DNA of 64,000 nucleotides from the NCBI GenBank assembly GCA_965219345.1, contig OZ244732.1, positions 736,001-800,000 on the forward strand, read 5' to 3'. The notes beneath the pieces were generated by a model. It was not told the origin of the DNA and searched no databases. It worked only from the letters and a program-made list of their open reading frames with translations. Positions 1 through 64,000 of this stretch are shown here, in pieces. Position 1 is the stretch's first letter, and every line of letters begins with the position of its first letter. This DNA is from Nitrosopumilus sp. GTDB taxonomy: Archaea > Thermoproteota > Nitrososphaeria > Nitrososphaerales > Nitrosopumilaceae. A program made the translations under genes and the position numbers.

Positions 1-77
1 ATAATAAGGATCAGGATCATATTGTTTAATCTGTTTTAGATATATTTCACAATCTTTTATCATTTTTTCTATATTCA

Positions 78-458
78 TTAGTCTTTGTCAGATTCAAAAG
101 TTGTATATTTTGATCGTGCTTTCAAACTTGTTGCTAATTCTTTGAAAATTTCATTTACACTAACATCAACTAAATTAATTGTTGCATTTTCCTTTACTAT
201 TTGTTTTTCAAATTTTTCTTTAATTGCAAAAGATACTGATGACCAATGTAGGGTTCCTTTCAATTGTTCTTCAACTGTGATATTTGTTGTTGGAAAATTT
301 GCTGGTGAGAATACAATTCCATTTGTCCATTGCATTGTGGGAATTCCTCCACCTGATGATCTTGTACTAAATGCTATTTGTTTAACCCAATCATCAAATC
401 TGTATTCAATTACTTCATGAATAATCAATTTTTTCCATGGTTCTACTGAGATTTCCAT
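78..458 (-). CDS. conserved hypothetical protein
   Basis: 126-aa ATG ORF with normal composition in core region; no recognised motif. Confidence 0.7.
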   Translation of the reverse strand: MEISVEPWKKLIIHEVIEYRFDDWVKQIAFSTRSSGGGIPTMQWTNGIVFSPANFPTTNITVEEQLKGTLHWSSVSFAIKEKFEKQIVKENATINLVDVSVNEIFKELATSLKARSKYTTFESDKD

Positions 459-568
459 TTGATCATACTATTCTCAAACCAATTATAATCTTATTTTTTT
501 GAGCCTAATTCGTTGAGTCTGAAAAACAAAAATAATCAAGCCTTTTCTTAATTTGCAATTTCACAGGA

Positions 569-1090
569 TTACATCTGTCCTGACTGCCATGCCTGATTAA
601 ATTTTTTGATGGCTTCTTGATATGCCATAATTGAATCATCACCTGATGTTTTAAGAAATTTTTCCCACTGTTCATTGAATTTTTTAATTGATTCAATATT
701 GGTTTCTTTGAAAATACTTTCAATCATCATTGACTGTTGTTTAATAAATTCAGGACCAATTTCTTCCCATGTATTTTCCCAACTTGAAGTTACTTTTTTT
801 AATAATTCTGCATCTGTTTCTAATGCTTTTTGACATGCATCGTTATATGTTATTAGAGTTTCATTTGTAGCTTTTTGCCATTGTGCAAGAGACTCTTTCC
901 AACCAGTTAATGCAGCATTGTAATTTGTCCATACTTTTTCAAATTCTAGTTTTTTTGATGAAGGTTTTGCTTGTTTTTTTGGTTTGGCAGTTGTTTTTTT
1001 GACTGACTTCTTTTTACGAGTGCTTTTTTTCTCGGCAGTTGTTTTTTTGACTGACTTCTTTTTACGAGTACGTTTTTTCTTGGTAGCCAT
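569..1090 (-). CDS. hypothetical protein with Lys-rich N-terminal repeats and Trp-rich helical C-terminal domain (phasin/PhaE-like composition)
   Basis: N-terminal TRKKKSVKKTTA duplicated; amphipathic helical C-terminus. Confidence 0.7.
   Translation of the reverse strand: MATKKKRTRKKKSVKKTTAEKKSTRKKKSVKKTTAKPKKQAKPSSKKLEFEKVWTNYNAALTGWKESLAQWQKATNETLITYNDACQKALETDAELLKKVTSSWENTWEEIGPEFIKQQSMMIESIFKETNIESIKKFNEQWEKFLKTSGDDSIMAYQEAIKKFNQAWQSGQM
986..1069. repeat. two 36-bp direct repeats with 48-bp period inside the Lys-rich ORF
   Basis: ggcagttgtttttttgactgacttctttttacgagt at 986 and 1034. Confidence 0.85.
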
Positions 1091-1161
1091 ACAATAGTTT
1101 GAAAATAGTAGGTGTTAAATCTTTCAATAATTTTAAAATTTAAAAAAAATCTAATGAATTT

Positions 1162-1320
1162 TTATTGAAATCCTGATGCTTTGGTAAAGTTTGTAAGATG
1201 CTTTTTGTCCTTATTTTTGAATAATTTGTAGTGCTCTTTGCATAGATTTCTGCTTTCTCTAAAACCAATTTTTACTGTATCTGTTGCTTTTAACTTGCAT
1301 TCGGAGATACTACATTGCAA
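1162..1320 (-). CDS. small putative Zn-binding protein (52 aa, below ORF-track cut-off)
   Basis: TTG start; translates MQCSISECKLKATDTVKIGFRESRNLCKEHYKLFKNKDKKHLTNFTKASGFQ (CxxxxC...CxxH). Confidence 0.55.
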   Translation of the reverse strand: MQCSISECKLKATDTVKIGFRESRNLCKEHYKLFKNKDKKHLTNFTKASGFQ

Positions 1321-1411
1321 TATGGCAAATAATCCACATTTACTAATAAAACTTTGAAATTATGTTATTACCTTCTACTAACTTTTTATGATTGCATTAT
1401 GTCGAAAAACT

Positions 1412-1621
1412 ATGAATGATGATGAGAAAGGTAAGAGATTTTTAGAATCAATTGATGAGCAAAACAATCTTCAATGGAGTATTGTTGCAAAATTATCTTC
1501 TTTAATTACCTTAAAATGGAATTCTATTGAATTACAAAACGAGCTTGAAACATTAGTAGAAAAATATTCTAAAATTACTAAAGAGCTTAACAGTCTTGAT
1601 GAGAATAGCAGTATTTTATAG
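1412..1621 (+). CDS. hypothetical coiled-coil protein
   Basis: MNDDEKGKRFLE... helical ORF convergent with heme o synthase gene. Confidence 0.6.
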   Translation: MNDDEKGKRFLESIDEQNNLQWSIVAKLSSLITLKWNSIELQNELETLVEKYSKITKELNSLDENSSIL

Positions 1622-2545
1622 TGCAGAGTCTACCATTAATGCAATAAACAATACTGCCAAATAGGGACTAGAAAATTTAAACAAAGTCCATGAGGCTTTT
1701 TCCATAGGCTTAACTATCACCCATATTGATAATGCTAACATTAATGCGCCTGATGCAACCGCAGTCCATAGATATATTCCACCTACCATCTCTTCACCAT
1801 TTTCTGTTGTTATGAAGAATGGGGCAATTGAAAACAATACCATTACAACAGTTGAACCTGCAATTACTCTTGCCGATGTTTTTTCAGATTGTACCGCAGT
1901 TAACATTGGAACATTAACTTTGTTGTAATCATCTTTGAAATGTAAGGTCAGAGCCCAAATATGCATTGGAATCCAAATAAACACCAAACCTGCCATTGCA
2001 AGACCCATAGTCCATAAATCTGACATGCTTACAGCTACCCATCCAATCAAAGGTGGTGAACCTCCACATAAACCCCCTAAAATTATGTTTGTCCTTGATC
2101 TTCGTTTTAATGCATACGAGTAAACAAGAATGTTGTTCAGCAGTCCAAATGCAATGAATGTAGTTGCCCACGCACCTTGTTCTAATGTTGTAGTGAACGA
2201 AATTCCAAATGCTAAAGCTAACGATATTCCAGCTAATACCAATCCAAAATTCCTTGCTTTTTCTGCTGGATAGATTCTCTTTGATGGAAGAGGTCTGTCC
2301 TTCGTTCTTTCCATTATTGCATCAATATCTCTGTCATGATAGTTTGTCAAAGTGTTAGCGGCAGCTGAACCTGCTGCAACTGAAAATAACATTAACATCC
2401 ATGTTGCTGGAGAAATTTCAATATCATAAATATTGGATGCTGTTAATGCAGCACCAAATGCAGTAAACACCAGTAAATACCAAATCTTTGGCTTTGTTAA
2501 TTCATAGTATACAGCAACACGAGATTCTGACTTTTGTTTTTGCAA
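1616..2545 (-). CDS. cyoE: protoheme IX farnesyltransferase (heme o synthase)
   Basis: YYELTKPKI, NYHDRDIDAIMERTKDRPLPS UbiA-family motif, WIPMHIWAL, multiple TM helices. Confidence 0.95.
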   Translation of the reverse strand: MQKQKSESRVAVYYELTKPKIWYLLVFTAFGAALTASNIYDIEISPATWMLMLFSVAAGSAAANTLTNYHDRDIDAIMERTKDRPLPSKRIYPAEKARNFGLVLAGISLALAFGISFTTTLEQGAWATTFIAFGLLNNILVYSYALKRRSRTNIILGGLCGGSPPLIGWVAVSMSDLWTMGLAMAGLVFIWIPMHIWALTLHFKDDYNKVNVPMLTAVQSEKTSARVIAGSTVVMVLFSIAPFFITTENGEEMVGGIYLWTAVASGALMLALSIWVIVKPMEKASWTLFKFSSPYLAVLFIALMVDSAL

Positions 2546-2547
2546 TG

Positions 2548-3015
2548 CTAGTCGCTATCCTTTGACGACATATATGGCATTGCCTTAGTTCGTGATTTCA
2601 TCTCAATAAACGATTCTGAAGACTGAATTCCTTCAATTCTGCCAATTTGTTCAGAGACTATTTTATGCATCTGATCTAATGATTTTGAATACATAGTTAC
2701 CAGTATGTCAAATCTACCTGTAACTTCTGCAACCTCTCTGACACCATCAATCTTGAATAATTCCTCAATTATATGATCGCGTTTTTTTGAATTCATATTA
2801 ATTCCAGTTAATGCCTTTACGATGTAACCAAGCTCATTATCGTTTACAACAATTGTAAAACGTTCAATTAATTTTCTTTTAACTAGTCTTTTGATTCTTG
2901 AATAAATTACTGATGAGTTAACATCAATCTTTTTTGATAAACGGGGAACCGAAATTGATGCATCATTAGATAACTCGGATAAAATTTGTAAATCTAAATT
3001 ATCTACTTTTACCGT
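2548..3015 (-). CDS. Lrp/AsnC family transcriptional regulator
   Basis: frame extends upstream of the ORF-track start: VKVDNLDLQILSELSNDASISVPRLSKK...SVIYSRIKRL (HTH) plus C-terminal EVTGRFDI RAM domain; first codon after upstream stop is ACG. Confidence 0.88.
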   Translation of the reverse strand, partial: TVKVDNLDLQILSELSNDASISVPRLSKKIDVNSSVIYSRIKRLVKRKLIERFTIVVNDNELGYIVKALTGINMNSKKRDHIIEELFKIDGVREVAEVTGRFDILVTMYSKSLDQMHKIVSEQIGRIEGIQSSESFIEMKSRTKAMPYMSSKDSD

Positions 3016-3086
3016 TCAAAACACCTGAGTCGATCTAGATTTCTTGTTCTTATAAAGTTATTATTGTAAAAATTGCAAAAAATAGT

Positions 3087-4163
3087 CTAAATCTTGCCTT
3101 TTTTGTATAGCATTTCTGCTAGCAAAACTGCACCTTTTGCTGAACCCATTTTCTTGTTGTGTGAGAACAACATGTATTTGAGTCCATGATCAAACAGTTC
3201 CTCTTTTTCTACTCTTCCAATTGTTGTGGTCATTCCACCACCGACAGATCTTTCCATTCTTGGTTGAGGTCTTGTTGGATCTTCATGAAATGCATAGTAT
3301 TTTTCTGGAGCTGAAGGCAATCCTTCAACTGAAATATTCTGATTGTAAGAATTGTAAAGTTCTTTGGCTTTTGTAGGATCAATCTCATCTAAAGTCTCCA
3401 CAAAGACAGATTCAGTATGTCCGTCAATTACAGGAACTCTAGTACATGTACAGCTAACCTTAATGTCTGCATCCTCAATTTTACCATCCTTGAGTTTTCC
3501 TAAGATCTTTCTTGTCTCAGTTCTAACTTTTTCTTCCTCTTTTGGAATGTATGGTAGGATATTATCTGTTATTCCCATTGCAGATACTCCTGACTTCCCA
3601 CCTCCAGAGATTGCCTGCATTGAGGTCATCATAACTTTTTTTGCTCCATATTTATCAAGTAAGGGTTTTAGTGTAATTGCTAAACCCGTGGTAGTACAGT
3701 TTGGCAGAGGTGCTACCCAGCCTTTCCAGTTACGGTTTTTCTTTTGAGTTTCAAGTAATTCAGCTTGCTCATCATTAATTCCTGGAATGAGAATTGGGAC
3801 GTCTTCTTCATATCTATATGCAGAACTAGTTGAAATTACTGGCAAGTCTGCTGCCATTTTAGTTTCAATATCTCTTGCAGCTACAGATTCTACTGCTGAA
3901 AATACTAAATCTAATTGTGATACGTCAATATCATCAATTTTTTTTACAGTCATTGACTTGATGTATTCAGGTATTTCTCCACCAACATCCCATGCTACGA
4001 TTCCACTTGCATCTTTGATCGCATCCAAATAGTTCTTATCTGCTGAACGCTCAGAAGCTGCAATTTGAGTTACCTCAAACCATGGGTGGCTCTCTAAACA
4101 TTGGACAAATTCTTGCCCTACAGCACCTGTTACTCCGATAATTACAACTCTTTTTTTATCCAT
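3087..4163 (-). CDS. asd: aspartate-semialdehyde dehydrogenase
   Basis: GVTGAVGQ Rossmann motif, PNCTT active site, QAISGGG, RVPVIDGH. Confidence 0.95.
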   Translation of the reverse strand: MDKKRVVIIGVTGAVGQEFVQCLESHPWFEVTQIAASERSADKNYLDAIKDASGIVAWDVGGEIPEYIKSMTVKKIDDIDVSQLDLVFSAVESVAARDIETKMAADLPVISTSSAYRYEEDVPILIPGINDEQAELLETQKKNRNWKGWVAPLPNCTTTGLAITLKPLLDKYGAKKVMMTSMQAISGGGKSGVSAMGITDNILPYIPKEEEKVRTETRKILGKLKDGKIEDADIKVSCTCTRVPVIDGHTESVFVETLDEIDPTKAKELYNSYNQNISVEGLPSAPEKYYAFHEDPTRPQPRMERSVGGGMTTTIGRVEKEELFDHGLKYMLFSHNKKMGSAKGAVLLAEMLYKKGKI

Positions 4164-4246
4164 AATTGGATAGTTGATCGCTTTCAATTAATAATCGTTT
4201 TTCAGACTACCAAAAGATACTATATTGCCTGTATCTATCTTCAACT

Positions 4247-5326
4247 GTGAAAATAAGCATAAAACGCAATATTGCAACACATAATCCTGTAGCTCATGGA
4301 GGTAGATACTCTGTAGATAATAGAGATCCTGGTATTGTAGATTTCAGCTCAAACATAACTCCTGCTGGAATGCCAATTTCTGTTAAATCAATCTTGAAAA
4401 GAAGACTGGGTCAAATGGAATACTATCCGGATTCAAATTCCAGTGATTTGATATCCAGCCTCAAAAGATATACTAGGTTACCAAAATCAAACCTAATTGT
4501 TGGAAATGGCTCAATTGAGATAATCTATAATTTCTGTAGTGCAGTTTTATCAAAAAAACGTATTTTGATACCCACACCCACATTTGGAGAATATGAAGCT
4601 GCAGCAAAACTTGCTGATTGTAAAATTACTTTTTTTAAAACAATGAATCTTGCTGAAAATCTTGATTCATTTATTTCTCAAATTCCTGCAAATGGATGTA
4701 TCTTTATTTGCAACCCAAATAATCCCACTGGAACTATTTTATCTAAAAAACAATTGATAAAAATTCTGTTATCTGCTAAACACAAATCTTGTCTTGTATT
4801 TGTTGATGAATGCTTTATTGAACTAGTTCCACAATCAAACCAATCTATCCTAAATTTAGTAAAAACACATGATAATCTCTTTGTATTAAGATCACTTACC
4901 AAATCGTTCGGTTTAGCTGGTATTAGAATTGGATATGCTGGAGCTTCAAAACAAATTATAGATATTCTACAAAAGATGAAAATTCCTTGGAGTGTTAATG
5001 CTTTAGCTCAAGAAGCAGGCATAATTGCAATCAAAAACGAATCACATCTTATAGAATCAAAATCTATCATAAAAAAAGAATCAGGATTTCTTAAAAACAA
5101 AATTGCTGATATCCAAGGTTTTGAGTGTCATGATTCTTCAACCAACTTTATTCTAATTAAAACAAAACAAGACTCTACGAAACTCCAAAGAAAATTACTA
5201 AAACACAAAGTTTTGATTCGAGATTGTAAAAACTTTCGTGGTCTAAATAATCATTACATTAGAATTGCAGTAAAGTCTCACAAAGATAATCTAAAACTAG
5301 TACGAGCATTGGAGGCAGTAACATGA
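4247..5326 (+). CDS. cobD: threonine-phosphate decarboxylase (cobalamin pathway, PLP class I/II)
   Basis: HGG, DFSSNI, CNPNNPTG, VDECF, RSLTKSFGLAGIRIGY; first gene of cob cluster. Confidence 0.88.
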   Translation: MKISIKRNIATHNPVAHGGRYSVDNRDPGIVDFSSNITPAGMPISVKSILKRRLGQMEYYPDSNSSDLISSLKRYTRLPKSNLIVGNGSIEIIYNFCSAVLSKKRILIPTPTFGEYEAAAKLADCKITFFKTMNLAENLDSFISQIPANGCIFICNPNNPTGTILSKKQLIKILLSAKHKSCLVFVDECFIELVPQSNQSILNLVKTHDNLFVLRSLTKSFGLAGIRIGYAGASKQIIDILQKMKIPWSVNALAQEAGIIAIKNESHLIESKSIIKKESGFLKNKIADIQGFECHDSSTNFILIKTKQDSTKLQRKLLKHKVLIRDCKNFRGLNNHYIRIAVKSHKDNLKLVRALEAVT

Positions 5327-6162
5327 AATCTTTGATGGTTCAGGGAACCACTTCTGGTGCTGGTAAGACTATACTAGTTGCGGCATTATGTAGAATATTT
5401 TCTGATAATGGCTACAGCGTAGCACCATTCAAATCACAAAATATGTCAAATTTTGGTTATGCCACGCCTGATTTTGAGATATCCCGTGCTCAGGCAATCC
5501 AGGCGATAGCTGCTAGATGCCAAATAGAGTCAGATCTTAATCCTATAATGCTAAAGCCATTAGGAAATTACTATAGTACAGTCTATCTCAATGGTAAGCG
5601 TTACAAGAAAATGCATGCAAAGGATTACTATGCAAAATTTGTAAAATCAAAAGGAATCAAAGCCGCAACTGATTCTTTATCTAGACTCAAGAAAAACCAT
5701 GATTTGGTAATTTTAGAAGGAGCAGGTTCCCCGGCTGAAATCAATTTACAAAATTATGATATTGCCAATATGCAGATTGCTCAGCAAGCAAATGCGTCTG
5801 TTTTGTTGATATCAGATATTGACAAGGGAGGTTCTTTTGCAAGTTTAGTTGGAACTATGACATTAATTGAGAAAAAATATCAAAAACTAGTCAAGGGATT
5901 TGTATTCAACAAGTTTCGTGGAGATATTGATGTACTAAAGCCAGGATTTAGAAAACTAAAACAAATTACCAAGATTCCAGTTTTAGGAACTATTCCTATG
6001 ATAAAGATGAACATCCCTGAAGAGGACTCACTTAATGCAAAACCAAAAGAGATTGCTTGGACCAAAAATAATATTACTAAAATAGATAAAGAACTAGACA
6101 AGTTAGCAAAAACTGTAAAAAATAACCTAGATATAAAAACAATTGAGAGGATGATAAAATGA
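5323..6162 (+). CDS. cbiP: cobyric acid synthase (synthetase domain only)
   Basis: QGTTSGAGKT, PFKSQNMS, EGAGSPAEINL, NKFRGD, IPEEDS. Confidence 0.92.
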   Translation: MKSLMVQGTTSGAGKTILVAALCRIFSDNGYSVAPFKSQNMSNFGYATPDFEISRAQAIQAIAARCQIESDLNPIMLKPLGNYYSTVYLNGKRYKKMHAKDYYAKFVKSKGIKAATDSLSRLKKNHDLVILEGAGSPAEINLQNYDIANMQIAQQANASVLLISDIDKGGSFASLVGTMTLIEKKYQKLVKGFVFNKFRGDIDVLKPGFRKLKQITKIPVLGTIPMIKMNIPEEDSLNAKPKEIAWTKNNITKIDKELDKLAKTVKNNLDIKTIERMIK

Positions 6163-7130
6163 TTCTGGAGTCTATTGTAACTGTTGCATTTGCGTTAGGA
6201 TTAGACTTTGCATTTGGAGATCCTAAGAGTAAATACCATCCAACTGCATGGATTGGAACATTAATTGCAAAGCTAACACCACTAGCAAAAAATCCAAGTG
6301 CATTTGTTGAAAAACTTGGAGGAATTCTTATAGTTACAATAACTGTTGGAGTTGTAGTTGCATTACTTTTAATTTTAGACACTGGAATTTCATTATTTAC
6401 AACTGATTTGGTAACCCTAGTTATCTCGGTTGTAGTTGGAGTGATGCTCCTTAAGACTACTATTGCTATTCGAGGCATGGAACGCTACGCTCGTGCTGTG
6501 GTAGATTCTCTAGAGCAAGATAATTTAGATTCTGCACGAGCAAATCTATCCATGATTGTTAAAAGAAATACCAAGAATTTGGACAAAAATCACATAATTT
6601 CAGGCGTACTTGAGAGCATAAGTGAAAATACTGTTGATGGTATTACTGGACCACTATTCTATTATGCTCTATTTGGTTTACCTGGAGCATTTGTATATAG
6701 AGTAATCAACACTGCAGATTCAATGATTGGATACAAGACTGATATTTTCAAAAATGTAGGATGGTTTGGTGCAACTTGTGACACAATTTTAAATTATATT
6801 CCATCTAGACTAACGGGATTAGTAATGATCATTTCAGCTGCAATATTACAAAATAATTGGAAGGAATCATACAAAATAATGATTAGAGATGGCAAAAAAA
6901 CAGAAAGTCCTAATGCAGGGTATCCAATGGCTGCATTGGCAGGAGCTCTTGGAACAAAGTTTGAAAAGGTAAATCACTACAAGTTAGGCAATGGTGAAAT
7001 TTCTCTAACAAAAGAACATGTAGACTCTGCACTTACAATGATGAAAGTTACTTCAATTCTTTTCTTTGGAATAGTAATAATTCCAATAATTTCTATTTTA
7101 TCACTCGTTGGATGGTGGGTTCATGCTTAA
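6159..7130 (+). CDS. cbiB: adenosylcobinamide-phosphate synthase
   Basis: GDP..HP, ESISENTVDG, YRVINTADSMIGY, SPNAGYPMAA. Confidence 0.93.
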   Translation: MILESIVTVAFALGLDFAFGDPKSKYHPTAWIGTLIAKLTPLAKNPSAFVEKLGGILIVTITVGVVVALLLILDTGISLFTTDLVTLVISVVVGVMLLKTTIAIRGMERYARAVVDSLEQDNLDSARANLSMIVKRNTKNLDKNHIISGVLESISENTVDGITGPLFYYALFGLPGAFVYRVINTADSMIGYKTDIFKNVGWFGATCDTILNYIPSRLTGLVMIISAAILQNNWKESYKIMIRDGKKTESPNAGYPMAALAGALGTKFEKVNHYKLGNGEISLTKEHVDSALTMMKVTSILFFGIVIIPIISILSLVGWWVHA

Positions 7131-7848
7131 AGAAATTGGCTCTGTTTTTTCATTTCTGACAATCTTTCCATCATCAAATGCAACTTTAGAAAGTACTGCA
7201 AAATACATGTATGTTTTTCCTATTGTTGGAATTGCAATTGGACTTTTAGTTGGTTCATTTGGTTTTGGATTATCTTTCTTTTTAGATCCTTTGTTAGTTA
7301 GCTTGTTAGTGGTTGCTTCCATTGCAATTGTTACTGGAATTCATCATGCAGATGGCTTGGCTGATTTTGCTGATGGGCTTATGGTGAAAGGAAGTAAAGA
7401 TAGGAAGCTAAAAGCAATGAAAGATCTTTCTACGGGCTCCGCAGGAATTGTTGGAATTGTTTTGTATCTTATTGGGTTGGTAATAACTATCTCTCTTACA
7501 AATGGATTTGATTTGTTTAGGGCAATTTTGATCAGCGAAATTCTGGCAAAATTCTCAATGGTATTAATGGCAAGTTTGGGAAACTCAGCTGCACTAGGCT
7601 CAAATTCTCCTTTTGTAGCTATTATGAAAGACAAGAAAAAACTTGCAGCTGCATTCATCATTATGTTAATTCCAGTAGCTGTAATTGGTGAGACTACTGG
7701 ACTAGCAATGCTTGGTGTAACAATTGCCCTGACAATCTTTCTTTTAGCTATTTCTACTCGTAGTTTTGGTGGAATTACTGGTGATGTTCTTGGTGCCACA
7801 AACGAACTTACAAGATTGGCGTCTCTGATGGTATTTGTATCGATATGA
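7123..7848 (+). CDS. cobS: adenosylcobinamide-GDP ribazoletransferase (cobalamin synthase)
   Basis: FSFLTIFP, TGIHHADGLADFADG, MKD, FGGITGDVLGA. Confidence 0.93.
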   Translation: MLKEIGSVFSFLTIFPSSNATLESTAKYMYVFPIVGIAIGLLVGSFGFGLSFFLDPLLVSLLVVASIAIVTGIHHADGLADFADGLMVKGSKDRKLKAMKDLSTGSAGIVGIVLYLIGLVITISLTNGFDLFRAILISEILAKFSMVLMASLGNSAALGSNSPFVAIMKDKKKLAAAFIIMLIPVAVIGETTGLAMLGVTIALTIFLLAISTRSFGGITGDVLGATNELTRLASLMVFVSI

Positions 7849-8429
7849 TTGGTCTTGTAATGGCGGGTGGCAAAGGTAATCGTATGGAGTTAGATCATGA
7901 AAAACTATTACTCAAATACAAAAAACCTATAATCCTTCATGTAATTGACTCATTAAAAAATTCAAATTGTTTTTCAAAAATTTTAACTGCTACTAGTTCC
8001 AATTCCCCTAAAACAAAAAAGTTTCTGCAGGAAAATAATGTTGAAACTTTTGACACTCCTGGAATTGGTTATGTAAAAGATCTAAATTTAGCACTTAAAA
8101 CTGTCAACGACGTGGTTTTAGTTACTTCTGGTGATTTGCCTTTATTAGATAAAGAAGTTATACAAAAAATTGTAACAAACTATGATTCTCAAAATATTTG
8201 GACTAGCATTCTTGTCACAAACAAATTTTTAACTACTCTTGGAATTGAATCTGATTATTCTATAAATTTTGATAATCAAGCATGTCATTATACGGGAATT
8301 TCTTTAGTTAATTCAGAAAAAATCTCTTCGCTTGAAAATTTAGAAGAAAATTATATCATAATTGATGATAAGAGAATCGCATTTAATATAAATACAAAAC
8401 AAGACTATAATTTACTCAGCACTGCCTAA
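7845..8429 (+). CDS. cobY: adenosylcobinamide-phosphate guanylyltransferase
   Basis: MAGGKGNRM..EK, TPGIGYVKDL, GDLPL, NINTKQD; last gene of cob cluster. Confidence 0.85.
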   Translation: MIGLVMAGGKGNRMELDHEKLLLKYKKPIILHVIDSLKNSNCFSKILTATSSNSPKTKKFLQENNVETFDTPGIGYVKDLNLALKTVNDVVLVTSGDLPLLDKEVIQKIVTNYDSQNIWTSILVTNKFLTTLGIESDYSINFDNQACHYTGISLVNSEKISSLENLEENYIIIDDKRIAFNINTKQDYNLLSTA

Positions 8430-8609
8430 GATTTTTCCATTTATCTTGGCTTTTGATCCTGTTGGTTCTGCAATGGTGTTACCACAGGAATTGCATGCAA
8501 CTAATGTTGACGCATGAGAATAAACTACTTGAGGTTCACCACATTCATCGCAGTTAACTTTTTGAAATTTGCTAGATGGTTCTGGAATTTCAATATGATC
8601 TCTTTTCAT
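8412..8609 (-). CDS. rps27e: 30S ribosomal protein S27e
   Basis: PSSKFQKVNCDECGE, CNSCG, PTGSKAKI. Confidence 0.96.
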   Translation of the reverse strand: MKRDHIEIPEPSSKFQKVNCDECGEPQVVYSHASTLVACNSCGNTIAEPTGSKAKINGKILGSAE

Positions 8610-8887
8610 GCTGCCACCAACTCAAATTTCTTAATTCTAATGCCTGGTTTATTGTATTTCTTTTTACATACAGTACATGTCATAATAGGAGTAACTTTTT
8701 TTGTAACTTTGGCTGGTTTTGCTAGTTTTGGGAATTTCTGTCCACCATATCCATGTTTACGTTCTGCATGTCGGCGTTCACCTCTAGCAGAACCACGTCT
8801 TTTTCCAGCTTTGTAAATGGAGACCTTTTGTTCAGTATGTGTTTTACATTTAGGACAATACTTTCTGATCACCTTGGGAATGTTCAT
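8606..8887 (-). CDS. rpl44e: 50S ribosomal protein L44e
   Basis: YCPKCKTHT, GYGGQKFP, KVTKK, CTVC. Confidence 0.96.
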   Translation of the reverse strand: MNIPKVIRKYCPKCKTHTEQKVSIYKAGKRRGSARGERRHAERKHGYGGQKFPKLAKPAKVTKKVTPIMTCTVCKKKYNKPGIRIKKFELVAA

Positions 8888-8927
8888 ATCAACAAAACCT
8901 CTTCAACCGTAATTTAAGCATTGAATC

Positions 8928-9055
8928 GGTTCTGGTAAAAAATAGTGATCAAGATCACCAAATTTTAACAGCAGGGTTCATAATGTGATATTTTCAATTA
9001 ATTCAGGCATAAAATAATCCCATATTTCATCAGATCATCAGAATCTTCCAGAACC
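8928..9055 (+). mobile_element. 128-bp IS6-type MITE, copy 1
   Basis: termini GGTTCTGG...CCAGAACC; reverse-complement copy at 21181-21308; no ORF. Confidence 0.88.
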
Positions 9056-9299
9056 GGCATTATTTATAGAATAGTATCGATCAGAATAAAATTTCAAGGT
9101 AAAGGATCATGTCCTCTCTTGTACCCTGAGAATTTCCTATACTCATAATCAGTTAGCGGAGTTTGGCATTTACACTTACAAAAGGTTTTCATGCGGTTCT
9201 GCTAAGTTATGGGGATATAGAATGAAATATGAATTTTCTCCAGATTGAACATGCGATCAATGCTTACTGTTATAATCTGGATATTTTCGATTATTTTGT

Positions 9300-10459
9300 A
9301 TGATGACTTTGAAGAGTAGGAATATGCTCATTTTACAGAATAAAAAAAATCTAACAGAATCAGAGATTAATCTGTATAACGGATATGAAAACATCCTACA
9401 CAACATCTTCGATCGTGCATGTGACCCTAATTCCAGTATGGATCCTTTCACTTCTGAATATGTTGGCAAAAATTCTATAAAATATAACTCAAATTATTAT
9501 AGTTCATTATTGGAGATCACATCTTATTTTTGGGCATCAAAAGGAGGTCGAGGCACATTATTGGAAAAAACCCTCCAAATCCTTGCAGGAGATAGTGCAA
9601 CACAAGGGACATACCTATCCTCATTTTTAAATAAATTAATCGAATCCCATGAAACATTATCGGGAAAAGTATCTTCCAAACTAAAGAAAAAATTTGATTT
9701 GATGAACATGCTGGAGGATTCTTTGATCATACTTGAACTAAAAAACAGAGTAGATAGTGGAGGAACAGCAGCTAGAAAAGAAGCATTAAAGAAATTTTTT
9801 GAATTACTTGATCATATCAGGAACAATACTGTAATATTTGAAGATATGAAAACTAAAGAAAAATACACACTTCAAAAACTGTTTAAGCTATTTGGAATTA
9901 AAAATTTTGAAATGTTGATGGGGTTTCTCTATAATGTAAAAGGCACAAATGCAAAAATACTTGATGATCAGACAAATGGATTTTATAGTGAAAGTAAAAA
10001 ACTTGTTACTGAATATGGATCAAAAAATCCTGATATGGTGTTGGATATATCTAATCTAAAGATCAATTTTGATACAGATCAAATTAAAAATATAATACAG
10101 ACTATTTATGGAAACGATGTATCTGAAAAATTTACTAAATCAAATAAGTCACTGCATGAATTATTCCAAAAAGTTTTTCTTAAATCTTGGGATGATGTTT
10201 GGTTGGCATTGAATGTAGGTATTGCAGAAAGAAACTTGTTATTGAAAACTAAGACAAATAATCTTTTACACATACAGCACTTGAATAATATTGATTTAGA
10301 TTTTAAATCAGAATTGCATAAATTCATAACAGATTCAGATAATTTGAGATTGATTAGCAATATTTTAAAGAAAATACGAAATAGTGAGGGGGGGGGGGTT
10401 CTAGTGAATCTGACCAACATCTTACAGATTGCCTGTACGTTTGTTCGAGGTTTATTTGA
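9300..10459 (+). CDS. PD-(D/E)xK type II restriction endonuclease, C-terminus frameshifted at a G11 tract
   Basis: FDL...ILELKNRVDSGG motif; adjacent MTase; with G9/G12 the frame ends at TGA 10457-10459 overlapping the MTase ATG, whereas as sequenced it runs to 10586. Confidence 0.7.
10388..10398 (+). repeat. G11 homopolymer (candidate slipped-strand phase-variation tract)
   Basis: 11 consecutive G in a very AT-rich gene. Confidence 0.85.
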
Positions 10460-11535
10460 TGGCCATTCAACCATTCAATATATTGCATGGCAATTCAGAC
10501 AAAATACTCAAAAAACTGGCTCAAAATTCCAAAGAACAAAACAAATACAAACTAATCGTTACATCTCCTCCATACTACAAACATAGGAAATATGGAGAAA
10601 AGAATGATGAAATTGGACAGGAAAAATCATCCGAAGATTATCTAAACAAACTTGTATCTGTTTTTAAATCCTGTAAAAAATTACTTGCCGAGGATGGCAG
10701 TATGTTTATTGTTATTGGAGATACCCGAAGAAATCATGCAAAATTGATGATTCCGCATAGATTGGCAATCAAACTAATTGAAATTGGATATTGTTTTCAG
10801 GAAGATATTATTTGGCATAAGAAAAATGCAATATCTACAAATTCAAAAACAAGCCTTGCACAATCTTATGAATTTATATTGTTTTTTTCTAAAAATAGAA
10901 TTCCATATCTAAATATGGATTCTATCAGAGTACAAGGAAATGAAGTAACATCGGGTTCAACTCCAACTCCTGCAAACCACGAAATACAGTTAAAATCAAT
11001 AGAGAAAAACATGAGGGCAATAAAAAAGATTACAGATACTATTCATAATGCAAAACCAGATACTCCCTTTGAAGATTTGCCATCAACTGATGAAATATCA
11101 TGGGCATATGGCTATGATCCAGACAAGCGATGTCCTACCTGTTACAGAAAATTCAAACGTCATGCGACACGCAAAAGAATAGGTGGTCATAAACATTATC
11201 CAATATTTGCAGTATGTAATCCCAAAGGCAAGAATCCTGGAAATGTGTGGGATATATCCACAAAGGCTCATCATGGTAACGAGCATTTTGCAATATTTCC
11301 TGAAGATTTAATATCAAAAATAGTAAAATTTGCAACTAAAAAAAGAGATCATGTCTTGGACCCATTTGCAGGCAGGGGGACCGCTGGGATTGTTTCTGTA
11401 TGTCTTAAGAGAAATTTTACAGGTATTGATCTATATGCGACAAATGTAAAAAATACAAGGTGTAATATACAAGAGGTGTTAGATTCAAAACTACCAAATA
11501 AAATCTTAAATCAAATTCTCAATACTCATCAATGA
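10459..11535 (+). CDS. site-specific DNA methyltransferase, N4-C/N6-A, beta class
   Basis: IVTSPPYY catalytic motif precedes LDPFAGRGT SAM motif; IIWHKKN, HFAIFPEDL. Confidence 0.92.
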   Translation: MAIQPFNILHGNSDKILKKLAQNSKEQNKYKLIVTSPPYYKHRKYGEKNDEIGQEKSSEDYLNKLVSVFKSCKKLLAEDGSMFIVIGDTRRNHAKLMIPHRLAIKLIEIGYCFQEDIIWHKKNAISTNSKTSLAQSYEFILFFSKNRIPYLNMDSIRVQGNEVTSGSTPTPANHEIQLKSIEKNMRAIKKITDTIHNAKPDTPFEDLPSTDEISWAYGYDPDKRCPTCYRKFKRHATRKRIGGHKHYPIFAVCNPKGKNPGNVWDISTKAHHGNEHFAIFPEDLISKIVKFATKKRDHVLDPFAGRGTAGIVSVCLKRNFTGIDLYATNVKNTRCNIQEVLDSKLPNKILNQILNTHQ

Positions 11536-11546
11536 CAGACTTTTTT

Positions 11547-11756
11547 TTAATTTAGTCCATTTTCTATTTCAGCAATTTTCTCTGAAATATTTTTTTTCTG
11601 GTTCTTTAGATGCTCTAACTTAAACTGCAATGCCTTCTTTTCAGATAATACGCTAGAAGCTATGCCGCAGTATCTCTCACATTTTTTGCCGTTGTCATAA
11701 TATGAGTAGTACAAGTATTTTTTGGCTCTTATTGTCTTGATTACGGTTGTAGCCAT
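11547..11756 (-). CDS. small putative DNA-binding protein (KTIR..KYLYY..Y beta-sheet plus coiled coil)
   Basis: pattern resembles small mobile-element/viral DNA-binding domains; divergent from the transposase. Confidence 0.6.
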   Translation of the reverse strand: MATTVIKTIRAKKYLYYSYYDNGKKCERYCGIASSVLSEKKALQFKLEHLKNQKKNISEKIAEIENGLN

Positions 11757-11981
11757 GTATTTTTTACCCCATGCTCTTAATTTAATGTTATCTATTTTTT
11801 AGAGACACATATATATTATATCTATAATAGATATAACAATGAAACAGCAAAGAGCAAGACAAACAATGAAGAAGACAAAAAGTTCAGAGGGAATTACGCT
11901 CCCAATGATGAATCTGGCGTTATCAGAGTTCTTGAGTCTCTTTGTTTTTTCCACCTTATTAATTTTCAAGGGGTCTTGCGC

Positions 11982-13109
11982 ATGAATGCAAGAGCACAAC
12001 ATGCAAGGCAGATTGTGGAACTGCCCGATTATGCAAAGTTCATAGGAAACAACAAAATCAAGATTAGATCACAGACGGACTTGACAAAATCCTACATTAT
12101 TTCAAAAAGTGACAGGGGTTTGGTTTGTGAGTGTCCAGATCATCAGAATAGAAAATCAGACTGCAAGCACATCAAGATAGCATTGGAGCTAATCAGAAAG
12201 AACGAGGGCCAGAAACAGACATTCCGTATAATTGAGAGGTCACTGATCAGGGTCTGCAAGTTCTGTGATTCAGGAAATATCGTAAAGGCAGGTCTAAAGA
12301 AAAACAAGAGCAAGACAATGCAGAGATTCAAGTGCCAGGATTGTAAAAAGAGATTTACTGCAAACTTTGGATTTGAAAAGATGAGATATGATGAAAATGC
12401 CATTACAGGGGCATTACAAATGTCCTATTCGGGAATGTCAACTAGAGATATTTCCAATCACTATGAGATGATGGGAATTGAAGTATCTGATGTTACTATC
12501 TATAATTGGATTGACAAATATTCCAAGATGACCTCCAACTATCTCAAGGGAATAGTACCAAGAGTTTCAGAAACATGGAGAACCGATGAAATCTTTATAA
12601 AAATTAGTGGCAATCAGAAACTACAATATTCCATGCTTGACCATGAGACCAGGTTTATGATTACCCAATATGTGGCAAACACAAAAGGTACTGAAAATGT
12701 AGACCCAATGTTCAGGGAAGCCATGATGATTGCAGACAAAATACCAACTACATTAATTTCAGATGGAGCTCATAATTTCCATGAGGCATGGAAAAATAAC
12801 TACAAGGCAAAGAATCCACTTTGGAAAGACACCGAACACATCAGACACATTCACATGAAAGGTGACAAAAACAACAACAGAATGGAGAGACTGAATGGTA
12901 CTATCAGGGATCGTGAAGCTGCATACAGAGGAATAAAAAAGATGGACAGTCCTTTGTTTGACGGATTCCAGACATTTTACAATTTCTCAAAGAAGCATGG
13001 TGGAATTAATAACAAAACACCAGCAGAAAAAGCAGGTATTTTGGTTGATGGAGACAACAAATGGAAGACCATAATCCAAAATGCCAGTCTAAACAAAAAT
13101 TCTCAATAG
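11982..13109 (+). CDS. IS6-family DDE transposase with N-terminal SWIM zinc finger and Zn ribbon
   Basis: CECPDH..CKHI, CKFC..CQDC, WRTDE, LISDG, NNNRMERLNGTIRDRE, YNF. Confidence 0.88.
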   Translation: MNARAQHARQIVELPDYAKFIGNNKIKIRSQTDLTKSYIISKSDRGLVCECPDHQNRKSDCKHIKIALELIRKNEGQKQTFRIIERSLIRVCKFCDSGNIVKAGLKKNKSKTMQRFKCQDCKKRFTANFGFEKMRYDENAITGALQMSYSGMSTRDISNHYEMMGIEVSDVTIYNWIDKYSKMTSNYLKGIVPRVSETWRTDEIFIKISGNQKLQYSMLDHETRFMITQYVANTKGTENVDPMFREAMMIADKIPTTLISDGAHNFHEAWKNNYKAKNPLWKDTEHIRHIHMKGDKNNNRMERLNGTIRDREAAYRGIKKMDSPLFDGFQTFYNFSKKHGGINNKTPAEKAGILVDGDNKWKTIIQNASLNKNSQ

Positions 13110-13538
13110 GCATGAAATTCAATCTGGAGAAGATCCATATCTCATTCTATATCCCCATAACTTAGCAGAACCCACCTGATACACTCAAAGCTTGCCCGAA
13201 TCTATCTGAACGCTTTGGATTGTCTTGGATTAGTTTTATGCTTTGACTCCATGTGGTGCCGTCACTCTCAAATACATATACGGTACCTGGACCGTTTCCC
13301 CCCTCAAGTACAGACCCTACTACCATAGTATTGCCATCAATGTCAGCAGAGCGCCCAAAGCTGTCATATGGTAATCCATCAGATGCTGAAATCTTTTGTG
13401 TAATTGATTGTGGTACCACTATACCCTCTTCTACTGTAACAGTTAGAGACTCTGAATCCGATAGTGCAAATGTGGTACTATCAGAGGAGACTGCATCTCC
13501 ATCATCGGATACCATAACATCAAAAGTGTGATCCCCTA

Positions 13539-14632
13539 TACTGACGAGCAAAAGTTCATGAGATCAAACATGTTAGACGGCAACACATTTTGATCACGTC
13601 CCACTACGCATTACAATGCCCGCAGTAAAATCCGAAGACCTGAAGAAGGCGTACAAGAAGGAAAGGGATCCCAGGGTCAAGATCAGGATGGCCGCAGTAA
13701 ACATGGTGTGCATGAACAATGAGAGCATCCAGCATGCGGCAGACTCACTCATGCAGTGTCCCAACTGGGTCTCCTTCTGGGTAGAACGCTTCCGGGAGGG
13801 CGGCATCGACACCCTCCGGGATCTTCCCAGGAGCGGCAGGCCACCGAAGGTCAGGCTCGAAGACATTGAAGAGACAATATCCGGGGCAGGCAGCATCATT
13901 ACTCCCCCGCAGCTGAGGGAACGTGTCCGCAAGATGCACGGCATAACATACCACATTACAAGCGCCAGGAGGATAATGCACAGGCTGGGCATGTCTGCCA
14001 AGACGGCAAGACGGGTCCACATAAACAGGGCAGGGACAGACGAGATCAAAAGGTGGCAGCGCAACGCAAAGAGGCGCATATCGCGCCTGGAATCGAGGGG
14101 TTTTGCCGTCGTAGTCTTTGACGAGTCCATATTCATAGACGACCCGGCATCGGGGACAAAGTACTGGTCGCCAAAAGGCCAGCCCATAGTCACCACATAC
14201 AAGGGCCGGCACGGCAGGGTCGTGGCGTACGGTTCCATCGCGACTGACGGCAGGCAGTTCATCAGGACGTACGAAAAATTTGACAAGGAGATGGTACTGC
14301 GGTACCTAAAGGAGCTTGCGGGACATTTCGGAAAGGTTGCCATAATAATGGACAACGCGCCGCAGCACAAGGCGAAGACGGTGAGCGAGTTCCTAAAGGG
14401 CAACAAGAACGTCAAGGCAGTATGGCTTCCAACCGCAACACCGGAGCTCAGCGTCATGGAGGAGTACTGGCACCAGTCAAAGCGCGACGTGCTGGTGTCA
14501 GAATATTATGGAACAATAGGGCAGATGCACCGCGCAATGTCAGAGCATTTCAGGACGGCGCGGCCGTGGCTTGACGCAATGAAGTTCATCTGCAGAAAGT
14601 CATTTGATCTCAAGAACTTTTGATCGACAGTG
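13539..14632 (+). mobile_element. IS630-family insertion sequence
   Basis: ~30-bp imperfect TIRs (tactgacgagcaaaagttcatgagatcaaa / tttgatctcaagaacttttgatcgacagtg), TA duplication at 13537-13538 and 14633-14634, GC-rich. Confidence 0.92.
13616..14623 (+). CDS. IS630-family transposase
   Basis: PRSGRPPK, VFDES, IMDNAPQHK, LPTATPELSVMEEYW. Confidence 0.93.
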   Translation: MPAVKSEDLKKAYKKERDPRVKIRMAAVNMVCMNNESIQHAADSLMQCPNWVSFWVERFREGGIDTLRDLPRSGRPPKVRLEDIEETISGAGSIITPPQLRERVRKMHGITYHITSARRIMHRLGMSAKTARRVHINRAGTDEIKRWQRNAKRRISRLESRGFAVVVFDESIFIDDPASGTKYWSPKGQPIVTTYKGRHGRVVAYGSIATDGRQFIRTYEKFDKEMVLRYLKELAGHFGKVAIIMDNAPQHKAKTVSEFLKGNKNVKAVWLPTATPELSVMEEYWHQSKRDVLVSEYYGTIGQMHRAMSEHFRTARPWLDAMKFICRKSFDLKNF

Positions 14633-15801
14633 TACATGAGAATTATCAGGAGTCCAGAAGAATGCTCCAGTAGTACCATCAATGGTACTACCTGTAGGTG
14701 CTGCTCCAGACAGTGAAAATCTCAAAGTATCTGATATGTCTGCATCAACTGCTACTGCAGTAAAGGACAATGTATCCCCCGAGTTTATTGTGTAATCAAT
14801 TATTGGCGTTACAAATGGCGCATCATTTACAGATGTCACATCAAGTGATACAGTTGCAGTGTCAGTTAATCCAGAGTTGTCAATTATACCATACTCAAAT
14901 GAATCCATTCCATGATAGTTTGGATTTGGGGTGTATGTGATTTCTATACCATCAAAGATTATCTGCACTGTTCCATGTGTGGGTTGTGTAACAATTGACT
15001 GGATAGATATGAAATCAGCACCTACAGTAACTATTGGTGGCTCTCCATCACCGCCACCATCTGTATTACCATTACCATCACCATTACCATTTTCTGTACC
15101 GTTTCCGTTGTTACCGTTTCCATTACCAGTATTGTTTCCATTTGTATTTGGATTAACTGAAATGTTTTGCAGTGACAGAATTCCTGCACCACAAAGTGTA
15201 CCATCAGATGGAATAGATGATGAGAGTATTGTGTTAGTTATTTGTTGTATAGAATTATCAGGATATGCTTGTAACAGTAACGCTGCAGCTCCTGTCACAT
15301 GTGGCGCAGCAGATGATGTTCCCAAAAATGGACTAAATGACCCTTGAGTGGTAGATATACCATCAAATCCACAGATTTCTGGCTTGTCTCGTCCATCATC
15401 AGTTGGACCTGCAGAGCTAAATGGTTCTGGAATACCATCGATATAGTTTACAGCACCCACAGTTATTGCACCTGCAGCATCAGCAGGAGTTGATATACTT
15501 GATGATACCATGGATAATCCATCATTAACAGAGCCTCTAACTATATTGATGTGAAGCAGACTGTTATTATCCTGAGGGGTAGAATTATTGTCACTATCAT
15601 CGTTGCTATCCTCAGATAGTGCAACTACAAGACATGTATCAGAGATAGGGGAGCCATAAATTACCTCGATTGGTTCACCTGCCACTTCAGACTGTGCAGA
15701 TGTAGAATGGTATAGTATATCAGACATGTTACTATCATAGATGAATACATCATAGTCTAGACTAGTATACTCCCAAGAGTCCCAGGATAGTACGGTCCAT
15801 C

Positions 15802-16377
15802 ATGCTAACAGATGAGTTCAAGAAGATACGTTATGAACTCAATAAAGAGGGTATTGCTTCTGCAAAACAATATGAAGACAATGCAGATTATTGGCGTTCA
15901 TTAAGTCATCCTGAATTCCCAGATGTAGCAACACATGGAGTTCACAATACTTCTTATGACTCTCAAACCATTCCAACTTCACACTCATGTTCTAGTTGTT
16001 CCCAAAAAGGATATTTTATATCCGGTTTTGACTGGTGGGTAATTCCATCTATTTGGAAAACATCTGAATCTGCTGATTATTGGACAAGAGTAACAACTAC
16101 AACACAATCATACGTTTCTGAGGTGGAAACTGATCAACACTATGCGGAAATAAAACCTTGGTCTCATTATTCTTTAAAGAGAAGTGGGTCCATTGAGTGG
16201 GTTTCTGGCCATATTGTTGTTAACAATTTTGACAATGAGCTTCAATACTCAAGTCCTTTTGTATTCACTTCGACTTATGTAACACTATCATATGCCACGT
16301 TAGAATATTCGTGGATTGATGACGTTCCTAGCCATTCTAGACACATAACACAAGCTAGCGCAAACACAATTAACTAG
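15802..16377 (+). CDS. hypothetical protein (possibly 5'-truncated extracellular protein)
   Basis: 191-aa S/T/Y/W-rich ORF abutting the truncated subtilase back to back with no promoter space. Confidence 0.5.
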   Translation: MLTDEFKKIRYELNKEGIASAKQYEDNADYWRSLSHPEFPDVATHGVHNTSYDSQTIPTSHSCSSCSQKGYFISGFDWWVIPSIWKTSESADYWTRVTTTTQSYVSEVETDQHYAEIKPWSHYSLKRSGSIEWVSGHIVVNNFDNELQYSSPFVFTSTYVTLSYATLEYSWIDDVPSHSRHITQASANTIN

Positions 16378-16399
16378 CCTACCACTTCCTTTTTTTATC

Positions 16400-16546
16400 A
16401 TGGACAAAGATAAGAAAACAGATCTTGAACTATTAATAATAATACGACAAACTTTGTTACTTGCATTGAATAAACAATTCCTAAGCATTGATAGTTATAG
16501 AAATGCAGTTAGAGATATCGATGACAAGATTAAAGCCATACAATAA
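16400..16546 (+). CDS. small hypothetical protein (48 aa)
   Basis: MDKDKKTDLELLIIIRQ...KIKAIQ, ATG start, helical. Confidence 0.4.
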   Translation: MDKDKKTDLELLIIIRQTLLLALNKQFLSIDSYRNAVRDIDDKIKAIQ

Positions 16547-16552
16547 CGGAAT

Positions 16553-16929
16553 ATGTACAAGACTAATATTATTCATTTTTAAAAGTCAGTTGAAGGAATT
16601 AAACTAAGTCAGCACAAACCTAATACAACGGTTCTGGAGCTTCTGTAAGCTATGTTTCTAATGAAAAATGTTTAAAAAATGGTTTAAAATTCAAAGGTTC
16701 AGGAAGCGGAATTATTTGTATACATGGAAAACTACATCAAGATAGGAAAGTCCCATTATATGAGAGGAATATAACTGTCGGAAATATCACAAATAAAGTA
16801 AAAATCACTGCATTAGGAAAAGATGTGGTCATAGGTTCAAAGAAAATAGAGGCTGTACTTGGAAGAAACGTTCTAAAATTTTTTACTGTAAATCTAGACT
16901 GGAAAAATTCTACTGGAAAATTAACCTAA
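16553..16929 (+). pseudogene. degenerate retropepsin-like aspartic protease
   Basis: GSGASVS at the D[ST]GA position and VLGRNVLKFFTVNLD C-terminal signature; stops/frameshifts in the 5' part. Confidence 0.45.
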
Positions 16930-17093
16930 TTTTAAAATAAATTCATTTCTTCCCACGTCTCCTCTACCTGAATCAATCAAATCTTGTACTTTTTGTATTT
17001 TATATGAATCCATTTTGTATAATGATGTTTGGTGTAATTTAGAAATTTCTAATTGTTACATGGTAATAGATTTTGGAATTTCATTTTTCGAGC

Positions 17094-17228
17094 CTAACGG
17101 TATGTTGATTCCCAACATTTTTTGTGATATGATTTTTTCGAACGCTTTGTTCTTTGAGAGTGAATGGAGTCACCAATAGAAAACGATTCTCCACACTTTG
17201 CACATATCTGTTTTCTATATTTTCTCAT
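17094..17228 (-). CDS. small zinc-finger protein (CxxC...HxxC)
   Basis: MRKYRKQICAKCGESFSIGD...YHKKCWE. Confidence 0.6.
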   Translation of the reverse strand: MRKYRKQICAKCGESFSIGDSIHSQRTKRSKKSYHKKCWESTYR

Positions 17229-17501
17229 GTGAGAATAATCCAAAATTACAAAATTACGGCTGACCATTGGAGAATAATCAGATATAGGGATTATATGAAA
17301 TATTTCTTTATGTAATATAGCCAACTAATCATTAAAGTTAATCGTTAGTGAAATTAGGGTAAATCATTCATGTTAAAATCAAATTTTTTAGAATTGCATA
17401 AAAAATCATTTGAAATTACGTCTTGTTGTCAAAATAACAACTCTCCAAGTTAACAGTAAACACATTCAATCTTTTTATCTCATATATCATATTTTGAAAC
17501 T

Positions 17502-18245
17502 GTGTATTACTTGTATATTGATGAGGGTGGGGATACAGGAGATTATTTAGATAAATACAATAAAGTCATAGATGGAAGTTCCAAATTTTTCACTCTAGCT
17601 GGAATCATAGTAGATGATGCACTAAAAACAAAACTCAATGACGAAATTAATTCCATAAGTGACAGATATTTTTCAAAGACAACACTACCTGAAAATTTCA
17701 AGATTCATTATCATCCATTAAGAAACAAACGTCCTCCATATGATAAATTATCAGATGCCCAGAGATTTCAGCTAGCCAATGACATGTTTGAGCTTATCAA
17801 AAAATCAGACTGTCATCTTTTGTCAGTTACAATAAATCTAGACCGTCACTGTAGAAAATATGGCATACCAGCAGACCCAAAAGCATATGCTATCTTGATA
17901 CTAATGGAGAGATTTCAGGATTTTCTTGAAGAACATAGTGCTGAAGGCAGAGCAATTTATGAGAAATTCAACAAAAAGGCTAGAAAAAAGGCAGAGCGAA
18001 CCATTAGAGGATTAAAAGAAATTTTGCGGTTTAGACACTACAAGGAACTTGATAATATCAGAGGTCATGTGGAAAATGGTGATCCCAAAACATCACCAAT
18101 ACTGCAACTTGCAGATTTTTTTGCATATGCTGTATGGATAAAACGAACCACTTCTGATTCATCCAAAACTCGATGGTTATCAATCAAAGACAAGTATTAT
18201 CGATTAGACTATGGGTGGTACAAAGCAGGGAATGTTGAAATTTAA
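17502..18245 (+). CDS. DUF3800 family protein (RNase H-like fold)
   Basis: N-terminal YLYIDEGG, FFTLAG, C-terminal LQLADFFAYAV. Confidence 0.85.
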   Translation: MYYLYIDEGGDTGDYLDKYNKVIDGSSKFFTLAGIIVDDALKTKLNDEINSISDRYFSKTTLPENFKIHYHPLRNKRPPYDKLSDAQRFQLANDMFELIKKSDCHLLSVTINLDRHCRKYGIPADPKAYAILILMERFQDFLEEHSAEGRAIYEKFNKKARKKAERTIRGLKEILRFRHYKELDNIRGHVENGDPKTSPILQLADFFAYAVWIKRTTSDSSKTRWLSIKDKYYRLDYGWYKAGNVEI

Positions 18246-18246
18246 A

Positions 18247-18306
18247 GGCGATTCCTGAGCTCTTGCTTCCAAGTCTCATAGTTAGCATTACACCAACGGA
18301 ACCGTA
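18247..18306 (-). ncRNA. candidate three-stem structured ncRNA convergent with DUF3800
   Basis: minus strand folds P1 CGGUUCC/GGAAUCG, P2 GUUGGU/GCUAAC, P3 UGAG-CUUG/CAAG-CUCA; TATA-like TTTAAAAA at 18327-18334. Confidence 0.6.
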
Positions 18307-18383
18307 ATGATAATACCAATTTCTATTTTTTAAAGGTTAGGTATTGTAAAATCGTTTTAGAAAAGATCAATTTTGTTTACGCA

Positions 18384-18647
18384 TAAAAGCTAAACCCCCA
18401 TCAAATCTGTGAAAAAAGGAAAAATTTACGCATACATATTCAACCCCTTAATTATTCCAGTTACATCAGGCATGATATGATTTTTTCATATTTGCCAAAA
18501 ATGGGGGCGGGTTTAGCTTTTATTCCTGAATATGTCAATCAAATGTCATTTCAGCCCGATGATATAATATGATGTTGTCACAAAATTTGTTCAGGCATGA
18601 AAACTCAATACTAAAATAATTTTTAAAATTATGCCTAAAAGCTAAAC
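18384..18647. repeat. three copies of TAAAAGCTAAAC in +,-,+ orientation about 126 bp apart
   Basis: 18384-18395, 18511-18522 (reverse complement), 18636-18647 in a non-coding gap. Confidence 0.7.
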
Positions 18648-18651
18648 TCCT

Positions 18652-18975
18652 CTAAAATTTTTGGAAAATAGAACTTTTTAGTGATTTGGAACTTTTTCCT
18701 GTACTAGTAAATAGAGGTAAATTTTTTGGAGTTAGTTTATCAAGTTCAACAAGAATTTTTGTTTGTAGTTGCTTCAAATCTTCATCAGAAAGTTTGAACC
18801 AATCTGAAAATGCATTATTTTCAATTTCTTTAAAGATTTCATCAGAAATTTCAGAACCATCTAAAAATTCTTGTAAATCAAAATCTTCATCAAGTTTATG
18901 AAATTTATGATTTACAACATGTTTTAGTTTTTGAATGATTGTAAACATTGTAAGATCTTTTACGTCAATTTCCAT
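18652..18975 (-). CDS. hypothetical protein
   Basis: acidic helical ORF from MEIDVKDL, downstream of the OLD nuclease gene. Confidence 0.5.
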   Translation of the reverse strand: MEIDVKDLTMFTIIQKLKHVVNHKFHKLDEDFDLQEFLDGSEISDEIFKEIENNAFSDWFKLSDEDLKQLQTKILVELDKLTPKNLPLFTSTGKSSKSLKSSIFQKF

Positions 18976-19984
18976 ACTTTTGATGTATATTTTCAGATAA
19001 AAGGCTAGGAAATAACTAAGAAATACACAAGATTTGATGCAAATCTCCCTCCATTTCAGAGTTAAAACATACAAAGTATCATAGAATTATACTGAAAATT
19101 CTATGAAATAATCATGTGAAAAATAAGAAAATTATTTTTCTAACACTGTATTAATTTGTTTGAATAATTCTTCAAATTTTTTACAGGTATTATCAGAAAT
19201 TTTCTTTTCCGAGGATTGTTTAGCAATCCAATCAATTATGACATTACCTACTTTCCATTTTTCTAGATTATCATATCCTTGTCGTTTAAACAAGGCCTCA
19301 ACTCTATTTACAATGGGAATAATTTTTTCTTCATCACTATTGAATTCAATTTTGTATTTGGGATATGCACTTTTTACGGCCTCTATGTAAAGTGAATCTT
19401 CAAAAAAATCTTCAATCTCAGATTTTTCTTTTCCAGTAAAATTATCAACAATTAGACTATTTACCAATAGTTTTTCTTTTAGTGTTTTCTCTTTTTGTAA
19501 TCCTGGTTGATCTCCATCCAACAAAACAGTAATTTTGATATCATTTCCAACAAGCATACTTGCCAAAGGCATCAAATGACTAGTACCACCAGCAGGAGAA
19601 ATTACAATATCTTCATGTATAGTTGACATTTTTTGTCGGGAAAGTAATTCATTTATTGCTTTGAGAAATAAATAATCAGTTAGTCCCTCAACCACAAGCT
19701 GAAATTTTGAATAGAATAATGTTTGTGCAAGAGAATATCCTAATCCAGCCTGTAATGGAAATAAAGAGTCTCGGTCTTTAGACCAAACATCGTCAGAAAC
19801 TTTGATAACTCCAAAATTAGATTCATCCTCATATACAATTTTGACATTTTCTAGATGATCCCCATCAATCATGAATGGAGAATGAGTTGTGTAAAGAAGT
19901 TGATTTTCATTGGATATTCTATTTAGAAACTCAACTGTTTTCTGTTGTGCAGTTCCATGAAACTGCATACCAGGTTCATCCAAT

Positions 19985-21028
19985 TGTAATATACCGAAAT
20001 CATTTCGCCTGGTCATTTATGTCCTCCCCCATCCATTTCGGGTGGGTTTTCCTGATCGCGTCAGTGGCCTTTTTGTCCGAGAACGCCCTCAGCGGCGTCT
20101 GGTGGTTGTGGATGTCAAGGGAGAAGTGCAGCCTTCTCTCGTTGTAGTATTCCATGTACGCAGACAGGCTCTCGTAGTGAAATATCTCGTCCTCTATGCT
20201 GCGGTGGAACCTCTCAAGCTTCCCGTTTGTCTGGGGATGGTACGGCCTGGAGTTTATCAGCTCGATGCCGCAGTCGAGCAGCTCTGCCTCAAAGGCAGTG
20301 GCCTTCCACGTCTTCTTTGGCGTCTTTCTGCCTCCGCGTCCCACAAAGCACGAGCCGTTATCAGATAGTATGGCCGCAGGCGTGCCAAATCTCCTGATTG
20401 CCTTTCTGAGTACCGTTACTGCGTTCTCGGATGTGGCCTGCGTGAAGACCTGCGAGGCCACGACGCACCTTGAGGCGTCATCAAGATACGTGACTAGCTG
20501 GAGCCCCCTGAATCGGGGATCCTTCATCTCGTGCCAGTCCACATGCCACATGGCGTTGGAATACCTGCGCTCGTAGCGCACCCACTTTCGCCTCCGTGAC
20601 CCTGCATCGGAGTGGACCACCATGCCGTTCTCCTTCATTATCCGGTATACGCGCCTGTAGCTTATATTGTGACTTGCCTGCAGGTCGAGGGTCGTGCGTA
20701 CGACCCCTACTTTCTGTCCGGCGTATGCGTCCAGAACCGCCCGTGTCTCGCCTGGCGTAGGCAGTACCTGCCTTCTTCCCGGACTGCGCTGTACGTGGTG
20801 CACGCCAGTCCTGCGAAACTCCGCCCACAGCTGCTGGATGCGCCTCTGCGTCACCTTGAGCTCAGCTGCAATGTCTGCAGTGGGCCTCCCCTTCTGGCAC
20901 CGGGATATGGCGTACCGGATCTGCCTTTCCGTAAGCTTGATCTTCATCCGTTTTGCTGATCGGTACAGCCTAAGGTAATCCTTTGCAAGCCTCCTAAAAG
21001 TGAGGCGAAATGATTTCGGTACAATACA
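19985..21028 (-). mobile_element. IS481-family insertion sequence with 15-bp target-site duplication
   Basis: TGT...ACA ends with TIR core accgaaatcatttcgcct; CCAGGTTCATCCAAT duplicated at 19970-19984 and 21029-21043. Confidence 0.92.
20000..20947 (-). CDS. IS481-family transposase (rve integrase core)
   Basis: WHVDW, YLDDASR, ILSDNGSCF, SRPYHPQTNGKLERFH, YNERRLH. Confidence 0.93.
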   Translation of the reverse strand: MKIKLTERQIRYAISRCQKGRPTADIAAELKVTQRRIQQLWAEFRRTGVHHVQRSPGRRQVLPTPGETRAVLDAYAGQKVGVVRTTLDLQASHNISYRRVYRIMKENGMVVHSDAGSRRRKWVRYERRYSNAMWHVDWHEMKDPRFRGLQLVTYLDDASRCVVASQVFTQATSENAVTVLRKAIRRFGTPAAILSDNGSCFVGRGGRKTPKKTWKATAFEAELLDCGIELINSRPYHPQTNGKLERFHRSIEDEIFHYESLSAYMEYYNERRLHFSLDIHNHQTPLRAFSDKKATDAIRKTHPKWMGEDINDQAK

Positions 21029-21180
21029 CCAGGTTCATCCAATAACAAAATAGAATTTGCATGTTCTCCTTTGGCTTCAACCAAGAATATCAAATAAAAC
21101 GAAAAGAAATATTGCATACCTGCACTTCGTTGATCGAGCTCAATTTCACTCGGATCTAAATCATCAGAAACCCATACTCT

Positions 21181-21308
21181 GGTTCTGGAAGATTCTGATG
21201 ATCTGATGAAATATGGGATTATTTTATGCCTGAATTAATTGAAAATATCACATTATGAACCCTGCTGTTAAAATTTGGTGATCTTGATCACTATTTTTTA
21301 CCAGAACC
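21181..21308 (-). mobile_element. 128-bp IS6-type MITE, copy 2 (inverted)
   Basis: reverse complement of 8928-9055; followed by ATAATGCC, the reverse complement of GGCATTAT that follows copy 1. Confidence 0.88.
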
Positions 21309-21380
21309 ATAATGCCTAATATTTTATGCATAAAACCAATGCATTGAATCTATAATAGATGCAAAACCCAATTAATAACC

Positions 21381-23144
21381 GTGAATTCAAGCCTAGAAAA
21401 TTCCATCTATTCTTTGAATTCTGTAGCAATGGGAGACAAAAAAGCCGATCTTGTTTTAAAAAATTGTAATTTGTTGTCAGTCTATACCAAAGAAATCATT
21501 CCAAAAACTCAGATTGCAATAATTAATGATAGGATTGCATATGTTGGTCCAAATGCAGCACATACACTAGGTCCAAAAACAATAGTCATTGATGTAGAGA
21601 ACAAATACGCAAGTCCAGGCTTTGCAGATCCTCATTTACATATTGACCAATTTGTATTGCCGTCTGAATTTGGAAAAAAGGCACTTCTATGCGGCGTAAC
21701 TTCTCTTTTTTCTGATCCAATTGATATTGTTAGTGTTACAGGTTACAAAGGTTTTCAAGAGTTTCTCAAACTTGGAGAAGACTTACCAATAAGAATTTTC
21801 CAAGTAGTTCCTGGAGGCCTTCCTGTTGATGAAAAATTTAGTAACAGTAAAACTCTCTCATTATCGCAAGAAAAATCTGCGGTAAAACATCCTCATGTTC
21901 TTGGCTTGGGAGAAGTTTTTTCATGGACTAAAGTTACTCAGCGTGAACCTAAAACAATGAAATCACTTTCAACAATGTTGGAGTGCGATTGCATAATTAA
22001 CGGACATACTGCAGGCATAAGTGAAAAAAAACTCAACGCTTACGTTTCATCGGGGATACTCTCTTGCCACGAACCAATTAATTTTGATCAAGTATTGGAT
22101 AGATTGCGTCTTGGAATGTGGGTAATGATTAGAGAGGGTTCTATAAGACGTGATTTGAAGGAAATCATCCCTCATATTTTGTCTCACGGAACATACCTCA
22201 ATCGTTTAATGTTTTGTTCTGATGGCCTTGATCCATTAGATGTTACAAAATTTGGTCACATTGATCACTGCATCAGAGAATCAATCAAACTTGGTCTGCA
22301 ACCATTGGATGCAATTACTATGGCGTCCAAGAATAATTTTGACTATTACAATATGGGAAAAGATCTTGGTGGGATTGCACCTGGAAAATTAGCAGATATT
22401 CTTATTTTCAATGATTTGAAATCATTCAAACCAACTAAAGTCTTTGTGGGAGGAAAACTTGTAGTCTCACACGGAAGTGTCGTGTCTCATTTCAAGAAAA
22501 AAGTAATACCACCTTGGATTAAAAAAACTGTTAAACTAAAAAAGTTCTCAGAAAATGATTTTCTTGTAAAATCAAAAAAGAAAGATGTTCTTGCAAACAC
22601 CATCTATATGCAAACTGAAATCATTACCAAGATTGGTTCGACTGAACTACGTGCAAAAGATGGCCATGTCTCTGCCTCGTTTGATGCTGATATATGGAAA
22701 GTTGCAGCATTTGATAGAACTCATGGAACAAATCGACATTCCATTGGGTTTCTCGAAAACTTTGGGGCTGATATTGGCGCCTTTGCTTCTACTTGGAGTT
22801 TTCATGAAAATGATCTGATAGTACTAGGTTCTGATGATTCTGATATGGCAATTGCTTCTAATCATATTATCAAGAATCAGGGAGGACTTGTTGTAGTCAA
22901 GTCTGGCAAAATTTTAGCTTCTTTACCTTTACAATTTGGAGGAATTGTTTCAACAGATTCTTTTGAAAAGGTTTCATCAAATTTTCAAGACATCATTAGC
23001 TCTGTTGTAGATTCAGGATGTAAATTTACTAGACCTCATCTTATTCCTTTGTTCCTACCTTTCTTGGCTTTACCATCTGTTAGAATTCTCTCAGGTGGAA
23101 TTGTTGATGTGAAAAAACGAAGTTATATCGAGCCGATCAACTAA
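21381..23144 (+). CDS. ade: adenine deaminase
   Basis: PGFADPHLHI, GLGEV, NGH, SCHE, IREGS, FCSDG, GGIAPGKLADI. Confidence 0.9.
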   Translation: MNSSLENSIYSLNSVAMGDKKADLVLKNCNLLSVYTKEIIPKTQIAIINDRIAYVGPNAAHTLGPKTIVIDVENKYASPGFADPHLHIDQFVLPSEFGKKALLCGVTSLFSDPIDIVSVTGYKGFQEFLKLGEDLPIRIFQVVPGGLPVDEKFSNSKTLSLSQEKSAVKHPHVLGLGEVFSWTKVTQREPKTMKSLSTMLECDCIINGHTAGISEKKLNAYVSSGILSCHEPINFDQVLDRLRLGMWVMIREGSIRRDLKEIIPHILSHGTYLNRLMFCSDGLDPLDVTKFGHIDHCIRESIKLGLQPLDAITMASKNNFDYYNMGKDLGGIAPGKLADILIFNDLKSFKPTKVFVGGKLVVSHGSVVSHFKKKVIPPWIKKTVKLKKFSENDFLVKSKKKDVLANTIYMQTEIITKIGSTELRAKDGHVSASFDADIWKVAAFDRTHGTNRHSIGFLENFGADIGAFASTWSFHENDLIVLGSDDSDMAIASNHIIKNQGGLVVVKSGKILASLPLQFGGIVSTDSFEKVSSNFQDIISSVVDSGCKFTRPHLIPLFLPFLALPSVRILSGGIVDVKKRSYIEPIN

Positions 23145-23187
23145 GTAATGTTAAAAAGGGGGATTCATGGGACTGATGCTGAATCCA

Positions 23188-24816
23188 ATGGCATCAATTC
23201 AACAAGGACCAAATGGACCTGTTTTAGTTCTCAAAGAGAGCGCATTACAGCAAAAAGGTAAAGATGCTCAACAAAATAATATTGCTGCAGCAAAACTAGT
23301 TGCAGAGTTAGTCAGAAGCAGTCTTGGACCGCGAGGTCTTGATAAGATGCTAGTTGATTCTTTAGGTGATGTGACTATCACGAATGATGGCGCTACAATT
23401 CTAAAAGAAATTGACGTTCAGCACCCAGCAGCCAAAATGATGGTTGAAATCGCCAAAACAGTAGATAACGAAGTGGGTGACGGTACAACTTCTTCTGTTA
23501 TTTTTGGAGGAGCGTTATTAGCAAAAGCAGAGGAATTGCTCAAAAAAGAGGTCCATTCTTCAACCATTGTTGAGGGTTATCAGACAGCTGCTGAAAAAAC
23601 TCTTGAAATTTACTCACAATTGTCAAAAAAAGTTCAACCTGGTGATAAAGAATCTCTTCTCAAAATTGCGACAACTAGTATGCAATCGAAATTAATTTCT
23701 GAAGACAGTGGAATTCTATCAAAAATTGTGGTTGATGCAATTCTTAGTATTGCGACCAAAAAAGGTGATAACCATACTGTTGATCTTGAAAATATTAAAG
23801 TTGAAAAGAAAGCAGGAAGTTCAATTCAAGACACGCAAATTGTGAAGGGTATTGTTTTAGATAAAGAAATTGTTCATAGTGGAATGCCTACAAGAATTGA
23901 AAAAGCAAGAATTGCATTAATAAATTCAGCACTAGAAATTGAAAAAACTGAAATGAGTTCTGAAATTAGAATTACTGATCCAACTCAAATGCAAATGTTC
24001 TTGGAAGAAGAGAATCGAATGCTAAAGACTATGGTTGACAAATTACATGACGTTGGTGTTAATGTCTTGATTTGTCAAAAAGGAATAGATGATATCTCAC
24101 AACACTATCTTGCAAAACATGGTATTATGGCAGTTCGTCGTGTCAAAGAAAGTGATATGACTAAACTTTCTAAAGCTACAGGTGGACGTGTAATCAATAA
24201 TCTAGATGATCTTTCAGAGAAAGACCTTGGTTCTGCTAATCTGGTTCATCAAAAGAAAGTTGAATCTGACAAATGGGTGTTCATTGAGGGATGCAAACAT
24301 CCACAATCAGTCACTTTGCTAATCCGTGGTGGTTCTCAAAGAGTGATTGATGAAGTCGATCGTTCAATTCATGATGCTCTAATGGTAGTAAAAGACGTAA
24401 TTGAAAAGCCTGAAATTGTTGCAGGTGGAGGTGCACCTGAGTCATTTGCAGCCTCACAACTCAAGGATTGGGCTGACAATTTTGATGGAAGAGAACAACT
24501 TGCAATCAAAAAATATGCTGAAGCATTAGAAACAATTCCGTTAACTATTGCTGAAAATGCAGGAATGGATCCAATTGACACAATGGCTAATCTCAGAGCA
24601 AAACAAAACCAAGGTCGTAAATGGACTGGTATTGATGCTAGAAACACAAAGATCGCTGATATGTTAGCGATTGATGTTGTAGAACCAATTGCAGTAAAAG
24701 AACAGATTATCAAATCTGCAACAGAAGCAGCATGTATGATTCTCAGAATAGATGATGTAATTGCTATTTCTGGAGGTCCGGGTGGCGGCGGTGGCGGTAT
24801 GCCCCCAATGGGATAA
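23188..24816 (+). CDS. thermosome subunit (group II chaperonin)
   Basis: [42 protein letters not shown] tail. Confidence 0.96.
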
Positions 24817-24856
24817 GTTTTAGTTAAAACTTAAGCCTCATAATTTTCATAAATTA

Positions 24857-25726
24857 TTGTTGTACAAAATTGGTGTTGATTTAGGTGGCACTAAAACAGA
24901 GGCTATCCTACTTGATGAAAATCTAAATGTTTTAGAGAGAAAAAGGATTTCAACTGCACAAAATGATTATAAAGAAATTATCAATGATATCTCATCCTTG
25001 GTCTTAGAAATATCTGTAAATATTTCTGATTTTTCTTTGGGTGTTTGTACACCCGGTGCAATTTCTAAACAAACTGGATTAATTAAAAATAGTAACACAC
25101 AATGTTTGATTGGAAAATCACTCAAAGAAGATTTAGCAAATAAACTAGGAAAAAAAATATCGATAGAAAACGATGCTAATTGCTTTGCAATGGCCGAAGC
25201 TAAAATGGGTGTTGCAAATGGATTTGGTGTAGTCTTTGGAGTGATTATGGGAACTGGTGTTGGTGGCGGGATTGTAATTGATGGAAAACTTCATCCTGGC
25301 AGAACTAATATTGGAGGAGAATGGGGACATCATGCCTTACACCGCAATGGAAATTCTTGTTATTGTGGTAAAAATGGATGCGTAGAGACCTACATCAGTG
25401 GCCCTTCATTGGAAAAACAATGGACACAACTAACTGGAAAAACCCAGACTCTTCCTGAAATCCTTTCTAACATTGATAGTGAGATTGGTCAAAAATGGAA
25501 AGATGAATTTTTAGAAAACTTTGGATATGGTCTTGCAAATGTCATAGACATCTTAGATCCTGATGTAATAGTTTTGGGTGGTGGTTTGTCGAATATTGAT
25601 TTTTTGTATACTGAAGGAAAAAAATCAGTTTACAACAAAGTCTTTTCAGATTCAGTTGATACTCCAATCCTGAAAAACAAATTGGGTGATTCTGCAGGAG
25701 TATTTGGTGCAGCACTTCTTACTTAG
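24857..25726 (+). CDS. ROK family sugar kinase
   Basis: GVDLGGTK, ENDANC, GTGVGGG, GEWGH, CYCGKNGCVE. Confidence 0.92.
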   Translation: MLYKIGVDLGGTKTEAILLDENLNVLERKRISTAQNDYKEIINDISSLVLEISVNISDFSLGVCTPGAISKQTGLIKNSNTQCLIGKSLKEDLANKLGKKISIENDANCFAMAEAKMGVANGFGVVFGVIMGTGVGGGIVIDGKLHPGRTNIGGEWGHHALHRNGNSCYCGKNGCVETYISGPSLEKQWTQLTGKTQTLPEILSNIDSEIGQKWKDEFLENFGYGLANVIDILDPDVIVLGGGLSNIDFLYTEGKKSVYNKVFSDSVDTPILKNKLGDSAGVFGAALLT

Positions 25727-25758
25727 TTATTCAGAATATTCTTACTGATCAAAACTAA

Positions 25759-26121
25759 TCAATAGTATTCATTTTTGATTTTCAAAATCTTATCAACGAT
25801 TTCAATTACGTCTGAATCTAATTCTGTGCTAATCAAAATCAATCCAGCTCCTCCAATAGGTACAGTAACCCGATAAATTTTTTCATATTTTGCTAATGCA
25901 AAAATAGGTCTTCCAATTTTTTCTACTGTTTTTTTACGTGTAGACCATCGATAAATTGCTTGAGATAATGACAATTCAGTTTCTTCTTTTGATAAATGAC
26001 TCTTTAATCCAGGTCTCATCTTGTCATAAAGTTCCCCATAATCATATACCCCTACATATCTGATTTTTTTATCACATTCAAGAATTTTATCACAAATTTT
26101 TTTGTATTCCAAATTTATCAC
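25759..26121 (-). CDS. roadblock/profilin-like hypothetical protein (thaumarchaeal family)
   Basis: CDKIL..DKKIRYVGV...YEKI..LISTE pattern. Confidence 0.65.
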   Translation of the reverse strand: MINLEYKKICDKILECDKKIRYVGVYDYGELYDKMRPGLKSHLSKEETELSLSQAIYRWSTRKKTVEKIGRPIFALAKYEKIYRVTVPIGGAGLILISTELDSDVIEIVDKILKIKNEYY

Positions 26122-27644
26122 TACTGTGGCTCAATTGTTGCAGGAGGTTTACTTGAAATGGTATAAGTCACCCATGTGACATCTTCAATTTCATTTGTTA
26201 TTTTATTACTCATTTTTTCTAAAAGACCTTGCGGGAGTCTTGTCCAGTCTGCAGTCATCGCATCTATCGAATCTACGACTCTAATCATTACTATATTTCC
26301 ATATCTTCGTTCATCACCAACAATACCTACTGCTTTGTCATCTCCAACTGCAGCATAAGCTTGCCACACTTTATCATACAAATCCGCCTCCATCAATTCA
26401 TCTTCAACAATTTTACTTGCTACCTTGGCAATATGTAATTTTTTTGGAGTAACCTCCCCAATTATCCTAACAGCTAGTCCCGGACCAGGAAATGGATGTC
26501 TCATGAAAAGTTTCTCTGGAACGTTTAGAATTTTCGCAATCTTTCTTACTTCATCTTTATACAAGTCTCTTAACGGTTCCAAAATTTCCAAATTGAGCCA
26601 ATCTGGTAACCCTCCTACATTGTGATGAGATTTAATTACAGATGCCGGTCCCTTCGAAACTCCGCTTTCAATCACATCAGGATAAAGTGTACCTTGAGCT
26701 AACCATTTGAAAGGACCATCTTTTTCAGAAAATTCAGTAAAAACACGAATAAATTCCTCTCCTACAATCTTTCTTTTTTCCTCAGGATCTTCTATTCCTT
26801 TGAGTTTTCCCAGAAATTCATCAGCTGCATTAACCGCTGTAAAGTTTAACTTGAAATTATCTTTGAACATCTCCTCGATTTCTGTTTCTTCGTTTAGTCG
26901 TAGCAAACCGTTATTTACAAAAACACATTTGAGCTTATCTCCAATTGCTTTGTGAATTAGTAGTGCAGCTACGGTAGAATCTATGCCTCCGCTGACTCCA
27001 CAAAGTACATTTCCTTCTATTTTTGAAATCTTTTCCACAATTGTATCTATGAATCCCTCCATAGTCCAATCTTGTTTGGCACCGCATACTTTCAAAACAA
27101 AATTCTTAAGAATTTCAGTACCTTGTTCTGTATGCACCACTTCCGGATGAAATTGAATTCCATAGATTGATTTTTCCTCTGATGCAATTGCAGCAGCTTT
27201 TGCGCTTTCTGTATGTCCTATCACTTGAAATCCAGGTGGAATTTCTTCTGCCTCATCACCATGACTCATCCATGCTCTGACTGACTCTCCTACATTACTT
27301 AGAAGATCTTTATCGTTATCAATTGTAAGCAAAGACGAACCATATTCTTTGTTTGCTCTTTTTATTTTACCACCATATTTGTTTACGATTAATTGATGTC
27401 CATAACAAATTCCAAGTAGAGGTAAATTCATATCAAAAATTTTATTTTCTGGAACTGGAGCATCTGAATTATAAACACTTGATGGACCACCAGAAAAAAT
27501 TATTCCCTTTGGATTATGTTTTTGTAATTCTTCATAACTGATATCAAAAGGAACAAGTTCTGCATAAACCGAAAATTCTCTAATTCTTCTACAGATCAAA
27601 TGACTGTACTGCGACCCAAAATCTAAAACTACAATTTTGTCCAT
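26121..27644 (-). CDS. guaA: GMP synthase (glutamine-hydrolysing)
   Basis: LDFGSQY, GICYGHQ, QFHPEV, SGGIDS, IKSHHNVGGLP, SKPPATIE. Confidence 0.96.
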   Translation of the reverse strand: MDKIVVLDFGSQYSHLICRRIREFSVYAELVPFDISYEELQKHNPKGIIFSGGPSSVYNSDAPVPENKIFDMNLPLLGICYGHQLIVNKYGGKIKRANKEYGSSLLTIDNDKDLLSNVGESVRAWMSHGDEAEEIPPGFQVIGHTESAKAAAIASEEKSIYGIQFHPEVVHTEQGTEILKNFVLKVCGAKQDWTMEGFIDTIVEKISKIEGNVLCGVSGGIDSTVAALLIHKAIGDKLKCVFVNNGLLRLNEETEIEEMFKDNFKLNFTAVNAADEFLGKLKGIEDPEEKRKIVGEEFIRVFTEFSEKDGPFKWLAQGTLYPDVIESGVSKGPASVIKSHHNVGGLPDWLNLEILEPLRDLYKDEVRKIAKILNVPEKLFMRHPFPGPGLAVRIIGEVTPKKLHIAKVASKIVEDELMEADLYDKVWQAYAAVGDDKAVGIVGDERRYGNIVMIRVVDSIDAMTADWTRLPQGLLEKMSNKITNEIEDVTWVTYTISSKPPATIEPQ

Positions 27645-27648
27645 GTTA

Positions 27649-28224
27649 TCACTTGTTGGTATTTTCAAGCATTCGCGTTAATGACCATCCTGCTGTATTG
27701 ATTAGCTTATTTACTCTTTCTTTTTGTCTGTAGTTTTTGATAATAATTTCTCTTATCTCTGTTCCATTTTTGTTTATAATGTAATTAATAATTGATTCTT
27801 TTTGGATTTTTCCATTTTCTGCTTCCACAACATCCTTCTTTTTCATTTCTCCAATAATTCTATCTAAAAAGAATGATTTGAAGGGTGGGGTATCATCACT
27901 AATCTCAATCTCATCATCTAAAACTATGGAAACTTGTTCTGGTGTGACGAATGCATTGGCAATTACTTTACCATCACTTGCTCTTTTAATTGGAATTGAA
28001 TTATCTGCAGGTTTTTCTCTAATCTCTATTTTGTTTTGAATTTCCACTTTTTTTGTGGTTTCTAACTCTGAGGCTTTTGTAAAACTAGAATCCTTTAAGA
28101 ATAAATCCAAAATCATGATATTTTTTTCTAACATTTCTATGGATTCTTGGTGTTTGTCAATTTGCTCGATCAAACTTTCCTTCAAAGTAACAATGTCTTT
28201 CACTTGCTCCTCTGAGAATCTCAT
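27649..28224 (-). CDS. conserved hypothetical protein
   Basis: 191-aa ORF co-oriented with guaA. Confidence 0.7.
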   Translation of the reverse strand: MRFSEEQVKDIVTLKESLIEQIDKHQESIEMLEKNIMILDLFLKDSSFTKASELETTKKVEIQNKIEIREKPADNSIPIKRASDGKVIANAFVTPEQVSIVLDDEIEISDDTPPFKSFFLDRIIGEMKKKDVVEAENGKIQKESIINYIINKNGTEIREIIIKNYRQKERVNKLINTAGWSLTRMLENTNK

Positions 28225-28259
28225 AATTTGATAAATGTGGGATGGGTATTAAATGCATT

Positions 28260-28997
28260 CTAGGTGATTATAACATCTACATCTTTGTATGATATTTTTT
28301 TAAACCCATTAATTGGCTTTGATGTGGTAAACAATTCTGATTTTGTAATAGTTGACAGCCATTCTAAAAGTGATTTTCCTTTATTTAATTTCATTAATTT
28401 TATTTTTCTTTCTGATTTTTTTGTATTTGAAAATTTTCCAATCTGATCTCCAAAATCCATTCCAAATAAAATAATTTTTTTTGCACCATAATGATTAGCC
28501 AGAAAAACTCCTCTGTCTCCGTCTGTAAATCCCCCAAAATTTTGTATTTTACTAAAAGGTTTTGATTGAGTCGTTCCGATACAATTTTTGAATTTTTTTG
28601 AAAACTCTAGTTTTTCTATGTTATCTCCATGTGCATGTACTACAAAAATCGATTTTGTTTTTGCAATTTTTTTTAACGTATTTTTATCTCCATCTAAATC
28701 AGTTATGACAATATCTGGAATAATTCCATTCCCTACTAATGGTTTAACTGAACTATCTGCAGCAATTTTTACCGATTTTTTAAAATTTTTTAATTTTGGA
28801 ATAGCAGTTGATAGCGAAGGTCCAGAACCTATCACAAAAACGGTTTTTCCTTTAACTAAATTGAAAATTTTTTCATCAATATCTGATTTTTTTAAAATTG
28901 AATTTAAAAGAATAGCAGACTCGTTATCCTTTTTTTCACTATAGTTGAATTCTTTCAAAATATCTGAATATCTCTTTTTCCAACCTGAAATTATCAT
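28260..28997 (-). CDS. mptE: 6-hydroxymethyl-7,8-dihydropterin pyrophosphokinase (MptE/DUF115)
   Basis: GSGPSL, AADS, VITDLDG, VHAHGDN, NFGGFTDGDR; divergent from folP. Confidence 0.85.
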   Translation of the reverse strand: MIISGWKKRYSDILKEFNYSEKKDNESAILLNSILKKSDIDEKIFNLVKGKTVFVIGSGPSLSTAIPKLKNFKKSVKIAADSSVKPLVGNGIIPDIVITDLDGDKNTLKKIAKTKSIFVVHAHGDNIEKLEFSKKFKNCIGTTQSKPFSKIQNFGGFTDGDRGVFLANHYGAKKIILFGMDFGDQIGKFSNTKKSERKIKLMKLNKGKSLLEWLSTITKSELFTTSKPINGFKKISYKDVDVIIT

Positions 28998-29019
28998 ATA
29001 ACTCAAATTGCCTTAGTTT

Positions 29020-29883
29020 TTGATAAACCATGTGGCTGGAATCGGAAATGTACGAGTAGGAGGAAAAAATCCTGTACGTATAATGGCCATTATAAACACT
29101 AGTCCTGAATCATTTTACAAAAAGTCTGTCAAGACAACAAAAACTCACATAAAAAATACTGTGAAACAGATGGAAGATGATGGTGTAGATTTTATCGATG
29201 TTGGAGGTATGTCTACTACACCTTATTTATCTACAGCAGTCTCAGAAAAAGTTGAATCAAAAAGAATTCTTAATGCAATAAAAATAATTCAAAATGTCTC
29301 CAATCTACCAATTTCTGTTGATACATGTAGGGCCAAAGTTGCTAGAGATGCTTTAGAATGTGGTGTTGAGATAATCAATGATATTTCTGGATTAAAGTAT
29401 GATCGAAAAATGCAGGAGGTTGTCTCAGAATTTGTTCCATCTCTAATTTTATGTGCATATAATTCCAAAACTGTTTTTGGAAATACCATAACTGTAACAA
29501 AAAAACTTCTTAGAGAAAGCTTGAAAATTGCAAAAAAATCAAATATTCCATCAGAAAAAATTGTATTAGATCCCGCTATTGGATTTTTTAGAAAAACTGG
29601 ACAAGGCCCATTTTTTACAAAAATTAAATCAGATTGGGTGGAAAGAGATCTATCAATAATCAAAAACTTGAATTCTATAAAGCAGAACCATCCAATTTTA
29701 ATCTCAATTTCAAACAAATCCTTCCTAGGAAATCTTTTAGGAAAAGAAAATCCTACTGATCGATTGTTTGGCTCGGTAGCTGCAGAAGCTATATCTGTCA
29801 TAAATGGTGCTGATATTATTCGCACTCATAATGTTGAGGCTACTAAAGAAGCAATAACAATAGCTTCGAGACTCTCAAGATGA
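29020..29883 (+). CDS. folP: dihydropteroate synthase
   Basis: INTSPESFY, IDVGGMST, ISVDT, INDISG, LDPAIGF, SNKSF, IIRTHNV. Confidence 0.92.
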   Translation: MINHVAGIGNVRVGGKNPVRIMAIINTSPESFYKKSVKTTKTHIKNTVKQMEDDGVDFIDVGGMSTTPYLSTAVSEKVESKRILNAIKIIQNVSNLPISVDTCRAKVARDALECGVEIINDISGLKYDRKMQEVVSEFVPSLILCAYNSKTVFGNTITVTKKLLRESLKIAKKSNIPSEKIVLDPAIGFFRKTGQGPFFTKIKSDWVERDLSIIKNLNSIKQNHPILISISNKSFLGNLLGKENPTDRLFGSVAAEAISVINGADIIRTHNVEATKEAITIASRLSR

Positions 29884-29928
29884 CACAAAGGCTTATAATC
29901 AATATTTTACTTCGTTAACAAGGTTTCA

Positions 29929-31359
29929 TTGGAATTCAAAGAGGGATTAACTTTTGACGACGTTCTTCTTGTACCTAAATATTCAGATATTACAAGTAGA
30001 AGTCAAACCGATCTAAGTACTAAATTATCTCGAAATATCTCAATTAACATTCCTTTTGTAAGTGCAAATATGGATACTGTCACTGAATCCTTAATGGCTA
30101 TGGCAATGGCTCGTGCCGGGGGTATAGGAATCATTCACAGATTTTTATCCATTCAAGAACAAACCAACGAAGTTCTCAAAGTGAAACGTTCAGGTAGCGT
30201 GATGATAGAAAATCCTTATTCTATCTCTCCTGACAAATCAATCCAAGATGCTCTAGACTATGCAGAAGACAAAGATATCTCTGGTCTTTTGGTAGTTGAT
30301 TCTAATTCTAAATTGGCAGGAATAATAACTGAGAGAGATTTACTGTTTGCTAATCGCAATGATCATATTCATGATGTTATGACAAAAGATGTTGTAACCG
30401 CAAAACCTGGAGTTACATTAGATGAAGCAAAAGAAATTTTACACAAACATAGAATTGAAAAATTACCAATAACTGACGATTCAGGAATTATCAAAGGATT
30501 GATTACAAGTAAGGATATTACAAATAATGAAGATTATCCAAATGCATCCAAAGATAAGAAAGGACGACCATTAGTTGGAGCAGCGGTTGGTGTAAAAGGT
30601 GACTTTTTAGAAAGAAGCGAATCTCTTTTAGAAGCCGGAGCTGATGTTCTTGTTGTTGATATTGCACATGGTCATAGTGAAAATGCATTAAACACAGTTC
30701 GTAATATCAAAAAAGCGTTTCCAGATTGTGAATTAATTGCAGGAAATGTAGCAACTGCCCAAGGTACAGAAGATTTGATAAAAGCAGGAGTTGATGCGGT
30801 AAAGGTTGGTGTGGGATCCGGCTCAATTTGTATTACTAGAGTAATAACTGGTTCTGGTGTACCGCAATTGACTGCAGTATTGGATTGTGCAAAAACAGGC
30901 AAGGATCATGACATTCCAATAATTTCTGATGGTGGTACAAGAACTTCTGGTGATGCAACAAAGGGATTGGCTGCTGGTGCTTCATCTGTAATGGTAGGTA
31001 GTATGCTTGGAGGCACTGATGAATCACCTGGTACAGTTTTGACTAAGAACGGAAAACGTTTCAAAGTTTATCGTGGAATGGCTTCTCTTGCCGCTTCAAT
31101 TGGCAGAAAATCAAAACTAACAGGTACAATTTCACTTGATGACGATCTTAATGACTATGTTGCAGAAGGAGTTGAGGCTATGGTACCTTACAAAGGAACT
31201 GTAACTGATATACTGAAACAACTTACAGGCGGTGTCCGCTCGGGCTTAAGCTATTGCGGTGCACATACAATTACTCAAATGCAAAATAATGCAGAGTTTA
31301 TCAAAATGTCAAGAGCTGGATTTGCAGAAAGTCAGCCTCATGATGTTTCTTTGATGTAG
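29929..31359 (+). CDS. guaB: IMP dehydrogenase
   Basis: [21 protein letters not shown] pair, [17 protein letters not shown]. Confidence 0.96.
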
Positions 31360-31394
31360 TTAATTTTTTAAACAGTATGTAGAATCATTGAATT

Positions 31395-31865
31395 ATGTTA
31401 TCAAAAAGAACTGTCATTGGACTAATAGTTGGAAGTGCAATTATTGCAATTGGTGGCGCTTCTTTAATTCTACATATTGGAACAATTACTGTTAATGAAA
31501 ATTATGTTGTAGAAGTTGGTGATTCAGCATTCTATACAATTCCTGCTCCTATTCACACCCCACAATCTATGACTATTACTGGTAATACTTTTGATCTCAA
31601 ACTTGAAAGTCCAGCTAATGGATTACAGATTCTAAACACTACTTCATACAAAGACGAATTGACCTTGGATTGGATTCATGAAGCAGATGGTGAAACAAAA
31701 ATCCAGATCCAAAATACCGGTAATGCTGAATTAGAAATAACTGGGGTCTTAATTAGAAGCTCTGATCCAATCTGGTTTACCTATGATCTTATGGTGATTA
31801 TATCTGGAATGGTGATTATCGGATTTAGTATGGGATTTACCTTAAGAAAGCCCAAAGGCTTTTAG
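31395..31865 (+). CDS. hypothetical membrane protein
   Basis: N- and C-terminal TM helices. Confidence 0.7.
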   Translation: MLSKRTVIGLIVGSAIIAIGGASLILHIGTITVNENYVVEVGDSAFYTIPAPIHTPQSMTITGNTFDLKLESPANGLQILNTTSYKDELTLDWIHEADGETKIQIQNTGNAELEITGVLIRSSDPIWFTYDLMVIISGMVIIGFSMGFTLRKPKGF

Positions 31866-32677
31866 CTTAGTTTTGCAGAAGTATACGAGCCTAAAACTTT
31901 CATGAAGATAGTCTCTTGTTTTATTTTATCTAGCATTTCCGAAATCTGCAGATTTTTTTCATGCCCTTCAAAATCTACATAAAAATTGTATTCCCACGTA
32001 TTTATTTTGGTTGGTCTAGACTCTATCTTTGTAAGATTGACATTTTCCTTGTGAAAACTCTCTATAATTCTATGTAAAGAACCTGGTTCATGTTTAATCG
32101 AAAAAATAATTGAGGTTTTGTCATTTCCTGTTTCAGGACTGTTTGTTTTTGACAGTATCAGAAATCTTGTATAATTATCCAAATTATTAGCAACATTTTC
32201 AGCAATAATAGGCATCTTATGTATGACTGATGCTGCTTTACTAGCTACACACGCACAATTTTTCTTATTTAATTCTTTGACAATTTTTACACTACCTGCT
32301 GTATCATATGCCGGAATTGTTTTCATGTTATGTTGCTCAATAAATTTTCTACATTGACCTAAAGCTTGTGGATGTGAATAAATGGTATCTACTTCTTCTA
32401 ATTTACCAATTCCAATTAAACAGTGTTCAATTCTATGGTAGATTTCACCTGTTGCATTTAGTGATGTTGTATACAGTAGATCATAGCTTTCGCCAACGCT
32501 TCCTTCCAATGAATTCTCTACCGGCAAAATTGCATACTCTGTTTTATCTATGGACGTGTTTTCTAAAACTTCTGCAAATGTTGTAAGAGGGATAGTTTCA
32601 ATTTCTTCATTAAAAAATGATCTTGCTGCAGCTTCACTGTATGCCCCTCGTTCACCTTGGAACGAAACATGAATCAT
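31862..32677 (-). CDS. pheA: prephenate dehydratase
   Basis: FQGERGAYSE, PVENSLEGSV, SHPQALGQC, NYTRF, NLTKIESRP ACT domain. Confidence 0.95.
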   Translation of the reverse strand: MIHVSFQGERGAYSEAAARSFFNEEIETIPLTTFAEVLENTSIDKTEYAILPVENSLEGSVGESYDLLYTTSLNATGEIYHRIEHCLIGIGKLEEVDTIYSHPQALGQCRKFIEQHNMKTIPAYDTAGSVKIVKELNKKNCACVASKAASVIHKMPIIAENVANNLDNYTRFLILSKTNSPETGNDKTSIIFSIKHEPGSLHRIIESFHKENVNLTKIESRPTKINTWEYNFYVDFEGHEKNLQISEMLDKIKQETIFMKVLGSYTSAKLS

Positions 32678-32680
32678 TTC

Positions 32681-33232
32681 TTAATCTCTCAAATTGAAGA
32701 AATCGCTTTTGCCAAAGTTTGTTGAAAGTTTTCTTTCATCAATCCATGCACATTCTGTACATTTTATGGCATCACGCATTGGTACAACTTTACCTCCACA
32801 TTTTCTACATTTTGTGAATAAAATTCCTAAATGTGGTTCACTAATTGTTGCATGAATTGTACCATTAAGATGACTAAGAATCTTTAGTGCTACTATATCA
32901 TTTACTAGTGCTACATTTCTTATTCTAATATTTCGCGTTCCACATATGCATTCCACTTTTGATGTAGTAGGTTTTCCATTAATGTAATCCATTGATACTG
33001 CAATCATAGATGACATCACAGCTGCAACTGTTCCAATAACAATGTCCCCATCTTTTGGAATTGATAGAGTTTTTGGATGCTTTACGCCAGCAACCCGTGT
33101 TGTCTTGTCAATATCTTTCTGTCCTATGGTTGCTGCTCGAACCATATCTCCATCATCGAAAGTGTTGTATCCGGCCTCATATTCTTCAATGGAAGCTATT
33201 TTGTCTCCTGGGAATGTTGCATTTTCAGACAT
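32681..33232 (-). CDS. csl4: exosome complex RNA-binding protein Csl4
   Basis: FPGDKIASIEEY, S1 domain, C-terminal CRKCG..CTEC..ERKLS Zn ribbon. Confidence 0.9.
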   Translation of the reverse strand: MSENATFPGDKIASIEEYEAGYNTFDDGDMVRAATIGQKDIDKTTRVAGVKHPKTLSIPKDGDIVIGTVAAVMSSMIAVSMDYINGKPTTSKVECICGTRNIRIRNVALVNDIVALKILSHLNGTIHATISEPHLGILFTKCRKCGGKVVPMRDAIKCTECAWIDERKLSTNFGKSDFFNLRD

Positions 33233-33319
33233 GCTGAGATTTTTGTTGTTAATGATTATAATTGTTTGTGGTCTGATGATCTTGGCAAATCATATATCTC
33301 TAAAAATTTGAAAAAAGTC

Positions 33320-34396
33320 ATGAAAGCTTTGGTATATGATCAATATACTGCAGATGATAATTTTTCTAAAATCTTAAAAATCAAAGATATTCCTTCTCCT
33401 GAACCAAAATCTAGTGAAATAGTTTTCAAGGTAAAAGTAGCAGCTCTTAACTATGATGATATTTGGGGAATGCGAGGAAAACCATTAGCAATCCCATTAC
33501 CACATATCTCTGGAACTGATGCTGCAGGAGAAGTTACTGCAGTCGGTAGTGATGTAAAAAATATCAAAGTAGGCGATAGAGTAGTTTCTCATGGAAATTT
33601 GTCATGTAGAGTTTGCAAAGCATGTACTGATGGAAGAGAATATGATTGCAGGAAACGAACTATTTGGGGTTTTGAAACAGGTCCACTTTGGGGTGGGTAT
33701 TGCGAAGAAACTCATCTTCCAGAAGTTAATGTTGTCAAGATTCCTGAAGGTATGTCATACGATGATGCTGCAGCTGCATCAATGACATTAGTTACATCAT
33801 GGCATATGCTTATTGGAAGAGCAAAAATTCAACCCGGACAATTAGTTTTGATTATGGGCGGCAGTTCTGGCGTAGGAAATTTTGGAATTCAAATCGCAAA
33901 ACTTTTTGGATGTACCGTAATTGCTACTGCTAGTCCTGATAAGTTAGATAAATTATTGGAACTGGGAGCTGATTATGCCATAAATCATAGAGATGAAAAC
34001 TGGCACAAAGAAGTGCGGTCAATTGCAAAAAATATTCCAAAACCTTTTGGAGATATGCCCGGAGTTGATGTAATTTTTGAACATATTGGCGGTTCTCATT
34101 GGAATAAAGAACTGACTTTGCTAAACTATGGAGGAACAATTGTGACTACCGGGGCCACAACAGGCTATGATGCCAAGACTGACTTACGTCATATTTTCTT
34201 TAAGGGAATCAACATTTTAGGCTCAACTCAAGGAACAAGAGCTGAATTAGAACAAGGTCTCTATTGGATGTCTCAAGATAAAATAAAATCTATAATTGAT
34301 TCGGTATATCCACTTGAACAGGCAGCAGAGGCTCACACCAAAATGCTCAAAGGCAAGGGACTTTTTGGAAAAATCTTAATGAAACCTAATTTATGA
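33320..34396 (+). CDS. Zn-binding medium-chain dehydrogenase/reductase
   Basis: PHISGTDAAGEV, CRVCKAC..C structural Zn site, GGSSGVG. Confidence 0.9.
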   Translation: MKALVYDQYTADDNFSKILKIKDIPSPEPKSSEIVFKVKVAALNYDDIWGMRGKPLAIPLPHISGTDAAGEVTAVGSDVKNIKVGDRVVSHGNLSCRVCKACTDGREYDCRKRTIWGFETGPLWGGYCEETHLPEVNVVKIPEGMSYDDAAAASMTLVTSWHMLIGRAKIQPGQLVLIMGGSSGVGNFGIQIAKLFGCTVIATASPDKLDKLLELGADYAINHRDENWHKEVRSIAKNIPKPFGDMPGVDVIFEHIGGSHWNKELTLLNYGGTIVTTGATTGYDAKTDLRHIFFKGINILGSTQGTRAELEQGLYWMSQDKIKSIIDSVYPLEQAAEAHTKMLKGKGLFGKILMKPNL

Positions 34397-35002
34397 TTGA
34401 TGATGACAGATCCAAAAGCAAATTCAATCTTAGATGAAGCAAATAGATTATTTCTCCAAGGAAAACCAAAAGAAGCAATTACATATTACAATAAAATTCT
34501 AAATGATAACCCAAAACACCTTAGTTCACTTAACAATAAGGGATATGCTCTAAGTAGACTCAAAGATTTTGATAGCGCTATGAAATGTTATGATATTGCT
34601 CTTCAACTGTATCCAAACGATCTTTCTGTATTGGTAAATAAAATTTCGACTATTCGTAAACAAGGAAACTTTGTTGAAGCATTATCGCTTTGTGATAAAA
34701 TTTTAAAGGACAACCCAAAATACAATGTTGTCTTATACCATAAAGAACGAATTTTGTTTTCTATGGAAAAATTTGAGGAATCCATTTTATGTTGCAATAA
34801 TATTTTGAAAGATTATCCGGATAATGGCGATGTTTTATTTGACAAATCATGTAATCTTGTAATGCTCTCAAACTTTGATGAAGCACTAAATCTACTTGAA
34901 CATGCAATTTCTCAAGGAATTCAATACAAAGTTAAGGCAAAAAAATCTAAATCATTTGAAAAATTATCAGATCATTCCAGATTCCAAAGGTTAGTGTCTT
35001 GA
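34397..35002 (+). CDS. tetratricopeptide repeat protein
   Basis: repeated NNKG..L....A...YD.AL...P units. Confidence 0.88.
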   Translation: MMMTDPKANSILDEANRLFLQGKPKEAITYYNKILNDNPKHLSSLNNKGYALSRLKDFDSAMKCYDIALQLYPNDLSVLVNKISTIRKQGNFVEALSLCDKILKDNPKYNVVLYHKERILFSMEKFEESILCCNNILKDYPDNGDVLFDKSCNLVMLSNFDEALNLLEHAISQGIQYKVKAKKSKSFEKLSDHSRFQRLVS

Positions 35003-35998
35003 CTATAGCCAATGTGGAATTTCTAAATACCCTTCAATGCTTTCTTTTCGTAAAATTTTGAGAAGGGCATTTGCCTGAGGCGAGGACAATACTGGTTTGT
35101 CAAACTGATTGTCTGTGGAAATTCTTGGGCATGCTACTTGAACAAAAGCATCAATTCCTTTAAGATTTCTTAATCTCTCATTTGTAATATCAGTCAGTGC
35201 AAATAACTGAACTTCTTTCCCCTCTTTTTCCAATTCTTTTTTAATTTTTAAAGCAAATATCTTGGATAGTTGTCCTTCTTTTAGTCCTATAATTACTCCA
35301 AATGATTTTGCTTCAGCTGCTTTGTATATTGCAAGTGTGGCTTTCTTTTTTAATTTCTGTGCAAATTCTGTAACTTCTCTTACTTCATTAAAGTAAGGAT
35401 CCAAAACATATGTTGGTAAATTTGTTGACAGTGCAATTCCTGCTGCATGGAAATTACTTTGTCCTAAAAACACATAGGCATCCACTTCTTTTTTTAGTTC
35501 TGATGCAGGATAAAACTCACAACCAAATACTTGACCATCATTTAATTGTCCTTTTCCTTTTCCAATTTTGACTTGAATTCCATTTTCTGTTAAAATCTTT
35601 TCAACTTTATCTATCTGGTGTAAATGCTGACTATCTGTAACTAACGAAATTGTTTTTCCTTTTAATACATCTCCACATTTTTTTGCAACACCATCAAATT
35701 CAACATCATCAAAAGCATCAATTAAGACTAAATTTTTTTCTAGCGATTCAGTATTTATTGTATGTCCAATGTTGAATTGAATTTCTGCTCCCAGAACTTT
35801 TGAGCCATTTGAATTAAGGTCACAAGTTCCCCATGTTGTATCTGCTAAAACATATGCTGGAATTCCAAATTTTTTTGTAATTTTCATAGCAGTTTCTTGA
35901 ACCTGTGGCAAAATTCCATCAGGTCCATTTAATGAGACTGATACCGGATTTTTATCTTCAATTTCTTTGAAAATTCTTTCCTCATCTATTACTATCAA
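35003..35998 (-). CDS. dph2: diphthamide biosynthesis enzyme Dph2
   Basis: WGTCD, FNIGH, GQVFGC, FHA, KEGQ, VACPRISTD. Confidence 0.93.
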   Translation of the reverse strand: MIVIDEERIFKEIEDKNPVSVSLNGPDGILPQVQETAMKITKKFGIPAYVLADTTWGTCDLNSNGSKVLGAEIQFNIGHTINTESLEKNLVLIDAFDDVEFDGVAKKCGDVLKGKTISLVTDSQHLHQIDKVEKILTENGIQVKIGKGKGQLNDGQVFGCEFYPASELKKEVDAYVFLGQSNFHAAGIALSTNLPTYVLDPYFNEVREVTEFAQKLKKKATLAIYKAAEAKSFGVIIGLKEGQLSKIFALKIKKELEKEGKEVQLFALTDITNERLRNLKGIDAFVQVACPRISTDNQFDKPVLSSPQANALLKILRKESIEGYLEIPHWL

Positions 35999-36079
35999 TT
36001 CAGCTTGGAGTCGAACTTTATTAATTTAAATCAACTGTACTTACAACACCTAAAAATGTCTGAGTGATTCAACTAATTC

Positions 36080-37408
36080 ATGGTTGAAAAAACTGTTCTC
36101 AATATTGGGTTTGATGATACTGATTCCCCTAAAGGAATGTGTACCACATTTTTAGCATACAAAATTGTTGATTTTCTTCGAAAACAGAAAACTGAATTTC
36201 TTGACTTTCCAAGATTAATTCGGTTTAATCCTAACATTCCGTGGAAAACTCGTGGTAATGGTGCAGTTTCAATCAGAATAAAGACTAAACATCCTTCAAA
36301 GCTGAAAAATCAAATTAAAAATCTTGTTTCAAAATATTCTGATATTAAAAATGGGGCAAATCCCGGCTTAGTATTTTTTGAAAGTGATCTAATCCCTGCT
36401 GAATTTACAAATTTTAGTAATTTAGCTCTGTGGCAATTAATTAAAAGAAACAATGCAAAAAGATTTGCTGAAAAAAATGATCTTGAATTTTTCTATAAAG
36501 GAAATGGCCAAGGACTTGTTGGCGCAATTGGTGCAATAGGATATGATTTCCAAGATCACACATTAGAACTTTTGAGCTATCGTAAAAGGACAAAATTTGG
36601 AAAAGAAAGAAAAATTTCTACTGAAAGTGTGAAAATTATGCAGGAAAAAACTTCTCCAAATACGTTCAATAGTTTTGATACAAAGAAAGAACGAATTTTA
36701 ATTACTCCGCATGGCCCTGATCCTGTATTTTATGGTGTTAGAGGTGAAAATGTAGATTCATTAGTATATGCTACAAGGATTCTAAAAAGTGATGAAAAAT
36801 TAGATGGCTACATGATCTTCAAATCTAATCAAGGTACCGGGGATCATTTGAAAAACGAATTGAATTTTGAAAATATGAAACCTTACGCTTCTGGAAAAAT
36901 CAATGGAATTGTATCAAATACACCAAAACCTGTAAAAGGTGGACACGTCTTTTTCAAAATCCTTTCTAAAAATCATGAGTACTGGTGTGCTGTTTACAAA
37001 CCAACAGGAATTTCATCTATTGCTTCAAACTTGATTAAGGGGGATAAAATATGTGTAGGTGGCGGTGTTCGAAAAGCATCAAAAAAATTTCCTCGAACTG
37101 TTAATCTTGAATTCATTAATATTATTCACCTTGAAAAGAATCTTTCAAAATCTAATCCCATTTGCAAAAAATGTAACAAAAAAATGAAGTCTAAAGGTCA
37201 GAATCAAGGATTTCAGTGTATCCGATGTGGAAAAAAAGCTTCGAAAAAGATAACTGTTGAAATTTCAAGAAAAGTCAGAAAACAATTGTATATTCCAAAT
37301 ATGTCTGCTCATAGACACCTGACAAGGCCTTTACAACGCATTGGAATATCTAACAAAACTTCAAAATTTGATAAATCTCTTTCATGGTTTCGTGTTTATG
37401 GAAACTAA
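36080..37408 (+). CDS. tiaS: tRNA(Ile2) agmatinylcytidine synthase
   Basis: GFDDTDSPKGMCTT, PNIPWKTRGNG, PHGPDPVFYGVRG, SNQGTGDHL, C-terminal Zn ribbon, RHLTRP. Confidence 0.94.
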   Translation: MVEKTVLNIGFDDTDSPKGMCTTFLAYKIVDFLRKQKTEFLDFPRLIRFNPNIPWKTRGNGAVSIRIKTKHPSKLKNQIKNLVSKYSDIKNGANPGLVFFESDLIPAEFTNFSNLALWQLIKRNNAKRFAEKNDLEFFYKGNGQGLVGAIGAIGYDFQDHTLELLSYRKRTKFGKERKISTESVKIMQEKTSPNTFNSFDTKKERILITPHGPDPVFYGVRGENVDSLVYATRILKSDEKLDGYMIFKSNQGTGDHLKNELNFENMKPYASGKINGIVSNTPKPVKGGHVFFKILSKNHEYWCAVYKPTGISSIASNLIKGDKICVGGGVRKASKKFPRTVNLEFINIIHLEKNLSKSNPICKKCNKKMKSKGQNQGFQCIRCGKKASKKITVEISRKVRKQLYIPNMSAHRHLTRPLQRIGISNKTSKFDKSLSWFRVYGN

Positions 37409-37409
37409 G

Positions 37410-37484
37410 TAGCGGGGAGTAGATTTGAACTACTGATTTGCGGGTTATGAGCCCGCCGGGATGACCTGACTTCCCCACCCCGCT
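37410..37484 (-). tRNA. tRNA-Met (CAT), initiator
   Basis: AGCGGGG acceptor with A1-U72, anticodon stem GCGGG/CCCGC, loop CT CAT AA, T-loop TTCAAAT. Confidence 0.95.
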
Positions 37485-37566
37485 GATCCATAAATGAAGA
37501 TCAGCCGTATATACGCTTTATCAAATTTTTAAAGCAATTAATAGGATTTGAAAAGATTATCTTTCT

Positions 37567-38664
37567 GTGGACAAGAAAATTCGAATCATTGCAATAATTG
37601 CTGTTGGGATATTTTCTTTTTTTGTTCTAACATCTACGTCAGATCCTATTCCATTACCACTACCGTTGTCCACTTCAAATTCTGAAAGTGATTCTGTAAG
37701 TATTTTAGCTGAAAATCTTGACAAACCTCGTGCAATTGCTGTTTCTGATGACAGAATTTTTGTTACAGAAAAAGATGGATTCATTAGAGTTATTCAAGAC
37801 AATAATCTGTTAGAATCACCATTAGCTACATTACGCCCCGCCAATGTATTTGATGGAGGATTATTAGGCATTGCACTTCATCCAGATTTTTCAAATAATC
37901 ATTACATCTATGTATTTCTGACCTATGAGGAAGATGGATATTTGTGGAATAAGATTCTGCAAATAACTGAATCTGAAAATAAATTACAAGATGCTGAAAC
38001 TGTATTTGATAAAATTCCTGGTTCGACATTTACAAATGGTGGTTTTATAAAATTTGGACCTGACGGAAAATTATATGTAGGCACTGGAACCGTTTCTGAT
38101 TCATCTCACCTTCCACAAGAACTTGATTCCTTATCTGGAAAAATTTTAAGATTAAATGATGATGGCACTATCCCAAACGATAACCCATTTTCTGGTTCTC
38201 CAGTCTATTCCTTAGGACATCGAAACCCTCAAGGAATGACTTGGGATGATGATGGTAACATGTTTGTAGCAGAATTTGGACCTGAAAAAAATGACGAAAT
38301 TAATCTAATTCAAGCAGGAAAAAATTATGGCTGGCCTGAACAACAATGTTCCGGTAATGATAACTTTGAAAATCCCATTCTTTGTTATGATCCAAGCATT
38401 GAACCAGGCGGCATTCTATTTTATTCCGGAGATAAACTTGATTTTGAATCTCCATTCATTATGGCTTCTATGAGAGCAACTAATCTTTATCAGCTAGACT
38501 TTGATGAGGGGCTTAGCTCTCAAAAATCTATTCTCAGTGGAATTGGTCGTGTTCGTGATGTAGTACAAGGTTCTGATGGGAGTCTTTATGTAATAACTTC
38601 AAATACTGATGGAAAAGGTTTTCCAGATAGAATGGATGATAAATTATTGAGGATATTAAAATAA
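37567..38664 (+). CDS. PQQ-dependent sugar dehydrogenase (GSDH beta-propeller)
   Basis: GGLLGIALHPDF, GGFIKFGPDGKLY, GKILRL, GHRNPQG, NYGWP; N-terminal anchor. Confidence 0.9.
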   Translation: MDKKIRIIAIIAVGIFSFFVLTSTSDPIPLPLPLSTSNSESDSVSILAENLDKPRAIAVSDDRIFVTEKDGFIRVIQDNNLLESPLATLRPANVFDGGLLGIALHPDFSNNHYIYVFLTYEEDGYLWNKILQITESENKLQDAETVFDKIPGSTFTNGGFIKFGPDGKLYVGTGTVSDSSHLPQELDSLSGKILRLNDDGTIPNDNPFSGSPVYSLGHRNPQGMTWDDDGNMFVAEFGPEKNDEINLIQAGKNYGWPEQQCSGNDNFENPILCYDPSIEPGGILFYSGDKLDFESPFIMASMRATNLYQLDFDEGLSSQKSILSGIGRVRDVVQGSDGSLYVITSNTDGKGFPDRMDDKLLRILK

Positions 38665-38665
38665 A

Positions 38666-39922
38666 ATGCCCGACTCGTCAATTTCAAGATTTTTTGAAAA
38701 ATCAAGAAAAGAAAGATTAGATCTTGTTGCAAATTTCGCAAACCTCTCTGATGAAGAATTAGATATTTTGCAAAGCAATAATGGAGGAATTTCTTTTGAC
38801 AAGGCAGATAAAATGGTGGAAAACACTATTGGCACATTTTCACTTCCTTTGGGGGTTGCAACAAATTTCAAAATTAATGGAAAAGACTACCTCATTCCAA
38901 TGGTTATTGAAGAACCCTCTGTGATTGCAGCAGCGTCCAAAGGAGCCAAAATTGCAAGAATTAAAGGTGGATTTGAAGTTACAGCAGACGAATCTTACAG
39001 CATTGGTCAAATACAAGTGCTGGATGTCGATATTCCTTCTGCAATTCAAAAAATCAATGACTCTTCAAACGATATTCTCCAACTAGCAAATTCCAAAAGC
39101 AATACGTTGTCTAAAATGGGAAAAGGTGCAAAAGAAATCTCTTGTAAAGAAATTGATACACCATCTGGCAAAATGCTAATTGCCGAGATCTTAATTGATG
39201 TTGGAGATGCCATGGGTGCAAATATTACCAATACCATGTGCGAAGCTGTTTCACCCTTGATTGAAAAGATTTCAGGTGGACGAACATTACTTCGAATATT
39301 ATCAAATTATTCTACCAGAAGAATTGCAAAAGCAAAAGCAGTATTTGAAAAAGAGGCTGTCGGAGGAGAAGAAGTTGTTAATAATATTATTCTGGCATTT
39401 GAATTTGCTGATAATGATGTCTACCGAGCAGTTACCCATAACAAAGGTGTACTTAATGGAACTATAGCTGTTGCAAATGCAATTGGTCAGGACAGTAGAG
39501 CAATTGAAGCTGCAGCAAATGCTTATGCTGCAAAATCTGGCAGATATCGTTCTCTTAGTAAATGGAGTAAAGATAACGACGGTAATTTAGTTGGAACCCT
39601 GGAAATTCCTCTTTCTGTTGGAATTGTAGGTGGAATTGTAAATGTTCATCCCGTTGCTAAAGTTTGCACAAAGATTCTTGGGGTCTCAACGGCACAAGAG
39701 CTTGCATGTGTAATGATTGCTACTGGTCTAGCCCAAAATTATAGTGCTATTCGAGCTCTTGCAACTGAAGGAATTCAAAAGGGACACATGCGTCTGCACG
39801 CAAGAAATCTTGCTGCTGCTGCGGGAGCTACACCTGAACAGATAGATAAAATTGTTCAAAAAATGATTGAAGAAAAGAAAATTTCACTTGATAGAGCCAA
39901 AGAATTACTTGAGCAAATTTAA
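38666..39922 (+). CDS. hmgA: hydroxymethylglutaryl-CoA reductase, class II
   Basis: ENTIG, EEPSVIAA, DAMGAN, RAVTHNKG, EGIQKGHMRLH. Confidence 0.94.
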   Translation: MPDSSISRFFEKSRKERLDLVANFANLSDEELDILQSNNGGISFDKADKMVENTIGTFSLPLGVATNFKINGKDYLIPMVIEEPSVIAAASKGAKIARIKGGFEVTADESYSIGQIQVLDVDIPSAIQKINDSSNDILQLANSKSNTLSKMGKGAKEISCKEIDTPSGKMLIAEILIDVGDAMGANITNTMCEAVSPLIEKISGGRTLLRILSNYSTRRIAKAKAVFEKEAVGGEEVVNNIILAFEFADNDVYRAVTHNKGVLNGTIAVANAIGQDSRAIEAAANAYAAKSGRYRSLSKWSKDNDGNLVGTLEIPLSVGIVGGIVNVHPVAKVCTKILGVSTAQELACVMIATGLAQNYSAIRALATEGIQKGHMRLHARNLAAAAGATPEQIDKIVQKMIEEKKISLDRAKELLEQI

Positions 39923-39955
39923 ACATGCGATTATATACCTAAAAAGTGAAAACAA

Positions 39956-40939
39956 TTGGAAATGTCTCAAGTAAGATTTGCTATCCCTAAAGGGAGCCTA
40001 GAGGATGCTACGTTCAAACTGTTAGAAAAATCTTGGACCAAAGTAAACAGAAAGAGTAGAGCTTATCGAGTATATCTTGATGATCCAAACATCATCATCA
40101 AGATGCTTCGTCCTCAAGAGATTCCAACTTTGGTTGCAGAGGGATTGTATGATGTGGGTATTACTGGCAAAGATTGGGTAGCTGAAACAAATTCTGATGT
40201 TGAACCCATTTTAGATTTAGAATATGGCAAAATTAGACTGGTTATAGCTTTTCCAGACAAATATCGTTACAAAAATCTTGACGAAATGATTGCAGATTAT
40301 GGCAAAAAGAAAAAAACACTTCGTATATCTTCAGAATATCTTACCACTGCCTCCAAATTTCTAAAACAATTAAAATCTTACAAAAAATATTATGGCTCTA
40401 AAGATCCACTAATTGTAACTCCATGGGTTAGATTGGGAACTAACAAAAATGTCCAAATTCATCTATCCTTTGGCGCAACTGAGGCAAAACCTCCCGAAGA
40501 TGTGGATGCAATAATGGATGTTACTGAAACTGGTACAACTCTAAAACAAAATAAATTGAAAATTGTTGATGAAGTGCTTGCCTCTACCGCACATTTGATT
40601 GTAAACAAGAAATCATTAAAGGATCCAAAAAAACGTGAAAAAATATTTGATATTGTAACCCTTATGAGAGGTGCCGTTCGTGGCAGAAAATATTTGCACA
40701 TTTACCTAAACGTTGAAGAGAAAAATCTGAAAAAACTTCTAACACAGATGCCCTCCCTCAAAAAACCTACATTAAGTCCCCTTAGTGAAAAGGGGTGGTA
40801 TGGGGTAAATACAGTCATAAAAAAAGATGAATTTTACAAACTTATCCCTAAATTGAGGAAGATTGCTCAAGGCCTCGTAGTTCATGAACCGCGACAAATA
40901 CTAGAGCTTGAGGAGATTAAACGTGACGAAGAAAATTGA
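39956..40939 (+). CDS. hisG: ATP phosphoribosyltransferase
   Basis: AIPKGSL, RPQEIP, DVGITGKD, GATE, DVTETGTTL. Confidence 0.94.
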   Translation: MEMSQVRFAIPKGSLEDATFKLLEKSWTKVNRKSRAYRVYLDDPNIIIKMLRPQEIPTLVAEGLYDVGITGKDWVAETNSDVEPILDLEYGKIRLVIAFPDKYRYKNLDEMIADYGKKKKTLRISSEYLTTASKFLKQLKSYKKYYGSKDPLIVTPWVRLGTNKNVQIHLSFGATEAKPPEDVDAIMDVTETGTTLKQNKLKIVDEVLASTAHLIVNKKSLKDPKKREKIFDIVTLMRGAVRGRKYLHIYLNVEEKNLKKLLTQMPSLKKPTLSPLSEKGWYGVNTVIKKDEFYKLIPKLRKIAQGLVVHEPRQILELEEIKRDEEN

Positions 40940-42210
40940 TAAGAATAATCAAAGTCACTAATGTTGAAAAATTTGCAGCCAAAATAATACCAAAACAGCC
41001 TCAAAAAAACAGAAGAATTGTAGAATCTGTTCTAAAAAATGTCAAAAAAAATGGAGACAAAGCAGTCCGTAAGTATGAAAAAAAATTCACTGGCGCAAAT
41101 CTTTCTTCATTACGGTTAACTCAAACAGAGATAAAAAATGCATACTCTAAAGTTTCTAAAACCGAACTCAGCGCATTACGTTTAGCGAAAGCTAGACTTG
41201 AAAAAACAGAATATGCAATTAAATCAATCTTAAAAAATAAAACTATTAACAACGATGGAATTAAAATCTCTAAAAAATTTATTCCGATTCGGAGCGCTGG
41301 ATGTTACATACCGGGTGGATTGGCAAAATATCCAAGCTCTGTAATAATGTCTGTAGTTCCAGCTAAAATTGCTGGTGTTAAAAGAGTTGTAGTAGTATCT
41401 CCTCCAAATTCAGATGGAAAAATTAACCCATTAACAACTGTATCTGCAAATATTTGTGGTGCTGATGAAATTTACAAAACGGGTGGTGCACAATCGATTG
41501 CAGCATTATCATACGGTACCAAGACAATTTCTAAAGTTGATAAAATTGTTGGTCCCGGAGGTTCATTTGTTACTACTGCAAAATCTTTGTTAAGTGATCA
41601 GACTGGAATCGATATGCTTGCAGGTCCGACTGAATTAGGAATTATCGCAGATAATTTAACTAATCCAAAATTTGTTGCACTAGATCTCATTTCTCAGGCT
41701 GAACACAGCCGTGATACTTTTTGTTATTTGATTACGACTTCTGAAAAACTTGCAAAATCTGTTCGCACAATTATCTCTGAACTAATGCCAAAAATCCAAA
41801 GAGGAAATTTTGTAAAATCCAGTCTAAAAAATAATGGATTTATTGCAATCTGCCAAACTAAATCTGATATGATACAACTTGCAAATACTTTGGCACCTGA
41901 ACACTTGGAAATAATGGCAAAAAATCCTGAGTCACTTTCCTCAAAAATCACTACGCCAGGACTAATTTTGCTTGGAAACAATACCCCTTCATCTGCTAGT
42001 GACTATGTTTTAGGCTCAAATCACATTCTTCCTACCAATGGATTTGGAAAAACTCGTGGGTCACTTTCAGTTTTAGACTTTATCAAGGTAAACACGCAGG
42101 TTACCTGCTCAAAATCATCACTATCCAAAATTTCAAAATACCTTGAAGTTTTAACGAATGCCGAAGGGCTTCCCAATCACTATGAGGCAGTTCGAGGTAG
42201 ACTAAAATGA
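40936..42210 (+). CDS. hisD: histidinol dehydrogenase
   Basis: YIPGG, GGAQSIAAL, IDMLAGPTE, SQAEH, APEHL, GSNHILPT. Confidence 0.95.
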   Translation: MIRIIKVTNVEKFAAKIIPKQPQKNRRIVESVLKNVKKNGDKAVRKYEKKFTGANLSSLRLTQTEIKNAYSKVSKTELSALRLAKARLEKTEYAIKSILKNKTINNDGIKISKKFIPIRSAGCYIPGGLAKYPSSVIMSVVPAKIAGVKRVVVVSPPNSDGKINPLTTVSANICGADEIYKTGGAQSIAALSYGTKTISKVDKIVGPGGSFVTTAKSLLSDQTGIDMLAGPTELGIIADNLTNPKFVALDLISQAEHSRDTFCYLITTSEKLAKSVRTIISELMPKIQRGNFVKSSLKNNGFIAICQTKSDMIQLANTLAPEHLEIMAKNPESLSSKITTPGLILLGNNTPSSASDYVLGSNHILPTNGFGKTRGSLSVLDFIKVNTQVTCSKSSLSKISKYLEVLTNAEGLPNHYEAVRGRLK

Positions 42211-43277
42211 AAAAAAACTGGTTTAAAGAAAAAACAAAGAAATTTTCTTCCATTGGAGGATACCAAAAACCTGGACTTAATCAGAATGCATTAAAGCTTG
42301 ATTCCAATGAAAATTATGTAATTTCAAAACAGTTTCAAAATGACATTATATCATCAGCAAGAAAAGCTTCTGACGTAAGAGAATATCCACTTGGCGGAGT
42401 AGAACGCCTGATCCAGATGATATCTAAATTTGTTAAAGTGCCTTCTTCAATGATTGGTGTTGGTAACGGCTCTGATCAAATTTTGGATTTGATACTTTCC
42501 AATTTTGCGTCAAAGCAGACCAAAATTCTTACTTCTAATCCTACTTTTGGATTTTTTGAAGAGAGATGTAAATTATATTCAATACCATTGATTGCAATTC
42601 CATTTTCAAATGATATGAAATTAGACATTAAAGATTTTGTTAAACAATCTAAAAATGCGGATATACTATACCTTGACTCTCCAAACAATCCTACGGGATT
42701 TCAGTTTTCAAAAAATGAATTGCAAAGACTCATCAAATCTTTTAATGGTCTTATAATAATTGATGAGGCCTATGGAGAATTTGGTGACTATTCTCTCTCA
42801 AGTATGGTAAAAACTCAAGAAAATCTAATTGTCGTGCAAACTCTTTCAAAATCATTTGGATTAGCTGGACTTAGACTTGGATATTTCATTGCTAATAAGA
42901 AATTCACTAAAATCTTTATGGATGTCTTACAATATCCATATCCTCTAAGTACCATCACTATCGAATCTGGAATTCTAGCTTTAAAAAAATTAAAACCTAT
43001 GAAAAATGCAGCAATTAACATCAAACTTGAAAGAAAAAGAATTATTAAGAATTTACAGAAATATGATTCCTTTCAGGTCTTTGATTCCAAGGCTAATTTT
43101 GTGCTATTTGACGCCCAAGGAATCTACAAACGAGTCCATTCAGCACTTGCTGAGCAAGGAATTTCGACTCGAAAACTAGGAAAAATAGGAAATCATGGAG
43201 GATGTCTTAGAGTAACAATTGGAACAAAAGAAATGAACTCAAAATTTTTACTAGCTATTCGTGATTTATTAGGATGA
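42207..43277 (+). CDS. hisC: histidinol-phosphate aminotransferase
   Basis: LDSNEN, GNGSDQ, SPNNPTG, IDEAY, TLSKSFGLAGLRLGY. Confidence 0.93.
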   Translation: MKKNWFKEKTKKFSSIGGYQKPGLNQNALKLDSNENYVISKQFQNDIISSARKASDVREYPLGGVERLIQMISKFVKVPSSMIGVGNGSDQILDLILSNFASKQTKILTSNPTFGFFEERCKLYSIPLIAIPFSNDMKLDIKDFVKQSKNADILYLDSPNNPTGFQFSKNELQRLIKSFNGLIIIDEAYGEFGDYSLSSMVKTQENLIVVQTLSKSFGLAGLRLGYFIANKKFTKIFMDVLQYPYPLSTITIESGILALKKLKPMKNAAINIKLERKRIIKNLQKYDSFQVFDSKANFVLFDAQGIYKRVHSALAEQGISTRKLGKIGNHGGCLRVTIGTKEMNSKFLLAIRDLLG

Positions 43278-44248
43278 CTTTAACAAAAAAATCTGAAGGG
43301 ATCTACGTTGATGATTCTTACATTGATGTCCTAAATGAAATTGATGCTATAATTTTTGATTGCGATGGCGTTTTAATTGACGTTTCAAAATCATATGATT
43401 CAGCAATACTTAAAACAACTCGATATGTTTTAGAGAATTTTGCAAAAATTAATGATTCCATAGATGTGGATTTTAAAATAATTGATGGATTCAAGTCAAC
43501 AGGCGGATTCAATGATGAAGTTGATCTAACATATGCTGCAATAATTTCTCTAGTTGCAGCAAAAAAATTAGAAAAAGATCAAACAAGTTTTATCTTTGAT
43601 GTAATAAAAAATGCCGATTCTAGTGGCATAATATCTGTGGAAAAATATCTTGAAAATCAAGTTGACATTTCTGATATCAAAAAGCAATTATCCTATCCTG
43701 GAATTCATCATGAAAATCCGCTGTATCAAATATTTGATCAACTTTTTTACGGACCTGAATTATATCGGAAATTATTTAGAAACACTTCAAAATTTTCCGA
43801 GTCTGGTTTAATTGAGCAAGATGATGTAATTTTGAATAATTCATTGCTTGAAAAATTACAAAATAAACTTGACTCCAAAATTGCAGTGGTAACAGGCAGA
43901 GGAAAAGAATCTATCAGCTATTCCTTAAAGACGTTATTAGAAAAATTTGATCTGAAAAATTCTGTGTTTCTAGAAGATGAATCAAGGGAGCTCGCAAAAC
44001 CAAATCCTCGATCACTCATAAATGCGATTAACGGAATGAATGGTATCTCTACTCTGTTTGTTGGAGATTCTATGGAAGATTTTATCATGGCTACTAAGGC
44101 CACCAACTTGGGAAGCAAAACCACTTTTTGTGGAATTATTGGTACTACCAAAAATCCACAAGAAAAACTTGAATTATTTCAGCGAAACGGAGCCATTCTA
44201 GTATTAGATTCAATCCATCTACTTCCGAAGGTATTAAATTTAGAATAA
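43274..44248 (+). CDS. HAD-superfamily hydrolase (candidate histidinol-phosphate phosphatase)
   Basis: FDCDGVLID, VTGR, KPNP, VGDSMED; position within his operon. Confidence 0.8.
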   Translation: MTLTKKSEGIYVDDSYIDVLNEIDAIIFDCDGVLIDVSKSYDSAILKTTRYVLENFAKINDSIDVDFKIIDGFKSTGGFNDEVDLTYAAIISLVAAKKLEKDQTSFIFDVIKNADSSGIISVEKYLENQVDISDIKKQLSYPGIHHENPLYQIFDQLFYGPELYRKLFRNTSKFSESGLIEQDDVILNNSLLEKLQNKLDSKIAVVTGRGKESISYSLKTLLEKFDLKNSVFLEDESRELAKPNPRSLINAINGMNGISTLFVGDSMEDFIMATKATNLGSKTTFCGIIGTTKNPQEKLELFQRNGAILVLDSIHLLPKVLNLE

Positions 44249-44274
44249 AGCAGATCACATAACCTGTGAGAAAT

Positions 44275-44862
44275 ATGAAACCGCGAAAGGCATCAATTAA
44301 ACGAAGTACCAAAGAAACAAGCGTTCAAGTATCCGTTAATCTAGATGGAACTGGAAAAACAAGCATTAAAACCGGCATTAATTTTCTTGATCACTTGATT
44401 GTATCGTTTGGTACACATAGTATGATGGATCTGAAAGTTGACGCAAAATCAAATGATGGAATTGAACACCACCTAATTGAGGATACTGCAATTTCGATAG
44501 GACAAGCAATTGATAAAGCATTGAGCTCAAGAAGTGGAATTACAAGATTCAGCTATGCATCTGTTCCAATGGATGAGTCTCTTGCTGAAGCTTCAATTGA
44601 TTTAGTAAAACGTCCATTTTGGAAGTTAACTTTGTCAATTAAACGAAGTAAAATTGAAGGCATCTCCAAAGAAGATCTGGAACACTTTTTCCAGTCACTT
44701 CTTCAGAATCTTAACAGCTGCATTCACCTCACTGTAAAGTATGGCGAAAATGATCATCACAAGGTTGAGGCTGCCATAAAGTCACTTGCTGTTGCATTAA
44801 GATCAGCTTTATCGTATGATAAAAAACAAAAAGGTATTCCAAGTACGAAAGGTTCAATGTAA
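44275..44862 (+). CDS. hisB: imidazoleglycerol-phosphate dehydratase
   Basis: [36 protein letters not shown]. Confidence 0.95.
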
Positions 44863-45467
44863 TGGTCAAAGTAGCAATATTTGATTATGGCGCTGGAAAT
44901 ATTTTCAGCCTTAAAAATTCATTTGAAAATGCGGGAGCTTCGGTTGATGTAATTAATAATTTCAAGAAACCTAATGAATATTCTGGTTTGTTGCTTCCTG
45001 GTGTAGGAAACTTTGATCCTGCAGTCAAAAGTATTATTCAATCTTCAAAAACTGGATTCAAGGACTTTGTAAATGACACTCCTGTTTTAGGAATCTGTCT
45101 TGGAATGGAAATGTTTTTTGAAAAAAGTGAAGAGGGAAAAGAAGAAGGCCTTGGGGTAATGGATGGTGAGGTAATTGTTCTTCCTGACACCATGAAAGTC
45201 CCTCACATGGGATGGAATGATTTAGAGATAAAAAAACCAGGCAAACTTCTAGAAGGGGTTGAGAATGGTTCTTGGGTTTATTTTGTACACTCGTATAGGG
45301 CTAAACCAAATTCCAATGATATAATCACTGCAGAATCTGATTATGGAATTAAAGTTCCAGCAATAGTTGAACAAGACAACTTTTTTGGGACTCAATTTCA
45401 TCCAGAAAAATCCAGCTCCGTTGGAAAAATTATGATAAAGAACTTTCTTGATGTGTGTAAAAGATGA
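44862..45467 (+). CDS. hisH: imidazole glycerol phosphate synthase glutaminase subunit
   Basis: DYGAGN, LPGVG, GICLGM, PHMGWN, YFVHSY, QFHPEKS. Confidence 0.96.
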   Translation: MVKVAIFDYGAGNIFSLKNSFENAGASVDVINNFKKPNEYSGLLLPGVGNFDPAVKSIIQSSKTGFKDFVNDTPVLGICLGMEMFFEKSEEGKEEGLGVMDGEVIVLPDTMKVPHMGWNDLEIKKPGKLLEGVENGSWVYFVHSYRAKPNSNDIITAESDYGIKVPAIVEQDNFFGTQFHPEKSSSVGKIMIKNFLDVCKR

Positions 45468-46171
45468 AAATCATTCCCGCAATTGATCTAATGGATGGCC
45501 AAGTAGTTCGGCTCTACAAAGGTGATCCAAAGCGAAAAACAGTGTATAGTGATAATCCTGTTGAAATTGCAAAAAAATGGGAGGCAGATGGTGCTGATAT
45601 GTTGCATATAGTTGATTTAGATGCAACTTTGGGAATTGGCTCTAATCTTTCAATAGTAAAGAAAATTCTGGAGGAAATTTCAATCCCGGTTGAAGTTGCT
45701 GGAGGCCTACGAGATGAGTCATTGATTCTAGATGTCATCAAAATTTCAAGCAGAATAGTAATTGGAACTTTAGCCTTTGAAGACAAAGAGCTTGTTAAAA
45801 AATTACTCTTATCCTTGGGACCTGAAAAAATTGTAATTTCAGTTGATCACAAAGATGGTGAAACAGTAATACATGGTTGGCAAGATAGTGCTGGAATCAA
45901 ACCAATTGATGCAATCAAAGAATTTCTTGATATGGGATTTACAGAATTCTTATTGACAAATATTAGTCGTGATGGGACACTTGAAGGGCCTGATTTGGAG
46001 TTTCTAGCACAAGCATGTCAATTAGAGAATACAAATGTAATTGCAAGTGGTGGAATTTCAAATGTTGATGATGTTAAGGATGTAAAAGAAAAAAATGCAT
46101 TTGGAGTTATACTTGGAAAGGCTCTTTATGAAAATAAAATATCAATTGAGGAGGCAAAGAAGATAGTATGA
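45464..46171 (+). CDS. hisA: ProFAR isomerase
   Basis: [33 protein letters not shown]. Confidence 0.95.
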
Positions 46172-46971
46172 CTTTGACAAAACGAATCATTCCCTGTCTT
46201 GATGTAAAGAATGGCAGAGTTGTCAAGGGACTTCGTTTTGAATCAACTAAGGATGCAGGTGATCCTGTTGAACTTGCTGAAAAGTATAGCAATGAAGGAG
46301 CTGATGAGCTTGTATTTTTGGATATTACTGCATCTGATGAACAAAGAGAGATCATTAAAGATTTAGTAAGAAAAGTTGCATCAGTAATTGATATTCCATT
46401 TACTGTTGGCGGTGGTGTTAAATCATTAGAGGATGCTAGGAATATCCTTCTAAATGGTGCTGATAAAGTTGGAATTAATACTGGTGCTATAAAGAACCCA
46501 CAAGTAATTACTGAATTGATGGAACTCTTTGGCCGTCAATGTATTGTAGTTGCAATTGATGTTAAAAGAAATTTTGATGTTGATAATGAAAAAAATATTT
46601 TCACTGAAAATGATAAAAAATTCTGGTTTGAAGTTTTCATCTATGGTGGAAAGGAAAAAACAGGAATCGATGCCATTTCATGGGCAAAAAAAGCAGAAAA
46701 TCTTGGTGCTGGCGAAATTCTTCTTACTAGTATTGATAAGGATGGAACAAAAGATGGCTATGATATTTTGCTTACAAAATCAATTGTTGATTCAGTATCC
46801 ATTCCAGTAATAGCATCTGGTGGCTGCGGAAATCCTGATGATATGGTGGATGTATTCAGGGAGTCAAATGTTGATGCCGCACTTGCTGCTTCAATTTTTC
46901 ACTATCAGGCTCATGGGGTGAACGGTGTTAAGACACATCTTAAAGGGAAAGAAATTCCTGTAAGATTATAA
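46168..46971 (+). CDS. hisF: imidazole glycerol phosphate synthase cyclase subunit
   Basis: [40 protein letters not shown]. Confidence 0.96.
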
Positions 46972-46994
46972 TAGCTATTTCTCGAGTCATAACT

Positions 46995-47324
46995 ATGCAA
47001 AAATCCATTGATGATATAGATTTTGAAAAAAGTGGCGGATTAATTCCAATTATAGTTCAGGACGCAACTACAAAAGATGTTTTGACACTTGCCTATTCCA
47101 ATAAGGAATCTCTTGAACTAACAAAGAAAACTGGAAACTCTTGGTTTTGGAGTCGTTCAAGAAATAAACTTTGGATGAAAGGTGAAGAATCAGGCAATAC
47201 TCAAAAGGTAAAAGAAATTCTTGTTGATTGTGATTCCGATGCAATTATTTATCTTGTCGAACCGTTGGGACCAGCTTGCCATACTGGTGAACGAGTTTGT
47301 TTTCACAATAATTTAGAAAAATAA
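46995..47324 (+). CDS. hisI: phosphoribosyl-AMP cyclohydrolase
   Basis: WSRSR..LWMKGEESG, DCDSD, ACHTGERVCF. Confidence 0.95.
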   Translation: MQKSIDDIDFEKSGGLIPIIVQDATTKDVLTLAYSNKESLELTKKTGNSWFWSRSRNKLWMKGEESGNTQKVKEILVDCDSDAIIYLVEPLGPACHTGERVCFHNNLEK

Positions 47325-47325
47325 T

Positions 47326-47796
47326 CTAACAAATTGGTTTTATGTGTGCTCCAGGAACAACTCTTTCATCAATTTCAAAATCTAGGTTTGAATAATTAGT
47401 TCCTCTAAAAACTAATGACCATTTTCCAATCAAGTCGTCAACAGAACAAAATACATCATATTCTTCAAGTCCAGGTTCAAAATAAAAATTAAATTTTGAT
47501 TTTTTAGCTCCATCAAATGGAACTGAATCCCATACTAACTGATGAGTTGCATTCCCCGGTCTCATTATATCAATCTGCCCTTTCTCATCAAATTCTAGTC
47601 CATCAGCTACCATGAAGATCTTTTCACCTATGGCATATTTACTTCGATCAATCTCAAATGGTCCTGAAGACTGCCATTCTTTTGGTAATGGTTTGTAATC
47701 TGCATCCTCTGATTCTTGATATGGCACAAAAATTAAAGTCAAAATTATTGCAAGAATTACTATTCCTCCAACAATAATTACCGGACTCGTTTTCAT
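47326..47796 (-). CDS. hypothetical membrane-anchored protein
   Basis: N-terminal TM helix; SGPFEIDRSKYAIGEKIF. Confidence 0.7.
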   Translation of the reverse strand: MKTSPVIIVGGIVILAIILTLIFVPYQESEDADYKPLPKEWQSSGPFEIDRSKYAIGEKIFMVADGLEFDEKGQIDIMRPGNATHQLVWDSVPFDGAKKSKFNFYFEPGLEEYDVFCSVDDLIGKWSLVFRGTNYSNLDFEIDERVVPGAHIKPIC

Positions 47797-47955
47797 ATGA
47801 GAAAATCTTTTAAAAAAATCTCTAAAAACCTTACCATTAATAAAAAATCAATAAAAAGTAGCTTTTTTCTGAATATTTCCTAAAACTATGGGCCACTTTG
47901 AAGCTTTTTCCTATATTTGTGCCAAAATTATCACTATATTTTACCTTCATTAAAA

Positions 47956-47970
47956 TTAAGTAATACTTAA
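47956..47970. promoter_or_regulatory. perfect palindrome upstream of threonine synthase-like gene (candidate operator)
   Basis: TTAAGTA-A-TACTTAA about 50 bp upstream of the start; SD-like AAGGAG before TTG. Confidence 0.35.
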
Positions 47971-48017
47971 CTTGATATTAGGATTTTTTATGTATATTCT
48001 AAAAGGAGTAACTAATC

Positions 48018-49232
48018 TTGGCTAGAACATTATTGCAGTGCAGAGAGTGTAAAAGAGAGTACGAACCTACTTTCAAGTATATTTGTGATGACTGTTTCGG
48101 ACCACTTGATGTAAGGTATGATTTTCCAACAGTTACCAGGGATACATTTTCTAATCGTGAGCAAACGTATTGGCGATATTTTGAATTACTCCCAATAGAA
48201 GACAAATCAAATATTGTAAGCATTGATGCAGGAATGACACCATTAACCAAAGCAGAAAAACTGGGTGAAAAACTTGGTTTGAAAAATCTTTACATCAAAA
48301 ATGATTCCGTTAATCCAACATTTTCATTTAAAGACAGACCTGCAGGTGTTGCAGTATCAAAAGCAAAGGAGTTTGGATTATCAGCTGTTGGTTGTGCATC
48401 CACTGGTAATTTGGCATCAGCTACTGCAGCTCATGCCGCAAAAGGCGGATTTCCATGTCATGTATTTGCTCCAAGTAACATCGAGATGGCAAAAATTGCA
48501 CAAGCATTATCGTATGGTGCAAACTACATTGCAGTTGATGGAACATATGACGATGCAAACAGAATTGCTGCACAAATAGGCGACAGTAAAGGAATTGGAA
48601 TCGTAAATATTAATATGCGTTCCCACTATGTTGAAGGCTCTAAAACTTTGGCATATGAAGTTGCAGAACAGCTTGACTGGCAGGTACCTGATCAACTAAT
48701 AGTTCCAGTAGGCAGTGGTGCAATGCTTAACGCAATTTGTAAGGGATTTGAAGAACTACAACAGGTATCGTTGTTAAATGATGTAACTGGCATGCACATG
48801 ATTGCAGCACAGCCGCACGGATGTGCTCCCATTGTTGATGCATTTAAGAAAAATTCCAAAGAAATTGTTCCAGTTGAATACCCTGATACTGTAGCAAAGA
48901 GCTTGGCAATAGGTGATCCTGGAGATGGAAGATATGTGTTAAAACGACTGGCACAATACAATGGATTTGCAGAAGAATGTAACGATAAAGAAATTTTAGA
49001 TGCTATACTACTTTTAGCAAGAACAGAAGGCATATTCACAGAGCCTGCAGGAGGCGTTTCCGTTGCTGTACTGCGAAAGATGGTAGAGCAAGGAAAGATT
49101 GACAAAAACGACAGAGTAGTGTGTTATGTTACTGGAAACGGACTCAAGGCAACCGAATCAATCATGGAAGTGTTACAAAAGCCAAAAGTAATGAAAGCAG
49201 ATATTGCAGAAATTTCGACGGTGGTAAACTAG
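48018..49232 (+). CDS. thrC: threonine synthase (PLP fold II)
   Basis: N-terminal Zn ribbon, NPTFSFKDR, CASTGN, EGSKT, VPVGSG, TEPAG, TGNGLK. Confidence 0.88.
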   Translation: MARTLLQCRECKREYEPTFKYICDDCFGPLDVRYDFPTVTRDTFSNREQTYWRYFELLPIEDKSNIVSIDAGMTPLTKAEKLGEKLGLKNLYIKNDSVNPTFSFKDRPAGVAVSKAKEFGLSAVGCASTGNLASATAAHAAKGGFPCHVFAPSNIEMAKIAQALSYGANYIAVDGTYDDANRIAAQIGDSKGIGIVNINMRSHYVEGSKTLAYEVAEQLDWQVPDQLIVPVGSGAMLNAICKGFEELQQVSLLNDVTGMHMIAAQPHGCAPIVDAFKKNSKEIVPVEYPDTVAKSLAIGDPGDGRYVLKRLAQYNGFAEECNDKEILDAILLLARTEGIFTEPAGGVSVAVLRKMVEQGKIDKNDRVVCYVTGNGLKATESIMEVLQKPKVMKADIAEISTVVN

Positions 49233-49234
49233 TA

Positions 49235-50575
49235 ATGGCAAACATCACATTTACAATTCCATCCGTGCTAAACCAGGGAGGCGGTGAGAAAAAGACTGAG
49301 ATCTCAGCTGATTCTCTTCACGATGCGTTTGCAAAGATATCTGAAGCAATGGGCGATGATTTCAAGCGCAGAGTTTTAGAAAATGACGAAACTCCACGAT
49401 CTTTGATTAACATTTACATCAACGGAAAAAATGCCAAGTTTACTAATGGTATGGAAACCGCCCTTGAAGACGGTGACGAAGTCTACATATTGCCAGCAGT
49501 GGCAGGTGGTTCTGAAGAACTGTCCAATAAGGAATTGGACAGATTCTCTAGACAAGTAATGCTGGAAGAGATTGGTTATCAGGGTCAACTGAAATTAAAG
49601 AATGCCAAAGTTTGCGTCGTTGGTACCGGCGGCCTTGGTAATCCAATTACTACGAGACTTGCCGCAATGGGCATTGGTACTTTGCGTATTGTTGATCGGG
49701 ATGTAATTGAATTATCCAATCTGCATAGACAGACAATGTTTGATGAAGATGATGTGGGACAAGTAAAAGTCGAAGTTGCCGCAAAGAAATTGCAAAAACT
49801 AAATCCTGATTGCAAGATAGAGGCACTGGCAGTATCAGTCAATGATTATACTGCACTGGAAGTAGTTGAGGGATGCGATGTCGTAGTTGATGCCCTAGAT
49901 AGTGTCAATGCAAGATATGCATTAAACAAGGCATGTGTAAAGTATGGAATTCCGTTTGTTACGGGCGCTGCAGTTGGGGTATCTGGGCAAATATTTACAA
50001 TACTTCCTGGAACCAGTGCATGCTATCACTGCATGTTTCCTGCATTAGATGAGGATGCAATGCCTACATGCAGCATTGAGGGAGTACATCCGTCCATACT
50101 GTCTGTCGTTGGCGGAATCGAGGTTGCCGAAGCAGTCAAAGTAATTCTTGGCAAAAAACCAAGTCTCTCTGAAAAAATATTACATATTGATATTGAAAGT
50201 CTTGACTTTGCAAGTACCCGAACTTTCAAAGCAGAGGAATGTCCGGTCTGTGGTTCCGGCAAATTAGAGCAAGTGGCAAAAGAAGAGCTGTTGTTAGAGG
50301 AACTATGTGGCAGAAATCGCGGAAAGAGAACGTTCTCCATAACACCTACTGCTACCTTTGATCTTGATGTCAATTCTGTAACCTGCGCTGCAAAAGAAAA
50401 GGGATTTTTAGTTGAGAATCAAAGTGACCTTGGATTATCACTGCGAACAAATGCGATGTCAGTTAGTTTCATGAAGAAAGGCTCTGCAGTTGTTGTTGGA
50501 CCAAAAGATGGGCAAGAAGCTATTTCACTATACAAAGAATTGTTAGGAAAAGAGACAATCAAAACAGCAAATTAG
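49235..50575 (+). CDS. MoaD/SAMP-like Ubl fused to ThiF/MoeB (E1-like) adenylyltransferase
   Basis: INIYINGK..GDEVYILPAVAGG then RFSRQV, GTGGLG, DRDVIELSNLHRQ, CYHC, CPVC. Confidence 0.9.
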   Translation: MANITFTIPSVLNQGGGEKKTEISADSLHDAFAKISEAMGDDFKRRVLENDETPRSLINIYINGKNAKFTNGMETALEDGDEVYILPAVAGGSEELSNKELDRFSRQVMLEEIGYQGQLKLKNAKVCVVGTGGLGNPITTRLAAMGIGTLRIVDRDVIELSNLHRQTMFDEDDVGQVKVEVAAKKLQKLNPDCKIEALAVSVNDYTALEVVEGCDVVVDALDSVNARYALNKACVKYGIPFVTGAAVGVSGQIFTILPGTSACYHCMFPALDEDAMPTCSIEGVHPSILSVVGGIEVAEAVKVILGKKPSLSEKILHIDIESLDFASTRTFKAEECPVCGSGKLEQVAKEELLLEELCGRNRGKRTFSITPTATFDLDVNSVTCAAKEKGFLVENQSDLGLSLRTNAMSVSFMKKGSAVVVGPKDGQEAISLYKELLGKETIKTAN

Positions 50576-50642
50576 TCATCCGGCATTCTGAAATTAATCT
50601 GCCAACTAAATCATTATATTATTTCATCATATCCCACTTGTA

Positions 50643-51659
50643 TTGATCACTCTTTCTGATTTGCAAAAGTTTGATTCCGAGCAGATGTATGGGGTATATG
50701 ACAGGTGGAATGCTATTTCAAGTGAATCTTACAACAATGATTTTGATGTAGTTGATTTTTCTGACATTGATAATGTTATCTTTGCAGGAATGGGAGGATC
50801 CGGCGCGATTGGCGACTTGTTTTCAGCCATACTATCAAACACTGACATTCATGTGTCGGCAACCAAAGGCTATCATATTCCAAAGACTGTAGACTCCAAA
50901 TCACTGGTAATTACTACTAGCATCTCTGGAAATACTGATGAAACACTATCTGTTTTAGAGTCTGCAAAAAAAACAGACTGCAAGCTGGTTGCATTTTCTT
51001 CTGGCGGAAAGATGGAGTCGTTTTGTTTGAACAATTCTATAGAGTACAGAAAAATTCCTATGATTCATTCTCCCAGGGCATCATTTACCGCCTATCTCTA
51101 TTCGATGCTAAGAATTCTGGAGACTGTTATTCCTGTCTCAAAACATGACATTGATGAGTCCATCAAAAAAATGGATGATATGTGCACCAAAATATCTTCT
51201 AACAATCTAACTGAAAGCAATCCCTCACTGTCTTTAGCGGAACGGATTGATGGAATTCCTTTAATTTACTATCCGTGGGGCTTACAACCATCTGCAATTC
51301 GTTTTAAAAATTCGCTACAAGAAAATTCAAAAATACATGCGATCGCCGAAGACGTAGTTGAGGCATGTCACAACGGAATTGTTTCATGGGAGACTGACTC
51401 TAACGTTGTTCCAATTTTGTTGAGAGGAACGGATGATTATGTCAAAACCAAAGAAAGATGGGAAATTCTGAAAGAATACTTTGATTCAGCTGATATTTCA
51501 TACAAAGAAATCTTTAGTGTTGAGGGAAACATACTATCAAAACTGATCAATCTGATATACTTGCTTGACTATTCCACCATATACTTGTCAGTCAAACGAC
51601 AAGTAAACCCGTCAACTGTAGACTCTATAACATTTGTCAAGGAACGTCTGCGATTATGA
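50643..51659 (+). CDS. bifunctional phosphoglucose/phosphomannose isomerase (SIS)
   Basis: GMGGSG, SISGNTDET, SSGGK, PRAS, RFKNSLQENSK, EACHN. Confidence 0.88.
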   Translation: MITLSDLQKFDSEQMYGVYDRWNAISSESYNNDFDVVDFSDIDNVIFAGMGGSGAIGDLFSAILSNTDIHVSATKGYHIPKTVDSKSLVITTSISGNTDETLSVLESAKKTDCKLVAFSSGGKMESFCLNNSIEYRKIPMIHSPRASFTAYLYSMLRILETVIPVSKHDIDESIKKMDDMCTKISSNNLTESNPSLSLAERIDGIPLIYYPWGLQPSAIRFKNSLQENSKIHAIAEDVVEACHNGIVSWETDSNVVPILLRGTDDYVKTKERWEILKEYFDSADISYKEIFSVEGNILSKLINLIYLLDYSTIYLSVKRQVNPSTVDSITFVKERLRL

Positions 51660-51824
51660 TATCTTGATTACCTTACCTCACAAAGAAATTCAAATACTTT
51701 GCAAACCGTCAAGACCATGTGAGATTTTGCATAGTGCTGCGGATATTACTCTTGCAAAAACCAATCTAGGATTTGCCCCAAAATTTCCTTGAAAAGTGGA
51801 TTAGAACGATTCTTATCCGAAAAA

Positions 51825-51903
51825 TACACTGTAACATCTTCGAGGGTTTTCATCGATTTCAAATTGCTGTTACATTCGAGGGCCGGGGTGTTACGTTAGA
51901 GGG
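51825..51903 (+). repeat. ~78-bp direct repeat, copy 1, with internal GTTAC.TT.GAGGG sub-repeats
   Basis: near-identical copy at 55419-55495. Confidence 0.8.
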
Positions 51904-51949
51904 GATTCTGTGTAACCTTCGACAGGTGAAATATGAATTTTATTCAAAA

Positions 51950-52025
51950 TGGAGGCAGAAGGATTTGAACCTTCGAACCCCCAGTTACGAATCCGGGTGC
52001 CTTATCCAAGCTAGACTGTGCCCCC
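51950..52025 (-). tRNA. atypical tRNA / tRNA-like gene with 8-nt anticodon loop (Arg-TCG or Thr-CGT-like)
   Basis: acceptor GGGGGCA/TGCCTCC, D-arm GTCT/AGGC with GGATA loop, anticodon stem CCCGG/CTGGG with loop ATTCGTAA, T-arm GAAGG-TTCAAAT-CCTTC; C at position 8. Confidence 0.7.
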
Positions 52026-52032
52026 AAAATTG

Positions 52033-52135
52033 AAAAAAACCCCCCATTTTCGTAAACAGACAATGATGCATTACATTGTCCAATGGGGGCTTGTTTATCC
52101 TAACCGAGGATCGACAAGGAAGAATAGACTTCATT
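52033..52135 (-). ncRNA. candidate structured RNA directly upstream of the tRNA-like gene
   Basis: hairpins CTTGT-ATCCT/AGGAT-ACAAG and CCCCCATT-GACAATG/CATTGTC-AATGGGGG followed by T7; TTTTTATA box at 52154-52161. Confidence 0.45.
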
Positions 52136-52169
52136 GTTAATTGAAAAAAATCCTATAAAAATTTTAATG

Positions 52170-52235
52170 TCAATGTTTGCTCAGTGAGGCATTCTGAATA
52201 ATGGTCTTCCACTTGTTCTTACCATCAACATCAAC
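52170..52235 (-). pseudogene. 3' remnant of IS6-family transposase
   Basis: translates VDVDGKNKWKTIIQNASLSKH*, matching the C-terminus of the 11982-13109 transposase. Confidence 0.75.
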
Positions 52236-52237
52236 CA

Positions 52238-52686
52238 TTGAAGCTTGAGCTGGAGTCTTGCCTTTCAATGCACGGCAAAAAACGAATTGAGAAAAGAAGT
52301 AAAGAGGATGCATTGAGTATTTTGACTGAGGGTTATATGGTAATGGAGAGAGGGATAAAGCTGTTTGATCAGATTAGTAAAAAGAAACTGTCAGTCATCA
52401 CGGAGGGAAACAACACCGAATACATCAAAAAGGCCATAGAACTACTCGCCGGAGAATGCACCGATCGGGTAGATGTGATTGATGGTGCTGAGGGTAGCAC
52501 GGAAATCAATCAACTAAAAACATTGTTTAAGTTTTTCAAGAAAGTCCCACATGACAACAAGGTTCTTTTTGTATGGGTTGTGAGGTGAATATAACTTCAA
52601 TGGAAAGCGATGAAAAAACACATGCATACAAGTTTGAAAAAAACGATTCTAACACAATTGCTACAAAGGGGATTGAGAATAATTTT
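52238..52686 (+). pseudogene. TOPRIM (OLD-like) nuclease fragment
   Basis: VITEGNN..YIKKA, VLFVW(D)CE after a frameshift, IATKGIEN; cut by IS1595. Confidence 0.55.
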
Positions 52687-53591
52687 GGGTGATTATCAAT
52701 CATTCACCACCAGTACATAATCAGGCAATAATGAGAAAGTGTCCTCATCTCTATTGTTGTATCTCCATTCCCTCTCCTTGATGTACAACAGAAACTTTTC
52801 AGAGCCAACACCGTGATGCTTGCCGTTCTCTCTTTTGCAAAACTCCAAAAACCTTCAGTTCCGTTGATGCAGGCATCGCCTTTTCCAAACATCCTACTGT
52901 GATTAGCTGACAGATGACGATAACCATGAAACATCAATGAGTCATAACCTTCCCACTTGTCTGTATACGCAATGCTTCCTTTCCTTACTTTCTTGATGGT
53001 TCCAGCAAGAAGTGTCCTGGCTTTCACATTTGTGACAATCTCAACGTGAACCCTTCCCTTTCTCTCTAGAATTCCAAATACAATTGCCTCGTTTTTGGCA
53101 CCACGTCCACGATCTCCCTTCCCTTTGCCTCCAAAATACGCGCCTCATCAGCCCCAATTTTGCCCTTTGGTTTTTGTCTGACTTCAAGATGGCATGACAT
53201 GGAAAGCGTATACAATCAGATGCATTTAGTGCAGTAGGATAACTGACATCTGCCTCTCTTGCTGCACGTCTTGCACTAATCCCAGGATCAAAGAGTCTGA
53301 TTAGAATCAACCATTTTGTAAAACCAACATTGACTGTATCCAACCATGTTCCACCAAACGGCCTGTAATCTATTTTACAATCTTCGCATCTTAATTTTCC
53401 TCTTAATATGATGTAATACTTTTTGGAACCACATGAGGTACAACGAACTGTATTTTTCTTTTGGAATTCCTTACAGGGAAATTCCAATGCAGTTGATTTG
53501 TTGTAAATTATTTTGGATAATTCAATCAAGTTGATTGCTTTTCCCAATAATTGTGTGAAATCAGTTGGCGGTAACAGGTTTACAATCACCT
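52687..53591 (-). mobile_element. IS1595-family element, degenerate transposase
   Basis: CTSCG/CEDC Zn ribbon, GISARRAA HTH, frameshifted ADEAYFGG, YTDKW, INGTEGFWS; short GGTGATT/AATCACC termini. Confidence 0.8.
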
Positions 53592-53930
53592 ATTGTTTTA
53601 TGACGCGTGATGATAATGATTAGCATTGTAATCAGTACTTGGGAAAGTAACCAGCCAACATCTCCCAAATGGTATTCTGATTTACTTTTCTTAAAGAAAT
53701 CTACAACGATAATGCCAAAGATGCATTTGAGAATTTCAATTGTGATGATTGGATTTGCATGTGAGATGGAATAATTATTTCTTAACATACAATTTGCAAT
53801 TATCCATGCATTAAACAAAATCAACGGATAAAAAAAGTATAAAAATCTCATACTATGATTCCTACTGCAAGTTCTTGGTCTGAATTTTCTAACACATACA
53901 TAACCCGTTTCTATTCCACAACATGTAGAA
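53592..53930 (-). pseudogene. C-terminal fragment of IS4-like (ISH3-type) transposase
   Basis: GIETGY...FRPRTCSRNHSMRFLYF...FNAW. Confidence 0.6.
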
Positions 53931-54202
53931 TTTTTAATGTGTGCAAAAGTAACATCATAATAATTCACATTTGATGGAGCAGTACACCCCCATCAAGCTT
54001 TTTCTATCATGATTATTCTATCAAATGATCAAAAATTGGTTTTTTAGGATAATTGGAGTTGCTTTCCCAAGTACTGGTAATACGATCGGAATAATTAATG
54101 AAGTTAATCAAAAAAAATATTTATGGCAAAAAACTAAGGCTAAAAAATTGAGTTTATCATAATTTTCAAAATAATCGATCAGGTCAATTGTGTGAATACA
54201 AG

Positions 54203-55342
54203 TTATTCAGGTAATAACTCAGGATATGCCACAAAGAGTTCATCCAGATATGGTTGTGGAAAATCATTATTTACAATATGCTGATAACGCATTTCATTTG
54301 GAAATGGTAATTGCAATAACCATGTAGCATAGTCATCCATATCAGGCGGATTGCCTTGCGGTGGTGTTGGATTGTATCCAAGATCTGGTCTGTTTTGATC
54401 TACCCATGTTTGATTGTAAACTGGTATTGGATCTGAAAGAGCAAAGTTAGAACGAATGTTTGCTAACATTGATTCATGGTATGTGTAATCATCTGCAGAC
54501 CAATTAGCTGTTTTAGTATCTGTATCATACATATCGGTCATACCATCATGTATGGCAATTGTTCTAGTAACACCAATTATATTTCCAGGTGAAATGTATA
54601 GTTCTGCTATCTGGTCACCAAATCTAGGTTGCTCTATTTTCATAGTGATGATTTCTTGTTGGGGACCTGTGTTGTCAAATTCATAAGGAATTACACCCTC
54701 ATTACGCAATACAGGTGGAGAAATATCCCATCGCTCTTGATGTGCTTCATTGACGTAACGCTGATCAAGTATTTTTACAAATGATGGAGAACGAATTAGA
54801 ATTTCATTTTTTAAACAAGATTCATGGTATTGTGCTGGATCAAATATTTCATCTGGATCTTCATATCCAGCATCAATATCAGGCATTACATAAGAATAAT
54901 CAATGATTATATCAAACTCTTCACCAACAGGCACTTGGCTTGGAGTATCAATCGTATATGTTGGTAAATTTGTTGGACATCCATAAGTCATGCTAGATGA
55001 AAATGATGAAGTTGAATTAGATACAATGCTAGATGAATGAGTAATTATTCGTTCATTAGATAATACAATAGAAATACCAGATTCATGAATTTCAGGAGTT
55101 ATAATTTCTTCAGACACATTATGTGGAATTATCTTCCAATTTAATTTGTCTGCGGTTCTTTCAGTAACACATGCAGGTTGTCCATTTGTACGAATGGTTA
55201 AAACCAGATTTTCTTTACAGATTACATTTTCAGGGGCAATTCCAGATTCTAATTGATGTTTAGGACTATCAATGGATGAAGAAAATGCCATAGAAGATGA
55301 TACAATAAAAAGTAGAGGTATCAAAAGCAATATTTTATTCAT
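54203..55342 (-). CDS. secreted hypothetical protein with thaumarchaeal SPxxQ...C...PACV domain
   Basis: signal peptide; SPKHQLESGIAPENVICKENLVL...PACV. Confidence 0.75.
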   Translation of the reverse strand: MNKILLLIPLLFIVSSSMAFSSSIDSPKHQLESGIAPENVICKENLVLTIRTNGQPACVTERTADKLNWKIIPHNVSEEIITPEIHESGISIVLSNERIITHSSSIVSNSTSSFSSSMTYGCPTNLPTYTIDTPSQVPVGEEFDIIIDYSYVMPDIDAGYEDPDEIFDPAQYHESCLKNEILIRSPSFVKILDQRYVNEAHQERWDISPPVLRNEGVIPYEFDNTGPQQEIITMKIEQPRFGDQIAELYISPGNIIGVTRTIAIHDGMTDMYDTDTKTANWSADDYTYHESMLANIRSNFALSDPIPVYNQTWVDQNRPDLGYNPTPPQGNPPDMDDYATWLLQLPFPNEMRYQHIVNNDFPQPYLDELFVAYPELLPE

Positions 55343-55418
55343 TTATGACTACATTCTATTGTTTTAAGTTAAAAAAAGTAACTATACTTTACGCTGTTCC
55401 AAATTCTGTACATTTGAG

Positions 55419-55495
55419 TACACTAACATCTTCGAGGGTTTTCATCGATTTCAGATTACTGTTACATTCGAGGGCTAGAGTGTTACGTTAGAGGG
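55419..55495 (+). repeat. ~78-bp direct repeat, copy 2
   Basis: matches 51825-51903. Confidence 0.8.
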
Positions 55496-55747
55496 CTAGT
55501 CTACAGCTAGCTCAAATGTGCCTTTTTTGCCGTCAATTATTATCTCGTCATTTTCCACAAATTGATGCTTTTCATACAACTGAGTCAGTATTATGCAGTC
55601 CTTGTTATTTACCTTCATGTCACAGGTTTTCCCCTTAAATTTCAGCTTGAAAATCTCATCTTTCGCAGGAAACTCATCCCTGATTGATTTTGGCAGGACC
55701 TACATACTTGTATTTGGCCTCACTTGCAGACAGATTCTTTACAAACT

Positions 55748-56460
55748 TCAAAGCACCTTCTCCCTGTTTGTGAAGCATGAATCAAGCTTGTCTGGCAGTA
55801 CCCTAAATCCTGTTCCATGATCATGAGGTCTTCCGTCTGGATATTGTCCAATTCTAATATCTACAAGAATTTTCCCATCTTTGAGTAGTTTGATGAAATT
55901 ATCAAAATCAACTCCGTGCATCATCCAAGCCTCATTGAAATGAAATTCTTCGTCTTTGCCACTTCCTCTACAATCTGCCTTGACATACAACAAGTTTCTA
56001 GGATACTTTCGATTAAATGCTTTTTCTAGTTCTTGTTTTTCCCAGTATGGACTAGGCATTGTACCACAATCAGAATGAGTAATCTCTACTATATTATCAT
56101 GAACATCTAATCTTGAATCCGTCTTTGCTATAAAGGGTGTTCTTTGATACTGCGTTTAGTGTTGTGTGTAGCTTTTTTCTGTCATTTTTTGAAGGGCGGC
56201 CAAACTTTTTGCAATAGTTTTGTGTTAACTTTTTCAGGCATTGGTGATTTTGTAAACAATGTAAACATATTAGAAGATCCTTTTCTTGCTGACTTTAGTT
56301 CTGTTTGGTGTCCGTTTGGCCCTGCAATGTTATTTTCCTCAATTCCTAGCAAGTCCTCTAATGTCTTGCCGATACCTGTGTTTCCGCCTCTATGGGTTTT
56401 GATGAATCCTTGGTTTTCTATTTTCTTTAGATCATCTACGAGTTCACTGTATTTTTTCAC
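55748..56460 (-). pseudogene. MvaI/BcnI-family restriction endonuclease, two frameshifts
   Basis: GNTGIGKTLEDLLGIEENN, ELKSARK, TLFT, LLYVKAD, HDHGTGFR in different frames. Confidence 0.85.
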
Positions 56461-56567
56461 AAATCGAATCTGTATTGCATGATAATAACAATTTCCTAAC
56501 AATGTCTATAAAGATGGAAGTTTATCTCTACAATTGTCATCTAGTGATTAAAACAATCATTGTGTTG

Positions 56568-56873
56568 CTATTGTAAACCAATCTCTACAGGCATTATGTT
56601 CTTGACCAATTCTGATTTTATTTTTGTTTTTTCAACAACTTCAAACATTTTTTTTATGTCGGATGGCACATTAACCTCTAAAACCTTACAGTCTTGTTTT
56701 TCTTTATGTTTCAAGTATTCATGTGCAAAAGATCGACTTATTGATCTTATGCCAGTGAAATCCAATAACACTTGATCCTTATTTTCAAAATCCTCTGCCT
56801 TGAATATGTTTGAAACCATATTTCGTAGGGATAAATCTTCAGAGACTCTATCCTTTAACAGTAATATGATCAT
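56568..56873 (-). CDS. STAS-like (DUF4325-type) protein
   Basis: VLLDFTGIRSISRSFAHEY. Confidence 0.75.
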   Translation of the reverse strand: MIILLLKDRVSEDLSLRNMVSNIFKAEDFENKDQVLLDFTGIRSISRSFAHEYLKHKEKQDCKVLEVNVPSDIKKMFEVVEKTKIKSELVKNIMPVEIGLQ

Positions 56874-56915
56874 TTGTTATCTATCCTATAGAATATAATC
56901 ATATTATAAAATACT

Positions 56916-57704
56916 TTATTCAACATAATCATAAATATTGATTGTAGGCGTCCCTTTTGGGATTCTAACTGTGATTAATGTTCCACTTAAACCCCCAGTA
57001 TCAGTCAATCTGTATAAATTATCTGCATCACTATCAATGTGAACTGCTCCATTTCCAGATACAATAAAAAATTTAGCATTAAGCCCTTTTGTAAACAAAT
57101 TAAGCGAAGTTCTTAAACCAAATCCTCGATCTTCGTCTTTAGTTGAAACACCGTTTAATGCTTCACGTATTGCATAACTCGCTTCGTGATTGAAACCTTT
57201 TTCTTTGAAAGTTTGTGGTATGGTTATTCCATTATCATAAAAAGATAGATCAATGAAATCTTTGCGATCATAACGCTGTCCCATGATTAATACTCTAGTG
57301 AATTGTGAATGTTGGTATATGTTATCCACTAATTCACTGACAACATACTTGAATGCTGATTCTCCACCAAAATCATGAGGATTTCTTTGCATATCAAATA
57401 TTTTCTTCAGATGCAACTCTACATCATCATAATTGGAAGGCAATTCTACAATTGGAGTGTAGGTCTTATTGAAATTGGATGATGATGAATTTATTATCGT
57501 GTTAATGTAATTTGCAACTGGATAATTCGTAGGTTCAATATATTTATCCCTATTTTCGATAATCAATTCACTTAATGGAAGAAGGGTAGTAGGATGGATG
57601 AAATATATTGCACTTAAATCTAATTTGTCATCTTTGTCAAAATTGCATTTATGGTTGATGTATTCAATATACTCTGAAACTAAATTTGGATACTGAGCTG
57701 ACAT
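56916..57704 (-). CDS. GHKL/HATPase-domain protein (anti-sigma kinase-like)
   Basis: ELVDNIYQHS N-box, DNGITIP, GVSTK, RGFGL, GTLI. Confidence 0.85.
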   Translation of the reverse strand: MSAQYPNLVSEYIEYINHKCNFDKDDKLDLSAIYFIHPTTLLPLSELIIENRDKYIEPTNYPVANYINTIINSSSSNFNKTYTPIVELPSNYDDVELHLKKIFDMQRNPHDFGGESAFKYVVSELVDNIYQHSQFTRVLIMGQRYDRKDFIDLSFYDNGITIPQTFKEKGFNHEASYAIREALNGVSTKDEDRGFGLRTSLNLFTKGLNAKFFIVSGNGAVHIDSDADNLYRLTDTGGLSGTLITVRIPKGTPTINIYDYVE

Positions 57705-57753
57705 CTTCTATGTTTGTGATGTTTTCCAATATATAATGATCAATAATTTCAAT

Positions 57754-59073
57754 TCAATACCTCATAAGAATTACACTTTCCCGCGTCATCGTATCGCCTG
57801 TATCTTTTGATATGTTCTCTGGTGCATTCTTTGATGGCATTGCCTTGTTTGGTATGCCTCTTTGGATTATCTTGTCAACCTTGAATCCGTACTTGCCCCC
57901 CAATTCCATAGTGATCAGGTCAGTTGGCATTACAACACGTCTCACTGTTCTGTTTGCAACTACAAAACAACAATGACTATTTTTTGGTACTAGATTATGT
58001 GATATTTCATCGAGACATTTATCAAGATCATAAAAGAACGAATAAACTGCTTCTGCTCTGCATGGTTTTTTGTTCTTTGTTAGCTCAATGTCGTTTTTTC
58101 TAACCTTGTCTAATGTATTATTCAATATTTCAGAACCCAAGTCATTACCTATTTTGTATCTTCCACCCAAACCTACTTTGTCAACTGCCAAAGCCTGTTC
58201 TTCTGGCAGTTCAAGCCAGAGACTAGAGTGTTTTGAGAACTGGCCATAAGCTACAGTAGTTCCATGATCACCATAAGGAGGAGAAGTAACAACAAGATGA
58301 TCTTTTTTGTCTTGCAATATATCATCATCAATCTTTGAGAAATTTTCCGTAATGTCTCGTGAATCTCCAAGCAATACGTGAGACTGCCCTTTGGGCATTG
58401 CATTAATCATATCGTTCATCTTGCTTATGTTGTCTTGTGCGATTTGTCTGAAAATTTCTATTGGTTTTGGATTGAATGCCACTCTATCAGAATCTGACAT
58501 TTTGTGAATCTTCCAAGCACCATTACGCTGATAGCTTGACTTTCTAATTGTCAATGAAAGGCATATCTTGAAAAAATCTCTTACATCTTTGTCTCTGATC
58601 TGAAATATATTATGTTTTAGAATGGCAAGTGTCTTTGTCGTATCTGGCTTATACCAATTATCAAGATCTAGTTTATCTGGCAAACACTCTGAATGATAAT
58701 CAGAATCAAGATAGTCTCTTGCAGAATTGCTCAATATTTTCTTTAGTGCCTTGTTTAGGTCTTTGTGTATCGGTGTTGTCTTGACCTTTGATAGTAAAAC
58801 AGCAAACGGGTTTATGTCAATTTCGACAGCTTGGTTTCCGTGTAATATAGATTCTAGCAACACACCGCCAGAACCCATGAAGGGGTCAAAGACTACGTCT
58901 GTTTTGTTCTTGGCATACTTTGCGATAACTCGTTTTGCAATCTCTGGATGTATCCTTGCAGGATAAAGATACAAAGCATGTGTGTAATTTTTTGTACTTT
59001 TATCTAAAAAAGTCCATTCTGTTTTTTGCAATTGCTTGTTGTACAGATATTCAGTATTTGTGATTTGTGCCAT
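57754..59073 (-). CDS. N4-cytosine DNA methyltransferase, alpha class (M.MvaI-like)
   Basis: YPAR, FDPFMGSG precedes VTSPPYGD; TVAYGQFS; cognate to the MvaI-like REase. Confidence 0.88.
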   Translation of the reverse strand: MAQITNTEYLYNKQLQKTEWTFLDKSTKNYTHALYLYPARIHPEIAKRVIAKYAKNKTDVVFDPFMGSGGVLLESILHGNQAVEIDINPFAVLLSKVKTTPIHKDLNKALKKILSNSARDYLDSDYHSECLPDKLDLDNWYKPDTTKTLAILKHNIFQIRDKDVRDFFKICLSLTIRKSSYQRNGAWKIHKMSDSDRVAFNPKPIEIFRQIAQDNISKMNDMINAMPKGQSHVLLGDSRDITENFSKIDDDILQDKKDHLVVTSPPYGDHGTTVAYGQFSKHSSLWLELPEEQALAVDKVGLGGRYKIGNDLGSEILNNTLDKVRKNDIELTKNKKPCRAEAVYSFFYDLDKCLDEISHNLVPKNSHCCFVVANRTVRRVVMPTDLITMELGGKYGFKVDKIIQRGIPNKAMPSKNAPENISKDTGDTMTRESVILMRY

Positions 59074-59280
59074 AATGCGATCACCTATTTTTTGACTGGC
59101 TTTACGTTGATTAGGTTCTGTCAACTTAACGGGTGTCAGGCACAAATCTTCTGCCTGTCAAAACTCGGGACACATGGTTAGGTAATATGTCAAATTTTCT
59201 CGATAAATTGCCATATGATCAGCGATCTAAAGCAAAAGATCGGATGTACGTTTATTATCAAAATCAAGGAGGCTCAAATC

Positions 59281-59739
59281 ATGATTAAAACTAAATCCAT
59301 TTACAAGCCAGTTGAAGAAGAAGATGGACTTCGAGTCTTAATTACAAGATGGTATCCAAGAGGTGTTAAAAGAGACAAATATGATATTTGGGTACGAGAA
59401 TTAGCTCCAAGTCCAGAACTTTTAAAAAAATATAAAAATTCTGAAATTAAATGGAATGATTTTACAATATCTTTATTGTCAGAATTACGAGATAGTATTG
59501 ATAGTATTGAAGCTATACATGCACTACAAACACAAAGTCATATGCAAAATGTAACTCTGCTTTGTTATGAAAAGGATGGGGAACCATGTCATAGACACAT
59601 GGTTAGAGATTTGATTGAAGCACCATCATTGTTACCATCATTGTTACAATCATCGTTTGAACCTATACACACTGATCACCATGAATTTACTCCTATGCAG
59701 GAACATGTTCCCGACGAGGAGTGTCTTGTCGTACCCTGA
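59281..59739 (+). CDS. DUF488 family protein
   Basis: DGLRVLITRWYPRGV, WVRELAPSPEL, VTLLCYE..CHR. Confidence 0.85.
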   Translation: MIKTKSIYKPVEEEDGLRVLITRWYPRGVKRDKYDIWVRELAPSPELLKKYKNSEIKWNDFTISLLSELRDSIDSIEAIHALQTQSHMQNVTLLCYEKDGEPCHRHMVRDLIEAPSLLPSLLQSSFEPIHTDHHEFTPMQEHVPDEECLVVP

Positions 59740-60057
59740 ATCATTTATGTGTAATCCTTCAAGAATTACTTCTTTTTTCCAAGGATATTTTCTAATACCT
59801 TCATATATTCCCCATTCTAAAATTTGTTGATCATGAGGATTTTTTGATTTACAACTTGAGCATCTATATTTCATACGTGGTTGAACATCATAATTATGAA
59901 TAGTTAGAAAAGGTTCTTCACTAAAGAGATTTTTTTGAACTGTTACTTCTTGTTCATTCCTTTTTACAAATCTAGTACTGCATTCTTGAGGTTTGATAAA
60001 TCCTAAACTTTTATTGTCTGCATAAATATGATGCTTCTGGATTATTTCAACAAACCA
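59650..60057 (-). pseudogene. 5'-truncated hypothetical protein convergent with DUF488
   Basis: SLGFIKP, YRC..C..HDQQILEWGIYE, LLVGN..FMVISV; 5' end replaced by an IS6 fragment. Confidence 0.55.
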
Positions 60058-60448
60058 AAGAAATTGCAGGAACAAAACCCAAAGTGATAATCACAGACGG
60101 TTTACATTCTTATGCAAGGCATACCGTAAGGAGTTTTGGACACAAGAAAGAAGATACAGAACATTACACATTAAACATATTCATCTTAAAGGTGATATGA
60201 ATAACAATAAACAGGAACGATTTAACGGTGAATTTCGTGACCGTGAGAAGGTAATGCGTGGAATAAAGAAAACAGATTCAGCAATGTTTGATGGATATCA
60301 AATCTATCACAACTATGTACGCCCACATATGGGATTAAATGGTAAAACTCCTGCCGAGGTTTGTGGCATTGATGTTAAAGGAATTAACAAATGGCTTACA
60401 TTGATACAAAATGCAAGTAAGAATGATTATACAAAATCTGTGTTCTAA
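60058..60448 (+). pseudogene. IS6-family transposase C-terminal fragment
   Basis: KPKVIITDGL (frameshift) then NNNKQERFNGEFRDRE, YHNYVRPH, KWLTLIQNAS. Confidence 0.85.
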
Positions 60449-60457
60449 ATAATTAAT

Positions 60458-60745
60458 TTATTTTTTAAGAACTGCAAGACCTAATGCAATTCCTCCTAAT
60501 ACTCCACCACCGATAATCAAAGCTTTTCCTAAATCACTTTTCCATACATGCTTTGCAAATTCTGTGACAGATTCGTATGGATCATGTTCATCATAGTGTG
60601 TTGCACAATTTCCAGTTTTGGAATCGCATTCTGCATGTAAATGACCATTTCTGAAATGAACTTTGTCCAGTTTTTCTCCTACTGATGGTTTCCAATTAAG
60701 ATTATTTTGATAATCTTCAATCCTCATATTCCTATAAGGAAACAC
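60458..60745 (-). CDS. hypothetical protein with C-terminal Gly-rich TM helix
   Basis: HYDEHDP..H motif; GGGVLGGIALG tail. Confidence 0.55.
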   Translation of the reverse strand: MFPYRNMRIEDYQNNLNWKPSVGEKLDKVHFRNGHLHAECDSKTGNCATHYDEHDPYESVTEFAKHVWKSDLGKALIIGGGVLGGIALGLAVLKK

Positions 60746-60835
60746 TAGAATTTAAGAGATCTAAATAATATAATAACCTAGAAATATTTTAGGAACAAAG
60801 TCCTTAAGTTTGAGTTTAACGCAATAACTAAAGTT

Positions 60836-60998
60836 ATGGAAAACACCGATAATGATTTGTTAGAAAGAGCAGTCCAAGCCTCAATGACTGAAGTAGATGG
60901 AAAAAATAAGTGGAAAACCATCATTCAAAACGCCTCACTAAACACAACTACCGAGTAATTTTTTTGGAGAAATTAGGTCACCAACTTGCAACAGAGCC
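60836..60998 (+). mobile_element. IS6 right-end remnant (transposase tail plus TIR)
   Basis: short ORF ending VDGKNKWKTIIQNASLNTTTE*, then AACTTGCAACAGAGCC (reverse complement GGCTCTGTTGCAAGTT, an IS6-type TIR). Confidence 0.75.
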
Positions 60999-61340
60999 AA
61001 GGATGATAAAAAACGAAAATTTTATCCTAATTCCCGTTTCAAATCTGGTAGTATTAGATATAGGGATATGGAGGATGTATGGATAATCAATCGCAAGTAT
61101 TGGAGAAATGAAAAGAAAACTCCTACAAAATTACCCTCGGAAATAATCCAAAAAGTCCTTCAATACACAAGTAAGCCCGATGATCTGGTTTTAGATCCTT
61201 TTTTGGGATCAGGTCAAGTCGCAGTAGTTAGTAAAGAAATGGGTAGACGTTATCTGGGATTTGAAATGATTAAGGAGTACTATGATTTTGCTAAAAAAAG
61301 GATTGGTAATGCCAAGATCCAGAAATTATTAGAAGACTAG
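60999..61340 (+). pseudogene. 3' fragment of beta-class DNA methyltransferase
   Basis: EDVW, PTKLP, VLDPFLGSG, YLGFE; 5' end cut at the IS6 TIR. Confidence 0.8.
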
Positions 61341-61430
61341 CATGCTGTTCAATTCGGGACATGAGGGGCAAATGTCCAGAGTTTGGAACAGTGTAAGATT
61401 TTTTAGCAGGGGTATTTCTATCAACAATAC

Positions 61431-61994
61431 ATGGTTCCAAATACCAAGGATTTTGAATTAAAATTATCTGAATTGTTGAGAAATGCAGAACTACAAAAGC
61501 GGAGATTCACAGATATTTCTTCTGGAAATCTCCACCAATTGGTAGGTGGTTATCCATCAACAAAGAATGAAGATCATGCGATGCCAACTTGTTGTAATGT
61601 CATGCGTAAGTTTCAAAAACCAAATGACGAAATTTTACATGAATCACCTAGTGGTCAAAGTACGACATTAGTGATTCGTTATCATCTTCCTAGATCTTTA
61701 TACAAAATAGCAGTTGGCAATACAAAAATCTGTCCAATTTGTAAAGATTCCAACTTCAATAATATTGAACCCAAATTCATGTTTGCAGTATATTTTAACA
61801 TAAATAACAAACATGTCATGATCCATAAAAATAATATTCATAAACTAGAGATTCATGGCGGTATCCATAATTATAATTCAGGGGATTGGAAATATTTTGT
61901 TACAGAAGACGAAGCTAAAAGTTATGCTGAAAGTATCCATAAATCAAAAGCACTTCCAAGGCCAACATATTGTAAAACATGTTACAACAGTTAG
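61431..61994 (+). CDS. two-domain hypothetical protein with Cys/His motifs
   Basis: SGNLHQLVGGYP..HAMPTCCNVM..PSGQST, CPIC, GDW..F...EA, YCKTC. Confidence 0.65.
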   Translation: MVPNTKDFELKLSELLRNAELQKRRFTDISSGNLHQLVGGYPSTKNEDHAMPTCCNVMRKFQKPNDEILHESPSGQSTTLVIRYHLPRSLYKIAVGNTKICPICKDSNFNNIEPKFMFAVYFNINNKHVMIHKNNIHKLEIHGGIHNYNSGDWKYFVTEDEAKSYAESIHKSKALPRPTYCKTCYNS

Positions 61995-62090
61995 TATCAT
62001 CAAATGATGTGGAAGTACTTTCCTTTGATAAACATAAAGTATCTCTACCCAAAGGAGATTTGAAGAAAGGTAACTGTTCACGTCATTTGA

Positions 62091-62534
62091 CCCCCCCGTC
62101 TAGACGTATTTTGCCATCTCTGCGAGGTGATCCAGCCCCGCGTTCTTCCACGTCGCAAAGCATGTGAAGATGTTGCCCATCGGGTCTGCAGTCTTCTCTG
62201 ACCGCAGCGCGCCGCGAATCTTCCTTATGCTGTTCAGCAGGACGGTGGGAGGCCTGCCTGACCTTGGGCCGTCCTGCAGGCCACCGGGTCCGCGGCTCTT
62301 GAACCTCTCAATCCACAGCCTGACGCACCTTGACGTAACGCCAAATACCTCCGCAACGTGGGAGACGGGGTCGCCCAGCTTGAGTACTGCGCGTACTGCA
62401 AGCATCCTGACCCGTGCCCTGAGATCCTTTTCTGCACCTATTGCGTCATCTAGCTCTTCTAGTCTGTCCATAGGACTCGTGATTCGTATGATCAATAAGC
62501 TTTGCTGTCCGATCAATTTATGCGGAAATTACTT
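62091..62534 (-). mobile_element. IS630-family remnant (HTH half of transposase)
   Basis: RARVRMLAV, VAEVFGVT..VRLWIERF, GPRSGRPP; GC-rich; DDE part absent. Confidence 0.8.
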
Positions 62535-62758
62535 TGGAGCGTCACTATGGGCTCGCACACTTCTTTTGGAGAAGATCTTAAAACTCACTTTAGGACGGCA
62601 AACCTTGGAGATCACTTATTTTGAACAGAGCCTTATTTTCGGGGAATAAGTATTCCTGATCCCAGGCATTGCTGTACGGAAACCGGTCAAACTATTGGAA
62701 AATCACATGGAATGTACAAGGATAGTACTGATCTGGCATTATACGGTATGCTTAAATA

Positions 62759-63049
62759 TTGGTCGCCAAACATACAGCTACGTCAAAACCACAAAACTTT
62801 ACAGTAACTTTTGTAATTCAGGGACAAGGGTTTTCGGTAGAGATAGATCCCAAACAACAAGTTATAGAAGGAGTTGTAAAGGCATTGCAACAGTCAGGTA
62901 ACTCGGGTGATGCAAATGAATGGAAAGTAAGAACCGAGAGTGGGCAAGAGCTATTTACAGACAAAAGTTTCGAAGAGCAAGAGATCAAGAGCACAACCAA
63001 ATTGTTTCTTAACAAAGGCCCCGGTCGTGGTGGAATTACCAATCCTTGA
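62759..63049 (+). CDS. ubiquitin-like protein (BilA/DUF2604-like) with GG followed by ITNP extension
   Basis: beta-grasp pattern, ALQQSGNSG...WKVRTESG, LFLNKGPGRGG|ITNP. Confidence 0.8.
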   Translation: MVAKHTATSKPQNFTVTFVIQGQGFSVEIDPKQQVIEGVVKALQQSGNSGDANEWKVRTESGQELFTDKSFEEQEIKSTTKLFLNKGPGRGGITNP

Positions 63050-63506
63050 ACCCGCAGTTTCAAAAATAAAATTTGAACAGGCAGTTAATGAGCTTAAATC
63101 AGTTCAGGAAACCTACAAAAAAGTTTGGAAGCTACGGCATATAAAATATCCTATAATCTTAATTGACATTTTATCGGAAAATAAAAACACAGGACTAACG
63201 CTTCTTCTGAATCTTGAAAATTGGGATTTTCTTCCCCCGAGTGCCACATTAATAGATAAAGACCTACGAAATAATCTGACTCCGGATCATGTACCTGAAT
63301 CATTTGATAATCCTCAGCACCCTGTTAAGCATATCGTTTTTAATCAGAACTTGAGACAAATCTGGTTTTGCAGCCCAGGTTTTTTTGAATATCATCAGTT
63401 CTATCCAGAAGACAGGTGGGAATTGATCAAAAAGACGGGTGAAGGAACTATAACTTGGATCGTTGAAAGAGCATGTAACTTAATTGACATACAGGGATTG
63501 GAATGA
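63030..63506 (+). CDS. prokaryotic E2-like protein (BilB-like)
   Basis: EPAVSKIKFE, NWDFLPPS, WFCSPGFFEYH..EDRW with candidate catalytic Cys; GTG start overlapping the Ubl gene. Confidence 0.75.
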   Translation: MELPILEPAVSKIKFEQAVNELKSVQETYKKVWKLRHIKYPIILIDILSENKNTGLTLLLNLENWDFLPPSATLIDKDLRNNLTPDHVPESFDNPQHPVKHIVFNQNLRQIWFCSPGFFEYHQFYPEDRWELIKKTGEGTITWIVERACNLIDIQGLE

Positions 63507-63976
63507 CGTCACTTGTAAATATAAAAAAAATAAATCTTTCAATCTGTGTGCTGGAATATACTTTCAATTTTCTTCAAGAATATGGACACGAGCATTTAGA
63601 GGCTCACGCCATTTGGGTGGGAAAGAAAACAGGCATAGTGTTTGACGTATTGGACGTGTGGTTTCCAGCTCAGATTAACAGTGCCACATCATATGAGGTC
63701 CCAGAGGAGGAAGAATTCAAGATTAATGTAGAGCTAAACAGACAAAAGTTAATCGCAATCGCCCAGATCCATACCCACCCCGATTCTGCATTCCATAGTA
63801 GCATTGATGACGAAGGTTCTGAACTAGTCCTTCCTGGTTCGCTCAGCATTGTAATACCGAACTTTGGTTTTATAAAACAAGATGATCTTTCATTATGGAA
63901 AGTATACCGGTACACAGGAAAATCTTGGGAACAACTATCTGACCAGGAAGTAGTTAAAATATGTCACCTGATTTAA
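63503..63976 (+). CDS. JAB/MPN+ deubiquitinase-like metalloprotease (BilC-like)
   Basis: E...QIHTHPDSAFHSSIDD JAMM motif, SIVIPNFG; ATGA overlap with the E2 gene. Confidence 0.88.
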   Translation: MTSLVNIKKINLSICVLEYTFNFLQEYGHEHLEAHAIWVGKKTGIVFDVLDVWFPAQINSATSYEVPEEEEFKINVELNRQKLIAIAQIHTHPDSAFHSSIDDEGSELVLPGSLSIVIPNFGFIKQDDLSLWKVYRYTGKSWEQLSDQEVVKICHLI

Positions 63977-64000
63977 ACTTCAACGATCAGTCAGTTCAGA
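63961..64000 (+). CDS. start of a downstream gene (predicted E1/BilD-like), runs off the window
   Basis: ATG at 63961 overlapping the JAB gene end, open frame MSPDLNFNDQSVQ; identity inferred only from operon context. Confidence 0.35.
   Translation, partial: MSPDLNFNDQSVQ

Follow-up and report, generated by a model that had tools for sequence, protein, structure and literature searches.

A putative type II Bil conjugation operon with a divergent E2 motif in an ammonia-oxidising archaeon

We analyzed a window of 64,000 nucleotides (the whole stretch of DNA under study) from a Nitrosopumilus genome (contig OZ244732.1, positions 736,001 to 800,000). At its right-hand end, four genes lie on the plus strand in the order Ubl–E2–JAB–E1: a bilA-like gene for a ubiquitin-like protein (Ubl; 62759..63049, 96 aa counted from a TTG codon), a bilB-like gene for an E2 (63027..63506, 159 aa from GTG), a bilC-like gene for a JAB/JAMM metalloprotease (63503..63976, 157 aa) and a bilD-like gene for a multidomain E1. 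The latter starts with ATG and only its first bases (63961..64000) fall within the window. Based on ORF calls in the window and in the genome continuation, the E1 gene extends 1,484 bases beyond the window end, to G000:C1:801484 (L002 1462-2985), and encodes a whole protein of 507 aa. All four genes overlap, by 23 nt, 4 nt (ATGA) and 16 nt respectively, which suggests that their translation is coupled. The first gene is preceded by a predicted TATA box (TTAAATA, 62752..62758, plus strand), to which we attribute the operon promoter from its spacing and conservation in relatives. All related loci whose length allows this comparison carry the same four genes in identical order. The original prediction had described three overlapping frames encoding a Ubl whose GG is masked by ITNP, an E2-like protein with a cysteine motif and a JAMM protease with an intact motif, with a fourth ORF from 63961. 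All of these are present as described, and the ThiF/E1 gene that it had suggested looking for in the adjacent DNA lies directly downstream.

The Ubl matched Pfam DUF2604 (2e-13). In a profile search of PDB sequences, the best real solved-structure match of each of the four proteins was its counterpart in the type II BilABCD system of Ensifer aridi, and the Ubl itself matched BilA (8tyx_A) with 5e-4. The AF2 model of the Ubl forms a single β-grasp domain (pLDDT 83.2), for which BilA 8tyx_A was also the top PDB match of Foldseek (E 2e-7, TM 0.88 on target), and the ubiquitin of Caldiarchaeum (6fno_D) was among the fold matches. A search of NCBIfam returned no match for the Ubl, the E2 or the JAB. 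The Ubl ends with KGPGRGG-ITNP, the glycine pair being G91-G92. The stretch KGPGRGG is invariant in 20/20 Ubl sequences, and what follows the glycines is variable: nine of these 20 sequences present no tail, eight present a 4-aa tail resembling ITNP, two a tail of 5 aa and one a tail of 9 aa. Two further loci present tails of 1 or 2 residues. A point that is new relative to the original prediction is the origin of ITNP, which arises where the start of the overlapping E2 gene is read in the +1 frame. The GTG-GTG start of the E2 is located inside the R-G-G codons of the Ubl, in the +1 frame, and a longer E2 frame is open from 62940. In the relatives L004, L007, L009, L010 and L018, the E2 has no canonical start; it might begin at ATA/ATT, be reached by reinitiation, or be made as a Ubl-E2 fusion through a -1 frameshift.

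The second protein resembles BilB. It matched Pfam Metal_CEHH above the cut-off (7.8e-9) and the PADLOC BilB model (7e-6), and the sole real match of its profile in PDB was BilB (8tyz_C), over the full length (6.1e-5). Its AF2 model (pLDDT 85.5) retrieved BilB chains as the top three Foldseek matches (8tz0_C first with E 3.5e-7, the three ranging from 3.5e-7 to 6.4e-5), followed by eukaryotic E2s. The folds that were anticipated for the Ubl and the E2 were thus both recovered by structure prediction. The cysteine motif reads C115-SPGFF-E121-Y-H123 and its C115, E121 and H123 are in register with C138, E144 and H146 of E. aridi BilB, making C115 the predicted catalytic cysteine. The position of E. 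aridi His151 is occupied by Tyr126 in both HMMER and MAFFT alignments, such that three of the four residues that give the CEHH family its name are found and the fourth is a tyrosine. Another histidine, H102, located 13 residues upstream of the catalytic cysteine, is invariant. We then surveyed this motif across 92 representatives of the family: 45 present the classic His and 18 present the compact form, 16 of which carry the Tyr; 35 representatives are classed as non-classic. Judged by its sequence, this E2 falls in a second, deeply branching lineage of CEHH proteins, which is compact, presents Tyr in place of His151 and possesses an invariant upstream His.

The protease matched BilC in the profile search of PDB (8tyx_B; 1.3e-14) and in PADLOC (8.6e-10). 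Its motif is intact (E33...H90-T-H92...S99..D102): H90, H92, S99 and D102 are invariant in 10/10 aligned sequences, an alignment that takes in Sinorhizobium and Natrinema, and E33 is nearly invariant. The E1 matched Pfam ThiF (1.9e-13), PADLOC BilD (1.4e-15) and, over residues 96-504, the PDB profile of BilD (8tyz_A; 9.2e-31). Its alignment to BilD points to a multidomain E1 with a ThiF adenylation domain and a predicted catalytic cysteine in an inserted loop. This cysteine, C417, aligns with the catalytic C417 of E. aridi BilD and is invariant within the clade, and the nucleotide-binding and Zn residues (G205/G207/G210, D231, R242, D300 and C343/C346/C488/C490) are invariant. The NCBIfam models of other E1 families scored poorly (24.5 bits for UbaA against a cut-off of 450), and the matches to MoeB/ThiF models were weak and all far below cut-off. 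In the E1 tree, the clade is set apart from the E. aridi type by a long and supported stem (97/98, length 1.09).

The start of the Ubl gene deserves particular attention. The codon homologous to the start codon of the relatives, which is ATG, GTG or TTG in those loci, reads ACG in the assembly (62780-62782); this point is also new. In frame with the Ubl, the sole canonical start is a TTG (62759) placed directly against the TATA box. In the relatives L004/L016, L007/L008, L009 and L010, the TATA box is conserved upstream of the Ubl start codon at a spacing of exactly 21 nt, and a conserved ATACGGTA-like stretch precedes the TATA box. This conserved start codon is apparently leaderless. Across the genome (1626 ORFs), TATA-like hexamers before first ATGs peak at positions -31..-27 (107 vs ~5-6 per background position). 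At the 21-nt spacing, the genome-wide enrichment in TATA was observed for ATG (270 vs 134) and GTG codons (69 vs 39), and it was absent for ACG codons at the same spacing (16 vs 16). Because the conserved start reads ACG, the Ubl may not be made in this strain and this copy of the operon may be crippled.

We further analyzed the genomic context of the operon. The host carries archaeal amoA, as expected for an ammonia-oxidising archaeon, and possesses a separate ThiS-ThiF fusion gene (49121-50575) whose ThiF match (1.4e-74) is far stronger than that of the operon E1. Both the nature of the host and the separation of the operon from a SAMP-like E1 had been proposed originally and are borne out, as is the setting among restriction-modification genes: a type II methyltransferase (1.6e-112) and fragments of a restriction enzyme and of a methyltransferase are located upstream. 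A DUF488 gene and IS fragments are also found in this neighborhood. The upstream boundary of the operon (62100..62656, no strand assigned), which we defined from Pfam matches, composition and genome copies, comprises an N-terminal transposase fragment and a short repeat. The transposase fragment (62100-62516, minus strand) retains only its HTH region (Pfam HTH_23/28/29/32) and is GC-rich (43-47%); the 89-nt repeat (62568-62656) has two further copies in the genome, with 83% and 75% identity. Comparing 62000-62760 to the rest of the window revealed no other match, including to the IS6-type MITE of the window. The IS6-type end that had been placed at 62632 was not confirmed: the site falls within the 89-nt repeat and the adjoining ORF is the HTH-only transposase fragment. 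We considered and rejected a composite transposon, as no convincing direct or inverted repeats flank the operon within 11 kb.

The search for orthologues across Nitrososphaerota, which the original prediction had called for, did recover some, and their distribution is patchy. Using profiles, the operon was found in 5/400 other genomes of the family and in 1/98 of the genus, and a single-protein query detected it in 0/400 other sampled genomes of the phylum. No relatives of the E2 were found in the viral contigs searched. One relative, L019, presents a truncated E2, a split E1 and no Ubl. The GC-content of the operon is only slightly above that of the genome (respectively, 40.3% and 36.0%) and composition is therefore no proof of transfer. 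Horizontal transfer is the probable origin of the operon, with insertion into a variable region made of IS fragments and restriction-modification remnants.

Our preferred reading, to which we give a probability of roughly 0.7, is that this locus is a complete type II Bil (CEHH/6C) operon in an ammonia-oxidising archaeon, whose Ubl is predicted to be attached to lysines of target proteins that are likely viral. The operon is perhaps weakened in this strain because the conserved start codon of the Ubl is ACG. By analogy with E. aridi, the pathway could proceed as follows. A single transcript would be produced from the TATA box at 62752 and would start at or near the Ubl start codon. The BilC-like protease is predicted to cut the Ubl after G92 and release ITNP; the E1 would adenylate G92 and then load it on C417; the Ubl would be handed to C115 of the E2; and the E2 would transfer it to target lysines without any E3. 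The protease may possibly also reverse this conjugation by removing the Ubl from its targets. An antiviral role is what we infer for this pathway. The lack of a His151 equivalent in the E2 speaks against a full type II fit.

The ACG codon raises the question of whether the operon was recently silenced. In that scenario, a leaderless ATG became ACG, the Ubl is not made, the coupled translation of the E2 is perhaps impaired and no conjugation takes place, although the three enzyme genes are still intact. We see this scenario as less likely than not. The codon itself, the promoter spacing that is kept in four distinct relatives, the genomic TATA peak near -29 before ATGs and the lack of such enrichment before ACG are all consistent with silencing, and so are the fragmentary state of the flanking IS, methyltransferase and restriction-enzyme genes and the degraded locus of L019. 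However, none of the four frames is interrupted and the catalytic residues have all been kept. The relatives tolerate GTG and TTG at this same position, and initiation there is therefore not strictly AUG-dependent. Moreover, the TTG at 62759 could serve as the start in a transcript that begins further upstream, and the ACG is as called in the assembly.

Other scenarios accept that the enzymes work and question what they do. The conjugation could serve a cellular role, in regulation or in targeting proteins to proteolysis, similarly to SAMP or Urm1, rather than an antiviral one. Archaeal Ubl conjugation is reported to serve regulation and proteasome targeting (e.g. PMC4895103, PMC4443979), the passages used from Chambers et al. 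state only that type II systems "may participate" in defense (10.1101/2023.09.26.559546), and the viral contigs searched contain no viral copy. We nevertheless regard such a role as unlikely: the operon is so patchily distributed in the family and the genus that it is hard to reconcile with housekeeping, the genome already encodes an E1 of the ThiS-ThiF type, the operon lies among restriction-modification remnants and IS fragments, and its E1 is much closer to Bil than to the SAMP E1, as indicated by its UbaA score. Finally, the ThiF domain of the E1 and its weak sub-cut-off NCBIfam matches to MoeB/ThiF would be compatible with a sulfur-carrier module of the ThiS/MoaD type, adenylating its carrier for cofactor or thiolation chemistry. 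This is very improbable considering that the operon includes an E2 with a conserved cysteine and a JAB protease, that the E1 appears to possess the extra domains and C417 loop of Bil, and that the modeled fold of the Ubl is nearest to BilA and ubiquitin.

Returning to the type II reading, a broader and more speculative proposal can be built on it, which we advance only tentatively and judge unlikely as a whole. The clade could constitute a third type of Bil, mainly archaeal and marked by an E2 with a rebuilt active site, in which a compact Cys-Glu-His-Tyr motif is combined with the upstream His. Its targets in ammonia-oxidising archaea would be the structural proteins of thaumarchaeal viruses. 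Roughly half of the members would make a ready GG-ended Ubl and, lacking a canonical start for the overlapping E2 frame, would translate it by reinitiation or frameshift.

To our knowledge, E2-dependent ubiquitin-like conjugation has been worked out as a form of immunity only in bacteria. Ammonia-oxidising archaea are abundant in the ocean and their defenses against viruses are poorly known. A conserved and complete cascade in these organisms would extend such immunity to a second domain of life and would bear on the origin of full ubiquitination cascades. The branch also provides natural variants in which to study the active site of the E2: Tyr stands where a His is supposed to aid catalysis, and a different His has become fixed upstream. 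The copy with ACG may show a Bil-type system caught during its loss. As a practical consequence, cloning should begin from a relative, or the Ubl start codon should be supplied.

We finally compared the operon to known systems. Among the papers listed by a literature search, none dealt with a thaumarchaeal Bil operon by title or abstract. In the part of Chambers et al. that we used (10.1101/2023.09.26.559546), Supplementary Table 1 contains 162 operons with one archaeon, Heimdallarchaeota LC_3, and no entry under Nitroso-, Thaumarch- or Cenarchaeum. In PADLOC, the Bil models were the best matches of the E2, the JAB and the E1, albeit weakly (7e-6 to 1.4e-15). BilA was unmatched. As a control, a bona fide type II operon (Sinorhizobium fredii NGR234, pNGR234a) yielded 1e-15 for BilD, 3.6e-15 for BilC and no match for BilB. 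The scores of our operon resemble those of this known type II operon.

The closest known system is the type II BilABCD of E. aridi TW10 (PDB 8tyx, 8tyy, 8tyz, 8tz0). Passages of Chambers et al. (10.1101/2023.09.26.559546) give the type II gene order as Ubl–E2–DUB–E1 and describe type II Ubls as single or tandem β-grasp proteins with a universal Gly followed by ≤9 variable residues and pre-processing by the DUB; our Ubl fits this description in its fold, its Gly and its tail. According to the same passages, just two CEHH residues, His151 among them, are shared by types I and II, and His151 may take part in catalysis. The gene order of our operon is that of E. aridi. Both Ubls are single β-grasp proteins (DUF2604) in which a short tail, predicted to be removable here, follows a conserved Gly, and both E2s are CEHH proteins whose Cys, Glu and His line up. 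The JAB presents the same E33 and HxH-x6-S-xx-D spacing, and both E1s are multidomain proteins that carry four Zn cysteines and a catalytic Cys aligning at position 417. However, the identity of the operon proteins is only 22-28% and the host is an archaeon. The E2 is also shorter (159 aa vs 204 in E. aridi) and has neither the insert of about 18 residues nor the C-terminal extension; it is two residues shorter than E. aridi BilB between the His and Asp-x-Trp, and differs by Tyr in place of His151 and by the invariant His 13 residues before the Cys.

The type I BilABCD of Collimonas sp. OK412, for which the passages used from Hör et al. (10.1101/2023.09.04.556158) state a role in defense and the phage central tail fibre as target, presents the same four-component logic and gene order. 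In the literature passages used, type I is the only Bil type with a stated defense and target. Type I Ubls possess two β-grasp domains (10.1101/2023.09.26.559546, in the part used), whereas the 96-aa Ubl described here possesses one. The original assignment to a Bil/ISG15-like system consequently holds for the Bil composition, but the operon is of type II (CEHH/6C) and not of the ISG15-like type I with its two-domain Ubl. A plasmid of another archaeon, Natrinema zhouii (unnamed4, NZ_CP084885.1, 149342-152104), carries genes for a small protein, an E2-like protein, an MPN protein and a ThiF protein in the same order (PADLOC BilB 1e-5, BilC 1.8e-10, BilD 1.2e-29). However, its E1 is 24% identical over half of the protein and sits on a very long branch, its E2 is unaligned over the Cys motif, and the cluster is closer to type I models by score. 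The SAMP/UbaA and Caldiarchaeum systems share with our operon a β-grasp modifier ending in GG, a ThiF-type E1 and a JAMM protease. SAMP systems are not known to use an E2, and the Caldiarchaeum system relies on a canonical UBC E2 and a RING E3. The presence of an E2 and the UbaA score far below cut-off separate the operon from the E1-only type with a UbaA-equivalent E1. Taken together, these comparisons place the operon within the type II (CEHH/6C) kind of Bil, where its proteins appear to form a separate and rare branch.

The window spans G000:C1:736001-800000. Its last 1.3 kb contains, on the plus strand, three overlapping genes and the start of a fourth, as the original prediction had described for the window end. 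ORF reading identified a ubiquitin-like protein (Ubl; 62759-63049; 96 aa, C-terminus KGPGRGG-ITNP), an E2-like protein (63027-63506; 159 aa from a GTG-GTG pair; C115-SPGFF-E-Y-H123) and a JAB protease (63503-63976; 157 aa; E33, H90-T-H92-x6-S99-xx-D102), with overlaps of 23, 4 and 16 nt extending to the fourth ORF, which opens with ATG at 63961 and runs past the window. The E1 had been expected next to the window, and extending the reading into the genome beyond it gave a 507-aa ORF matching Pfam ThiF (1.9e-13) and PADLOC BilD (1.4e-15). The operon thus has its E1 and lacks none of the four genes. Judged from its gene content, the operon is a complete Bil-type cascade.

The Ubl corresponds to DUF2604 (Pfam; 2e-13), the E2 to Metal_CEHH (Pfam; 7.8e-9) and BilB (PADLOC; 7e-6), and the JAB to BilC (PADLOC; 8.6e-10). 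Against all PDB sequences, the best real matches were Ensifer aridi type II BilABCD proteins: BilD 8tyz_A for the E1 (9.2e-31; residues 96-504), BilC 8tyx_B for the JAB (1.3e-14) and BilA for the Ubl (5e-4). A designed helical repeat protein edged past BilA for the Ubl, with matches confined to low-complexity stretches. A profile of 20 E2 homologues matched only BilB 8tyz_C in the PDB (6.1e-5; full length). The predicted folds were also as anticipated: the Ubl was modelled as a β-grasp (pLDDT 83.2) whose top structural matches are BilA (TM 0.88), then ubiquitin, SUMO and Caldiarchaeum ubiquitin, and the AlphaFold2 model of the E2 (pLDDT 85.5) is closest to BilB, whose chains are the top three Foldseek matches (E 3.5e-7 to 6.4e-5; TM 0.74-0.79 on target), followed by eukaryotic E2s with E above 0.09.

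The KGPGRGG motif of the Ubl is invariant (20/20), as are H90, H92, S99 and D102 in the JAB alignment, where E33 is nearly so. Across 24 E1 sequences including Sinorhizobium and Natrinema, we observed that G205/G207/G210, D231, R242, D300 and the Zn-binding Cys 343/346/488/490 are invariant; C417, which falls on the E. aridi catalytic C417 in the alignment, is nearly invariant in this set and invariant in a 35-sequence clade alignment. Elsewhere in the window, the housekeeping E1 (49121-50575) is a ThiS-ThiF fusion (ThiF 1.4e-74; ThiS-like N-terminal part 2.7e-8).

We further analyzed the E2. According to the work describing type II Bil (Chambers et al., 10.1101/2023.09.26.559546), Cys138 and His151 alone among the CEHH residues are kept across types I and II, and His151 has a possible part in catalysis. 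The position of His151 is occupied by Tyr126 in the window E2 (HMMER and MAFFT agree). Relative to the rhizobial type II E2, this protein lacks an insert of ~18 residues and a C-terminal extension (159 aa versus 204-205). When 1.84 billion representatives were searched exhaustively with a profile, the family numbered only 92 at E ≤ 1e-3, with 36 members at or below 1e-10 and 12 at or below 1e-30. Classic spacing with His at +13 was found in 45 of these 92 E2s and the compact spacing of the window E2 in 18, 16 of them with Tyr; 17 present other spacings and 12 fall outside the motif pattern used. Of the 18 compact E2s, 17 carry a His 12-14 positions ahead of the Cys, which none of the 45 classic E2s has. 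This residue, H102 in the window E2, is invariant in a 20-sequence alignment; because H102 and C115 flank strands 103-106 and 111-114 in the model, they may be neighbours in the fold. In a quick tree of 70 E2s, built with the motif columns kept in, the 42 classic members all fall to the same side of a branch with full support. The E1 tree was in agreement: a clade of 18 rows, on a stem of 1.09 with support 97/98, is separate from the NGR234 group, and identity is ≥34% inside the clade and ≤28% outside. The metagenome protein P0101 (340 aa) carries a compact E2 domain at residues 2-158 and may have a second domain fused to it.

A four-residue ITNP-like tail was found in 8 of 20 Ubls, whereas 9 have no tail and 3 have other tails. 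The tail-less Ubls are made already ending in GG, and the JAB is therefore not needed for maturation in those relatives. In the window, the GTG-GTG start of the E2 sits within the Arg-Gly-Gly codons of the Ubl in the +1 frame, and the bases for the conserved E2 residues E-L-P-I-L-E read I-T-N-P-stop in the Ubl frame; this overlap accounts for the tail and for its conservation in close relatives. In five of eight distinct related loci (L004 5990-6010, L007 1604-1625, L009 358-380, L010 580-600 and L018 1478-1500), the E2 frame contains no ATG, GTG or TTG between the preceding in-frame stop and the conserved N-terminus (L-x-I-x-I-L-E/D). There, the open E2 frame reaches back into the last Ubl codons in the -1 frame, and ATA or ATT are the only candidate start codons. 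A non-canonical start codon, reinitiation after the Ubl stop or a frameshifted Ubl-E2 fusion are all possible.

In four distinct relatives, the Ubl start codon (three times ATG, once GTG) follows a TTAAATA box at exactly 21 nt, and a fifth has a TATA-like box and a TTG start. Box (62752-62758) and spacing recur in the window, yet the codon at this position (62780-62782) reads ACG in the assembly. In the host genome (1626 ORFs), TATA-like hexamers concentrate between positions -31 and -27 relative to first ATGs (107 vs ~28 expected), so the mRNAs they precede are probably leaderless. Enrichment at that spacing was observed genome-wide for ATG (270 vs 134) and GTG (69 vs 39), and none for ACG (16 vs 16). 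The sole canonical in-frame Ubl start, TTG at 62759, is directly adjacent to the box and would fall upstream of the transcript. With ACG at the conserved start, this strain may thus produce little or none of the Ubl tag, and this operon copy is possibly crippled. Just upstream of the box, a conserved stretch (62715-62751; …GGTAC…, then ATACGGTA) is shared with L004, L007 and L009, and could represent a BRE or an operator for an operon regulator.

The predicted setting among restriction-modification genes was recovered: the upstream low-GC stretch (32-35%) contains a type II methyltransferase (1.6e-112), a restriction-enzyme fragment, a 90-aa methyltransferase fragment, DUF488 and an integrase fragment, next to a GC-rich HTH-only transposase fragment and then an 89-nt repeat. 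The downstream side has a DDE transposase and an IS remnant of 56% GC. The setting amid mobile-element debris is thus borne out, whereas the IS6-type end of the original prediction is a putative assignment. In this 36% GC genome, the operon region is flanked on either side by stretches of 47-56% GC (window 62000-62650; G000:C1:803800-805050, or 5300-6550 of the extended locus L002) whose transposase-like frames are broken and which resemble foreign IS remnants. Downstream of the operon, a 155-aa ORF (L002 4846-5316, minus strand) partially matches PADLOC DarG (2.1e-8; residues 10-69 vs model 168-224 of 329), with no Pfam family above threshold. The assembly also has a second small contig (C2; 41,585 bases; 35.9% GC) that could be a plasmid or a virus.

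The host is an ammonia-oxidizing archaeon, as proposed, with archaeal amoA on the operon's contig (1.2e-117) and one CEHH gene in its genome. Named relatives are likewise ammonia-oxidizing archaea (a Nitrosopumilus sp. MAG, Nitrososphaera sp. MAGs and a Cenarchaeum sponge symbiont), except for a 2.7-kb contig of 31% GC binned as 'Alphaproteobacteria'; in a related Nitrosopumilus locus, a TBP gene lies 330 bp after the E1. A search with the single protein gave no match in a phylum-wide sample of 400 other genomes. The profile matched in 5 of 400 other family genomes (1 of 98 in the genus): three with all four genes, one decayed and one very divergent, the latter two in 67-70% GC DNA. The decayed copy (L019; G436:C1:638093-641332; 67% GC) retains only the C-terminal half of the E2, has no Ubl and has its E1 in two pieces. 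Bacterial type II operons were found on 12 rhizobial plasmids (E1 25-26% identical), and a distant four-gene Bil-like cluster on a Natrinema zhouii plasmid (NZ_CP084885.1; L014 1839-4601) encodes an 86-aa protein, a 158-aa E2-like protein, an MPN protein and a ThiF protein (PADLOC BilD 1.2e-29). Our literature search found no paper on a thaumarchaeal Bil operon, and Supplementary Table 1 of Chambers et al. (10.1101/2023.09.26.559546) has Heimdallarchaeota LC_3 as its one archaeal entry, with nothing named Nitroso*.

The original observation is confirmed for the complete operon, and its reading as an antiviral E2-dependent conjugation system is supported; conjugation presumably proceeds as in Bil, by homology, and an antiviral role is suggested by the type I system, the patchy spread and the genomic context. 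Chambers et al. equate type II BilABCD with the former CEHH/6C operons, whose genes run Ubl–CEHH/E2–DUB–E1; the E. aridi Ubl is a single β-grasp, and the Ubl Gly, conserved universally, precedes a tail of at most nine residues that is cut off by the DUB. The window operon agrees in order, single β-grasp Ubl and conserved Gly with a short tail. Because its E2 motif and spacing, the E2 and E1 trees and the identity gap depart from the type II textbook, we file it as a variant branch that would work like type II Bil rather than as a plain member: a new branch of a known kind.
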